From assembly GCF_032191835.1 (NCBI RefSeq), contig NC_083239.1, positions 372,001 through 436,000 of the forward strand: a stretch of DNA of 64,000 nt. Direction: 5' to 3'. The position numbers were made by a program, and so were the translations under genes. Below the pieces are notes generated by a model that did no database searches, was not told the origin of the DNA, and worked only from the letters and a program-made list of their open reading frames with translations. This stretch comes from Heteronotia binoei. Lineage: Eukaryota. Position 1 is the first letter of the stretch. Each line of letters begins with the position of its first letter. Shown here in pieces: positions 1 through 64,000 of this stretch.

Positions 1-197
1 TAATAACCAGGATGGAATATATTCTGTTGTATCTGGATGGGAAACTGGCCAATAGGTGTGCAGCCCATGGTATCATGTAGATAATACAGATTACCCATCA
101 ACAGGTATAGCTTGGCATGGGCATGTCTTATGTACTTGGTAGATAAGACCACCTTATATGACCCTTAGCTTTTTGTTTTATTTCCATTGGGTGTGAG

Positions 198-387
198 CAG
201 GGGGTTTTTTGAGCAGGAATGCAGTTCTGGCGGGCTTGGTGTCAAGGGGTGTGGCCTAATATGCAGGTGAGTCTCTGCTGGGCTTTTTCTACAAAAAAGC
301 CCTGTGTGAAACAATGGTGACATTAGGGAGGTGTGGCCTAATATGTAAATGAGTTCCTGCTGGGCTTTTTCTCCAAAAAAAGCCCTG
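198..387. mobile_element. hAT-type MITE (CAGGG...CCCTG termini), family A, with internal duplication
   Basis: 8-bp TSD ggtgtgag (190-197 / 388-395) and terminal inverted repeats. Confidence 0.85.
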
Positions 388-1010
388 GGTGTGAGTACAG
401 TATTAATTGACAGTCCATAGAATACATTTTTTTTTAGAAAACCTGTTTAGCTCCAAATGAACCTTGCCTTTGGCAATGCACTTTTTGTTTTTATACAAAT
501 TACAGTACTTTTTTTAAAAAAATGACCACATGCTATAGGATCTTCTTCTTATGGAATTCAGAGAACCAATACATTTACAGTAAAAATATATGTAGGTGGG
601 GAGTAATCTAATTATAGTATGGCCAGCAGTTTTTTATTCAAAAAAGTACTGTTTCAGTAGGCTGTTGCTATGGTCAGCATGTCTGGAAATCTGTGCCATT
701 CTTCTGTCTCCTCTCAGCCTCGTGGGTAATTAGAAAAATAATTTGTTATTTAATGCATTAAGGGGTGTGTGTCTGTGTATGTGTGAGAGCATGAACATTC
801 ATTTTGGGAATTAGTTTGCACAATTTATGTATGTGTAGTTGGAACTTTGAACATTGTGGAATGCAAGGCTGTTTTAAGAATTGTGGCAGAATTAGAATTT
901 AAAAAAAGAAAAGGTTTATTTGTTTTTACTGTGAAAGGCATTGCCTGATTCCCTACTTTTGAAATACCACTTGCCCTTCTGAGAGAGAGGTTGATTTACA
1001 TTTTATAGTG

Positions 1011-1147
1011 CAGGGGTGGCCAACAGTATCTCTCCAGAAGTTTTTTTGCCTACAACTCCCATCAGCCCCAGCCATTGGCCATGCTGACTGGGGCTGATGG
1101 GAGTTGTAGGCAAAAAACGTCTGGAGAGCTACTGTTGGCCAGCCCTG
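1011..1147. mobile_element. Palindromic hAT-type MITE, family B
   Basis: Near-complete fold-back, 8-bp TSD ttatagtg (1003-1010 / 1148-1155). Confidence 0.9.
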
Positions 1148-1234
1148 TTATAGTGGGATGGAAAATAAACATGGAACACCTATTGTGCAGTATAGGGTTC
1201 TGCAGTAAATGCCAGCACCATTCATCAGCTCTTT

Positions 1235-1487
1235 CAGTTTAGTGCAGTGGTTTAGAGCACAGACTCTAATCTGGGAGATTCCCCACACCTCCACATGCAG
1301 CTGCTGGGTGACCATGGGCAAGCCACAGTTCTCTCAGAGCTGTTCTCTCAAGAGCAGTTCTCAGGAGAGCTCTCTCAGCCCCACCTGCCTCACAGAGTGT
1401 CTGTTGTGGGGAGAGTAAGGGAAGGCGATTGTAAGCCACTGAGACTCTGAGTAAAGGGCATGGTATACATCCAGTCTCTTCTTTTTT
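1235..1487 (+). mobile_element. tRNA-head CORE-type SINE with L2-like tail (Squam3/Ther1-like), degraded
   Basis: Same organisation as the copies at 13731, 24907 and 34040: A-box-like head, cctcacag..gttgtgggg core, gtaagcc...tata tail. Confidence 0.8.
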
Positions 1488-3011
1488 CCTTTTGGGAAAG
1501 GGAGGGGCTTGAGTAACAGAACTGAAAGAACTGCTTTGCTGTGCAGTCTGAAGGACCCATTAACGTTGGAAAACTGCTAGCATATAAAAACTGTCCCAAC
1601 ACCAGTTGAGCATCTCCTGGTATGGTTCAGAACACATTTTCCCTATGAGCCAATGAAGATATTTTATGCATCAATGGTTCATAAAGAGCTAATGTAATTA
1701 GAAATTGCAGTCTTTCAATAGAATCATGGAGTTGGAAGGGACCTCGAGCCCCTGTTCAGATGCACAGTCTAATCAGATGTCGCTGCTGTTTCCTTCCAGA
1801 TTTAAAGTGGCTGATCAGACAGCAGCATCTGCCTCCCGGTATTAACTCGTGGTACCCCCCCCCCCCAATCCTTCTCGGAACGGGATTGTTTTGTTACCTG
1901 CTCCTTTGTGGTGTTTTTTTGAGTTTCACCTCGTAGTTTTCTCCGTCTGGATAGTTCTGCTGCGATATTAACCAACTTCCGGATGTCTGAAGGCTGTCCC
2001 AGAGCAAAAAGAGCCTCAGACTGCCTGTTTCTTAAAAAGAGAGAAAAATGTAATTCTGGCAGCTATAGATACAGTTTTTGGACGTATGGGAACATAAGGA
2101 GGAGGCATAATTTGTCACCATACTTCTGATATTTGGTTTAATTAATTATACTCCACCTTTCTTCCCAGTGGGGACCCAAAGTGGCTTACATCTGCCTCCT
2201 TACATCTGCAGGCATTCTTTCTTCCCTGGGAATTGTAGTTCAAAGGAGGTTGGTCTGGAACTGGAGGGGCCAAACTGTGGCTCTTTCACACACATTGTGT
2301 GGCTCTCGAAGCCCCTTTTGCTCCATCGACTGGCTTGGAGAAGGCAGTTCTTTTTTTTAATTACTTTGCCAAGCCAGTGAGCAACTTGAAGAATGCATTT
2401 AAAGTGCATTTGAGTGAGAACTTATCACTGATATGAATGCTGATTCAGTACTTTTAGGGCCTTTCCTACTCCCTGCTTCAGATGCCTCCCTGCTGGACTT
2501 TTTTAAACTCCAACTGTAAATTATTCACTTGAATATTAGTTGATAACCTTGTGTAAATAATACACGTACAATTAATTGTAAAGTTGAAAAACTGCTTTGG
2601 ATAGGGAGGTATGTTACTGGTGTTCAACCAGTGCTGTACACAGCTTGCTTCTATAAGGAAGAAGACTGGGGAAAAACGTGTTGCAAGTGAAAAATTACCA
2701 ACATTAAATGACTGTTACTCATGAGAAGTGCTGATTATACATTGCTTATTATTAATAATGTCTAGAAAAATCATTTAACACTCATACACTGAAGAAAGCA
2801 TACACTGAAAATATAAACACATATATCAGTCTACAATAATTCTATGTCTAGTCCTTCTGCACAGGAAAAGCACTTAATACATGAATTCTTGTACAATACA
2901 AGATGACTTGTACAATTCACATCTGCAGCGGTCAAGCCTGCATTGCATTAATACACATATTTAGTAAATTTTACTACTGAGGGTCACTGAGAAGTTCTGG
3001 TGCTTCAATTC

Positions 3012-3137
3012 CAGGGCTTTTTTTTTTTTTTTTGAGCAGGAATGCACAGAAATGCAGTTTTGGCTGGCTTAGTGTCAGGGTGTGTGGCCTAATATGCAAA
3101 TGAGTTCCTGCTGGACTATTTCTACAAAAAAGCCTTG
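3012..3137. mobile_element. hAT-type MITE family A carrying ATGCAAAT
   Basis: 8-bp TSD ttcaattc (3004-3011 / 3138-3145), octamer at 3094-3101. Confidence 0.88.
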
Positions 3138-5123
3138 TTCAATTCATTATGTTCTCTGGTGCAAAACCAGCAAACTGTAACAATACCCCGGGCTTTGCCT
3201 GAAGGATCTTCAGGTGATGGAAAATGACCCATCTCCATTTCCCTTTCCCCATTTGCAGCCTCCTGGAAGGGCTCCAAAAATCAGGGAGGAAGCTCTACAG
3301 CCCCTTCACATGTACAGGACTCCAAGAAAGCAAAATTCAGACTAATGTAGCCAGATATGGAGACAGTGGGGAGAAATGTATTCACTCTAGCTAGTCCAAT
3401 GCATTTTATATTTTTTAGTTTTCTGCTGTGTGGTCCTTGTGCTTTTTCTTAATGTTTTATTTTAAAAACTGCATTGCAAAATCCCACTGTTCTCCTTATC
3501 TTTCCTAAACAAAATATTGCAAGAGTTTTAGGCTTGTTTGTACATTCTTTCCTGTTTCCACCCCCAGAGTCTCCTGGCTCCACCCCCAAATTTTATTGGG
3601 CCACGAAGGAGAAGTGTAAAAATAACCAGGCCATGGGGGGTGGGGGGTGGGCGGGAGTTTGGGAAACCCTGGCTTAGAACATTGTTTTCTCGTCTTCCAT
3701 TTTTCCGTAACAACCCTGTAACGTATAGGTCAGGCTACAAGTTTGTGACAGATCTAAGACTGGCATACTTCCAGGATAGAAGTTGGGATTTGAACCCAAG
3801 TCTCTCAGGATCCTAGTTCGAACCTCTGTCCACAGCGCCAGCAGCAGGAATGGGCGTTTAAAGAGTATGAATATACACTGGTAAAAGAATGAACAAATAC
3901 ACACTCCTTGTACCCTAAATCCGACTAGACCAGAGTTATAACAGTGGCCTTCTATTTATGAATGATAAATGTTCAGCTGTTGTTCCGTGTACCCAATTAG
4001 CATTTACATTGTGCTTCAGAGTGTTCCAGGTCAACTTGTACTCCTTACAATAATTATTTAGACTAGGCCTGTATTGCTTTCTTCCGACTACAGGCAGGGT
4101 GGAGATGTGAGTGTCCTGCTGAGGGGCCACCTAGGGAGTTTGGAAGTGGAAGATTTGTGCTGGGGACAGGGATAGGCTGGCCCTTTAACTTGGGCTGTTG
4201 GCAGTCTGGAGCAATGAAAAAACAGGGACCAGGAGGAAGATTAAGCAACCAGAAAACACCAGATATCGCCCTTGTTCAATGAAAACAATGTACTTAATTA
4301 CACAAGCACATGAAGAATATACAAAGCACTAGTAAAGCATATGGCAAAAGACACACACTGTTGCCAATAAATACAATGGTCAAAAATACATAAACCAAAC
4401 CACGAAGTTCCAATACAATTCCAGGCTGTCAAAGAATATGTATAAAATATTCAAGGGTAGTATGAATATAATTTCTCCAAATGTGCATAAAGTAGGTTCT
4501 CAACGGAATTTTGATCATTATACTTCCTGTGTCGATAAATATCTTTATCAAGAGAGGCACATATAAACAACTTAAGCCTTTACACTGAGGTTCTCAAAAC
4601 TATGCATCAAGTTCAAAATATTTTTAGATGCTTCTTGTCTGTGGAACCCTGCAGCCTCTGCAACATTCATGACACAGTGGTACATTCTTCCGCTGGGCTA
4701 GAAGCTCTCAACAGAGATTCTGCTGGAGACTCCGCATCTGCTTCCTCGAAGCATTGTGCCAGCCTTGAGTATATCCTCTCATCATAACTCTCTCTCTCTT
4801 GTTAATGGTGAAATGGATCCGGCTAGGTTGCGGTTGCTGTTTGGCTCTTCTTCTTCACCAAGCTCAGCATGCACAAATCATTGCCACCACTAACATAGAC
4901 CTCTAGAATGTTTTTGTGCTTTCCCCCCTTCTGGTGGGATGTTCCAAGCAGCCTTTTACAGGATTGGTTTAGATGCAAGAATGTAAGATGTTTAAGCAAG
5001 GATGGTCTTAGTCAATAGGCAGCTGCCCTCGATGCCATGTTTGGGAAGGGCCAGTAGCCCTGCCACCTCAGAGGAGAGTGGAAAAGAAGAACAAGTTATT
5101 TCCACCAATTGCACCTGCCCTAT

Positions 5124-5744
5124 TGTTATGTATTGGAACTGGAGTTTGGCTTTAGGCCCATCAGGGATCGTTAGGCCAGCTATTAACCTATAGTTGTGTG
5201 TAATGGGATTCCGGAAGGAGGCCTATCAGGGATCGTTAGGCTAGCTATTAACCTATAAAGGTAAAGGTGGTCCCCTGTGCAAGCACCAGTCATTTTCGAC
5301 TCTGGGGTGACGTTGCTTTCACAACATTTTTCACGGCAGACTTTTTACGGGGTGGTTTGCCATTGCCTTCCCCAGTCATCTGCACTTCCCCCCCAGCAAG
5401 CTGGATACTCATTTTGCCGACCTTGAAAGGATGGAAGGCTGAGTCAACCTGGAGCCGGCTACCTGAACCAGCTTCCACTGGGATAGAACTCAGGTCGTGA
5501 GCAGGGGGCTCTGACTGCAGTACTGCAGCTTTACCACTCTGTGCCACAGGGCTATATAACCTATAGTTGTGTGTAATGGGATGATGGTAATGGGTTTTTG
5601 GATGGGGAGGTTTACATGCATATAAGCAGGGCCATTGGTCCTGCCAGACAGTTCTGTTCCTATTTCACTATGCTGAATCACTGAATAAAGAGCTGAACTC
5701 ACTATCTCTTGGGCATCCTAATGCTTTGAACCCAGTACATCTCA
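5124..5744 (+). mobile_element. Solo LTR (TG...CA) with nested Sauria SINE
   Basis: 5-bp TSD cctat (5119-5123 / 5745-5749), TATAAG at 5621, AATAAA at 5684, 65-bp internal tandem repeat starting at 5161 and 5226. Confidence 0.75.
5258..5556 (-). mobile_element. Sauria SINE (Squam1-like)
   Basis: (ACCTTT)n tail seen as aaggtaaaggt on +, tRNA-like head at about 5490-5556, TSD taacctata (5249-5257 / 5557-5565). Confidence 0.85.
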
Positions 5745-6508
5745 CCTATCTTGGGCTCAGCCACCTGGCTCCCAGCAGCTGTAGTGACTCCTGCTCACCT
5801 CACCTGGCTCAGGGGCCACTCTCTATTTGGCCCTCCTGGGAGGGACAGTAGTTCTGGGGCCCGATGCTGGACTTTTGCCCAGCATCTCAGGATCATGACT
5901 GCTCCTGTGTTTAAGCAGTCCTGTAATCAGCTGGTCTTCAGATTTAAAACTGAAGCAGGAAAAGCCCACACAAAAGCAGCTGCCCCAAGCAACTACAACA
6001 CTCCCAGTAAAAAGCCCAGGGATCCCGTGAGCAGCTTTACCAGCCAACTCACATGGGGAGCCAAGTGCAATTGCTGTCTCTGCAGGAGGGTGCGATTGGA
6101 CCATCCAAACGTGTAACCTGCTTTATTGATTCTATGCTAGTTTCGGGTTCACAATCCGTGGCCACAAGCCTTACTAGAGAATTCCTCTTCACAATAAGAC
6201 AGCAGGACTGTAATAAAAATGGACTGTAAATATTGATGCTGTCGCCAGTCAGTATGCTGTCTGTAATGTGATTGCAAGAGTTTGTTGAGAGCCAGATTTG
6301 TCTGCAAAGGGGAGCCTGCCTTTTACCCCTCCCGCCATTGTCATCTGCCAGAAGCCACAGATAGGCCCCTTGCTGCCCAAGCTTGCAAGGGGCCTCTAAT
6401 CTGCAAGTAGGGTGTTTGTCCAACTGCAAAATGCTATGTCTTTCCTGCATGGCTTCTCTTTGGTCAGTTTGTGCAACTGCAGACATGCAAGAATATGGGA
6501 ATTGGAAG

Positions 6509-7224
6509 AAACCCCATAGTACACTGACCCCCGTCCCCCTTTTCAGACTTCAGTTAACAGAGAAGGATGATGGGATTATTTATTTATTTGCTTTAAATTT
6601 ATATCCTGCCCTCTCCGCGAATGGACTGTGGATGTAGACCCCACCCTTAAAATACACATACTTGGCGGTGGCAGGGGGATGTTTTGGCCACAGGATTTTG
6701 CAGGGGAGACCCTATGGCCTAGCACCAGTGGTGCGGGTGGTCTGTATGAACTGCAGATGGGCTACACGGCTCAGTGCGGGAAATGCAGACCACGGGTAGC
6801 CTCACCTGGGCGGATCTTTCCATGGGGATCGATGCTGGCCCAGGTGGAGAATGGCTGGGGGCCTGGCCGCTCAGTTACAACCCGAATTACGGCGGGTTTG
6901 TGCTGGGGGCAGGGGTGCTCGCCCTTAGGACAAGGCGGGGTCAAGGGGTGACCCCAGGGCTTGTTCTGTCAGGCATTATCCCTGCCGAGTTTACAGGTTA
7001 ATTGATTTAATAAAGCGGCCCGGTTATAACCCAACACTTGTGTCTGTCTCTTCTTTCGACTGGGGGGGGCAAACCCTATAGTACACTGACCCCCGTCCCC
7101 CTTTTCAGACTTCAGTTAACAGAGAAGGATGATGGGATTATTTATTTATTTGCTTTAAATTTATATCCTGCCCTCTCCGCGAATGGACTGTGGATGTAGA
7201 CCCCACCCTTAAAATACACATACT
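6509..7224. repeat. 154-bp direct duplication (6509-6662 and 7071-7224) bracketing a 408-bp CpG-rich insert (6663-7070)
   Basis: Direct comparison shows one mismatch in 154 bp. The insert has AATAAA at 7009-7014. Confidence 0.9.
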
Positions 7225-7485
7225 GATCTGAAAAACTGCATTAAACGTGTATTTGCCATAAACATTTGAAGGGCTGTCAGTTTGCAGGCAGAAACTCTCT
7301 TCTTGCTTCATATCATGATGGATACTTTTAATGTTTGACTTGATCAAATGGAAACCCTATTCATTTTTGCAATCCTGTCTGTGTGTATTTTGCTAAAGTT
7401 AATGACGAAAAATTGTTTATGTATTTCAGATAACTTAAGTGAGAATTGGGAGTTCAGAGGTCTTTCCTTCTTTCCAAGAAACATT

Positions 7486-7613
7486 ATGGCTGAACCAGAC
7501 TACATAGACGAAGACAATCCAGAGTTAATTAGACCTCAGAAACTAATTAATCCTGTCAAATCATCTCGGAATCATCAAGACCTTCACAGGGAGCTCCGCA
7601 TGAATCAGAAAAG
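7486..7613 (+). CDS. FAM107B: FAM107B, first coding exon of the short isoform ([42 protein letters not shown]+AG)
   Basis: Translation matches the FAM107B/HITS (DUF1151) N-terminus. Acceptor ttccaag ends at 7478, ATG is at 7486, donor is AAG|gtaaga at 7613/7614. Ends in phase 2, which matches the next exon. Confidence 0.96.
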
Positions 7614-7626
7614 GTAAGAAATCAAG

Positions 7627-9123
7627 ACAGTAAACAATTTAATAGATGGCAAAGAAAAATTTCAGAGTTTGTGTGGGTGGGGAAAAAAACAAGAATTAAA
7701 ATGAAAATTTTAACAAATGCAAAAGAGAGAAGGCGGATTTCAATTATCAGACTTAAAATTATATCATGAAGCAGTTTGCTTCGTATAGATAAAAGAATGG
7801 ATAATGTTGTTAAACAAAAAACTCTTAGCGTTGGAAGATCATGGAAATAAATTTGGCTGGCACGCGTATATGTATTATGGGGAAAAAAAGATAGATGGCT
7901 TTTTCTCTCACCATTATATAAGAAGCAGCTTGCTAAATACATGGATGAAATATAAGAAATATGGAGATGAAAGAAAATCGTTATGGATAGTGCCAGCCGA
8001 AGTGATAAAAATAACAGCTGAGACGGGTGAAGAAAAGTGGTTGTCATATAATCAACTATTAAAAATACAAAGTGGCAAAATAGAATTGAAAACTGCTGAA
8101 GAGCTGAATGATAAATATGATTGGTTTCAAATGCAACAAATAAAGAGCTTGGTGGAGAATGACATTAAAACTGAAGGAATAAGAAAAGAGCAAACAGAAA
8201 TGGAAAAAGTTCTGCTTGGAGATAACAAAAAATTAATTTCAAAATTATATAAATTACTTTTAAAATGGTCTATGGAAGATGAAGTAGTGAAATCTCAAAT
8301 GATTAAGTGGGCAATTAATGTAAAGAAATACAGATGGAAACTTGGGAATATTTGTAGAAGAACTCTGTGAAGCTTTCGACGTGTCATAGTATTAAAGAGA
8401 ACTGTTTTAAAATGATGTATAGATGGTATATGACTCCTAAAAAATTGGCAAAGATGAATAATAAGATGCCAGACAGATGTTGGAAATGTAAAAAACTTGA
8501 AGGTTCTTTCTACCATATGTGGTGGACTTGTGAAAGAGCAAAAAAGTATTGGCATATGATTCAACAAGAAATTTCTAGGATCTTGGGATATGAATTTAAG
8601 AAAGTTGCAGAGACTTTTCTGTTGGGATTACAAATGGAAAAATTTCCAAAAGAAGATAGAACTATAATTTGGTACTTGCTTTCAGCGGCTTGGACATTAT
8701 ATGCGCAGTTGTGGAAGCAAGAAAAAATAGCAGAGAAATGGGATTGGATTGTAAAAGTTATGACATGGAGTGAAATGGACAAATTAACAAGAATTTTAAG
8801 AGACTATGATTTAGAAGTTTTTAAGATGGAGTGGAAAAAGTTCAGAAGATATGTAGTAGAAGACGAGTGGAAAATAAAAGGACATTGGACAATTTTTGAT
8901 AATGATTAAGTTTTAGAAAAAAGAAGAATATTAATTTTTGTTTTTATTAGTTAAGGGTACCTTTAAACATTAGTACTTTAAGTAAATAACACTGGCGGAG
9001 TCAAGTAACGGGGGGAGGAGTGGGTAGAAAGTAACATATGGGATAGATAAAAGAAGTTATTAATGATGCAAGAAATATAATTTGTTACCATATGTTACCA
9101 AATAAAAATTTTTTAACATAAAA
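7627..9123 (+). mobile_element. 5'-truncated L1-clade LINE (ORF2 C-terminus and 3' UTR), frameshifted
   Basis: ORFs 7804-8370 and 8367-8909 with the zinc knuckle RCWKC...YHMWWTC, AATAAA at 9101, A-rich end, 20-bp TSD (7607-7626 / 9124-9143). Confidence 0.9.
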
Positions 9124-10031
9124 AGAAAAGGTAGGAAATCAAGGGTAAAATTCTGCAGTTCAGAAACAAATTTAGTTTTCAGCCATGCAGGAACAAGAAA
9201 TTTTTCTTTGATTTCTGCTCACACACAAAGCAGAGTGGAACTGCTTTAATATGAATTCTCTGCTGTATTAACATTGCACACAGTAGACTGTGGGTCTTTT
9301 CAGATTATGTTCCCTTGTTGTTTTTGCAGACTATCTTTTAATGTCTCCTGGTTCTGATCCCTGGTTGGGTGTGTGTATATGAAATACAGTTTGTTCAGAT
9401 GAGTTACATGGATTGTATTTTCAACCAAATCAGTAAAGATGGGGATACAGATGAAGGAAATAATTCTATATTTTATATTCTTATCGGCAGTTACAGATTT
9501 TTGTGGACCCTAGCCAAAAACCTATCTCTGGGCCTCCATTTCTTTGGTGCACAGCCTCTTTCTCCTCTAATCACACCTCTTCCAGTTGACACCTACCCAT
9601 TCACTATATCTTTTGTCCAGATTAGAGGCCTCTGCTCTTAGCTACTACACCATGCTGGCTCTCAAAAATGGTGCATCACAGTATCAAAATTTACATCCTG
9701 TGCTTGATGTGATTCAGTTGACAGGACTGCTAAAGCATTCAGTTGATCTTGGGAGATCTGTGCCCTGAGATAATTCTCAATTTCAGCTTGCTGAAGCTCC
9801 TTTCAACTGATACAATTGAAACAGGAATTGTCAGCAACAGCTGCAAAGCCGCACCTGTATTTTGGAATGTGAGGCTCAGTGAACAAGATATGATGTAGTG
9901 CAAAATCTACAAGGAATCATTCTACAAAGAAGGTTAAATGATAATCCATTTTTGTTTTAAAACCAGATATCCCCATCTATTTATACATGATGAGCAAACT
10001 CTTGTAAATGCACGAAGATTTCACCCCCTCC

Positions 10032-11244
10032 TGTCAAGCATGCGGTTTCAATGATGAAGTGCATGGCTGCCACTGACGGGGGGTTACCGAGAGCTGTTGG
10101 ATGTGGAGCGGGGAGCCCTTTCCAGCGACTCTCCGGGCGTCCAGCATGTGCCACGGGGGAGTGGGTGCTCTCGCCCCTTCTTCAGGTTCTGGAAGTTTAC
10201 TGCTCACTGGAATCTTTTCAGCCATCTGGTTACAAAGTTGCCAGGGCCGTTAAACTTCTGATAGGATCACTTTCAAAATGTCAAGCATGCAGTTTCAATG
10301 ACGAGTCAAGTTTGATACAAAACTACGGGGTTTGCTCAAATAATGTTGCACCTCACTGAACTGTTGAAAATTAGGGGGAAAGGTCCTGACTCCAAGAAAC
10401 CGGGGGCAAAGCTAAATTGGACGCCTAAGTGCCAGGAGGTGTTCACTAAGCTTAAGCGACTGTTCACTAGTGAGCCAGTCCTGAGTCACCCCAATGAACT
10501 AAAGCCCTTCATTGTGCAATGTGACGCTTCCGACGTCGGAGCCATCCTCATGCAGAAAGATGAGGAAGGGAAGCTAAAACCTTGCGCCTACGTTCCCAAG
10601 AGCAGAGAAACTGGTCGGTATGGGATAAAGAGGCTTTTGCCGTAACCTATGCTTTAAAGACCTGGAGGTCCTGGTTAGAAGGCGCCAAGCTGCCATTTGA
10701 AATTTGGACTGACCGCAAGGATTTGGAGGCGCTCACTGGCCGCCGTAAACTCACTGAGAAACAAATTTGGTGGGCGGGGTTTTTCTCTAAATTTGACTTC
10801 GTTTTGAAGCACATTTTGGGAACAAAAAACTTTTTGGCAGATGCCCTTTCGTGCCTTCCCCAGCACAATAGCCAAAAGGAGGAGGTGGTAGATTCCTTGA
10901 TTTCCCCCTCTCAGGTAGCGGCCAAGGTGGGGGCGAGGGATGCGCTCTAACACATAAACTATCATAAATGTCTACATTCTCACAATGTTATCAGTATCTC
11001 GTCCTTACTTTCCCCCAGATGTTTCACACTCCCAGACAGGAATGTATGGGAAGGTGCTGATTACTCTTTCTCAAGTTAGTTTCGTTTCTCACTACTCTAA
11101 TTCACAAGCAATAAAGCAAGAAGGGGGAGGGGGGGAAAGAATAACAGAGTCAACATACCGGGGCACTCCTTGATATTTCACAGACCAGTTTTATGAAGGA
11201 CCCTAAAACAATTAATTCCCAGTGGAATTCTACCATGCTTGACA
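10032..11244 (-). mobile_element. Internally deleted LTR retroelement with an antisense Ty3/Gypsy RT-RNase H fragment (about 10330-10920, + strand) inside its LTR
   Basis: Termini TGTCAAGCATG / CATGCTTGACA, 5-bp TSD cctcc. RNase H motifs FIVQCDASD, DKEAFAV, IWTD, NFLADALS. Same LTR without the insert at 57039-57497. Confidence 0.8.
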
Positions 11245-11539
11245 CCTCCCATATTATTTGTCCCCCTTCCATTTTCCTAGGTTGCAGTGTGCCAAATGGG
11301 AATCCACCCCCAAACCAATGTATCATGATAAAAACGACTGTTCCTTCCTCTGAGCATGAAATGAGGCTGTGATCACAGAACTCACAGAAGACGGTGCATT
11401 TTCTTGGATAGATGGCCCCTTTGATTCATAACACCATCTTTATTGAACTCACCCCACACCTCTGCTCTGGTTTGGCTCCATGTAACTTGTTATAGGAGGA
11501 CTTGATGATAGCTACAGGCACTCTGGCTGAAACACAATA

Positions 11540-11990
11540 GGGTTGCCAGCCTCCATGTGGGGCCTAGAGACATGGGAATTACAGCGACTACCTTACAATG
11601 GCTGATCTCCTCTCTACAAGGTTGGGGACAGAGGGTGACTCTGGGGGGGGGATCTCCTAGAGTCATCCACTGGAATGTGGGGTCCCACAGGGGGCGGTAC
11701 TCTCCCCCATTTTGTTCAATATCTATATGTGTCCCCTCGCCAGGTTGCCCAGAGGCATGGCCTTGGGTGTCATCAGTATGCAGATGACACCCAGTTCTAC
11801 CTGACGTGGGATGGCGTGCTGAATGATGTGCTAGTAGATCTTGATCTGGCATTGCAAGTGTGAGTGGTTGGCTCAGGCAAAGCTAGTTGAAATTGAACCT
11901 GGCAAAGATGGAGGCCCTGTTTCTGGGTTGTGGTGGTCCTGGGACAGGGGCCGCTCTCCTGACCTGAGATACCCTCAGGATGATGAAGAT
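11540..11990 (+). mobile_element. Degraded L2-clade RT fragment
   Basis: GVPQG-like codons (ggggtcccacagggg) and the HQYADDTQFY motif in ORF 11675-11863. Confidence 0.75.
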
Positions 11991-12885
11991 CAGTTCTCCT
12001 GGTTGCTTCCCTCCCCAAAGCTTGGCCTCTGAAGGCTATACACCCAAATCTCCAAGAATTTCCCAACTTGGAGCAGGCAACCATAAGGAAGCAGAAAAGG
12101 GGGAGGAGTCTGTGGGGGCTTTGGGGAAAGAGAAGGAGGATATGGTGGAGAGAGATCCTGACGAGCTTATGTCAAATCAATGACTCTGAGAACTCTTGCA
12201 GACATTGACTATGCTACTAAGATCAGACTTAAGGGGAGTTCTGTCCCAGATCCAATATGGCAGAGAGGCTTTTTCCCTTCCCTGAATATTTTGAGAGACA
12301 AACCCATGGCAAATAGACAATTCCCTCACTTTGTAAAAAAGTTATATGCCTTACCTAAGTTTGCTAACAAGCTTTTACAGATCCCCTTGCACCAGTTCAG
12401 TCATTTATTGTCTGAAGATAAGACACATTAGACAAAATGACTGAAATGAGCACAGCTTCTATTAACTCCAGAGCCTCCATAGTCTGGACCAGAAAAATGG
12501 TTCAGTTGATTCCTGAGAACAGCAGCTGCCTGCTAGAAGGAGCTTTAGATGCCTTAAAGCTAATGGCTTTACAGCAGAGACTACCCTAGATGTTCTAAAC
12601 TTCTGTTCAAGAAACATGGCTTCAGCAGCAAGGAGGGTGTTATAGCACGTACCTGGCAGGCCAACCTCCAATCTAAATCTGTATTAGCCGCCTACCTCTT
12701 CCAGGGTGACAAACAACCCGAAGAGACTCTTAACAAAATTTTAATAAAGACTAGAGATAAGAAAAAGGCTATGCCCAAGACACATACTGACAAGAGACCC
12801 TTCAGTAGTCACTCCTTTTGCTTTCAACATATGCTACCCAAATACAGACGGGATAACAAAATAACAAATTGTGGTTCCTCTAGAC

Positions 12886-14440
12886 CAGGGGTGTCAAATA
12901 TGTGGCCCGCGGTTCCTATCTGGCTCCCGGAGGGCTCCTGTGAGGCCTGTGAGAAACTCATAGTCCTCTGCTTCCTTCTCTTGCTTTCTTCTGCATTGCT
13001 GCAGCTTGCTTTGCCAAGATTGCTCAATCACACAGGAACTACAGAGCAAAGCCTCTGTTTTCTCTATTGGCTGAGGCTCCTCCCTTGGGAAGGAAGGGGG
13101 AAGAGACAGCTTGGTTGCCAGGCTCTCTCAATCACATAGCAAAGCTACTGAGCAAAGCCTCTCTTTGCTGAGGTTCCTCCCCCTTTTCATCCCCTGGCGA
13201 CAGAGAGAAAGAGAGAGAGCTTCCTTTGTCCAGTTCTCTCAACCGCAGGGAGAGTCAAAGAAAGCACCTTTAAGAGCGATGACGTTTTATTCAAGGTATG
13301 AGTTTTTTGCCTTGCTAGAGAGAGAGAGATGGCTCATTGTGCCAGGCTGTCCTGGGTGCAACTGGGTTTGCCTTCCCATTTTCACTGTAGTCGTGCCTTC
13401 ATGATCCAGTCTTCTTCTCAGTAGGAAAGTAATCTGAACTATTTAGATGAGAAATAACAAGTGAGGTGGTGAGGTGAGGTGGATTAGGCTGAGAGTATGT
13501 GTCTAGACCAAGTTCACTCAGCACTTTTCCTTTGTAGACTGCTGTCTCTCTGTTCTTGCACTGCCTTGTAGGAGTTGTAATTATTTCTCTGGGGAAGACT
13601 ATAGTAGACAAGCACATAGCTCTCAGTCTGTGATTTCACCAGCACTTGAAGCAATTTATCTACAAAAGCGCGCAACACCCAGCCATTTCATGTTTTCCTC
13701 TAGGTCTTAAGCTCAAAGCATTGACTATTTAGTTTGGTGTAGTGGTTAAGTGTGCGGACTCTTATCTGGGAGAACTGGATTTGATTCCCCACTCCTCCTC
13801 TTGTACCTGCTGGAATGGCCTTGGGTCAGCCATAGCTCTCTTATCTGGGAGAACTGGATTTGATTCCCCACTCCTCCTCTTGCACCTGCTGGAATGGCCT
13901 TGGGTCAGCTATAGCTCTGGCAGGGGTTGTCCTTGAAAGGGCAGCTGCTGTGAGAGTCCTCTCAGCCCCACCCACCTCACAGGGTGTCTGTTGTGAGGGA
14001 GGAAGATATTGTGAGCCGCTCTGAGACTCTGAGTGGAGGGCGGAATATAAATCCAATATCATCAATATCATCATCATTTCTGTAATGAATGTCAATAAAA
14101 CAAAAGAAGGTTTGCAACTTACAGATACACACTGGAACAGCATAATCACGATTGCTACAACACAGACATTGTCTCCAGATTTTGATGCAGGAATTTAGAG
14201 CAAGAGGTGTCAGTTATTAGAGACTGTTAAATAAACAAAATATTGCAAGAGTGCTAATTTTAGCATGTTTTATTTTAAGTTTTTTTTTAAAAAAAATCTA
14301 TAATTGTGATTGTCTGTGTCCTTTATAAAGTTTACATCTCCGCTACCTGGCATTACATTTTATGACACACATGGCCCATCCTAACAAGGTCTCATTTATG
14401 TCAGATCTGGCCATAAAAACAAATGAGTTTGACACCCCTG
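12886..14440. mobile_element. Long non-autonomous hAT (Charlie-like) element, family C, with nested SINE
   Basis: TIRs CAGGGGTGTCAAA / TTTGACACCCCTG, TSD ctctagac / ctctggac. Confidence 0.85.
13731..14075 (+). mobile_element. Squam3-like tRNA/CORE SINE with 79-bp internal tandem duplication
   Basis: Family match to the other copies, duplicated unit 13760-13838 / 13839-13917. Confidence 0.88.
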
Positions 14441-16489
14441 CTCTGGACACGCTTGCTCTAGACACCATCTTTTGGTGGCAGATTCAACAAACAGCTTGGA
14501 AATAGAAGCAAATGAGCAGAGTGTGATGGCAAGTCCCCAAAAGTATGATTGGCCACACATTCTGGTGGTGGTGGTGGTGTAGGTAATCTCAGTTACTTTC
14601 AAGATGCCTAGATAGCCTCCCAAGCAAATGCTTGTGCAACAGAGGTAGTCTCCCAGGTCTACAGCATAGAATTTGCTAAACCTCCACTGGAAAGATTTCT
14701 GAGGTCTCCCACTCACAGGAGCCGGACAAAGCAGATAATAATATTTGAGGTTATCCAACATCTCCTCAAAATCTGCATGATAAAATTTGTTCCACTGACG
14801 GAAGACAGGAGAGGTGTCTCTTCCATCTTTTTCACAGTTCCCAAGAAGAATGGAGACTGGAGGGCAATATTAGACCTGAAGTTCCTCAACCAGTACATCA
14901 AACTGTGACATTCAGGATGGAGACCCTCAGATCTATCTCAGAAGCTCTTCAACCAGAGGAATACCTCACCTCTATAGACCTGACAGAAGCATACCTGCAT
15001 GTGGTAATCTTTCCACCACACAGAAGATTTCTGCAGTTTTGTGTAGAGAGCTTCCATTTTTAGTGTAGGGCCCTTCCATTTGGCCTATCCACAGCCCCCA
15101 AGGGTGTTTTCTAAGCTCCGGATCAAGCCAGTCATTCACCTACGGAGACCACTGATCTGGTCAAGTTCAAGAATCAAATCACATCAGGAAACAGAAACAA
15201 CCATATGCTGTTTACAACATCTTGGTTTCTTTATCATCAAAAAGAAAAGTTCACTTCAACCAACTCAGAAGTTAGAACATCTGGGGCTGGCATTAGGCAC
15301 CAGACACAACAGGTTTTTTCCTTACAGACGACAAAGCAAAGCAGACAAGGGAAATGTCTGTATCAGTCATCAAGAGCAAGTCCTCTTCACTGATGACACT
15401 GGCCAAATTACTGTGCCTGTTAATATTGGGAACTGACGTGATCCAATGGGGATGCCTTCATACCAGAACTCTACAGGTCTTTTTCAGACCATTTCTATTA
15501 CAAATGATGAAATAAGAGGACCCTCCAATATGGGTTCCATTGGCGGTAAAATCTAGCTTAACAGCGTGGACAAAGACACACAAACTGTTGCCAGGGAAAA
15601 AACCAAGCATGCTGGAAGGTGGGGGGACAATGCTAGATGATTCTCAAGTTCAGAGCTGTCGGTCCAACTGTGAGAGATTCCTCCCATCTATCTATTGGAG
15701 CTCGGAGTGATCCACCTTGCTGTAATGCAGTTCAGTGTCCAGGTGAAGGGATAACAAGTGTTAGTAAGGACAGACAACACTTCTGCCAAGGCAAACATCA
15801 ACAAACGGACAGGGTATGTGTGTGTCCAAAGCCTTACAATGCCAGGAAGCAATGAAGATCAGAGAAGAATTTAGCATTCATAGAAGTTCCAGTGGGGATT
15901 ACAGCACATTCAGTCAGGAGTGCATTTACTAATACAGCCTTTGCCAACCAGTGAAAGAGGTATGGGGGGCAACTACAGAGTCATCCATTTCCACCTTTGT
16001 GTGACGTTATAAAATGAATACTTATGACTCAGCCAATGCTGCCTTTGGCAGAAGAGTTCTGCAGTGTGTGGTAGACACCTAGACTGCTGAGGACACTGCT
16101 TTAGGAGGTCCCACAAAGATGTCCTCTGTCTCAGAGGGAGAATGGGTTATTGGTCACTTACCCTGAAGGGTCCTTCTCCTCTGAGAAAAGGAGGACATCT
16201 TATCCCTCCTGAAGTCAACATCTGTCTAGGCTACTTCCTTTTCATGCTCCAAACTGTTCTGTTTATATGTCATCTTCTGGTTATCTGTTGTTGCTACTCT
16301 TCTGGGTTAAGTATCAAGCATAGAATTGTTAGAGAACATTTCTACTGTTTTTTGGAGTTACTGGAACTGAAAGGCGAGTGACTCCCACAACACTAACAGG
16401 AGTGGGAGGCGGGGAGTAGTTCCTGCCTCCCTGAAAGGACAATGGGGATCTCAAAGGAGAAGGACCCTTCACAGTAAGTGACCGATGCC

Positions 16490-17680
16490 CCCTGTTCTGT
16501 TCTCATTTTCTTTGAGCTTGTCTTGTAGCAAACTGTCCCTGGATATCATTCTGGCCTTTCCAATCATCTTTCTTACCATATCAAGAGGATATTGCAATTG
16601 TAAAGATGCCTGCTTTAGGTTCTTCAAGCGGGTTGAAGCAGATGAGACTATAGCATAGGGCTTGGCTATTTGGGGTGGTAGTTGGGGTGGTAGCTGGAGG
16701 CATAGAAATATGTTTGTCAATCTGTCAGTTTCCGGTATAATGTGGTGGTTGTGTGTCCTTTGTGTATCTGTACTGTGGTGTGCAGGAAGTTTGTTTCTTG
16801 TGTGTAGAAGAAGAAGATGATATTGGATTTATATCCCGCCCTCCACTCCGAAGAGTCTCAGAGCGGCTCACAATCTCCTTTACCTTCCTCCCCCACAACA
16901 GACACCCTGTGAGGTGGGTGGGGCTGGAGAGGGCTCTCACAGCAGCTGCCCTTTCAAGGACAACCTCTGCCAGGGCTATGGCTGACCCAAGGCCATTCCA
17001 GCAGGTGCAAGTGGAGGAGTGGGGAATCAAACCTGGTTCTTCCAGATAAGAGTCCGCACACTTAACCACTACACCAAACTGGCTCTCCCTAATTCATAGT
17101 TAGATTGAAGTGGGGTGGAAGTTGTTGAAAGCCTGGTGAAATCACTCAGGGGCTTTTTTGTCATGGGTCCAGACAATGGGCAGCCCCTACAACAAAGAAT
17201 AAATAGATATAAGACTGGCATTAGAAACCACAACATTCAAAAACCAGTGGGGAAACAAAACATTCAGTTGCTGACCTAAGAATAGCAGTTCTCTTACAAA
17301 GGAATTTCAAAAGGAAATTAGAAACACAAGACTGCTGAATTACAACTCATAATAAAGCTCAAGACACTACATCCTTCTAGACTGAATCAGAATCTAGGTT
17401 TCCTGTCTTATCAATGCTGATTTTTCCTCACCTGCTATCCTTCTGCATAGCACATCTAATCCAATCGAGCTTGCTATCGTCATTTGGCCTCTGAAATCAC
17501 TCTGGTCTCCAAAATATAAGAACAGACAGACTCACATTCTAGCTCTGTCTGAAGAAGTGAGCAGTGACTCATGACAGCTCATATCGGCCACAAATGTTGT
17601 TCGTCTTTAAGGTTTTACTGAGCCCTTGCTCTTTTCTGCTGCTGCAAAGAGACTAGCACAGCTGCCCTTCTTGATCTTTT
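16490..17680. mobile_element. Penelope-like element: inverted RT fragment (-, about 16490-17150) joined to forward GIY-YIG end and 3' region (+, about 17160-17680)
   Basis: Minus frames give FNNFHP, TTLYRKLTD, YP..MVRKMIGKARMISRDSLLQDK. Plus frames give QRINRYKTGIRNHNIQKPVG and HSVADLRIAVLLQRNFK, followed by a hammerhead-like motif. Confidence 0.8.
16806..17087 (-). mobile_element. Squam3-like tRNA/CORE SINE inserted in the Penelope RT fragment
   Basis: Reverse complement of the family consensus seen elsewhere in the window, (TTC)n tail. Confidence 0.9.
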
Positions 17681-17710
17681 GTTGTTGTTGCTTGTTTTCC
17701 CTCTTGCCAG

Positions 17711-17864
17711 GGGTCTGGCTCCTCAGAATAAACCAGAGCTGCAAAAAGTGATGGAAAGACGGAAACGAGACCAAGTTATCAAACAGCAGAAAGAAGAGGA
17801 GGCACGGAAGAAGAAATCTGATTTGGAAATAGAGCTACTTAAACGGCAGCAGAAATTGGAACAG
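17711..17864 (+). CDS. FAM107B: FAM107B coding exon 2 ([52 protein letters not shown])
   Basis: Polypyrimidine tract and ccag| acceptor at 17710, donor CAG|gtaaga at 17864/17865. Length 154 nt keeps frame. Coiled-coil peptide typical of FAM107B. Confidence 0.96.
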
Positions 17865-18494
17865 GTAAGAGGGGAGGGAATGAAGCCAGTTGAATCTTAC
17901 AGAGAACGTGATATGTACTACTGACAACAAAACAACATAGAAAGTTAGTTACAGAATAGTAATCTAGTGGTCATTTTCATAGTGCATGTGTGTAGAAAGC
18001 AACTGGTTATTTGGGGCTCTAAAAATGATAGGTCAAGTGCATGAAAGAGGGTCCTCATTACCTGGGCGCTGGAATTGTGATCCAAGTGGCCCCTAGTTCA
18101 AATCTCACTGTGACAGAAACTCATTTAGTAACTTTAAAACAAACCCACTTTGGCAATATTCAGATAATAATGTTGCCTACATTTCAAGGTTATTATGAGT
18201 TACCTCTTTGTTGAGCGCTCAGTTGGTTTCCTTTCAGCACTGGTCGTTGTGTCCTGTGACTTGTTTGATGCTATTTGACCTGACCACTATGGCTGTCTTT
18301 GGAAACCCTGGCTCATGTGCTGCTGCGTGCTGAGATTAGGTAGGCAGCATCCTGGGAGATAGCCGCCTTGTTCCTGGCCCCAAAACTCTGGAACTCTCTG
18401 TTGCCATCCTCTGTCATTAGGTGAAGACTTGTTTGTTTCATTTCCTTAGTTGGTCCCTCCTCCCTGCCCAATGCTTTTATGTTTTGCAAAAGGT

Positions 18495-18652
18495 GAGATG
18501 GCTGGACGGCGTTAGTGATGTAACAAACATGAATTTGAGCAGACTTCAGAGGATGGTGGAAGACAGGAGGGCCTGGTGTGACTTTGTCCACGGGGTCGCA
18601 AAGAGTCAGACTTGACTGTGTGACTCAACAACAACAACAACAACAACAACAA
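18495..18652 (+). mobile_element. BovB/RTE 3' end with (CAA)n tail, inside a degraded L2 3' fragment (about 18300-18810)
   Basis: Matches the BovB end at 31380-31520 (RWLD..., ggggtcgca..agtc, caacaa tail). Confidence 0.85.
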
Positions 18653-18861
18653 ATATATTTTAGCTCTAGTTTTATGCTTTAATTATGTGATATTTTTGTT
18701 GGTTTTAATGGTTTTTAAAATGTGGTTTTTATTATGCATACTTTAATGTGTTAGCCACCTGGGTAGCCCTTAGGAGGGTAGACAGGCAGGGTATGAATTT
18801 CGTTCAATACTTTTCCCCCTGTCTCTTCCTCTTTTGAAAAAAATCTGCATTTTATTTGAAG

Positions 18862-18978
18862 CTTGAACTTGAAAAACAGAAGATGCAGGAAGAACAAGAG
18901 AATGCACCTGAGTTTGTCAAAGTGAAAGACAACTTGAGGAGGACCACACAAGAATCAGCAGAAGCACAAAACTCCTAG
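18862..18978 (+). CDS. FAM107B: FAM107B last coding exon ([38 protein letters not shown])
   Basis: Acceptor tttgaag| at 18861, PEFVKV..NLRR motif, TAG at 18976-18978. Exon lengths 128+154+117=399 nt give 132 aa plus stop. Confidence 0.95.
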
Positions 18979-21900
18979 AAGAGAAGCTGCTGATAAGACT
19001 TAGAGGTCTTTCCTCTGGGGCTGCCTGGGAGAGGTTTCTTCAGCAAGGTCATCTCACCCAGTTGCTGTGGAGGAAGAGAATCTGCATCTGGGTATAAAAT
19101 GTACTCAATATGAGGTCAGTTTCTGGAGCATGTGTGGACTGCAAGTTTAACTGATACCAATTCGCCAATAATAATACAGGAATCAGCAGATAAATAAGCA
19201 ACGTTGTCAATGGAAAGAGCTCTCCAAAGTGGTGACCAGGAAAACAAATTGGACTTGTTGCTTTGCTTGTTTATTCCTGATCCAAGGCTACTGGGAATCT
19301 CAGGCTAGTGTATATAATGCCCCCCCCTTCTATTTTGTGAAATTCTGCTATGCAGAAAAAAATAAACATTCTGAAACCACTTCTCTTGCATTTGGCCCAG
19401 TTTGGAAATGGGCACCCCATAGTCTTTAATATTATTCTGAATTTCTTGAGACTTGTAGTTGGATGTGTCTTGCCCACTACTAGCACGTGGCCTGGCAGGG
19501 GCCACATCAGCATCACTGTGAGCAAATATGGACAGCGAGAGGTGGGGGGAAGTTCTTGGTCATGTAGCTGCTACAAGATCTCTTCAGTTAGCAGGGTGCA
19601 GAGCTGTGCATTTGAAGGCACACAAATGTATGACCCCTACCTCCACCTTGTGAAGCACCCATACTGCTGTGCATTTGTGCAGCAGCCCCTCCTCTGATTC
19701 TTTGGCTTGCATATTTCCACCAGGATGTGAAGAACTGCATAATTGGTTTTGTGTCCTTTTGAAGGGGATTCTTTGAAGACTGAGCTTCTTGGCAGCAGCT
19801 TCCCCTCCCCTCATTTGACACTGCGCGCTGCTTTTGAAACCAAGCATTTTCAAAAGCAGTTCATGCATAAATACTTACTGTTCAAAAAGGGAAAGGGGGG
19901 GGGGATCTCATTGGGTGTATTCTGATCTATAATATAGCCATTTTAACCATGTCCTTTTTTCTTAAAGTAAAGAACAAAACAGTAGGCATAAAAAATAACA
20001 GTGGACTATGTAAAACCTGTGTAAACCAGTACCTGTCCATGGTTGAGTAGAGATTGGGAATGATAAGAGATTGTTTTAGAAGAACCATCTGTCTGCCCCC
20101 TGGGTGTAAGAAGCTTGATTATGTTCTGGTTTCTCTGTTATTCCATTCAGTAAGACTATCTCTGCATTTCACATACAAAGCTGCAGCTTGTCAAGGGAAA
20201 AAATAGCTCTCTTTTAACACCAGTCTGCTGAAATGGGCTTTCTTAGGAACAAGCCTAAACTTTGGTCTGCCTGTGTTTTACCAGCTAAAACTCTTCCAGT
20301 CAGGTGTGGAAATCTTGAGTGACCTTCCAGTTCTACAGTTCTTTAGTATTCCTATGGCTCCAAGGAGTGCAAATCATGCAATGTGGATCTGGGCCTCCAA
20401 GTGCTTTTTACTGATGTCTCCTCCCCTACCCCCAGTGGTCAGGTGAAAGGTATTTGAGGTGTACATCTTCATCAGTAACTGGGAACAGAATTTGCTTTAC
20501 AAAATGCTCACTTTACAAAATGCAGATTGTGTCCTAAGCAGGATCTGCGCAGTCTTAAGTTAGTTTTACTACATAAGGTCATATGTAAGAGATGGGAATA
20601 AATGTTTCATTTTTTGGTTTCTGGATACACAGATATGGTATATTTCTCAAAATGGATATAACATAGACTTTCAGTACAGATCACCTGACAGCTAGTAATT
20701 GCAGTTTAATTACATGAGCAACATTGGAGGAAGATCAGGTCCATTTTTCTTGTTTTGGAGCATTGAGTAATAATGCCTCCTACTTTGTGTAGCTACATTT
20801 GATTGCAGCATCTCTTTGGTGTTGGCACCAGCAATGAAAGAAGTTGATTTTTTGTCATTGCTGTAAGCAATGGTAATGGGAAAATTTTTTTTTTGAGGCC
20901 AGTCTTGTGATGTACCATTGACTATAGGCAGTCTTCCTTTTGACATGAAGCGTTTCAGGTTGTCCAAGCCCATTTGAGAATACAATCACATGGTATATCC
21001 AAGAAACAATTAACTAAATCTTGCTGGGATTAAATTTATTTATGATTTGAACCCTGACAAACAACTTTGTCATTGACGTGGATTTAGAAAGCAGCATGCA
21101 CACCCAGGAGAGTGAAGGGTTGTTTTTTTTTCACAAAGCCAAAATGTGACTTCACAGTGCCGTCAACACTTATGACAGGTCACTCAACAATGCTGGCTTG
21201 TGCTGCTTTTACAAAGCAGAATCTGAAGTACTGTAGTTTCTTTCTTTCCCTTCCGCTCTCCTGGAGGTTAGAGAGTCTTCTAACGGCAAATGGCTCATTC
21301 TTTCCGTGTACAGAGCAACTGGATTTTGCCACTCACCTTCACCTTAGTCTTTCTTTCTGCAATACATAGAAATATTTAAGAAACACCAGAATAACTTGCC
21401 TTAATGCTTTATATCAACTGCTGTAGTTTCCTTATGCTTCTCTTGCATAATTACCCCTTACATAACTAGGCACACTTCTGGATTCCAAGCCTGCGGCAAA
21501 CTCTGGCTCAGTGAATGTCTTAGGGTGCTCAAAATTTGAGAATGGAGGCCTCATCCTAGCTGTCAGTTTCAAATTAATAGTTTCTGGCCCAAAGTGCTCT
21601 GAAGGGAGCCCATAAATGTCATATGCCCTGAGTGACACCTTTAGCTGAATGCACTATATGACTGGACAGGGTCAGGACAGATGTTTTCTATGACACCCTA
21701 AAAATTGTTTGTAGATACAGCAGGAACTCATTTGCATATTAGGCCTCACCCCCTTTAACCAAGCTAGCAGGAACTCTGTTCCTGTGTGTTCCTGCTCAAA
21801 AAAAGCCTTGGATACAATACATCGTAGTGTCTTGGAGTGGGGCAGCGGGTTAGTGGGAGTCACATTGCTAACTACTTGTACAACGTAGTCATATCTCTGG

Positions 21901-22430
21901 CCCATCTAAAAGTCTGCTAGACTTCTTTGTGTAGGAATCCAGAATTTTGTGTTGTGTTGATGTGTGCCTGACAATTTCCTGATATTTTTGATACCTGCTA
22001 TAGGACTGTTAAACACCTTGTTTTCAATGGCAAAGGACAAGTCTCACAGCTAAGATGATTACTGATAAATTCATAATGTTACCCTTCCTAATCTGCTGAG
22101 TAGTTTTGTTTAAGCTATCCTCATAGTTGACTTTATTTTACCATTTGCCTCTTCACTGATCAAAACTTTTAAAACCACTTGGCCTTGGCAATTTAAGGTA
22201 ACAATTAATATTTCCTCTCACTCCTTCTTATCCATCTTCTGTTGATAAATCCATCAGTTTGAATGTGTATAAATATTAAAAAGGGAGCCTTAATGTGGTT
22301 TGTTTTTGTAATTTGATATTTTTTGTATTTGCTCTGGCCCAGTTTGTTTTTAACTGAAAAGTGTTATGAAAATGACGGTGAAATTCTTAGAACCAAAGTT
22401 AACACTTAATAAAAAAGTCTACATGCTTGG
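18979..22430 (+). other. FAM107B: Probable FAM107B 3' UTR with poly(A) signal AATAAA at 22408-22413
   Basis: Nearly TE-free AU/U-rich sequence after the stop codon, ending in a U-rich tract and AATAAA. The 3' end is inferred. Confidence 0.6.
21720..21810. mobile_element. hAT MITE family A fragment within the probable 3' UTR
   Basis: Reverse-orientation match to 3012-3137, ATTTGCAT at 21730-21737, no clear TSD. Confidence 0.75.
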
Positions 22431-22671
22431 AATACACAATTGTGTGAATATATCTCAGCTACATTTAGCATTTTCTTTGATCATTTTAAATTGAATTCTC
22501 TCTCCTTGCAGGAAACAATTCCAGGGCTGTGCTGATAGGTTCTTTCATATTGTCTCCCTGGTTCTGCACATAGAAGGTGTTGCTGATGGTTGCATTAACT
22601 TCGTAGATGCATTTTAATCTCACTGCTTACTCTGCAAAATTTTTACTTTGACTCTCTACACAGCAATAGAT

Positions 22672-22882
22672 TGAACATATGAAGCTGCCTTATACTGAAT
22701 CAGACCTTTGGTCCAGCAAAGTCAGTATTGTCTTCTCAGACTGGCAGCGGCTCTCCAGGGTCTCCAGCTGAGGTTTTTCACACCTACTTGCCGGGACCCT
22801 TTTTAGTTGGAGATGCCGGGGATTGAATCTGGGACCTTCTGCTTACCAAGCAGATGCTCTACCACTGAGCCACCGTCCCTCC
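22672..22882 (-). mobile_element. tRNA-derived SINE with CR1-like 3' tail, full length
   Basis: Minus strand reads ggtggctcagtggtagagc (A box)...ggtcccagattcaatccc (B box)...ggtctgattcagtataaggcagcttcatatgttca. Confidence 0.85.
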
Positions 22883-24540
22883 CCTCTACATACACCGTCC
22901 CTCCCCTCCACCGTCCCTCCTCTCTACATACAATATTATGTGAGTTGAAATTGATCCATGTAGAGAGGGAGGGAGCAGGAGCATGTTGACCCCACCTACC
23001 TGTAATTTCTGGCTCCTGAAAATGCAGTGTTCAAAATCATGAGAAAGGATCTTATGTGCATTTAGACTCTCTGCTCACAAGCTAATCACTCATCAATGAT
23101 CAGCATCAATGTACTCCTGTGTAATCTCCTCTCTACTACACTGATTTAGTGCACATTATGCCATGTCTTTCTTCAAAAGAAAAAAAAAAGAACAGACATC
23201 ATTGTCTTGATACAAAAATCATGTAATGCTCTTTAACAAGACCAGAAAAAAAATCACCAATCAAAAGGAATGTGCATGCCTGGAGGCAGGGGGTGCTGTG
23301 GATCAACACTGCTACCTACAAGTGTTTCTGTCTTATAATTCTCCTTTGCACATAGTATTGCCACCAGTGCTTGGAAAAGGCATCCACCAGACCGGAAGAA
23401 CAAAATTGGTTATGGGGATTATCTTTATTTTTCGATCCTTTCTTTTGCAGATAATAAAGTATCTGGAGTTACAAAGAATCATCTAATGACTCTTAAATAT
23501 TCATACTGTTGCATCACTTTCCTGTATCAACTGAGGCAGAATGGCCTTAAAATATACAAAGGTGACCTTCCAATCCAGCTCAAACCTTGCTGGGATTAAA
23601 ATAATGTTCCTCCAAAAACAGCAGGGTTTGACCTTTCAGCTAGTTCTGGTCATATGACTCAAGCCATCTATTTATTTATTTATTACTTTAAATTTCTCTC
23701 CCGCCCTCTCCGCAAGCGGACTCTGCCAATAATGTAGCCAAATATACATCTCTGCACCTGTGAGGTCTATAATCATGCACATGTTTTAAGAAATTAAACA
23801 TGTTCTTCAAATGCTAGTAAGATTTTGAAAGCCTGTGCAAACTAAAATTTGAAGACTGCATGTTATATTGACCTTATCTAGTACACCATATGATGGTTTC
23901 AGATAACTTCTTTTGAAAAAAAGCCCAGCTGCTCAGAGTCTGAGTTCTGTGGTGAATCCTTCAGGGATACCTCAACAACAGAGACCTCACAATGTGTGGA
24001 GGAAGTTGCCTCCCTAAGCAGGAAAAAAAAGCTGCTGAGTAGAATTGTAGAATGGCAAGCTGGAGTGTTTCATGTCTTTTAGCGCTGGCCAGAATTGAAT
24101 CCTTTAAGGTCAGTATTTTACATTGTGTATGGGGATTCAGAATAAGGGTAGGGGGAACCCAGTTATTCTTTAAGAACATTTTATCTGCACATCTTCAAAA
24201 GCCCTCCTTTTCTTGACACTCAAACTTGCTTGATAAGCAGGAATCCAGGAATGAATGAACTCAAGTTCTCAAGTTGCTGCTCAGTGCTGCTCTCTGAGAA
24301 GTAATTTCATGGAAGAGACTGCTGGCTTTAGAATACTAGCTTTTAGCTCTCAGCAATAGCGATTTTCAGACTTGGCAATCTTTGCAAAATTTAAGGCCAT
24401 CCTGAATTTAGCCCTGTAATGCTGGTGCTATTCCTGTGACCTTTATTGATCTTTGGTATCTCATTTAGTTCTCTGTCTACATTTATGTAAGAGTCTTTCT
24501 CACTTGGTCTTGATCTGTGGTATTCCATGATAATATATGG

Positions 24541-24676
24541 CAGGGGTGGCCAACGGTAGCTCTCCAGATGTTTTTTGCCTACAACTCCCATCAGCCCCAG
24601 CCATTGGCCATGCTGGCTGGGGCTGATGGGAGTTGTAGGCAGAAAACATCTGGAGAGCTACCGTTGGCCACCCCTG
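24541..24676. mobile_element. Palindromic hAT MITE family B
   Basis: 8-bp TSD atatatgg, fold-back structure. Confidence 0.92.
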
Positions 24677-24906
24677 ATATATGGGGATGGCATTCCTCAC
24701 AGCAAGCAAGCAGCAGGCATTTCAAACCTCCATATAGCTTGGAAATGTTGTCTCTCTAGGATGAAACCTAGAGAATAGACAATGATCAAGGAGAGAGGCG
24801 ATCATGGCACCTGTTCCTGCTCATTCCTTAGGCAGCCCCTCCTTCTACCTGTAAAAGCAAGCAGGTTTCCTGTATTGATGTATGCTTTCCAGCCTTTCAG
24901 TGGGTC

Positions 24907-25172
24907 CCAGTTTGGTGTAGTGGTTAAATGTGTGGACTCTTATATGGGAAAACCAGGTTTGATTCCCCACTCCACATGTAGCTGCTGGAGTGATCTTGGG
25001 TCAATCATAACTCTCTCAGAGCTGTTATTTCCAAGAGCAGTTCTCAGAAGAGCTCTCTCAGCCCCACCTACCTCACAGGGTATCTGTTATGGGGACAGGA
25101 AGGGAAAGGAGATTGTAAGCCGCTCTGAGATTCAGAGTGAAGGGTGAGGTATAAATCCAATCTCTTCTTCTT
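24907..25172 (+). mobile_element. Squam3-like tRNA/CORE SINE
   Basis: Family match, (TTC)n tail. Confidence 0.88.
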
Positions 25173-25297
25173 CTGGAGTTTTCCTGGAATTACAACTGAT
25201 CTCTAGAATACAGAGAACAATTTCCCTGGAGGAAAAGGCAGTTTTGGAAAGTGGACTCTGTGTTATGCCATGTAGATTAAGAGATCTGAAGGTCTAG

Positions 25298-25500
25298 ACC
25301 AAGGGAGTCAAAGTCTTTTGTTCTAACATAAATAGGACCTTGTCAGACTGGTCCATGTGTGTCATAAAATGTAATGCCAGGTAGCAAAGATATAAACTTT
25401 ATAAAGGACACAAATAAAATTATAGAATTTTTTTAACTTAAAATACAAACATGCTTAAAATAGTAACACCCTTGAGATTTATTTAACAGTCTTTGATATC
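25298..25500. mobile_element. Terminal fragment of hAT family C
   Basis: Similar to the reverse complement of 14250-14440 and to 35504-35700. Confidence 0.7.
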
Positions 25501-25529
25501 CAATACCTCCCAAACCTTCCCCCCTGCCC

Positions 25530-28500
25530 TTAAGAGAGAACATAAGAGACACCATGTTGGATCAGGCCAGTGGCCCATCCAGTCCAACACTCTGCGTCAC
25601 ATAAGAACATAAGAGAAGCCATGTTGGACCAGGCCAATGGCCCCTCCAGTCCAACACTCTGTGTCACATAAGAACATAAAGAGAAGCCATGTTGGATCAG
25701 GCCAGTGGTCCATCCAGTCCAACACTCTGTGTCACATAAGAACATAAGAGAAGCCATGTTGGATCAGGCCAGTGGGCCCCTCCAGTCCAACGCTCTGTGT
25801 CACACAGTGGCCAAAGCCCAGGGGCCATCAGGAGGTCCACCAGCAAAGCCAGAACTCCAGAAGCCCTCCCACTGAAGAAGCAGAGGACATGGGATTTATA
25901 TTCCACCCTCCACTCAGAGTGACTCACAATCTCTTTTATCTTCCTCTCCCACATCAGACACCCTGCGAGGTAGGTGGGACTGAGAGAGCTCTCTCAGAAG
26001 TTGCCCTTTCGAGGAAAAGCCCTGTGAGAACTATGGCTGACCCAAGGCCATTCCAGCAGCTGTAGTGGAGGAGTGGGAAATCAAACTCGTTTCTCTCAGA
26101 TAAGAGTCCGTGCACTTAACCACGACACCAAACTGTTGCCCCCCAAGCACCAAGAATACAGAGCATCACTGCCCCAGACAGTTCCAATAATATACTGTGG
26201 CTAATAGCCACTGATGAACCTCTGCTCCATATTTTTATCCAATCCCCTCTTGAAGCTGGCTATGCTTGTAGCCGCTACCACCTCCTGTGGCAGTGAATTC
26301 CACATGTTAATCACCCTTTGGGTGAAGAAGTACTTCCTTTTATCTGTTCTAACCCGACTGCTCAGCAATTTCATTGAATGCCCATGAGTTCTTGTATTGT
26401 GAGAAAGGGAGAAAAGTACTTCTTTCTCTACTTTCTCCATCCCATGCATAATCTTGTAAACCTCTATCATGTCACCCCGCAGTCGACGTTTCTCCAAGCT
26501 AAAGAGCCCCAAGTGTTTTAACCTTTCTTCATAGGGAAAGTGTTCCAAGCCTTTAATTATTCTAGCTGCCCTTTTCTGGACTTTTCCCAGTGCTATAATA
26601 TCTTTTTTGAGGTGTGGTGACCAAAATTATACACAGTATTCCAAATGAGACCGCACCATCGATTTATACAGGGGCATTATGATACTGGCTGATTTGTTTT
26701 CAATCTCCTTCCTAATAATTCCCAGCATAGCATTGGCCTTTTTTATTGCAACCACACACTGCCTTGACATTTTCAATGAGTTATCTACCACAACTCCAAG
26801 ATCTCTCTCTTGGTCAGTTTCCGCCAGTTCACACCCCATCAACTTGTATTTGTAGCTGGGATTTTTGGCCCCAATGTGCATTACTTTGCACTTGGCCACA
26901 TTGAACCTCATCTGCCATGTTGACGCCCACTCACTCAGCCTCAACAGATCCCTTTGGAGAGCCTCACAATCCTCTCTGGTTCTCACCACCCTGAACAATT
27001 TAGCATCATCTGCAAACTTGGCCACTTCACTGCTTACTCCCAACTCCAAATCATTAATGAACAACTTAAAGAGCATGGGATCCAGTACTGAGCCCTGCGG
27101 CATCCCACTGCGAAGACTGCCCATTTATACTCACTCTCTGCTTCCTATTAATTAGACAATTTTTGATCCACAAGAGGACCTGTCCTTTTACTCCATGACT
27201 CTCGAGTTTACTAAGGAGCCTTTGATGAGGAACTTTATCAAAAGCTTTCTGGAAGTCAAGGTAAACAACATCTATTGCGTCCCCTTTGTCCACATGTTTG
27301 TCCACCCCCCTCAAAGAACTCTTAACAAGTTAGTGAGGCAAGATCTTCCCTTACAGAACCCATGCTGAGTCTTCCTCAATAACTTGTGTTCATCAATGTG
27401 CCTGCTCATTCTGTCCTTGATAATGCTTTCTACCAACTTTCCCGGTATTGAAGTCAGACTGACTGGCCTGTAATTTCCTGGATCTCCTCTGGAACCCTTT
27501 TTAAAGATGGGGGTGACATTTGCTACCTTCCAGTCCTCAGGAACGGAGGCAGATTTCAATGAAAGATTACAGATTTTTGTCAGGAGATCCACAAGTTCAA
27601 CTTTGAGTTCTTTCAGAATTCTTGGATGTATGCCATCCAGACCTGATGACTTATTAGTTTTTAATTCGTCAATCAGTTGTAGGACCTCCTCTCTTGTCAC
27701 CTCAATTTGACTCAGGTCTTTCAACACCCCTTCCAAAATTATTGGTTCTGGAGCGGGCAAACGCTTCTCGTCTTCCATAGTGAAGACTGAGGCAAAAAAT
27801 GCATTTACCTTCTCAGCCATTTCCCTATCCTCCTTCAGTAATCCTTTTACCCCTTGGTCATCCAGGGACACCACTGCCTCCCTGACTGGTTTCCTGCTTC
27901 TAATATATTTGAAGAAATTTTTATTGTTAGTCTTTATGTTTTTTGCCATATGCTCCTCATAGTCCCTTTTTGCCTGCCTGATCACAGTCTTGCATTTGAT
28001 TTGCCACAGCCTGTGTTCCCTTTTATTAATCTCACTTGGAATAGCTTTCCACCACTTAAAGGAGTCCTTCTTACTTTTTACAGCTTTCATTACTTTGTTT
28101 GTTAACCATGCAGGCCTTTTCTTATACCTGTTTGTTCCTTTCCTAACTTGTGGTATATATTTTATCTGAGCTTCTAGGATTGTACTTTTAAATAGCCTCC
28201 AAGCTTCCCCAAGGGTTTTGACTGTATTTACCTTTCGTTTCAGTTTCCTCTTCACATGCCTCCTCATCTCAGAGAATTTACCCCTTTTAAAGTTAAACGT
28301 GGTTGTGCTGGTCTTTTGGGGCAGCTCCCTATTTATACAAATGGTGAAATCAATAACGTTATGGTCACTGCTCCCAAGCGGTGCAATCACTTTTACATCT
28401 CTCACCAAGTCTTGGGCATTACTTAGGACCAAATCCAGGATCGCCCCACCCCTGGTAGGTTCAGAGACCATCTGCTCCATAGCACAGTCATTGAGAGCAT

Positions 28501-28578
28501 CTAGAAACTCAATCTCTTTCTCTCGACCTAAACACATATTGACCCAATCAATCTGCAGGTAGTTAAAATCACCTATTA
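25530..28578 (-). mobile_element. CR1 LINE, 3' part (EN end, RT, 3' UTR, four tandem tail units)
   Basis: ORFs 27311-28537, 27066-27314, 26627-27124, 26201-26548 (GDPGNYRPVSLTS, YLDFQKAFDKVPH, FADD). Tail units end in cttatgttctta. Confidence 0.95.
25874..26135 (-). mobile_element. Squam3-like SINE inserted in the CR1 3' UTR
   Basis: Family match, CR1 UTR sequence continues on both sides. Confidence 0.88.
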
Positions 28579-30336
28579 CGAAACATCATTGCTAAGAGAG
28601 CCCCTGATGAGGAAGAGTTGCCTACTGAGGAGAAAGTGGGCCAGATAACACTCGCAATGCAGCCTTTTGGGACTGAGGGTTTGGAAAAACAGGGATGAGT
28701 TGCTTTCTCCCCCAAACCTTTAGTTTCCAGTCATCTATAGTCACAAACTTCATCCTGCCCTGGCGCTTGAGCCAGGACTGAGTTCCAAGTTCCATTTACA
28801 CTGACAGGATTCTATTATGAGAAATGTGAAGTAATACAGAAGTGGATCGCCCTGTTAGTCTTCCTACAGCAACCAAAGCCTGGTGATTCTTAAAAAAATA
28901 CATTTCCGCATAAGCTTTCCTTAGTCAGAGTTCACTTCATAAAATGCATGTGGAAACAAATGTTGCAGCCATTGTAGCGAGACTTTGAAATACCAAGGGA
29001 GACCTGAGTAAGTGCTGGTAAGCATTTACAGACAAGGGGTACGTGCTGCCCTGCAGTCCTTGCTCAGCCCAGAAGGGGGCAGCGCGGCGGCACATGGTGC
29101 ATTTGCTCAGCTCAATAACAAAGTTGTGTTGCAAGTCCAGGCTTAAAAAGAAACAACATTGACAATGTAGAAATACAATGTGTGTGAATATAAATTTTCA
29201 AAACGTGCATCAAAGAGTGTTCTCAACAGAGTTTCCATCGTTATACTTCTTGATTCGTTCAAGAATCTTTATCAAGAAATGCACATGTAAACAACTCAAA
29301 GTTTTTTACATCAGAATTTTCTTGGCTTTGTATCCAGTATTAATGTTTTTTTATTCTAATGCTTCTTTTCATGGAGCCAAGCAGCCTCTATAGCATCCAC
29401 AACACAATGGTTGCACTCTTTCACCAGGCTGCCACGTTGAAGCCCCTTGTGCCTGGCATGATGATGTCACCTGGAAGTGATGTTACCACACCAGGCATGT
29501 TGCATGCTGGCACCATAGAGCTTTTTACCCATATACTAGTGCATCCTGTGTGTGATGTGCCCAGTGCGATGACGTCACTTCTGTGCAAAACCAGCCATCA
29601 GGTAAGACCTGGCAATCCTCGCTGCAACCCACGAAGGGGCTGTTTCACCCCTGTCAGGTCTCCCACGGTCTCACCTTGTCTGGCTTTAGGTAGCACGTGG
29701 CACCCTTATTGGTGGTCTTGTGATTCACAGAGCCTGATAAGTTTGAAGCCTGCTGATTTTTTGACCTTTGGGTTGATTGATTGAGATTTTCCTTGCTGTT
29801 TGCTGTATGACATGCTGTATGTCACCATGGTAACAAAACACCTGCCATAATATTGCTCCCTTTTTATTCTGTTCACACAGATATTGGACACAATTGAGAG
29901 TGCTGCTGAGATAGAAAGTTAGTCCTATCTGCATTCTCATGCTGCTAGTTGGTTAGGGATAGGATTATTTCTTTTTCTTGTTTGACTTGTGTTCTATGAC
30001 CCAGAATACATTAAGCAACTGGGAAAAGTATGGTCCACTGCACTCTGCTAACCCAAATGTACTCCTATCAGTAGGATGTCCTGGTCTAAGCATATGAGCC
30101 TCGGTATGTATGGAAAGAACCCCTGCCAAAGCAGCACCCTCCGGCTTTGCCTAGCTGGAGGCAATCCAGCCTGAATATCGCCACCCTCCGGCTTTGCCTA
30201 GCTGGAGGCAATCCAGCCTGAATATCTCCAGTATCCCTTTTCCCACAGATTCTTGCTTCATCTTTCTCTGCTAGTCAGCATGCCTATATCACACCTCCCC
30301 CCTTATGTATTTTTTTAATTGCACAAAAGCAATGCA

Positions 30337-31520
30337 GTGTCACCTGCATATCTGAGGTTGTTGATGTTTTCCCCAGCAATCTTAATTCTGGCTTCTGCTT
30401 CTTCCAGGCCAGCAGTCTGCATAAATTAAATAAGCAGGGTGACAATATACATCCTTGTCGAACTCCTTTTCCTATTCTAATCCAATCAGTTGTTCCATAT
30501 CCCATTCTGACAGTTGTTTCTTGACCCTTATACAGGTTTCTCAGGAGACATGTGAACATATGAAGCTGCCTTATACTGAATCAGACCTTTGGTCCATCAA
30601 AGTCAGTATTGTCTTCTCAGACTGGCAGCGGCTGTGAGGTGATCTGGTACTCCCATCTCTTTAAGGACTTGCCACAGTTTGTTGTGATCCACACAATCAA
30701 AGGCGTTAGCATAGTCAATGAAGCAGAAAACATCAACAACCTCAGATATGCAGATGACACTACTTTAACGGCAGAAAATGAGAAGGACCTAAAGAACCTC
30801 TTGTTGAGGGTGAAAGAGGAGAGCACAAAAGTAGGCTTGAAACTCAACATCAAAAACACTAAGATCATGGCATCTGGTCCCATTAAACCTTGGCAAATAG
30901 AAGGGGAAGACATGGAAGTAGTGACAGACTTCACATTTCTGGGATCCAAGATCACTGCAGATGGTGACTGTAGCCATGAAATTAAAAGACGTTTGTTCCT
31001 TGGGAGGACAGCTATGGTGAACCTGAGCAGTATAATAAAAAGTAGAGACATCACCCTATCAACAAAAGTCTGTATAGTCAAAGCGATGGTATTCCCAGTA
31101 GTAATGTATGGCTGTGAGAGCTGGACCATAAGGAAGGCCGAGCGCAGAAGAATAGATGCTTTTGAGATGTGGTGCTGGTGACGACTCTTGAGGGTCCCTT
31201 GGACTGCAAGAAGATCAAATCAGTCAGTCCTAAGGGAAATCAACCCAGACTGTTCCCTGGAAGGTCAGATGCTAAAGCTGAAGCTCAAATACTTTGGCCA
31301 CCAAATGAGAAGGGAGCACTCCCTGGAGAAGATCCTGATGCTAGGAAAGACAGAAGGCAAAAGAAGAAGGGGATGGCAAAAGATGAGATGGCTGGACAGT
31401 GTTACTGATGTAATAAACACGAATTTGAGCAGACTTCGGAGGATGGTGGAAGACAGGAGGGCCTGGGGTGACTTTGTCCATGGGGTCGCAATGAGTCGGA
31501 CTTGACTGTGCGACTGAACA
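30337..31520 (+). mobile_element. BovB/RTE LINE with inverted 5' segment (30337-30725 on -, 30726-31520 on +)
   Basis: NINNLRYADDTTL...RRIDAFEMWCW on +, RIGKGVRQGCILSPCLFNL on -, (CAA)n tail. Confidence 0.92.
30553..30632 (-). mobile_element. 80-bp tail-only copy of the CR1-tailed tRNA SINE, inserted in BovB
   Basis: Matches the 3' part of 22672-22882, short TSD tgtga. Confidence 0.85.
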
Positions 31521-31829
31521 ACAACAAAACAAAAATGCTAAATCAAAGCTGACAAACTGTGTTAGAAATATTTTCACCAAGTGCTTTTATACAATTGTTG
31601 CCAGAGTACCAAGGAAGAAGGTAGAGTGTAAAATAGAGATCGTGCTTGGAGATGAGCACAGATTTGAGCTGCCAGATTGCAACAGATCCACATTATCTCC
31701 TTAAATCCTTACATAGTATATATATATATTACACACACGCACACATATATACTCACAGACAACTGAACACTTGCTCCAATGAGCATAGAGCTATTCATAG
31801 GACATATTGGGAGAAATGGTTCTGCAGAT

Positions 31830-32050
31830 ACATTGATCGCTGACCACTTAGGCCTTAAAGGTGAATACCTGATCTGGTATTCAGCTGGCAACCAATGCAG
31901 CCGGAAAACACTGGCTGAATGTACAGCCACACAGGTGTTGCAGTCAGCAGGCATGCTGATGCATTTTGCACCAGCTGAAGTTTCTGGATCAAGTTCAAGG
32001 GCAACCCCATGTAGAGGGAGTTACAGTAGTCCAGTCTGGAGGTGACCATT
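31830..32050 (-). mobile_element. Degraded L2 fragment
   Basis: MVTSRLDYCNSLYMGLP...KLQLVQNA motif, as in the L2 at 55151. Confidence 0.8.
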
Positions 32051-32058
32051 GTCTAGAT

Positions 32059-32194
32059 CAGGGGTGGCCAACAGTAGCTCTCCAGATGTTTTTTGCCTAC
32101 ACCTCCCATCAACCCCAGCCAGCATGACCAATGGCTGGGGCTGATGGGAGTTGTAGGCAAAAAACATCTGGAGAGCTACTGTTGGCCACCCCTG
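32059..32194. mobile_element. Palindromic hAT MITE family B
   Basis: 8-bp TSD gtctagat. Confidence 0.92.
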
Positions 32195-32200
32195 GTCTAG

Positions 32201-34560
32201 ATCACCTATTAGGACACAGTTTTTATGTTTAGCCACTATCTTTAATATTTTCATCATATTATAAGCATCGAACCGGTGGGTGATGATAAACTCCCAGAGC
32301 TAAACTTCCTTTTGGGCCCACCATTTTGACCCAAAGCATTTCTAAAAGAGAATCTAATTTTCTGACCTTCTCAATCTTACTGGACTGTTTACCCTGTCTG
32401 ACATACAGAGCCACCCCACCTCCAACCCTTCCCTCCCTATCCTCCGATATAATTTATATCCAGGAATCACCGTGTCCCACTGATTTTCCTCATTCCACCA
32501 AGTTTCTGTAATACCCACAATGTCTACATTTTCCCTCAACATTAAGCATTCCAACTCCCTGATTTTACCTCAGACACTTTTAGCATTTGTATACAAACAT
32601 CTATAATTTCCCAGGCAAGTTAGGCCCATAACCTTCCTCCTGCTGCCTCGAGACTTTGGCAGACAGTCCATACTGTTTGTCACCATCTCAGTGGACAACT
32701 CTAATCCGTGGCCTGGTAGAAAAGTAATGTAACTTCATCTCTTTGAGATGAGTCCTCTTGAACCAGAGACATTTCATCTCCTGTCGGCTTTCCCCCAAGT
32801 TTCAGTATAAAAACTGCTCTGCCACCTTTTTGATTTTAAGTGCCAGCAGCCTGGTTCCTTCAGGGGACAAGTGGAGACCATCTCTTTTGTACAGCTCTCG
32901 CTTGTTCCAAAAAGCATCTCAGTGCCTAACAAACTTAAACCCTTCCTCCCTGCACCATCATCTCATCCATGTATTGAGACTTCTAATTTGTGCCTGTCTC
33001 TCCAGCATGGCCCTGCACGTGGAACAGGTAGCACTTCTGAGAAGGCTATCTTGGAGGTCCTGGCCTTGAGTCTGCTGCCTAGCAGCCTAAATTTTTCCTC
33101 CAGGACCTCATGACTTCATTTTCCCACATCATTGGTGCCAACATGCACCACGACCACTGACTCCGCCCCAGCACTGTCTATCAGCCTATCTACAACATGC
33201 GTAATGTCTGCTACCTTCGCACCGGGCAGGGAAGTCACCATACGGTCAGTACATGGTTTTGCCACCCAGCTATCTACGTGTCTGAGGGTCGAATCACCAA
33301 CTACCAAGACCCTCCCCCATCCCTGCCCAGGGATTGTTCCTTGGCATGAAAGGATACCTGCTCACCAACTGAAGAAGAGGTCCCTTCTGAGGGTTCATTC
33401 CCCTTATACTCAGCATGGTGCCCTGTTCCCTCAAGACCCTCATGCTCCCTGGCAGCAATGGGGGTGCCATGTTCAGAGTGGGGCTCATCTAACAAATCCC
33501 CAAGAGTCTTCTCTGAGTGCCTAACTGACTGTCTCTGCTTCTCCAGGTCAGCCACCTCAGCCTCAAGGGTTCGAACTCATTCCCTGAGGACCAGGAGCTC
33601 CTTGCATCGAGCACACACCCAAGACTTCTGTCCAATGGGCAGATAGTCATACATGTGACACTCAGTGAAAAACACTGGAAAGCCCCCACCCCCCTGCTGG
33701 CATTCTACCTTCATAATAGCTTTTTAAATATACAGTCCCCCCCCCCCTTTAAATCCTTTTCTGCTTATGTGGCTCTCCTTCTGGAAAGTCTACTTACCTT
33801 CTTGGGAACACAAGGAAAATAGGGATCTGGGTTCCTGGTCCTTCCTGGGCTTCTTACAGAGCCCCCAGACCAAGAGCCCTTTAGTTCTCACACTTCGGCT
33901 CGTGCCAAAGATTCGCACCTCTGGCAAGGTGTAGCCTAATAATGCAAAGAGGGTGGGCCTCAGTCTGCCTGAGGCAACACAGACACTCAAAATGAGCAAC
34001 TATCACCTACAATCAGCAACAATCAGCAACCTACAGTTTGGAGAGCCAGTTTGGTGTAGTGGTTAAGTGTGGGGACTCTTATCTGGGAGAACCGGGTTTG
34101 ATTCCCCACTCCTCCACTTGCATCTGCTGGAATGGCCTTGGGTTAGCCATAGCACTTGCAGAGGTTGTCCTTGAAAGGGCAGCTGCTGTGAGAGCCCTCT
34201 CAGCCTCACCCACCTCACAGGGTGTCTGTTGTGGGGGGAGAAAATATAGGAGAGTGTAAGCCTCTCTGATTCAGAGAGAAAGGCGGGGTATAAATCTGCA
34301 ATTCTTCGTCTTCTTTTTCTACAGCCCATTCAAAACAAACGAACAGCAGTTCCTCAGCAACCACACAAACCACACAGACTCTCAGCAACTTCCCCCAGCT
34401 GTTTAGAAAGCCAGACACTCACCCTTGCAGCAGCTCTTTCCTGCTCTGTCCCAGAGCTCGTGCCCTCACCCCCATCCTCACCACTGCAGCCAATTTAGCC
34501 TAACAGGGGGTATATGTTCCTGCCTGCTATTAGGCTAAACTGGCAACAAGCCAGTAGGGG
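32201..34560 (-). mobile_element. CR1 LINE, 5' part (5' UTR, ORF1 with zinc finger/leucine zipper and SGNH esterase, start of the APE endonuclease)
   Basis: ECHMYDYLP...CARCKELL, VVGDSTLR...VHVGTNDV, VDIVGITETWW. Collinear with the 3' part across an 11-bp duplication. The 5' boundary is approximate. Confidence 0.88.
34040..34318 (+). mobile_element. Squam3-like tRNA/CORE SINE, near full length
   Basis: A/B-box-like head, core, L2-like tail. Confidence 0.92.
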
Positions 34561-35503
34561 GAATGAAACCAGCCTCCTTACATCCTTCCCTCAGTCCACC
34601 GTTCCCTCAGTTCAGCCAGAGCCACAAACTGACCTGTGCTGCTCTTCAGTCACTCCATCCTGCCTCCCAGCCTAAGCATCTCTCACTACCATGGTGCCTT
34701 CTGCTTCCTGTGCCCAGCAGGGCCATGCCAAGGATAGCAGAACTACATGGCCCTGCCCTGGTGTGCTCATGAAAAGGCACTGCAAAGGTGGTGAACAGGA
34801 AGCCTGTACCTCTTGCTCCCCGGGATTGAGGATCCTGTTTGAAGCCCTGCAGGGAAAGTGGGGGGAGGGTAAGGAGGGTGATGGCAGCTGCGACACACCT
34901 TGCTGCTGGGTGGGGAGGTGGCTAGGCCCCAAATAGTGCAGGAAGCTTGGTCTTCCCCATGCCCACTGCTGGGCCTATCCTGGGAGCTGCAGATGGCTAG
35001 GGGGTGGGGGCAGCCAAGAGGACTATTTGAGGCACTGCCCTGCCCTGGGTCACACTTTCTGCCATGTAGGAGACTGCAGGCACACTCAGCTGGTGCTGCA
35101 AAGCAGACCCTACGTGGCTTGCCTGCCATGGTGGTGGCTAAGGGAAAGCTCTGCCATCAATACAAGTCACCTTGTGCTATGGCAAAAGTGTGTTCTAGAG
35201 GCCCCAAAGCTGTGTGCTAGGGCACCCTAGCTCAGCTTACAGGAAACACTGGTGAGTATACACAAATCCATATGCACAATCCCATCACAAAAATACTAAC
35301 TGAAACAATATGGTTTTGACTATCTAAAGTCCTGCAGTGAAGAAACCCTGAAAGTTTCCACTGTAGCAGTACCCATAAGTTTGTACCATGAGGGCTGCCA
35401 GCTCTGACTTGGAAAATTCCTGGAATTTTAGGGTCAGTATATATATGGGGGTGGCAGAGTTTGGAGAAGGGTGGGAGCTAAGCAGGGATGTGATGCCATG
35501 GAG

Positions 35504-36677
35504 CAGGGGTGTTGAACTTATTTGGTATGAGGGTTGGATCTGACATAAATGAGACCTTTTCGGGTAGGCCATGTATGTCATAAAATGTAATGCCAGGTGA
35601 TGGAGATATATGCTTCATGAAAGCACAGGCAAAAAAAGATTTTTAAACTTAAAGCATCCTTAAAACATTAGCACACTTGCAATATTTTATTTAACAGTCT
35701 CTGATTACTACGTCTTGCTCTGAATTATTGCATCAAATTCTAGAGACAATATCTGTGCTGTAGTAATCTTGAGTATGCTGTTCAGGTGTGTGTCTGTAAG
35801 TTGCAAACCTAATTTTGATTTATTGATATTCATTTCACTGCTCAGTACCCTAGGACCCAGGAGAAAAACATGAAATGGCTGGGCATTCTGAACTTTTGTA
35901 CATGTTGCTTTGTGTGCTGGTCAAGAACATGTGAAGGCAGCATGACACAGACTGAGGGCTATGTATTTTATCTACAGAACTGTAGTCTTCCCCAGAAAAA
36001 TAATTGCAATTCTTGTGAGGCTGGATCAAGGTCAGGAGGGCATTAATACAGTGCAAAAGAAATAGTCCACATTGCTTTCCTACTGAGAAAGACTGGATCA
36101 GAAGGGCATGAATACAGTGCAAAAGGGGGAGAGAACACAGTTGCACCCAGGACAGCCCTGGCAAAACAAGCTTAAACACACATGCACACACACACACACA
36201 CACACTGTGGCAAGGCAAAAAGCTTTTACCTTGAATAAAACTGTGTGGCTTTAAAGGTGCTTTTTGTATTTCTCCCATGCAATGCAGCTGAGCAAAGGAG
36301 CCTCCTGCACATTCCCTCTTCCCCCCACCTCTTATCCAAGGGAGGAGGAGGGAGGAGGAGCCTCAGCCAATGGAGGAGCTTGGCTCTGTTGCTTTGCTGT
36401 GCAATTGAGAGAGCGTGGCACAGAGTTCAGAGCCAAGCTCCTCCATTGGCTGAGGTTCCTCCTCCCTCCTCCTCCTCCCTTGGAGAAGATGGAGGGGGGG
36501 AGAGGGAAAGAGGCAAAGGCTGCTTTGCTTAGCTGCCTTGCACAGAAGAAATACAAAAATGGCGACCAGAGGAAGCAAGAGGGAGAAGGAAGCAGATGAC
36601 AGTCAGTTGCTTCTGGGACTGATAGGAGCTCTGAGGGGGGTAGTTCAGGCCCACTGGCCACTCATTTGACACATCTG
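35504..36677. mobile_element. hAT family C element, opposite orientation to 12886-14440
   Basis: Termini caggggtgttgaac / tttgacacatctg and shared subterminal blocks. TSD not recognisable. Confidence 0.7.
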
Positions 36678-36790
36678 ATTTAGGTATACTGGAATTGTAT
36701 TGGGGCACAGAGTCTGCCAGTCTGCTGCTGATCTTGTCTCCATGAAGACAGGTCTACAGTTGTCTGTCTGAAGCAGGATGGTTAGGCATA

Positions 36791-36870
36791 TGAACATATG
36801 AAGCTGCCTTATACTGAATCAGACCTTTGGTCCATCAAAGTCAGTATTGTCTTCTCAGACTGGCAGCGGC
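36791..36870 (-). mobile_element. 80-bp tail-only copy of the CR1-tailed tRNA SINE
   Basis: Identical to 30553-30632. Confidence 0.85.
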
Positions 36871-39204
36871 AGCTTGGGGATTAAGCACGGTCTGAAGTCC
36901 TTGAAGTTCTACGGGCAATTCTGTCCACAGTGCAACAATGCTTGGCTCAGCAGCAGGATAGTCCATGAGGGCCAAGTGCCCAAAGCTGACTTCGCATGAA
37001 TGGCAGTCTACATACAGTCCATTAGATAGTCAATAAATTCTGGCTCTTCGGTAACAGTCAAAGACTTTACACAGAGGCTGATTCTGTGACCTACATAAAT
37101 TATGCAATACCGTCCCATAATTTGCATAATTTATTCTGATTGTGCAATTCATGGGAGAGGCAAGGACTATGATGCTATCCAAGCCCCTGAAAAGCTTCTA
37201 AGATTCTTTGCTGCCATAAAGACTAGAAACATGCTTTTATTTTTTAAAAATGAAAATGGAACTTAACAATAAGCCCAATGCTGTATCCACTGTCACATTT
37301 TGTAATTTTTCTGTATTCCCAAGGAATCAGTCCCAAGCCCCAAATGGAGCTTATTTCCCACACTGAAGTAATGGTTGAGAGTGGTTTGTTTTTGAGCTAG
37401 ACAATGCTGTGCTCAGCTGCCAACCTGTAGACCTTCAGAGGATTGGGGATTAAAATGCCTATTCATCAGTGGGAAGATATAGGAACTGCAGATTCTTGCA
37501 TGCAGTGATCATGACTCATCCATTAATTAGAAGAACTGCAGGGACAGTGAGAAATTTCATTACACGGCATACATCTCCATATGTAGGTCAAGCGTGATCA
37601 TCAGACCATGAGATTTAACAGCTTGAGAGCATATTTCAATTAATAATGTAAACACACTTTCTCTAATTGATAATCAGTCATAGACAAACAAAATCCAGCT
37701 AGGACAGTGTGTTGAGAGATTTGCTTTGTTATCTATTATCAGCATAGATGCTGATGCTTCATCTTTCAGCCAAGGCTTTGAACTTTCAGGTTTTATTCCA
37801 AAGAAATAATTTAGGTTAAATTCTAAGTTCCAACCTGTTCTGCATGCCTTGCATCTTCCATGCAAGGCTTTCACTTTACCTTGTATAATGTAATTTAACT
37901 AATTAGCATAGGAGACTCTGAATTGGATACTGCATGTCTCAGGCAACCTAAGGACCTGGCTTGCCCATGGATGGAGGGCAATTGGCGCCATGGACTGAGA
38001 TCTGTGGAGATCAAGGCCTGCTAGGTGGTTGTGTCTCTGGGTGCCTTTCCTGCAGCCTTGCTTTGTTTGGGGTGGTGTGGCTGCAGGGCTTGGCTTGCCC
38101 CTGGAGGAAGGGCAATTGGCACAGCTGGCTGAGGTTGTCAGGTCAGAGGAGGACAACAGTCTTCTGGAGCTTTATAATATCGTGGTTCAATGCAAGGAAG
38201 AGACAAGGAAGTAGTGATCATAGCTCTTTATTTCAGTACAGGGCTGCACTCTAAGACTGGAGAACTGGGCCAACAGGGCCAACTATATACAACTCAGGGT
38301 TCCCACGCAAGCACGTTATTGGACCATTCAAACCAGCAGAGGGCCCATGATAGGAAGAGGGCAGCAGGGATTTGGATCCCACTGCCAATTGTTCCCGAGT
38401 CCCCAAGCTCAGTTGTTCAGGCTCCAATGAGCCAGGCAGGAACACCATTGATCCGTACTTTAGTCCACATACTGGAAGCTTCTAACTGGAAGAGGCGCTC
38501 GTGGCAGGCTGAGTGGAGGTGGTGGAAGGCAGCAGAGGCAGCATTTGGGCTGCAGGGGCTACGCAGAACTGCCTCCTTGATGCTGCATCTTGGCATGCAG
38601 GAAGAGGCCCAAGCTGCAGCAGAAGCCAACATCCAGTGGGCGGGCGGGCAGTTTAGTCCAGGAGGAGGGGGCTGGAGGGCAGTGGCAGGGTCAAAGGGTG
38701 CTCCTTGTAGGTCACTGCTGCTTGGCTCAGGCTCCCAATGCCCCAGACCACCTGCCTGCCACCCCTCCTGCCTGGCTGTCTCCCTCCTTGCGTGCATGTA
38801 CTCACTGTTTTGGCTCCTGCTGCTCACCAAGCTTCATTCACTTCCCAGCTGATTGCAGTGACTCAAATGCACAAGGCATTTTTTGAAAGAGAGGAGTGAT
38901 GCTGGTGGTTGGTGCCTGAGAGCTCCAGGCGGTGCCCTGGTGTGCGTGCTCTGCTTTGCGCTCTCAGCTTAGTCCCAAGCCAGGCAGGTGGGTGAGAGCA
39001 GGCTGAAGCAGGGGTAGTCTAACAGGAGGCTGTCCCCGCAAGATCAAGCATGCAAGGGTAGAGTTTGAAGTTCTGTGTCCAGTTTTTTTTAAATTGTTAA
39101 GAATCTGTTTTGTTAGCTGGAAGTTCTGGCAAGGGGCAGTGCAGCAAAATAAGAGTAGGAGTTCAGTGGGTGGCATAATTTCTGGTTGCTTCTAATGTGC
39201 TGCT

Positions 39205-39468
39205 GAAAGAAGAAGAAGAAAAAGAAGAAGAAATTGGATTTATATCTCGACCTCCACTCCGAATCTCAAAGTGGCTCACAATCTCCTTTATCTTCCTTCC
39301 CCACAACAGACACCCTGTGAGGTGGGTGGAGCTGAGAGAGTTTTTTCAAGGACAATTCCTGTGAGAGCTACGGCTGACCCAAGGCCATTCCAGCAGCTGC
39401 AAGTGGAAGAGTAGGGAATCAAACTCAGTTCTCCTAGATAAGGGTCTATACACTTAACCACTACACCC
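39205..39468 (-). mobile_element. Squam3-like tRNA/CORE SINE
   Basis: Family match in reverse. Confidence 0.85.
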
Positions 39469-41799
39469 ATGGCACCTTCAAGACACACCAGATTTACCCT
39501 AGTGTAAGTCAAAGCTCACCTCAGATGCATTAAGTGTTCATCTGTTAGCTAGATATATTTTTACTGAAAACTTCAGACAACGGAAAGAGAGGGGGGATGA
39601 GGAATTTATTGAAGACACCTTCCTACTTTCCCTTTCCTGGAGAGTTTCGTCCTTTTTAAAGTTGTGAATCCACTTAAAATTCGTTTACATTCCTTTTTGG
39701 AACATTGTGCTTGTTTTCCTGTAGGAGAAATGAGAGGTGCTTCAGGTTTTCAGATTCCTTCCTAGAAGCCACTTACTTGTTGATGTGAATGTATGATCTG
39801 TACTGACCATGGTCCAGGCTGGCTCCCATGGAGTGTGTGTGTGTGTGTGTGTGTGTGTCACCTGATGCTGGCACTGTTTGTGTATGGGGATGGACCACTG
39901 TAGATCCAAGTCAGATGGCTGGGGCCTGCTGCTGATGTGGCAAAATAATATTGTGCCTTTCAGTGGGGCCAGTTCACACATTCAGCTGCCCAGTGTCAAC
40001 AACTGGTTCACACATGTGGTCCAGTGTTTTGATTGTTACAGGGGGTGATGAATAGGCCTTGAGATTGTGTTTGCCTGTTACTGTGCAAATGGCATTACAG
40101 GAACTGAATGTTTGTGCTTAGAACAGTGAGTGCAAACCAGAAGATAAGTGTGTTTATTTATCTCCATTTATATCTCACTTTTCTCCCCAGTGGGGCCTCA
40201 AAGGAGCTTACATTTCCCCCTTCCATTTTATCCTCACAACAACCTGTCAAGTAGTGTGTGTCATTGTGTCATCCAGCAGGCCTCCATTGGACATTAAACC
40301 TGGGTCCTCAAATACTAATCTGACACACTTAACCACGATACTTTCTGTCTAGTACCCCTGTGAGGCAGAGAGAAGAATCTGGTTCTTAGGCAGCCTATTT
40401 GTGAATGGCTGGTTTGCACATGAGCGCGCTGCTTGGTGACAGATGAGCACGTCCCCAAGGTGTAGGGCTGGAGTTTGCCACCATTCATTAGTGCATCTGA
40501 TTTGCCAGCAATAACACCTGAGCACTGAACAAAATGTCAGAATCTGTCCAGAGCGCAGCGGAACCAAGGGTTGGCACCAGCCTGATGAACCTGTTGCACA
40601 TGTGCTCTTCTTTACATGCTTCAAAGCTGGGATTGGCTGCTCTGTTTGTTTGTGTGTGTGTGTGTGGTGATTATCCCACAATACAAGCTGAAATGTTGTA
40701 GCATTTATTTATTAAAAGATTTATATCCCATCTTTTATCATGTTTCAAGGCAGCTTAAAATTAACAGGCAGTGAATTTGTGGTCTGACTCATGCTTGTGA
40801 TGGGAGAGAGTGTGAGTCCCTTAGATGGTTTTTAAAGTGCTCTCCCTCTTTCAAGTGATGTCTAGTGTGGGATTTACGGAATACCGCTTGCCAAAATATT
40901 TCACTTTCAAGGAAAATTTCAGGAAATAAAAAAGAGGTTCTGCTGGCAGCTCAAGGCTGCTTTTATTCTTTCATGATACACATTCTGAGATTCTATCAGT
41001 ATATAGAAAAAATAACTGAACTCTTTTGCCTTCCAATACTTATTGAGCACAGAGGATTTTGCTTAGAGGATTCTGCTTTGAGTATCATACTGATCCACTA
41101 GTTGGAGCTGGACAAGAGCCGCTTGTGCCCTGTGACTTTGAGGATACTCTCTCATTTTCAAAATTGTCACCGTCCCACTTTTAAGGAGGCTGAGTTCAAA
41201 TGTGTCCTTGAAATGAGCATCTGCTCCTGTTTAGGGACCTCCCAAGTAATACTTCCTCTAGGCTGTGCAGTTCTGTGAGCAAAAATTCAACTTTGTGAGC
41301 TACTGGTATTAAAGTTGAGAGCTACTGCATAAATTAGTTTGCTCTGGGGCTATTAATAAGACAAAAATGTGTGAGCCAGAGGCTAAAAGACTATGTGCTA
41401 GTTCACAGTAACCCAGCTTAGAGGGGACGCTGCTCCCAACTGTAATGAATTGCTTTTTAGCTTTCATTTTCATTCACCATCCTTAGCAGGAATTGTAATA
41501 CCAGAAGGCATGAATAGTGTCAATGGGCAAATCAGATTAGCGAATCACTGATGCTAGTTGCACTTGCCAAACTTTGAGCTATGTTAGGGTGGAATTTGTT
41601 TGCAGTAGTACCACTTCCTGAAAGGCATTCTTCCTCCCCACACTGCATAATTAAAATTTGGGAGGGCTTATCCTTGTAGGGTACATGATTGTCATAAGAA
41701 GGGCTTTTTTTTCTGCCAGAGCAGAAAACAGAAGAAACCTATCTGTTTGAACTTAAATGTGTACCCTGGTATAAAATATATTTTAAGTAACTGAGTAAT

Positions 41800-44700
41800 T
41801 GCTATTCTAGGTGGTTTTTCCTGCCATACAAACTTGGAAGTCACTGCTGCTAGATACCAAAGATACCAAAGTGTTTGACACTCCTCTCTGGGGAAGAGTC
41901 TCCTCTCTGGAGAAGAGGCACTCAGAGGTAAGATGGATTCCTTCCTTCTTTCCTCTTTCCCTCCCTCCCTCTACCTTTTTCTGTCATTCATGGAAATGCA
42001 TAACATATTATGCCTACATGGTGCCTGATTCTCTTTCTGTCTCACTTCACAGAATATTGGTGATACGAGATGAGGAGGATCTCTTACTACTTTCAAAGCC
42101 CTCAAGCCAAACTCAGGGAGGCTGAGGAAGACATCTGCCTCTCAACATCAGGGGATTCTACTGATCCAGCTGGAGCTTCAACTCCTGGGAATACAAGATT
42201 TAATTCACAGACTGAAACAAGTGACTCCAGGGCACCAGCTGGATTTTCAACTCCTGGGATGGAGGACAGGTGTGAGTTCACAGACTGAAACAAGTGGGGA
42301 TTCTGCTGCAGCATCTTCAGTCACTGAAAGATGACCCAGCGGCTGGACTGTGGGACAGAAAAATGGATTTTTTGGGGGGGATGCCAAGTTGGGTTGCTCA
42401 ACGTGCACAAAGATTGGAGGCTTAGGCACAGAGAAAACTGCGGCTATATGTCTTTCCACAATTAATGAACTCAATTCTGGAAGATCTCTGGAGTCAGGTA
42501 GGAAGCAATGCCTGATGTTCCAAGGAGCAAATAATCCTTGGGGGAAAATACCCGAACTTTTGCCACGCCCGCCCCCCCCCCCCCCAGCTCCTGACATCTA
42601 AACAAGTTTTTTTTTATATATTACTCATTTTTGTTTTGTTTTTTAAAAGGGAGTCCAACCTCTCTTCAGAATCTTCATGGTCTTCAAGAGTACATATAAA
42701 AATTGTTTTAACCAGCGTAAGAGGAGAACGCTCTTTCCTTTTGCCAGCTCTATTTTCATTTAATAGAGTCACAGGGATTTAAGGCAGCCAGCATTAGTTG
42801 AGCAGAGGTGGAGTGATAGGCAATATAAGAATCTGAGCCATCCTGGAGCGCAGGGAGATGTTCTTATTAGTTCCTCTGAAAGTCAAGCACAGTCTTCTTT
42901 GGTGGACAGCAATGGACAATCTACTGCAAGGCGAGGGTTTTTATTCTCCTGCTGCCAAATAAATCTTCACAGATGCCAGCCTGCAGGGACGGGAGGTGGT
43001 CCTGAATGAGGTTCCAACTCAGGGTCTCTGTTCTACTCGAGAACAGACACTTGTGATGAATGTTCTGGAGCTCAGAGCCATCTGGCATGCTTTCAATTCC
43101 TTCTGCTCCAGCAGAAGTCACACCAACTGCATCAGGAAGCCACGAAGATCCTGTCATGGTCTCAGAGGAATCTTCTTTCAATATGTGCAGAACACATCAA
43201 GGGGGTGACCAACACCCAGGCAGACTGGCTCAACAGAGAACAGATCAGTTTCTCCACCTGAAACCATTCTAACTGCCCTGGTTCTTCACAAGATATTACC
43301 ATCCTACAGTGGAAGCGACCAATGCCCTGACATCCCCATGGCCTCAGGGGCTGCTGTTTGCATTCCCATTGAATCCTCCCATTCCCAAGATCATTCAGCA
43401 ACTACAGGAACAGAAAGCCAAGATCATTCTGGTGGCTTCTCAGTGGGCAAAGAAATAACAGGAAACGCGGGACAAGACAGCCCTTAGTGGGCAAGACAGC
43501 CCTGGTTCTCGGCATTGACAGAGTTGGAAATTCCATCTCCCTTCCTTCTCCCAGTGTTCCTAGACATGCTTCGGCAGGAACCTATTTTGGCATCCTCATC
43601 CAGATCAGTTGCATTTGACCACTCAGAAACTGAGCAGCAACATTTTCCCTAGCTAGGTTACTCTCCTGAAGTTTTAAACACCATTCTTTCTTCCAGACAA
43701 GAATCCACCATTTATATATATAATACTACCTGGAAGGCTTTTGTTTGTTGGTGCAGATGCAAGAAGGTCGATTCCCTGAATCCGTCAGTAACTTCTGTGC
43801 TTTCCTTCTGCATTCTGGTTTAAAATCAGTGACCCTATGTAGACAAATAGCAGCACACTCTACAGTCATTCCATCTACAGGCGAATACAAATTGACTAAA
43901 CAGCCACATGTCCGTTGTTTCTGAAGGGAGCAGCTCTCAGGGCTCTACCTCTACTCTATCAATTTTCCACATGGAGGCTTAACATTGTATTATCAGCTCT
44001 TACCAAGTCTCCATTTAAGTCTCCGTTTGAACCAATCTGGAAGGTCAGTCTGAAATGGCTTCACATGAAAACACTCTTAGTGGTGGTGACTTCAGCATGT
44101 AGAGTGCCTGAACTTAAAGTGTTGCCAATAAACTCTAACCTCTGCATCTTTTACAAGGACAAGGTCCTTGTAAAACCGATCCTACTTTTCTGCCAAAAGC
44201 ATCTTCCTTGTTTCACCGATCTCTGGAAATTTACCTTCCAACCTTTTGCCCTCAACCAAAACATCCCAAGGAATATGTATGCCATACTTTAGACATCTGT
44301 TGAGCACTGAAAATGTACATCTTGCTTACTTAGTCGATTAGGAAAACAGAGTGTATGTTTTCCCCACCTAAGACAGGTGACAAAATGTCCAAGGCATCCA
44401 TCATTTCAACTATCAAATCAGGCATTGTGGAGTCTTATAAGGCTTCAGGAATTGAAGTACCAAAGGGCATCACGGCACACTCTCTTCACAGTGCATCTAC
44501 TAATGCATCCTTTTCCAACCATGCCTCAGTAGATGAAGTATTCTACATGGTCATCTATTTCCATCTTTATTTGTCACTGCAAACTAAACATATTGGCTTC
44601 ATCTGGTGCAGCCTTTGGAAGAAGAGTCTTACAGCACATTTGTCAGCTCCTGCACAGTCCTCAATAATTAGGGCTTTTGCTGAGATTCAGAAAAGGTTTA

Positions 44701-45180
44701 TTGAAAGACACAAGATAACAGGTATGACTCTCTCTGTGTCAGATCCGGCTATAACTGGGCAAGCCAGATCTATATGCCCTCTTTCATGCTGTTGGTAGCC
44801 GGCCCAAATGCAAAGCCCACACAAAGCAGCAAAAGCAATTTCTCACCCAGCCCCCCATTGTGTGCCAGCAGGTGCCAAGACATTCTGGTGGGAGATAACT
44901 TGTCCTTAAGTTCCAGACACTGCCTCCCTCCCAAGGCAGAATGCGTACTTCATGTGTTACAGTCAAATGTGCACCCTGCCCCAATGTTCCCATCACAGTT
45001 ACATAGAACATCAAGGCCAGCGGCCCCAGCAAATACATGACATGGCAAGCCCCTTGACAGCATTGTGACCACAACTGACCCACCCATTTAAAGGAGACTG
45101 CTCTGGGAGCAGTCCCAAGGAGATGTCTTCCACCTCAGAGGAGAAGAACCCCTCACAGTAAGTAGCAATGGTCATTTTTA
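41800..45180 (+). mobile_element. Second DIRS1-like element remnant (RNase H, methyltransferase-like region, tyrosine recombinase)
   Basis: DASLQG..NVLELRAIWHA (about 42970-43060), FLKG...WRLNIVLSALT..PFEP and GITAHS (YR HxxR region) in ORFs 43915-44292 and 44355-44798. The 3' end (45140-45165) resembles 16455-16483. Confidence 0.8.
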
Positions 45181-45316
45181 TGTTGGACATAAAATTATGT
45201 AATATTAAAATGAACACTAGAAGGAGCAAAACACATGCATGACTTACCTATTGAAAACTATTACACAGATACTGGTGGGAACGGAGAATGTTCTGTTCCA
45301 AGCATTCATTAACAAT

Positions 45317-47387
45317 GCATGGTTAACAAACAAAGTAATGGAAGCTGTAAAGCATGGTTAACAAACAAAGTAATGGAAGCTGTAAAAGGTAAGAAGGACT
45401 CCTTTAAGCAGTGGAAAACCAGTCCAAGTGATATTAGTAAAAGGGAACACAGGCTGTGGCAAATCAAATGCAAGACTGTGATCAGGCAGGCAAAAAGGGA
45501 CTATGAGAAGCATATTGCAAAAAACATAAAGACCAACAATAAAACTTTCTTCAAATATATTAGAAGTAGGAAACCAGCCAGGGAGGCAGTGGGGCCCTTG
45601 GATGACCATGGGGTAAAAGGATTACTGAAGCAGGATAGGGAAATGGCTGAGAAGCTAAATGAATTTTTTGCCTCCGTCTTCACTGTGGAAGACGAGAACT
45701 TTTTGCCCTCCCCAGAACCACTAATTTTGGAAGGGGTGTTGAAAGACCTGAGTCAGATTGAGGTGACAAAAGAGGAGGTCCTACAACTGATAGACAAATT
45801 AAAAACTAATAAGTCACCGGGTCCGGATGGCATACATCCGAGAATTCTGAAAGAACTCAAAGTTGAACTTGTGGATCTTCTAACAAAAATCTGTAATCTT
45901 TCATTGAAATCTGCCTCCGTTCCTGAGGACTGGAAGGTAGCAAATGTCACCCCCATCTTTAAAAAGGGTTCCAGAGGAGATCCGGGAAATTACAGGCCAG
46001 TCAGTCTGACTTCAATACCGGGAAAGTTGGTAGAAACCATTATCAAGGACCGAATGAGTAGGCACATTGATGAACACGGGTTATTGAGGAAGACTCAGCA
46101 TGGGTTCTGCAAGGGAAGATCTTGCCTCACTAACCTGTTACATTTCTTTGAGGGGGTGAACAAACATGTGGACAAAGGCGACCCGATAGATGTTGTTTAC
46201 CTTGACTTCCAGAAAGCTTTTGATAAAGTTCCTCATCAAAGGCTCCTTAGAAAACTTGAGAGTCATGGAGTAAAAGGACAGGTCCTCTTGTGGATCAAAA
46301 ACTGGCTTAGTAATAGGAAGCAGAGAGTCAGTATAAATGGGCAGTCTTCGCAGTGGAAGATGGTAAGCAGTGGGGTGCCGCAGGGCTCGGTACTGGGTCC
46401 CATGCTCTTTAACTTGTTCATAAATGATTTAGAGTTGGGAGTGAGCAGTGAAGTGGCCAGGTTTGCGGATGACACTAAATTGTTCAGGGTGGTGAGAACC
46501 AGAGAGGATTGTGAGGAACTCCAAAGAGATCTGTTGAGGCTGGGTGAGTGGGCGTCAACGTGGCAGATGCGGTTCAATGTGGCCAAGTGCAAAGTAATGC
46601 ACATTGGGGCCAAGAATCCCAGCTACAAATACAAGTTGATGGGGTGTGAACTGGCAGAGACTGACCAAGAGAGAGATCTTGGGGTCGTGGTAGATAACTC
46701 ACTGAAAATGTCAAGACAGTGTGCGTCTGCAATAAAAAAGGCCAACACCATGCTGGGAATTATTAGGAAGGGAATTGAAAACAAATCAGCCAGTATCATA
46801 ATGCCCCTGTATAAATCGATGGTGCGGTCTCATTTGGAGTACTGTGTGCAGTTCTGGTCGCCGCACCTCAAAAAGGATATTATAGCATTGGAGAAAGTCC
46901 AGAGAAGGGCAACTAGAATGATTAAAGGGTTGGAGCACTTTCCCTATGAAGAAAGGTTGAAATGCTTGGGACTCTTTAGCTTGGAGAAACGTCGACTGCG
47001 GGGTGACATGATAGAGGTTTACAAGATAATGCATGGGATGGAGAAAGTAGAGAAGTACTTTTCTCCCTTTCTCACAATACAAGAACTCGTGGGCATTCGA
47101 TGAAATTGCTGAGCAGAAAGGTTAAAACGGATAAAAGGAAGTACTTCTTCACCCAAAGGGTGATTAACATGTGGAATTCACTGCCACAGGAGGTGGTGGC
47201 GGCCACAAGTATAGCCACCTTCAAGAAGGGTTTAGATAAATATACGGAGCACAGGTCCATCAGTGGCTATTAGCCACAGTGTATGTGTGTATATAAAATT
47301 TTTTGCCACTGTGTGACACAGAGTGTTGGACTTGATGGGCCGTTGGCCTGATCCAACATGGCTTCTCTTATGTTCTTATGTTCTTAT
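45317..47387 (+). mobile_element. Young 5'-truncated CR1 LINE (RT nearly intact)
   Basis: 594-aa ORF 45319-47103 with all RT motifs (GVPQGSVLGP, FADD), one small deletion near the C-terminus, (ttatgttc)n tail. Confidence 0.96.
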
Positions 47388-48444
47388 TAAACCTTGCTTG
47401 GAAGAATTCATGTTAAAGTCTCTGAAGGAAACTGAGGTAAGTTGCTGCTGGTATCAATCCAATATCTTCTTCTTCTATCACTTCTCAGGCTAAAATGGCT
47501 GAAAGAGGCAGGAAGGCAATCACTAGTGCCATTAATCATGTGGCATTCTAACCTTCTTGCATATGATCTCTGTGGCTTTTAGCCATTAACCCAGTGGCCA
47601 GTGCTACTGGTTGTGCCATATGCCTTTCAGCTGACAGTGCTCTTTTTAAAAAATAGAACTTGAAATAGAGTTATAATAATTCAACTTATTACATGAATGC
47701 CTTTTTTAAAGCTCTGAATGCAGAAGTCCAATAATCCGCCAACTGATATCTGCATCTTATGGCTTCATGCCTTGAAATATGTGCTGGCCATACATATCTT
47801 CATGATAACCCTTCAAATGAAGCTACTATAAATGTACTTAACTTTAGCTAGAAGTATTGGGTTCCTTAAATGCCCACATTCTAACTTGCTGTCTCCACAG
47901 ATCCAGTGCTTTGCCTTATGAAACCCATAACCTGATTCACTCAATGCATTCGAAAATATGAGTATATGGAGAGAGAAAATGGGATTATGTCCTTTCTCCC
48001 TGACCTGTACCCCCACCTTATAATGAGGGGTGGTTGTAGGGTTCTCCCCTGGGTGAGCAGCCATCCCTTCCTCCCTGCTTGACAGAGCAACAGGAGCAAA
48101 AACAGCAGGGGAAATGGCATTGTGCAATGCCATCATGTCACTTCCGGCTGAGTACCTGGAAGTGGTGTCACCACATTGCGCCACACTCCAAGGATCTTCT
48201 CAGTAAATCCTAGAGTGTCATGTGATGTGGTGATGTCATTTTGGGGTATTCAACTGAAAGTATGCTTTCCTCCCCAGTCTCCACTCCCAAATTCTTCACA
48301 CTGTTGCCAGTGGAGGACTGGCAATCCAAGCTGGTTGTGACCTTGTTGTCTTTGCGATGGGCATGAAACTCTTTGTTCAAAATCAAAGTGTTGCTATGTT
48401 TTCTCTCTAAAATAACTACTGCTTTTTACAATGTAGATGAAATT

Positions 48445-48640
48445 CTAGCCAGACTTGGACAGTGCAAGCTAGCCTGATCTCATCAGATCTCTGGGTCAGC
48501 TTTGGTCACTACTTGGATGGAAGGCAAGGAATACCAGAGTTGCTACAGAGACAGGCATGCCAGACCACCTCTGAAAGTCTCTTCCCATGAAAATCCGATG
48601 AGGTCGCCATAAGGTCAGATGTGACTGATGAAGAAAAAAA
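48445..48640 (+). mobile_element. 5S rRNA-derived SINE (SINE3-type) with BovB-like tail, degraded
   Basis: gcctgatctcatcagatctc...tacttggatgg resembles the 5S rRNA internal region. Tail ggtcgccataag..tgact resembles the BovB end. Confidence 0.6.
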
Positions 48641-51600
48641 GGAAATTCCATTGAACACCCAGGGAGTACTCTCCTCCCCCAGTAGCGGCCTACTTCAAAA
48701 TCCTTCTAAAATATGAACTTACTAACACTTTGTGTCCAAATAATTGTGGGTTGCCAGTGACTTTTTTGGTTTTATACCTCATAATTTGTATAAAGTTAAT
48801 TAGGAGTGTTGTGTAACATATGTTTGGACTAATATGTCTTTGAAATGTGTTGCAGTCCATATATCAAAGCAGGAACAAGGACACAGCCTTGGGATAATTG
48901 AGCCTGAAACACTTTCCCTGATTCTGATTAACAGGAACAAAATGAAGCCATAATGGTAAAAGCCCAATGTATTTTCTAAGTAATCACCAGATGCCTAAAA
49001 ATAATGTTTTGGTCCATTATCTCAATGCTATTAGTTCCAAAGACCCATCAAGGACATCCTCACTGCATTCTGTGAAATTTGTTGCCATGGATATCGAATG
49101 TGGCTATTAGCTGTCTTATGTCTTTTAATTAAGGGAACCAAACTGAGGTTTGAAAAAATGTTAATTTTTTGGAGGCAGGGGGTGGGTAATTATTCCAATA
49201 AATGCAGAGTAGCTAAAATTGACATCTTTGAAAATGACACCGCAAAGCTCCATCCCATTTCCTCCAGTCAATCAGCATTTTTCATGGAGGCAATGACAGC
49301 TGATTGGGATGTGAAATGGTGAGATCATTATTGGCTAGGCAGTGGTGCGTTCTTTTGGAATGAGGGAGATGAGAGATCTGTCTCTCAGTGTATCCCTTCA
49401 GCTGTACTTTCAGTGGCTGGTGTCAGGTGTCTGTAACTGTTAGGGTAAACTGTTCTGGTACCATCGGCCTTGGAGATGCAGCAGATGCATAGTTGATATT
49501 CACTGCTGAATTGCACTTGATTTTTTTTTCAAACAGAGAATACTAAATGTTGTTCATACAACAGTAAGTCTGAATATGCATGTGAGTCATCTATTTATAT
49601 GGGCTTGATTGCAGAAGTACTGTTTTCTAACTCTTTTTAAACACAAATCAGTGTTCATTGAAATCACATTGCTTGTTCAATACTTTATCTTTCTTTTAAC
49701 CAATACAACAAATACCCATCACCACAAACTTTAAAATATATCATATTTTTGTATAAGCGATTAGAAGGTATAATGTTTTCTTGCATTAGATACGTAATAA
49801 CTGGATACCATATTGGTATGACTATTTTTCATAAAGTTGAGGTGACACATTGTGAGTGGACTATGCGAGCTTACTTAATATAAACTAATCCCATATTTTT
49901 ACTTTCCAGTTTTGTATTGTTGGAACCTTCCTATCTATTCATTTATTAGCTAATATAGTTTTTTGCAATGGACAATAATCATGGAAGATAATAAAAGCTC
50001 TACTGTAGTGGCAGAATGGACCATCCTGATTCATTGGGGCTCAGTGGGACTGTGCAGTACAAACCTTTGGCTTGTCAAACTATCAATCAAGAGTACTTGT
50101 GTACAATTGGTTGAGTCCACTTCTTTCTCCCACCCAAGTGACTTTTGCTAGCCAGCAAAGCTGATTCTGTCAGTAAAATGCAACCAACCTTAGATCTGGC
50201 AGTTACTGTGGGAAAACATTATTGGCCTATCACACATCGGTCACCATCTGTGGCCTCCCATTGGCTGACTCCCCTGCCCCCAGGAATTTGAACACACTGC
50301 CAAAAGCAGTCTTACTTCAGAGACAGCCACATCTCTAACTCTTTTCTGTCAACTGGCCTCATAAATGGCTGCAGAGCTATTGCAGCCTTACTAAAGGCCC
50401 TATCATCCCCTGTTTCTGGCAACTCTGAAGCGAGGGATTGGCCTCTATACTCACGAGTTGCAGCCAACTTCTTCCAAGTAACACAGACACCCCATCCCAA
50501 GAGGAAGCCTTTCAGTCGAAGACTGAAGCCTCCAGAGGGGGAAAGACATGGTGGCTTTGGGGGTGGGGCTTCCCCCCACCGGCCAGCTGACTGGGGGTGG
50601 GAAGCAGCCTGGGAAAGCGGAAGAACCCCCGCTGGGACCTGGGGATTGGCAAGCCTAATGTGTCACTTTGAAGACCTGGAAATGCATTAAGCAGAGGCAT
50701 CTCAGCAGGTAGTTAATAATGGGTTTCTTTATGTCATATGACATTGGTTCCTAACTCATGCTTAGGACGATGGCTTGAATTTTAAGTAGGTGTGTGTGTG
50801 GGGGGGGGGACTGTCACACTGTTATGAAAACCCAGCTAATGGAACTTCAGAAGGGCCATGCACCTTGGATGGCAATTTTAATCTTTCTAAATCATTAACT
50901 ATTAGTAATTTCTATGCCTGGACTTTGGAACAATGGGAGGGATTATGTGAAGGGGTGGTGATGGAGAGGGCTCCAGTGTTCTCTGAGGTATAAATGGTAG
51001 CCCTCTGCCATAGCCTGCAGAAGCCTTTACCACCAAATTTGATGAAAGATGCTGGTGTTGCCCATAACAACCGTTGCTAAGCAACATTTACCAGCATGCA
51101 GAAGGAGCAAAATTTACTGCAGTCTTGGACACTGTTTATCATTGTTGAAGTCTTGTTACAGAAATACAGGACACAAAATGGGGAAATGTTATGGATACAC
51201 TGCATGTAGAGGTCATGCAAGAGAGGTTTGTGTTTATTTGGTACTTGCTTTTGAGATTTTTGGTTAAAAGTCCCACTTTCTTAGTGGAATTTACCCCTAT
51301 TTCTTTCAGTTACTTAGAGGTAATGTCCGAATTCTTAGCTGAGTAATCATACATCATTACTGCACAAAAGTGAATGTGACAAAGGCAAGCATTTTGAAGA
51401 TAACATCTTTCTTGGTGTTCAGATGATGCATGCAAATGTTGCAACAGGGAACCTCCTTGGAATAGGTATTCCATCCTGTGTGTGACAGATTCAAGCAGGA
51501 ATGCTTCTGTTAAGAAGGATGGTTTCTATAGAGACTTGAATTAAAAGGGAACATCTCACACCTTCCCCAAAAAGTTCCCTTTTTGTGCAAAAAAGTGTTT

Positions 51601-51733
51601 GCCATCAATCATGTGTCTCAGTCCAAACTGTCCTCAAGTGCTGAGTCTCATATTTTTCCCCATGCAACTGAACAACACCAATTAATTCATGGGAGAAAGA
51701 AAAAGGGATGCACCATGATGATGAGGTTAGACC

Positions 51734-53061
51734 TAGGCTTCCCAAACCTCCCGCTGTGGCGGGAGACCCCTGGGTTTGCAGCCTCATCTCCCGCTCTTCA
51801 AAAATTGGGAAGCGGGGGGGTGGTGGTGGTGGAGGGGGGGGAGAACATACCTGTAGGCTTCATGTTATTATAGAGCTCCTGAGCCGTTTGTAAAATGTAT
51901 GCCCCTTTAAGGCTGGGCAGGAAGCAGGAAGTGTCAGAACTTGTACTTTCCCTGCTTGCCAAGCATAGTAATGTTAGCCTAACTGACTCCATCTTGTGTG
52001 CCAATACTAACCCTGTATACTCATAGCTAGGCCTCTAATCAAAGTGCTTTGCATTTCAAACAAACTGTAACCGCCGGAGGAATGACAGATAGCCCCTGGG
52101 AATAGCCTGCAGGTGTCCTTTGAAGGCAACCGCTCAGGACATCACAGCAGGACTCCTTCCTCCCTCTGCTGATAACAGACTCTGGGAACAGACCAGTGTC
52201 TCTGGAAGTGTGAGAACCAACTTGATTGTTTCTGTAACAACCGCATAAAATTGTAACCAATGCTAAACCCGTTATCAGAGTTATTCTGTGCCTTCATGAA
52301 CTTAGTTCTCAATAAACACCTATACTTTGTAACGAAGTATTGGGCCTCGTTTGAAGTTCTTCAAGTTCTGACATTATAACTCTGGGCTTGGGAGAATGGC
52401 CCCTCCCTTTCTTTTGCTTTTGTTTTCACAGCAAGAATTCTCCGGAAGAAGATCTGGTAAGTATTTGTGTGTGTGAGAGAGGGAGGGGGCAGGGGATTCC
52501 CTGGTTTGGAGGCTCTCCCCCCTTTAGAAAGCGTGGGGGGGGGAAATGTCTACTGGGCACTCTATTATTCCCTATGAAGAACGATTCCCATAGAGAATAA
52601 TAGGGAATTCATCCATGGGTCTTGGGGGCTCTGGGGGGGGGTGTCTATTTTTTGAGGTAGAGGCATCAAATTTTTAATAAAAATTCCCTATGGAGATTTA
52701 TTCCCATAGAAAATCATGGAGAATTGATCTGGGGTTCAGGGGGGGCTGTTGTTTTGGGTAGAGGCACCAACTTTTCAGTATAGCATCTAGTGCCTCTCCC
52801 CAAAATACCCCCCAAGTTTCAAAACGATTGGACCAGAGGGTCCAATTCTATGAGCCCCAAAAGATGGTGCCCCTATCCTTCATTATTTCCTATGGAAGAA
52901 AGGCATTTTAAAAGGTGTGCTGTCCCTTTAAATGTGATGGCCAGAACTCCCTTGGAGTTCAATTATGCTTGTCACATCCTTGTTCTTGGCTCCACCCCAA
53001 TGTCTCCTGGCTCCACCCCCAAAGTCCCCAGATTTTTCTCTAATTGGACTCGGCAACCCTA
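51734..53061. mobile_element. hAT-type non-autonomous element (TAGG...CCCTA termini) with nested LTR
   Basis: 8-bp TSD gttagacc (51726-51733 / 53062-53069). Confidence 0.85.
51869..52373 (+). mobile_element. Solo LTR (ERV- or Gypsy-type)
   Basis: Ends ...TTCTGACA, AATAAA at 52311, probable 4-bp TSD ttat (51865-51868 / 52374-52377). The 5' TG is apparently mutated to TA. Confidence 0.6.
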
Positions 53062-53689
53062 GTTAGACCTGTTGTGTGCAACTGGTAACATGTTTCCTTG
53101 GGGGTGAGGGGCATGGTTTGCTCCCCACCCAGGTCTCTCCCAGATTGCTGCAGTTTTACTTTGTCCATAGAATTCTATGAAAGCAATTGAGAATGTCCAC
53201 ATCCCAGCTACCTACTTATCTCTTCTTCTGCAATATTGCTGTCTGGATTCTGAGAGACAATGTAGTATAGAAGTTAGAGTCTGAGAACTTTTTAAAGTAG
53301 GAACCCTCAGGTTCCCCAATCAGGAAGCTAGTCATAGGACTACCTTGAGTCAGTCATCATCTTTCAGCCAAATCTGCTCACAGAATGAGGATAAAAGGGA
53401 GAAGGTGAGAATATGTATGCCAAACAATAAAAATGTGAGCAATTCTTGAAAAATGGAAGCGAGAGTGAGAGACCTTTGCTTTTTGTGGAGAATGTACTTG
53501 TAGTCCCACTTAGTGGCCTGAATCTGAAATAATGTAAATAGGTTCTAACCATTTTACTGAAGCGTTTGTAATGAAACCTCCAATTGGTTCTCACAAATCA
53601 ATGTTTTAACTGAACTAAAAATGATCAGCATCTTTTATGTATTATATTTTGAGCACACTATTCAGAATAGGGTTTTGTGCTAATGTTTG

Positions 53690-54600
53690 TTTATTTATTA
53701 TTATTTATTGTGTGTGAATGCATCTTTGAATTATTTGGTACTGATTATAATTACTGATAAGGAGGTATGTCTTCTAATTTTAGAGGCTATGGGTTTGATG
53801 GCCAGGGCAAAAAAGGAGAGGGGCAAAGGGCAACCTTTGCAGATACCTCTCTGTAACATAAAAGTATCAGGAAAATATTATTCACTTTAAGTTGAACCTT
53901 TGGTTCTGAATATATGGCTTCTATTACTCTCAGGATCTCCAAATCCTGTCTGTGTTAAAAGCATTGTTAGGAATGGGATTTCTATAGTATCAAATGCCTT
54001 TTCCATATCTAAAGAGAGTATCATAGCTTTATGATTTTTAGCCTTGTAATCATGCCTCGGATTCAGCAGGAGCTCACAGGAGCACAGCTCCTGAACCTTT
54101 CTGACAGTTCCACCTTCTCCTTCCCACCTTGTCCATTTAATAGTAGGTGCAGCTGCATAATAATCCCTGGATGAGCTCCACCACCTTTCCCCCCCTACAA
54201 AACGACCCCTGCTTGTAATGTTCCATGATATTCAAAGTTTTGTAAATATTGTCTGATAGATCCTTATTTGGTATAAATCCTACTTGATCCATGGAGATAT
54301 AATGTGCTATTAAGTTGTTCAAGTGTCTTGTCAATATTGCCATAAATATCTTCAAATTAGGAGTGATATGGATCTGTAAAAGGCTGGTGAAGTTAAATCT
54401 CTGTCTTGTTTAGGGATTAGCACTATATTTGCATGTGACCAAGGTGGAGGCATAAACTCTATCTCTAAGATCTGATTGCAGCCTTTGGTAAGATGACCTG
54501 CCAAGAGCAAATGAATTTTTAAATAAAATTCTGATGGAAAACCATCTGGACCAGGGGTTTTATTATTTTTCAGCGAGTTTACAGTGGTGTCAAACTCATT
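53690..54600 (-). mobile_element. Degraded L1-clade ORF2 fragment
   Basis: KTPGPDGFPSEFY, YRSISLL, DQVGFIP in ORFs 54352-54645 and 54137-54355. Confidence 0.85.
54051..54211. mobile_element. hAT-type MITE inside the L1 fragment
   Basis: 8-bp TSD cttgtaat (54043-54050 / 54212-54219). Confidence 0.8.
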
Positions 54601-56342
54601 TGTTGTAAGCTCCAGTATCAATAAAAAATCTTCCTCTTTCACCAATAAAATTCACATTATTAGTATACATGGTGCTTTCTCTGTTCTTTTCTTTGTTCCC
54701 ACCTGAGCCATGTGGCTTGAAAAATTTCTGGCTGCTATTATTTCTATTGCAATGAGATGGTGCCTGTGTTCCCTCATTTGAAACATGTGCTTCAAAGTTC
54801 CTTTGTCTAGTAGCAGCATTCTGAGTATTACAATATCTCATAATATTTAAGCCACATCTATGGCAAATTATATCCTTCTTTGCCTTATTCCTATGCTGTG
54901 GTTTCAGGCTTCAAGCAACTATAGAATCAGATAGTTCAGTATCCTTGTCCCCATATCTGGAGGCTGCTTCCTCCTTGATAGCATTTAATAGACCTTCCAG
55001 ACTCAAATCTGTCTGCAGTCTCAAGATCATCTTGATAGGCTTGTAACTACTGGGTAGAGCTTTTCATATAGTTGAGATTAAGTCTCATTCTGCAATAGGT
55101 TCACCAAGCTCCTGTAGTTTGGATTGCATGCACATAAGTTCCTTCAGACGTTTCATCTTAGGCGGGCAAGACAGTTGGCCCCCTTCCTGGAGCGCGACGA
55201 CCTAGCAACAGTGATCCATGCCACGGTCACCTCGAGGTTGGACTACTGTAATGCCCTCTACATGGGGCTGCCCTTGTCCCGAACCCGGAAATTGCAGCTG
55301 GTGCAGAATGCCGCGGCCCAGCTGTTACTGGGTCTCCCAAAGTGGGGACACATTCAGCCGTGTCTTCGGACCCTGCACTGGCTTCCAGTGATATACCGAG
55401 TCCGGTACAAGGTGCTGGTTATTACCTTTAAAGCCCTATATGGCTTGGGACCTGTCTACCTGAAGGACTGTCTCTCCCCACACGTTCCCCAGAGAGTACT
55501 GAGGTCGGGAACACAAAATCTCCTTACTATCCCTGGGCCAAAAGAAGCCTGCTTGAAAGCCACCAGAGAAAGGGCCTTCTCTGTTATGGCCCCTACATGG
55601 TGGAATCAGCTGCCGGAGGAGGTGAGGGCCCGGCGGGACCTTGTTCAGTTCCGCAGGGCCTGTAAGACGACCCTCTTCCGGCTAGCTTATACCTAGCTTG
55701 AGAATTTAATGCAACTTGCCAGTTTTCCTCTTTTATATTTAGAATATTTATTAATTTTTAAGGTTTTATCTGTTTTAAATGTTTAATTCTGTCATATTTA
55801 AATATTGTTTAATTTTTTGCTGGATTTACTGTTGGAAGCCGCCCTGAGCCACTTGTGGGAAGGGCGGGATATAAATTCTAAATAAATAAAATAAATAAAT
55901 AGTCACATTCTCCCCTTCTTGCACTTGAAAACCAAATATTTTGCTTTTTAAATCATGAATAGTGCTGATGGGAGCTTCATTATATTTACGTTTAAGGCAT
56001 TCAATCATTTGTTTTGCAGTTTTAATATTGTGCAATCCAGAAATTTCATATGACTCAATAGACTAAAATGAGAGTTTTCGCAAAACCATCTAGCCGTTTA
56101 AAAGTTGATTTTTGTGGCTCATTTTCAGGGGTATTTCCAGATAAAGTTCTTTCAGCTTCATAAATCTCAAGTCTTTGCATAAGGAGTGAGAGCCGGAATG
56201 AGAAATTATTCTTAGTGAACCTTAGGGTACTAAATCCTATCACAGGAAGGCTACTCATGGTACCAAAACCAAGATTTGCAGTGGCTGCTCCTGCAGACAT
56301 GGAAACAGAAGATCCAGTGGCTCCTCTCTCTGGGCTTGACAT
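54596..56342 (-). pseudogene. Ty1/Copia-type gag-protease fossil interrupted by an L2
   Basis: Manual join gives ..TAKQMIECLKRKYNE..LKSKIFGFQVQEGENV..LQELGEPIAE*DLISTI*KALPSSY..LLNAIKEE..ICHRCG..RYC..FFIDTGA (UBN2-like gag, degenerate zinc knuckle, DTGA protease motif). Confidence 0.7.
55151..55900 (+). mobile_element. 5'-truncated L2 LINE 3' end
   Basis: ORF 55124-55696 (VTSRLDYCNALY, LHWLPV, FRRACKT.LF), tail ccgccctgagcc...gggcgggatataaat(aaat)n. Confidence 0.92.
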
Positions 56343-57038
56343 TTTTCACAGCAATCAGGCAGGATAGGGTTAAAAATTCTTCCTTCCTCACTGGAGAGAA
56401 AAGGTGGCTGAATGTGTGTGCGTGGTTGCAGCAAGGCTCTTCCAAGGTCTCCAATGTAATCCACAGAAAAGGGGTTAAAAAGCTCCAAAAAAATGTCTTT
56501 AGCACATCCAAGGCTGTTAGACAAAAGTAGCAGCGTTTTCAGATCGAGACAATCTGAATTCAAAGCTCATTTAAGTCAGAATGCTCTCAGTAATGGCAAG
56601 AGAAAAAAAAGCATCATTTTAAAATTCAGGCTTGACTGGCTCAGCATAGCAGCTTGTTTTCCAAATGCTCTCAAAGGTGATCCAGATTTAAAATCAGTTA
56701 GAGTTCAAACAACAATCCTTGCTATAAGCAATTTTGTAGCAAGAACAACCATCTCGTCTGCTACCAATTTTTGTAGGGAATTCTGTTTGAAATTCTATTT
56801 CTTTATCTCAAACAGTACAATAGATTACAGGATCAAACAATCATTGAGAGGCATTTAACATGAAAGCAAAGATATATTTATTACTACAGGGAAAGGTTAC
56901 CGGGAGGTGAAAATAACAAACAGTAAAGAACTACATCCTCAAACTAGAAGACCACATGCTTAATGGAAGATACTTCCTCTTTCTTCTTGACTTCTCTGCC
57001 TGAACAAAGGAAGTCACCTGACTAACTGACCAACCAAA

Positions 57039-57497
57039 CATGCAGTTTCAATGATGAGTCGAAATTGATACAAAACTACGTTTATTGATAAACCGATACT
57101 TTCAGTGCAACAGATTCTTGAGAGTGATGCTGCAAATACATTGATACAATACTTTTAAGGCTTACTTCAAAAGGATTCCAAAAGGTGGGGATGAGGGATA
57201 GTTCTCACACATAAACTATCATAAATGTCTACATTTTCATAGCGTTATCAGGACTCTGTCCTTGCTTTCCCAGATGTGTCACACTCCCTAGCAGGAATGT
57301 ATGGGAAGGTGCTGATTGCTTCTTCTCACGTTAGTTTCGTTTCTCTCTACTTCTACTTTGCAAGCAATAAAGCAGGAAGGGGGAGGGGAAAGAATAACAG
57401 AGCTAGCATACCTTGCTCCTCCAAGATACTTCATAGACCAGTGTTATGGAGGACCCAAAAACAATCAATTATCAATGTAATTTTACCATGCTTGACA
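57039..57497 (-). mobile_element. Solo LTR of the same family as 10279-11244
   Basis: Clear similarity over both flanking portions and the CATGCTTGACA terminus. About 7 bp are missing at the other end. Confidence 0.8.
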
Positions 57498-59103
57498 GTA
57501 TCTTGATTGACAGCAGTCAGTATCTTCTTCCTAGGTCATGCAGACAATAGGGAATCAAGCACAGTGTTAACCCTATAATAACTGGAACTTTAGAACATTG
57601 CAAAGGACATACAGATACACATATTTCCAACAATGGTGGCATGGTAGTAGATTGCCCACTGATAGCTGAGGGCAATCTCATAGTGCCATCCTAAGCAGAT
57701 CTACTTAGAATGCTACTCCAATCTATTAATTGGGAATCACACTGTTATCTATTAGTCTGTTGTGATCCTAGGCCTTTATTATTTGGTCTGTTAATGAAAT
57801 AGGATCCTTTGTGCCCACATGCACTGGGACACAATCCCTTCCTCTTGCACCAGTTCCCACTGGGTCTGTAGCAGCTGCCATTCTTTAGACACTGTGAAAA
57901 GGTAAATACAATGAATCACAGTAGAAGATATTCATAAATATTCTAAAAATAATACATTTCAACCTTGTAACTGCAGGGAATGATTGGGGTTCCCCCCCCA
58001 CACACACATGCACGCATATGCACACCCTTTGTGATAATGCCAGGCATTCTGATTGCTAGGAAGTCTCCATGGCAACCCTAAGAAGCTACCTTTTATTCAG
58101 CTGCTGATCTACAGAGTCACATGATACCCAAACAGCATGCATATGAAATGGTGTACAGCAGTATCCCTTTTTATAGTCCTTATTAAGAGGCTGTTGTGGA
58201 GCACAAAGGAATACTCGATGGGGCTTCTTGTAGTAGATTTTTTTCAGACATGACAGGTAGGACGGGATCCGCTGGCAGCTGCTCTTTGAAGAAACTGCTG
58301 CTCTTGATCCTACATTTCTTCTCTCTTTTCTTGTCACAGTTCTTGTTCATTCACCAGATAGTGCAGACTGGGGTTCCCAAAAGGTGTGCTAGGACCAGGC
58401 TTTTAAACATCTAAAACTGTGCATCTGTTACCAGATGAATCAGACATGTCTTTATGCTGAAGAGATGGGAATCTCCTGCCGCGGCCCCAGCTAGGACTGG
58501 AGTACAATATGAATCCCAAGCAAGGGGTATAATCCCTCCCCCCTTTCATGTGAAATCCTTAAGTCTGGCAGCCTGTAGTGACTCTCAGCAGCACTGGCTG
58601 GGGGTGGGATCAGGAAGTATCTCTGCTTGGAGACAGCAGGTGTATTACTAGCAAGAGTGAGGGAAGCAAGCCAGTGAGGTGCCAGGTTCAGTTGTTACTA
58701 CTTTTAATTAATGTATTTAGTTCATTTATATTCCATCTTTCTTGTTGAGCCTCAAGGCAGATTACAAAACTAGAAAACCGTGCACTAAAACAATATAATA
58801 AGTACAATAATCAATGCAATAAAATGGTCTAAAATTCACAGCTATTGAAACTACTTCTTTTCATAAAAATGTCCTTTCTGCACAGTTCCATCCTAAATAT
58901 TCTGCAGTAGGATCGTTGAGAGAGGGGGACAAAATTCCTGGAGCCCAAGTCCACAGAAGGACCCCTGAATGCATCTTGATTTATTTTTACTTCCAGTGCA
59001 GTTCCATACTGCAGCTACTAAGGACACAAGGAAGGAACAGCACAGCAAACAGCAATAGTTCTGTTTTCTGCTCACCGTGCCTTTGTGTGATGTTTACTAT
59101 GAG

Positions 59104-59200
59104 GTAGAATCATAGAGTTGGAAGGGACCTCCAGAGTCCAATAGTCCAACCCCATGCACAGTGCAGGAAACTCACAAATACTTCCCCACACACACCTCCA
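59104..59200 (-). mobile_element. CR1 3'-terminal fragment (similar fragment at about 1720-1760)
   Basis: agaatcatagagttggaagggacc is the reverse of a CR1-type (attctat) tail and stem-loop. Confidence 0.65.
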
Positions 59201-59400
59201 GTGAGACCTGCTCTCAGATCCTGCTAAACCCATTAACTAAGCCAGCACTGAAGGAAGCCAAGACCAGCCAGTACAACTCATGGCTGCTACAGTCATTGCC
59301 AGGATCCTCATAAGTTTGGTGTTTCCTACAATTGTGTTTCCCTCTTCCTTTCCATCCACCTGTCTGCTCATCCAGCTCTTCTTCCTTGTCATTTCTCTAA

Positions 59401-59686
59401 GGTCGTTTTCGCACTCACCTTAATCAGCAGCGACGACCCTTTTCACCGCGCAGGATCTGCGCGGATTTCGCACTAATTGCCGCGGAGCACCCAGAAGAGC
59501 CGGAAAGTCCCGGCGCTTTTGCGGCGCAAACGGAAACCGTCAAAAACCAGTTTCCGTTTGCACCGCAAAAGCGCCGGGACTTTCCGGCTCTTCTGGGTGC
59601 TCCGCGGCAATTAGTGCGAAATCCGCACAGATCTTGCGCGGTGAAGAGGGTCGTCGCTGCTGATTAAGGTGAATGCGAAAACGACC
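59401..59686. mobile_element. PIF/Harbinger-type palindromic MITE
   Basis: TAA TSD on both sides, termini GGTCGTTTTCGCA / TGCGAAAACGACC, near-perfect fold-back of about 140 bp. Confidence 0.9.
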
Positions 59687-59879
59687 TAAGTCTTTTCCAC
59701 ACTTTGTACCACTCAACCTGTGATCAAGTGTGCCCCTTGACCCAAATAAGGAACACACTTAGAAGTCCTATGAAGGGGAGTACTAAAATATGTTTATTAA
59801 TAAAAAGGCAGAGTGCTGGATACATAAGGTAACAGCCCTCCGAAACAATGGAAAGTAAAGGGACATTTAGTGCTTTTGA

Positions 59880-60170
59880 CAATAGCTGAAGTGTGGTTTT
59901 TCTTTTTTTGAGTTTAAGGTGAAAGGAGGAAAATTAAGATGAACTTATAGAGTTAACTTTTTATTTTTTTGTTTTTACTTCTTTAGTGTTATAAAGCTAT
60001 AAAGTTTCAAAATGGAGATTCTTGATTTGTTAAATTACCTTGTATTTTTTGCAATTTGACAACACCAGCGGGGGTCAAGAAAAGGGGAGGAGAAGGGGGG
60101 GGGGAAAGTGTGATGTATTGTTTTCAATTTTCAATTTGTATTATTTTTTAAAACAATTTTTTAAAAGAAT
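59880..60170 (+). mobile_element. L1 3' UTR fragment related to 8930-9120
   Basis: acaccagcgggggtcaag followed by a G-rich tract, similar to acactggcggagtcaag at about 8990. Confidence 0.55.
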
Positions 60171-63100
60171 ACTATAACAATATATTGCGAATTAATAAAA
60201 TTGTTTTAAACAGAAAAATATTTAAGTAATTATTAGCAGAAAGGAAAGTATATGAATCACTAGAGACTACTAATATACAAAAAAGGCTATTATTTTTAAA
60301 ACAAACACACTGGCAGAGGTCACCCAAATTCATTAAAACTTTGGCTTGGAGAGCAAAGAAAAAAACCCTTGATAGGAAAATATACTCTATACGAGATGAC
60401 AAAGGAAAAAGGCAATCCTCTATATTGGACATTGGTTAGTATTTTGCTAAATACTATGAGAGGCTGTATGCTACTACTCTCCACCTGTAGAGGCTATTCA
60501 AAATTTTTTAAATCATCATCCAGTAACAAATAAATTATCATGTTAACACTGTAATTTTATAAATAGACCAATCAATGCAACTGAGATATTGGAGGCAATT
60601 AATCAAACCAAATCCAACACTGCCCCGAGTAGTGATGGGTTCCCCCCGGAATTCTTTAAGCTTTTTAAGTCTAAAATCATTACTACATTTACTAAAGTCT
60701 GTAATTATGTGCTAGATTCAAGTGAAATGCCAGCTTCCTGGAATGAAGCTCAAATAGTTCCACAACCAAAAGAAAACAGGAATTTAGATATACCTTCTTC
60801 ATATAGGCCAATCTCATTGCTGAACTGCGATGCAAAACTTTTTCCTAAGGTTTTAGCAAACAGACTGCAAAAGATCATTCCCAACTACATTAACCCAGAC
60901 CAGATTGGTTTTATACCCCAAAGATCACTAACAGATAACATCCATAGAGTGCTTAATATTATACCACACTGCAAACAACAGCAGGTAAAATTCCTCCTAA
61001 TCTCAATCAACTTATAAAAAGCATTTGACAGTGTGGAACTCCCATACTTGTGCCACCTTTTGAAAGCCATGAATTTTGGACTCAAGTTTTATAATGCCAT
61101 CACCACTATTTATTCGAAACCTCTAGCTAAAATTCAAACAAACAATTTTTAAGTGATTCAATAAGGATTAATAGAGGGACACAGCAGGGGTGTCCGTTGT
61201 CCCCATTGCTCTTTGCTCTGGCGATAGAGCCTTTAGTAGAAGCAATAAGGTTAGATGATAAAATAAGCGGCATAGCAATAGGCGACTCCATCCACAAAGT
61301 TAGTTTGTATGTAGATGATGTGGTGGTATTTTTAACTAATCCAGAAGCCTCAATACCAAATTTGGAATCCCTCTTTGCACAAATTGGTTCAGTCTCTGGC
61401 CTGAAAGTGAATATTAACAAATCCAACATTATACCAATTTGCCTTGAAGCGTCCAATATGTAGGCTTCAAAAAGAAACTAAATATGTCTGGAAAAAATTC
61501 CCCATGGCTTTGTCTTGGAGTACAGATACCCCTGGATCGCAAAGATTTGATTCACTGTAATTTTGACAAATTATACCAGGATACAATTAACCAATTGAAG
61601 CATTGGAACACTGTGGTCTTATCTTGGGCTGATGGAATAAGTCTGTTAAATTTTTTTATTCTTCTTAAATATTTATGTTTATTTCACACAATACCTAGTA
61701 CAATCCCATAGCCATACCTTAGAAAATGGCAACAGTCCTTAAATAATTTTTTGGGGGAGTACAAGTATTACATTCTCTTCTCTTAGACGTATGGCAAATG
61801 GAGGCTTAAATATTTCTGATTTAATTTCATACTATGAGGTAGCAAGATTGGCAGATGTAATTAGACGCTTAACTACACAAAGTATTCCTTCCTGGCAAAC
61901 TATAGAGGACTCAATTGTTAAACCTTTAAACTCTCTGGATTTATTTTGGAGGCAACCTAAATTTTGGCCCCAGTCAATTTTATCTAACCTCTTTCTACCA
62001 GCTTCCTAACAAATTTGGGACTCTAAAAGAAAAAATTTGGTTTCAGAAAACTCTCTTATGACTTCATTCCTTAACCAGCCCTGGTTTTACCCTGGACAGG
62101 ACCCCATAGTTTTCAAGGAATAGAGGGGAAAAGGACTTACATGCATAATTGATTTATCGCATAAAGGTAAATTTATGAATAAACAGGAATTGGAAAGACA
62201 ATACCTTGGTTTCAGTTTTTCGTTACAAAATATGTTACAAAAGCAAAGATTCACAGAACAACAAGAAACCACTATCCCCATTTGGGATGCTCTTAAAAAA
62301 TCAAACAGGGGAAGTTAAGGGTCTGATATAAAAATATATATCAAATGTTACTTGGCTCATCCCAACTAGACAACAAAGTCATCCATAAAGCCTGGGAAAT
62401 GGATCGCAATATTAGAACTAAGGAAACAAATTGGACAGAAATTTACTCTTCCCCAAGCCTTCTTTCACCCATTTTTAATATCAGAGTCAACTCTTTCAAA
62501 TTACTATATAGGTGGCATATCTCTCCTAGCAGGCTAACTAGAATGCATTCCAATGTTAGCCCAAAGTGTTGGAAAAATTGTGGCCAATTTGCAGACTTTA
62601 TACATTGCTGGTGGCTATGCCACAGTATACACCAATTTTGGCTAAAAATTTTGTATCAAATACAGACTATAACTGGAATAATAATCCCTGCTACACCAGA
62701 AATTGCTTTTTTGTATCCTTGGCCCGACTCACCCTGTAATAAGAAGACAAAAACATTTAGCTATTCTGTTGGCAATAGCAAGAATAGTTATTGCATCCAA
62801 ATGGAGGGACGAGAACCCATCTTCACTGCATTTATGGCAAAATAAGCTATGGAATTACTTTTTAATGGGGAAAATTGCAGATAATTTATCTATGCCTAAA
62901 CCAAACTACATCACCTCTTTTCAAACAGTTTGGTTTCCCGTGGTCGAATACCTAAGTGAACTAGATATTATCCCAAAACAAGCCTTTTACTGTATAAGGA
63001 ACTACTATTCTTTTAAACTACTATGGTCACAACTGCTAGGAAAAAATGTATATGGTATTATAATGGTTTATGGTGTGTGATATATGATGTAATTCAGCTT

Positions 63101-63175
63101 TACAACTTGTATTGTATGGAGAGAATTTGTATATATTATGTTATCCCCCTGTTTAGTAAGATAAATAAAGATTTT
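60170..63175 (+). mobile_element. Degraded L1-clade LINE ORF2 (RT to zinc knuckle, 3' UTR)
   Basis: DGFPPEFFK, YRPISLLNCDAK, SPLLFALAIEPL, LYVDD, KCWKNC..FIHCWWLC, AATAAA at the 3' end. Confidence 0.9.
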
Positions 63176-63254
63176 TTTTTTTTTAAATGTCATTTATCAG
63201 CAACCAGTAGCACAAGTCCCTGTTAATTGGTTTAGATTATAAAAGCTGCTGATG

Positions 63255-63575
63255 ACCAGAGGTATGGGCAGGGGTGCCCTTTGCCCCCCATCCTCTTTGC
63301 AATATCCCTGGAGTCTTTAGTTCGTACAGTAAGAATCATTGGAATAACTGTAAATGGCGAAAGTCATAAAATGAGCCTTTTTGCAGACAATGCAATATTC
63401 TACTATTCTCACCCATCTTCATCACTTCAGCATCATATGATCAACATCAATACATTTAGTCAGGTTTCTGGTTTTACCATCAACTATACAAGATCTGAAA
63501 TGTATCCAATTTACATTTCAGAAGACAATGAACAAGCTATGAAAACCAAGTTCCCCTTCAAGTGGGTAACTTGGA
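63255..63575 (+). mobile_element. Separate L1 RT fragment
   Basis: QGCPLPPILFAISLESL...MSLFADN. Confidence 0.75.
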
Positions 63576-63946
63576 GCACGATCCGGGGGGGGGGGGGCGG
63601 AAAGTGTTGTGGGAGCAGACGATCCACTACATTGGCGCAAGTAGCATTTGCGCACATGTAACTCCAGCTCCACCAAAGCGGATGGGACTTATGTCGGCGT
63701 GGGGCCACCGGAGTGCTGCCCTGCCCGAGAGCAGTGGCGCCTGGGGCTGCACCCAAGCGTTGGCGAAAGTGCAGCGGGGCAAGCTGCTTAGGTGGCTCCC
63801 TAAGGACATTGGGCCATGACATGCCCCCCGAGAGGTGTAAAGTTACGTCCATGGAAATGGTGGCATAACCCATAGGCACTCGTTGAGACCAAAAACAAAG
63901 GTTGCCCCTGCCACTGAAGGAGCTTGCAAACCCCTTAGGGAGTGGT

Positions 63947-64000
63947 GTAATGCATGGGATGGAGAAAGTAGAGAAAGAAGTACTTTTCTCCCTTTCTCAC
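63947..64000 (+). mobile_element. Start of another 5'-truncated CR1, continuing beyond the window
   Basis: MHGMEKVEKEVLFSLS matches the CR1 ORF2 C-terminus at 26400-26460 and 47030-47070. Confidence 0.85.

What the first reader, a model, noticed from the sequence alone, without database searches (positions are those of the whole stretch)
7607..9143. L1 insertion whose target-site duplication copied the FAM107B exon-intron junction, leaving two 5' splice sites
Seen: agaaaag|gtaagaaatcaag (7607-7626) recurs as agaaaag|gtaggaaatcaag (9124-9143), 19/20 identical, bracketing a 1.5-kb sense L1 with AATAAA at 9101. The TSD starts 7 nt inside the coding exon, so the L1 nicked within the exon and the TSD preserved the donor upstream. 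The distal donor copy differs at +4 (GTAGGA against GTAAGA), away from consensus. Read-through hits a stop at once (AAA AGG TAA). Inference: use of the distal donor would give an NMD-type extended exon, and L1 polyadenylation would give a 43-aa product lacking the coiled coil. The +4 change may reflect selection against the competing donor. This is a candidate TE-born post-transcriptional switch.
Basis: partly seen in the sequence, partly recalled or inferred. Interest (0 to 1): 0.72.

Follow-up and report, generated by a model that had tools for sequence, protein, structure and literature searches.

The report
L1 insert that duplicated a splice donor
An old, broken LINE-1 fragment landed at the end of a coding exon of a gecko's FAM107B gene and copied the exon-intron junction, but the only informative RNA shows the original junction spliced normally, so it looks like an ordinary tolerated insertion and not a regulatory switch.

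Summary
A 20-nt direct repeat (7607-7626 and 9124-9143, 19/20) brackets a 1,497-nt sense-strand, 5'-truncated, decayed L1 (end of ORF2, 3'UTR, AATAAA at 9101). The repeat spans the last 7 nt of the first coding exon of FAM107B and the first 13 nt of the intron, so there are two GT donors. Four other squamate loci lack the insert and continue as the window does without it. All four have A at donor position +4, so the G in the distal copy is derived.

The functional reading is not supported. An assembled RNA contig matches the exon with no mismatch and runs from 7613 into the exon at 17711, so the proximal donor is used. No RNA was seen at the distal donor or just past the L1. However, the raw-read runs gave no reads on the exon either, so distal use is untested.

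One change in 20 nt is what neutral decay predicts, because the L1 body differs from its expressed relatives at about 2-6% of sites. The change barely alters U1 pairing (-9.5 against -9.2 kcal/mol).

Verdict: a tolerated intronic L1 with a decoy donor, a neat example of a known kind. The scan noted a mirror case at a splice acceptor (SEMA4B) in the same genome.

The parts
7430..7613 (+). FAM107B exon (first coding exon of the short isoform; ATG at 7486; open from 7430 for longer isoforms)
   Evidence: Pfam DUF1151 E 1.6e-11. The 43 residues are 100% identical to Phrynosoma and Hemicordylus FAM107B. An RNA contig covers 7428-7614 with 0 mismatches.
7607..7626 (+). Proximal copy of the target-site duplication: last 7 nt of the exon plus intron +1 to +13. 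Its donor AAG|GTAAGA is the one in use.
   Evidence: The contig runs from 7613 into the exon at 17711. It has the same GTAAGAAA(T) as three outgroups.
7627..9123 (+). 5'-truncated, decayed L1 in sense orientation: ORF2 remnant 7627-8909 (stop 8907-8909), 3'UTR 8910-9117 with AATAAA at 9101-9106, short A-rich tail 9118-9123
   Evidence: ORF2p C-terminal domain hit E 1e-6, weak zf-RVT hit, translations. Reads from other family copies leave the window at 7624 and 9117. A 41%, 8 sense poly(A) hexamers. Absent from four other squamate loci.
9124..9143 (+). Distal copy of the target-site duplication with the decoy donor AAG|GTAGGA. The derived G is at 9134 (+4).
   Evidence: Polarised by outgroups. 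Zero RNA depth from 9148 to about 9800 in all four runs.
17711..17864 (+). Next FAM107B coding exon, joined to 7613 in RNA
   Evidence: The loose end of the X1 contig at 7614 reads the start of this exon.

Best explanation
A 5'-truncated L1 copy was inserted by target-primed reverse transcription in the gecko lineage. The bottom strand was nicked 7 nt inside the FAM107B exon, at TTCT/GA between 7606 and 7607. The top strand was nicked 20 nt downstream, in the intron. Filling the staggered cut duplicated the exon-intron junction. The upstream copy kept exon, donor and 13 nt of intron intact, so the result is equivalent to an intronic insertion at +14 and normal splicing continued. The downstream copy is a decoy donor with no usable exon in front of it. 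Using it would make a 1.7-kb exon with an immediate stop, so it is ignored or nearly so, and it decays neutrally. The +4 A>G change is one such neutral hit. Shown: the insertion, its ends, the duplication, the polarity of the change and use of the proximal donor. Inferred: silence of the distal donor, neutrality and age (tens of millions of years).
For: The 20-nt repeat is 19/20 identical, with a chance expectation of 0.01. The insert is L1 ORF2 C-terminus plus 3'UTR. RNA reads from other copies of the family run on into further L1 sequence upstream of 7624 (61-83 reads per run) and into varied A-rich tails after 9117, which marks both ends of the insert. They also show a 3-nt overlap (AAG) at the 5' junction, as in microhomology-mediated joining. 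Four squamate loci, including Phrynosoma platyrhinos and Hemicordylus capensis, lack the insert. Their introns align with the window once the insert and one repeat copy are removed. All have A at +4, and three have GTAAGAAA. An X1 RNA contig (depth 103) matches 7428-7614 with no mismatch and continues into the exon at 17711. The copy is decayed: frame changes, and a stop at 7786-7788 that reads TGG in family reads. It differs from expressed relatives at 35 listed places and up to about 90 places in 1,497 nt. X1 holds about a third of its 31-mers, which implies about 3% divergence. At 2-6% per site, 0.5-1.2 changes are expected in a 20-nt copy. U1 duplex energy is -9.5 (proximal) against -9.2 kcal/mol (distal).
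Against: Distal-donor and intronic poly(A) use were not actually tested. The three raw-read runs gave no reads on the exon itself (not expressed there, or removed by the filter for human-like reads), and contigs drop rare isoforms. The distal donor is still a good match (7/9 to consensus, the only other such GT in 7613-9200). The insert carries 8 sense poly(A) hexamers, 5.3 per kb against 0.7 per kb in the rest of the intron, so some leakage is plausible. No gecko orthologue could be fetched, so fixation and age are inferred only.
Confidence: 0.72

Rival explanations
1. Constitutive leak: the sense, A-rich L1 with its many poly(A) hexamers and the decoy donor removes a fixed share of FAM107B transcripts through premature polyadenylation or NMD isoforms. 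This would be a mildly deleterious or neutral attenuator without regulation.
For: 8 sense AATAAA/ATTAAA hexamers in 1.5 kb, 5.3 per kb against 0.7 per kb in the rest of the intron, and 41% A. The distal donor is still 7/9 to consensus with U1 pairing of -9.2 kcal/mol. Sense intronic L1s are known to attenuate transcripts in mammals (own knowledge: Perepelitsa-Belancio and Deininger 2003; Han, Szak and Boeke 2004).
Against: No read or contig links the exon to the L1, ends at the L1 tail of this locus, or covers 9148-9800. The full exon-to-exon junction is the form assembled, at depth 103.
Confidence: 0.2
2. One reading: a TE-born regulated switch. Choice between the two donors, or use of the L1 poly(A) site, is controlled and tunes FAM107B output, and the +4 change was selected to weaken the competing donor.
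For: The geometry allows it: two donors, an immediate stop after read-through, and AATAAA at 9101. The +4 G is derived.
Against: One change in 20 nt equals the neutral expectation. The chance of at least one hit in the 9-nt donor motif at 2-6% divergence is about 0.2-0.4. The change is a wobble that leaves U1 pairing almost unchanged. No RNA evidence for either alternative form. The insert is absent from all other squamates examined, so it serves no conserved function.
Confidence: 0.06
3. Not a target-site duplication: a chance repeat or an assembly artefact places an unrelated L1 next to the exon.
For: None found. The window is a single assembly, and no DNA reads of the junctions were laid.
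Against: Chance expectation is 0.01. The repeat sits exactly at both ends of the L1 as defined independently by reads from other copies. Removing the insert and one copy restores the sequence seen in outgroups.
Confidence: 0.02

Closest known systems
De novo L1 endonuclease-dependent insertions at or near exon-intron borders in human disease genes (for example NF1: Wimmer et al. 2011, PMC3219598)
   Same: L1-type insertion with a 7-20 bp target-site duplication in or next to an exon end, where splice-site choice is the main consequence.
   Different: All of those insertions changed splicing (exon skipping, cryptic donors). One poly(T) insertion 3 nt upstream of an exon-intron border caused use of a cryptic donor. 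Here the duplication left the exon, the donor and 13 intron bases intact upstream, and the normal junction is found in RNA.
Sense-oriented intronic L1 as a transcript attenuator through internal poly(A) signals and A-richness (own knowledge: Perepelitsa-Belancio and Deininger 2003; Han, Szak and Boeke 2004)
   Same: Sense orientation, 41% A, 8 poly(A) hexamers in 1.5 kb.
   Different: Described for mammalian L1. No truncated transcript was observed here, and only the last third of the element is present.
   Same: Same genome, same mechanism, mirror geometry (acceptor instead of donor). Its RNA use was also unresolved.
   Different: There the functional copy must be the downstream one. Here it is the upstream one, and its use is shown by a contig. 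I did not re-test that note.

Membership tests
L1 (LINE-1) insertion made by target-primed reverse transcription | Insert encodes L1 ORF2 | tested here: met
   The 180-aa ORF at 8367-8906 matches human L1 ORF2p residues 1094-1253 at E 1e-6. A Cys/His knuckle is in the same stretch. Weak zf-RVT hit, E 0.018.
L1 (LINE-1) insertion made by target-primed reverse transcription | Flanking target-site duplication of about 7-20 bp | tested here: met
   20 nt, 19/20 identical, chance expectation 0.01.
L1 (LINE-1) insertion made by target-primed reverse transcription | 3' end with poly(A) signal and A tail abutting the downstream repeat | tested here: met
   AATAAA at 9101. Family homology ends at 9117. 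The tail is only 6 nt (9118-9123) and merges with the A-rich start of the repeat. The short tail is the weakest point.
L1 (LINE-1) insertion made by target-primed reverse transcription | First nick at a T-rich/purine site (TTTT/AA-like) on the bottom strand | tested here: inconclusive
   The bottom strand reads TTCT/GA at 7606/7607. This is a pyrimidine run followed by purines, but not the exact mammalian consensus, and the preference of this reptile L1 is not known to me.
L1 (LINE-1) insertion made by target-primed reverse transcription | Empty site in relatives | tested here: met
   L001, L002, L003 (Phrynosoma) and L004 (Hemicordylus) run from the donor straight into intron homologous to 9144 onward.
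Regulated unproductive splicing or alternative 5' splice-site switch | Both donors used in RNA | tested here: inconclusive
   The proximal junction 7613>17711 is seen in a contig. No distal junction is listed and depth is zero after 9148, but the raw runs had no exon reads at all.
Regulated unproductive splicing or alternative 5' splice-site switch | Sequence constraint or directional selection on the alternative site | tested here: not met
   One derived change in 20 nt against 0.5-1.2 expected neutrally. U1 pairing -9.5 against -9.2 kcal/mol. The site is absent outside the gecko lineage.
Intronic premature polyadenylation at a sense L1 | Transcripts of the host gene ending at the L1 poly(A) site | tested here: inconclusive
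   Reads ending at 9117 carry varied tails and flanks (agreement 0.5-0.57) and fixed differences from the window, so they come from other copies. No locus-specific read was seen.

The most novel reading that the evidence does not exclude
In geckos, the duplicated donor and the L1 poly(A) site are used in a tissue- or condition-dependent way to shut off FAM107B. The mechanism would be a 43-aa stub or an NMD isoform, making this a lineage-specific, TE-born switch whose decoy donor was tuned by the +4 change.
Probability: 0.05. Interest if true: 0.55.

Novelty: new member of a known kind. Interest (0 to 1): 0.22.

Why it matters
This is a clean natural example of how a retrotransposon can hit an exon end and still be tolerated. 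The staggered cut regenerates the splice junction on the side that matters. The leftover copy then shows how an unused splice site decays. Together with the mirror case at a splice acceptor noted in the same genome, it suggests such rescued insertions recur and could be counted genome-wide. That count would measure how close to splice sites insertions can survive. It changes nothing in current understanding of L1 or of FAM107B.

Tried and rejected
1. Gecko orthologues, to date the insertion. Two word searches found FAM107B in many squamates, birds and mammals, but no protein named for a gecko. One used the natural 89-aa ORF 7348-7614 by reference with words from residues 47-89. The other used a python long isoform, region 198-328.

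2. Exact look-ups of the window's own ORFs (7348-7614 and 8367-8906) found nothing on record. P0005 had no DNA. P0004 and P0008 were not on record.

3. RNA from three raw-read runs gave no reads on the exon, so junction counting was impossible. All L1 reads were 95-99% alike with fixed differences, meaning they come from other copies.

4. A protein search with the L1 ORF gave only 3 short hits, because full-length ORF2 falls outside the length limit.

5. No other copy of this L1 family is in the window.

6. Pfam on the middle ORF (7804-8367) and PDB on the same piece gave nothing meaningful.

Exons were searched apart, by reference. For the outgroup alignment only, a script removed the insert and one repeat copy from the host intron.

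8. Primate hits in the lists were not fetched.

9. The big representative search was not used, because the family was not in doubt.

Full report
**What is there**

A FAM107B exon runs from 7430 (acceptor AG at 7428-7429) to 7613. Its ATG is at 7486 and its donor is AAG|GTAAGA. Reading through the donor gives AAA AGG TAA, so a read-through product would have 43 residues. The next exon starts at 17711 after AG at 17709-17710 and ends at 17864. Both exons hit Pfam DUF1151, the FAM107 family, at E 1.6e-11 and 1.8e-12. The first 43 residues are identical to annotated FAM107B of Phrynosoma platyrhinos and Hemicordylus capensis. The last coding exon starts at 18862 and has its stop at 18976-18978.

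**The repeat**

The 20-mer at 7607-7626 recurs at 9124-9143 with one difference, A at 7617 against G at 9134. No other match with up to 3 mismatches exists in the window, and shuffles give 0.01. The repeat covers the last 7 exon bases and intron positions +1 to +13.

**The insert**

Bases 7627-9123 are 41% A and 9% C.
- They translate, across at least two frame changes (near 7730 and near 8350) and one stop (7786-7788), into the last roughly 430 codons of a LINE ORF2. The ORF2 stop is at 8907-8909.
- The last ORF (8367-8906) matches the C-terminal domain of human L1 ORF2p, residues 1094-1253 of 1275, at E 1e-6. It also hits zf-RVT weakly.
- A 3'UTR of about 210 nt follows, with AATAAA at 9101.
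- The element lies on the same strand as the gene.

**Independent definition of the ends**

Three raw RNA runs with the same species label as X1 (the RNA run whose contig matches the exon exactly), plus X1's own contigs, were laid on 6200-10199. Reads over the insert are almost all 95-99% alike and show the same fixed differences from the window in every run, so they come from other expressed copies of the family.
- At the 5' side, 61-83 reads per run leave the window at 7624 and continue into further L1 sequence. At the 3' side they leave at 9117 and continue into varied A-rich tails and flanks (agreement 0.5-0.57).
- The element's ends therefore coincide with the repeat. The tail of this copy is only 6 nt (9118-9123).
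- The three bases 7624-7626 (AAG) belong to both L1 and target. This short microhomology is usual at 5'-truncated L1 junctions (own knowledge).
- The stop at 7786-7788 reads TGG in the family reads (7787 A>G in nearly all reads), so it is decay of this copy.

**Empty sites and polarity**

No gecko orthologue could be fetched (see the last section), but four other squamate loci were.
- They are two unnamed contigs (L001, L002), Phrynosoma platyrhinos (L003) and Hemicordylus capensis (L004).
- All four run from the conserved exon end straight into intron. L001 and L002 align with the window sequence that follows 9143.
- Three have GTAAGAAA and one has GTGAGC, so all have A at +4.
- The insertion is therefore specific to the gecko side. 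The proximal copy keeps the ancestral donor, and the G at 9134 arose in the distal copy after insertion.

**Mechanism of insertion (inferred from the geometry)**

The bottom strand was nicked between 7606 and 7607, where it reads TTCT/GA. That is 7 nt inside the exon. The top strand was cut 20 nt downstream. Fill-in duplicated the junction. The end product is the same as an insertion at intron position +14.

**Is the distal change selected?**

The data give no reason to think so.
- The insert differs from its expressed relatives at 35 places in the listed part of the table. The upper bound is about 90 places in 1,497 nt (run X5 has 97 places in all, a few of them outside the insert).
- X1 holds 0.34 of the 213 sampled words. 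After allowing for the exon, that is about a third of the insert's 31-mers, which implies roughly 3% divergence (my arithmetic).
- At 2-6% per site, a 20-nt copy is expected to carry 0.5-1.2 changes. The chance of at least one hit in the nine donor positions is about 0.2-0.4.
- The change turns an A-U pair with U1 into a G-U wobble. Duplex energy with the U1 5' end is -9.5 kcal/mol for the proximal site and -9.2 for the distal one. The consensus match is 8/9 against 7/9.

**RNA evidence**

- A 621-nt contig of run X1 (depth 103) covers 7428-7614 without a mismatch. Beyond 7614 it reads the start of the exon at 17711, so the proximal donor is used.
- No listed joint, loose end or contig links the exon to the insert or uses 9130. 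Depth is zero from 9148 to about 9800 in all four runs.
- This absence is weak evidence. The three raw runs show no reads on the exon itself (7406-7539), either because the gene is silent in those samples or because the tool drops reads that resemble human DNA. Contigs also drop rare forms.
- Distal-donor use and L1 polyadenylation therefore remain untested.
- The insert carries 8 sense poly(A) hexamers, 5.3 per kb against 0.7 per kb in the rest of the intron. Some constitutive leak is therefore plausible, as known for sense L1s in mammalian introns (own knowledge).

**Comparison with what is known**

L1 and Alu insertions at exon ends are well known from disease genes. In NF1 every such insertion disturbed splicing, including a poly(T) insertion 3 nt upstream of an exon-intron border (PMC3219598). 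The present case is the tolerated counterpart, because the duplication restored the junction on the exon side. The scan had already noted the mirror case at a splice acceptor of SEMA4B in the same gecko genome (s1-335886). I did not re-test that note. I file this as a new member of a known kind.

**Verdict**

The selection and switch parts are unsupported. My probabilities are:

| Reading | Probability |
|---|---|
| Neutral, tolerated insertion with a silent or nearly silent decoy donor | 0.72 |
| Constitutive leak | 0.20 |
| Regulated switch | 0.06 |
| Artefact | 0.02 |

**Side observation: a probable circular RNA**

- The same X1 contig starts with 28 nt that equal window 19085-19112. This lies in the 3'UTR of the last coding exon, just before GAG|GTCAGT.
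- The three exon pieces 7430-7613, 17711-17864 and 18862-19114 sum to 591 nt. Adding 30 gives 621, exactly the contig length expected for a circular path assembled with 31-mers. That k is 31 is my own knowledge of the Logan assemblies.
- No exon 31-mer is repeated in the window.
- This points to a circular RNA made by back-splicing 19114>7430, which carries the whole short ORF.
- FAM107B is listed as a host gene of circular RNAs in chicken and human surveys.
- It rests on one contig only.

**What led nowhere**

- No gecko-named FAM107B appeared in two protein searches.
- Exact look-ups of the window's ORFs and of three listed proteins gave no DNA.
- The L1 ORF search was limited by the length rule.
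- No second copy of the family is in the window.

Noticed in passing
window 7430-7613, 17711-17864, 18862-19114: Probable FAM107B circular RNA. An X1 RNA contig of 621 nt joins 19114 (donor GAG|GTCAGT in the 3'UTR) back to the acceptor at 7430. The three exon pieces sum to 591 nt, and 591+30 equals the contig length, as for a circular 31-mer path. Circular RNAs from FAM107B are listed in chicken and human surveys.
   Followed up: partly
window 1011-1153 against 32053-32194 and 24541-24676: Copies of a short element about 140 nt long match in both orientations (89-92%). They lie in the intron upstream of 7430 and downstream of 19114. Such inverted pairs could favour the back-splice.
   Followed up: no
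window 6736-7003: An RNA-covered stretch upstream of the exon in all four runs. It has fixed differences and many loose ends at 6851-6860 (40 reads in X6), so the reads probably come from a repeated or spliced element elsewhere.
   Followed up: no
window 7627-9123 (family, not this copy): The L1 family of the insert is strongly represented in RNA. Contig word depth reaches about 9,000 in X1, and raw reads fall in both mate orientations in X5-X7. Some reads show internal deletions or rearranged joints, for example 8842 back to 8700.
   Followed up: no
window 62432-62677: A distant L1-like ORF2 remnant, 32% identical at protein level to 8343-8588 of the insert, so a different LINE lineage.
   Followed up: no
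L003 2293-2391: The Phrynosoma FAM107B intron has an assembly gap (run of N) about 165 nt after the donor. It was left as is.
   Followed up: no
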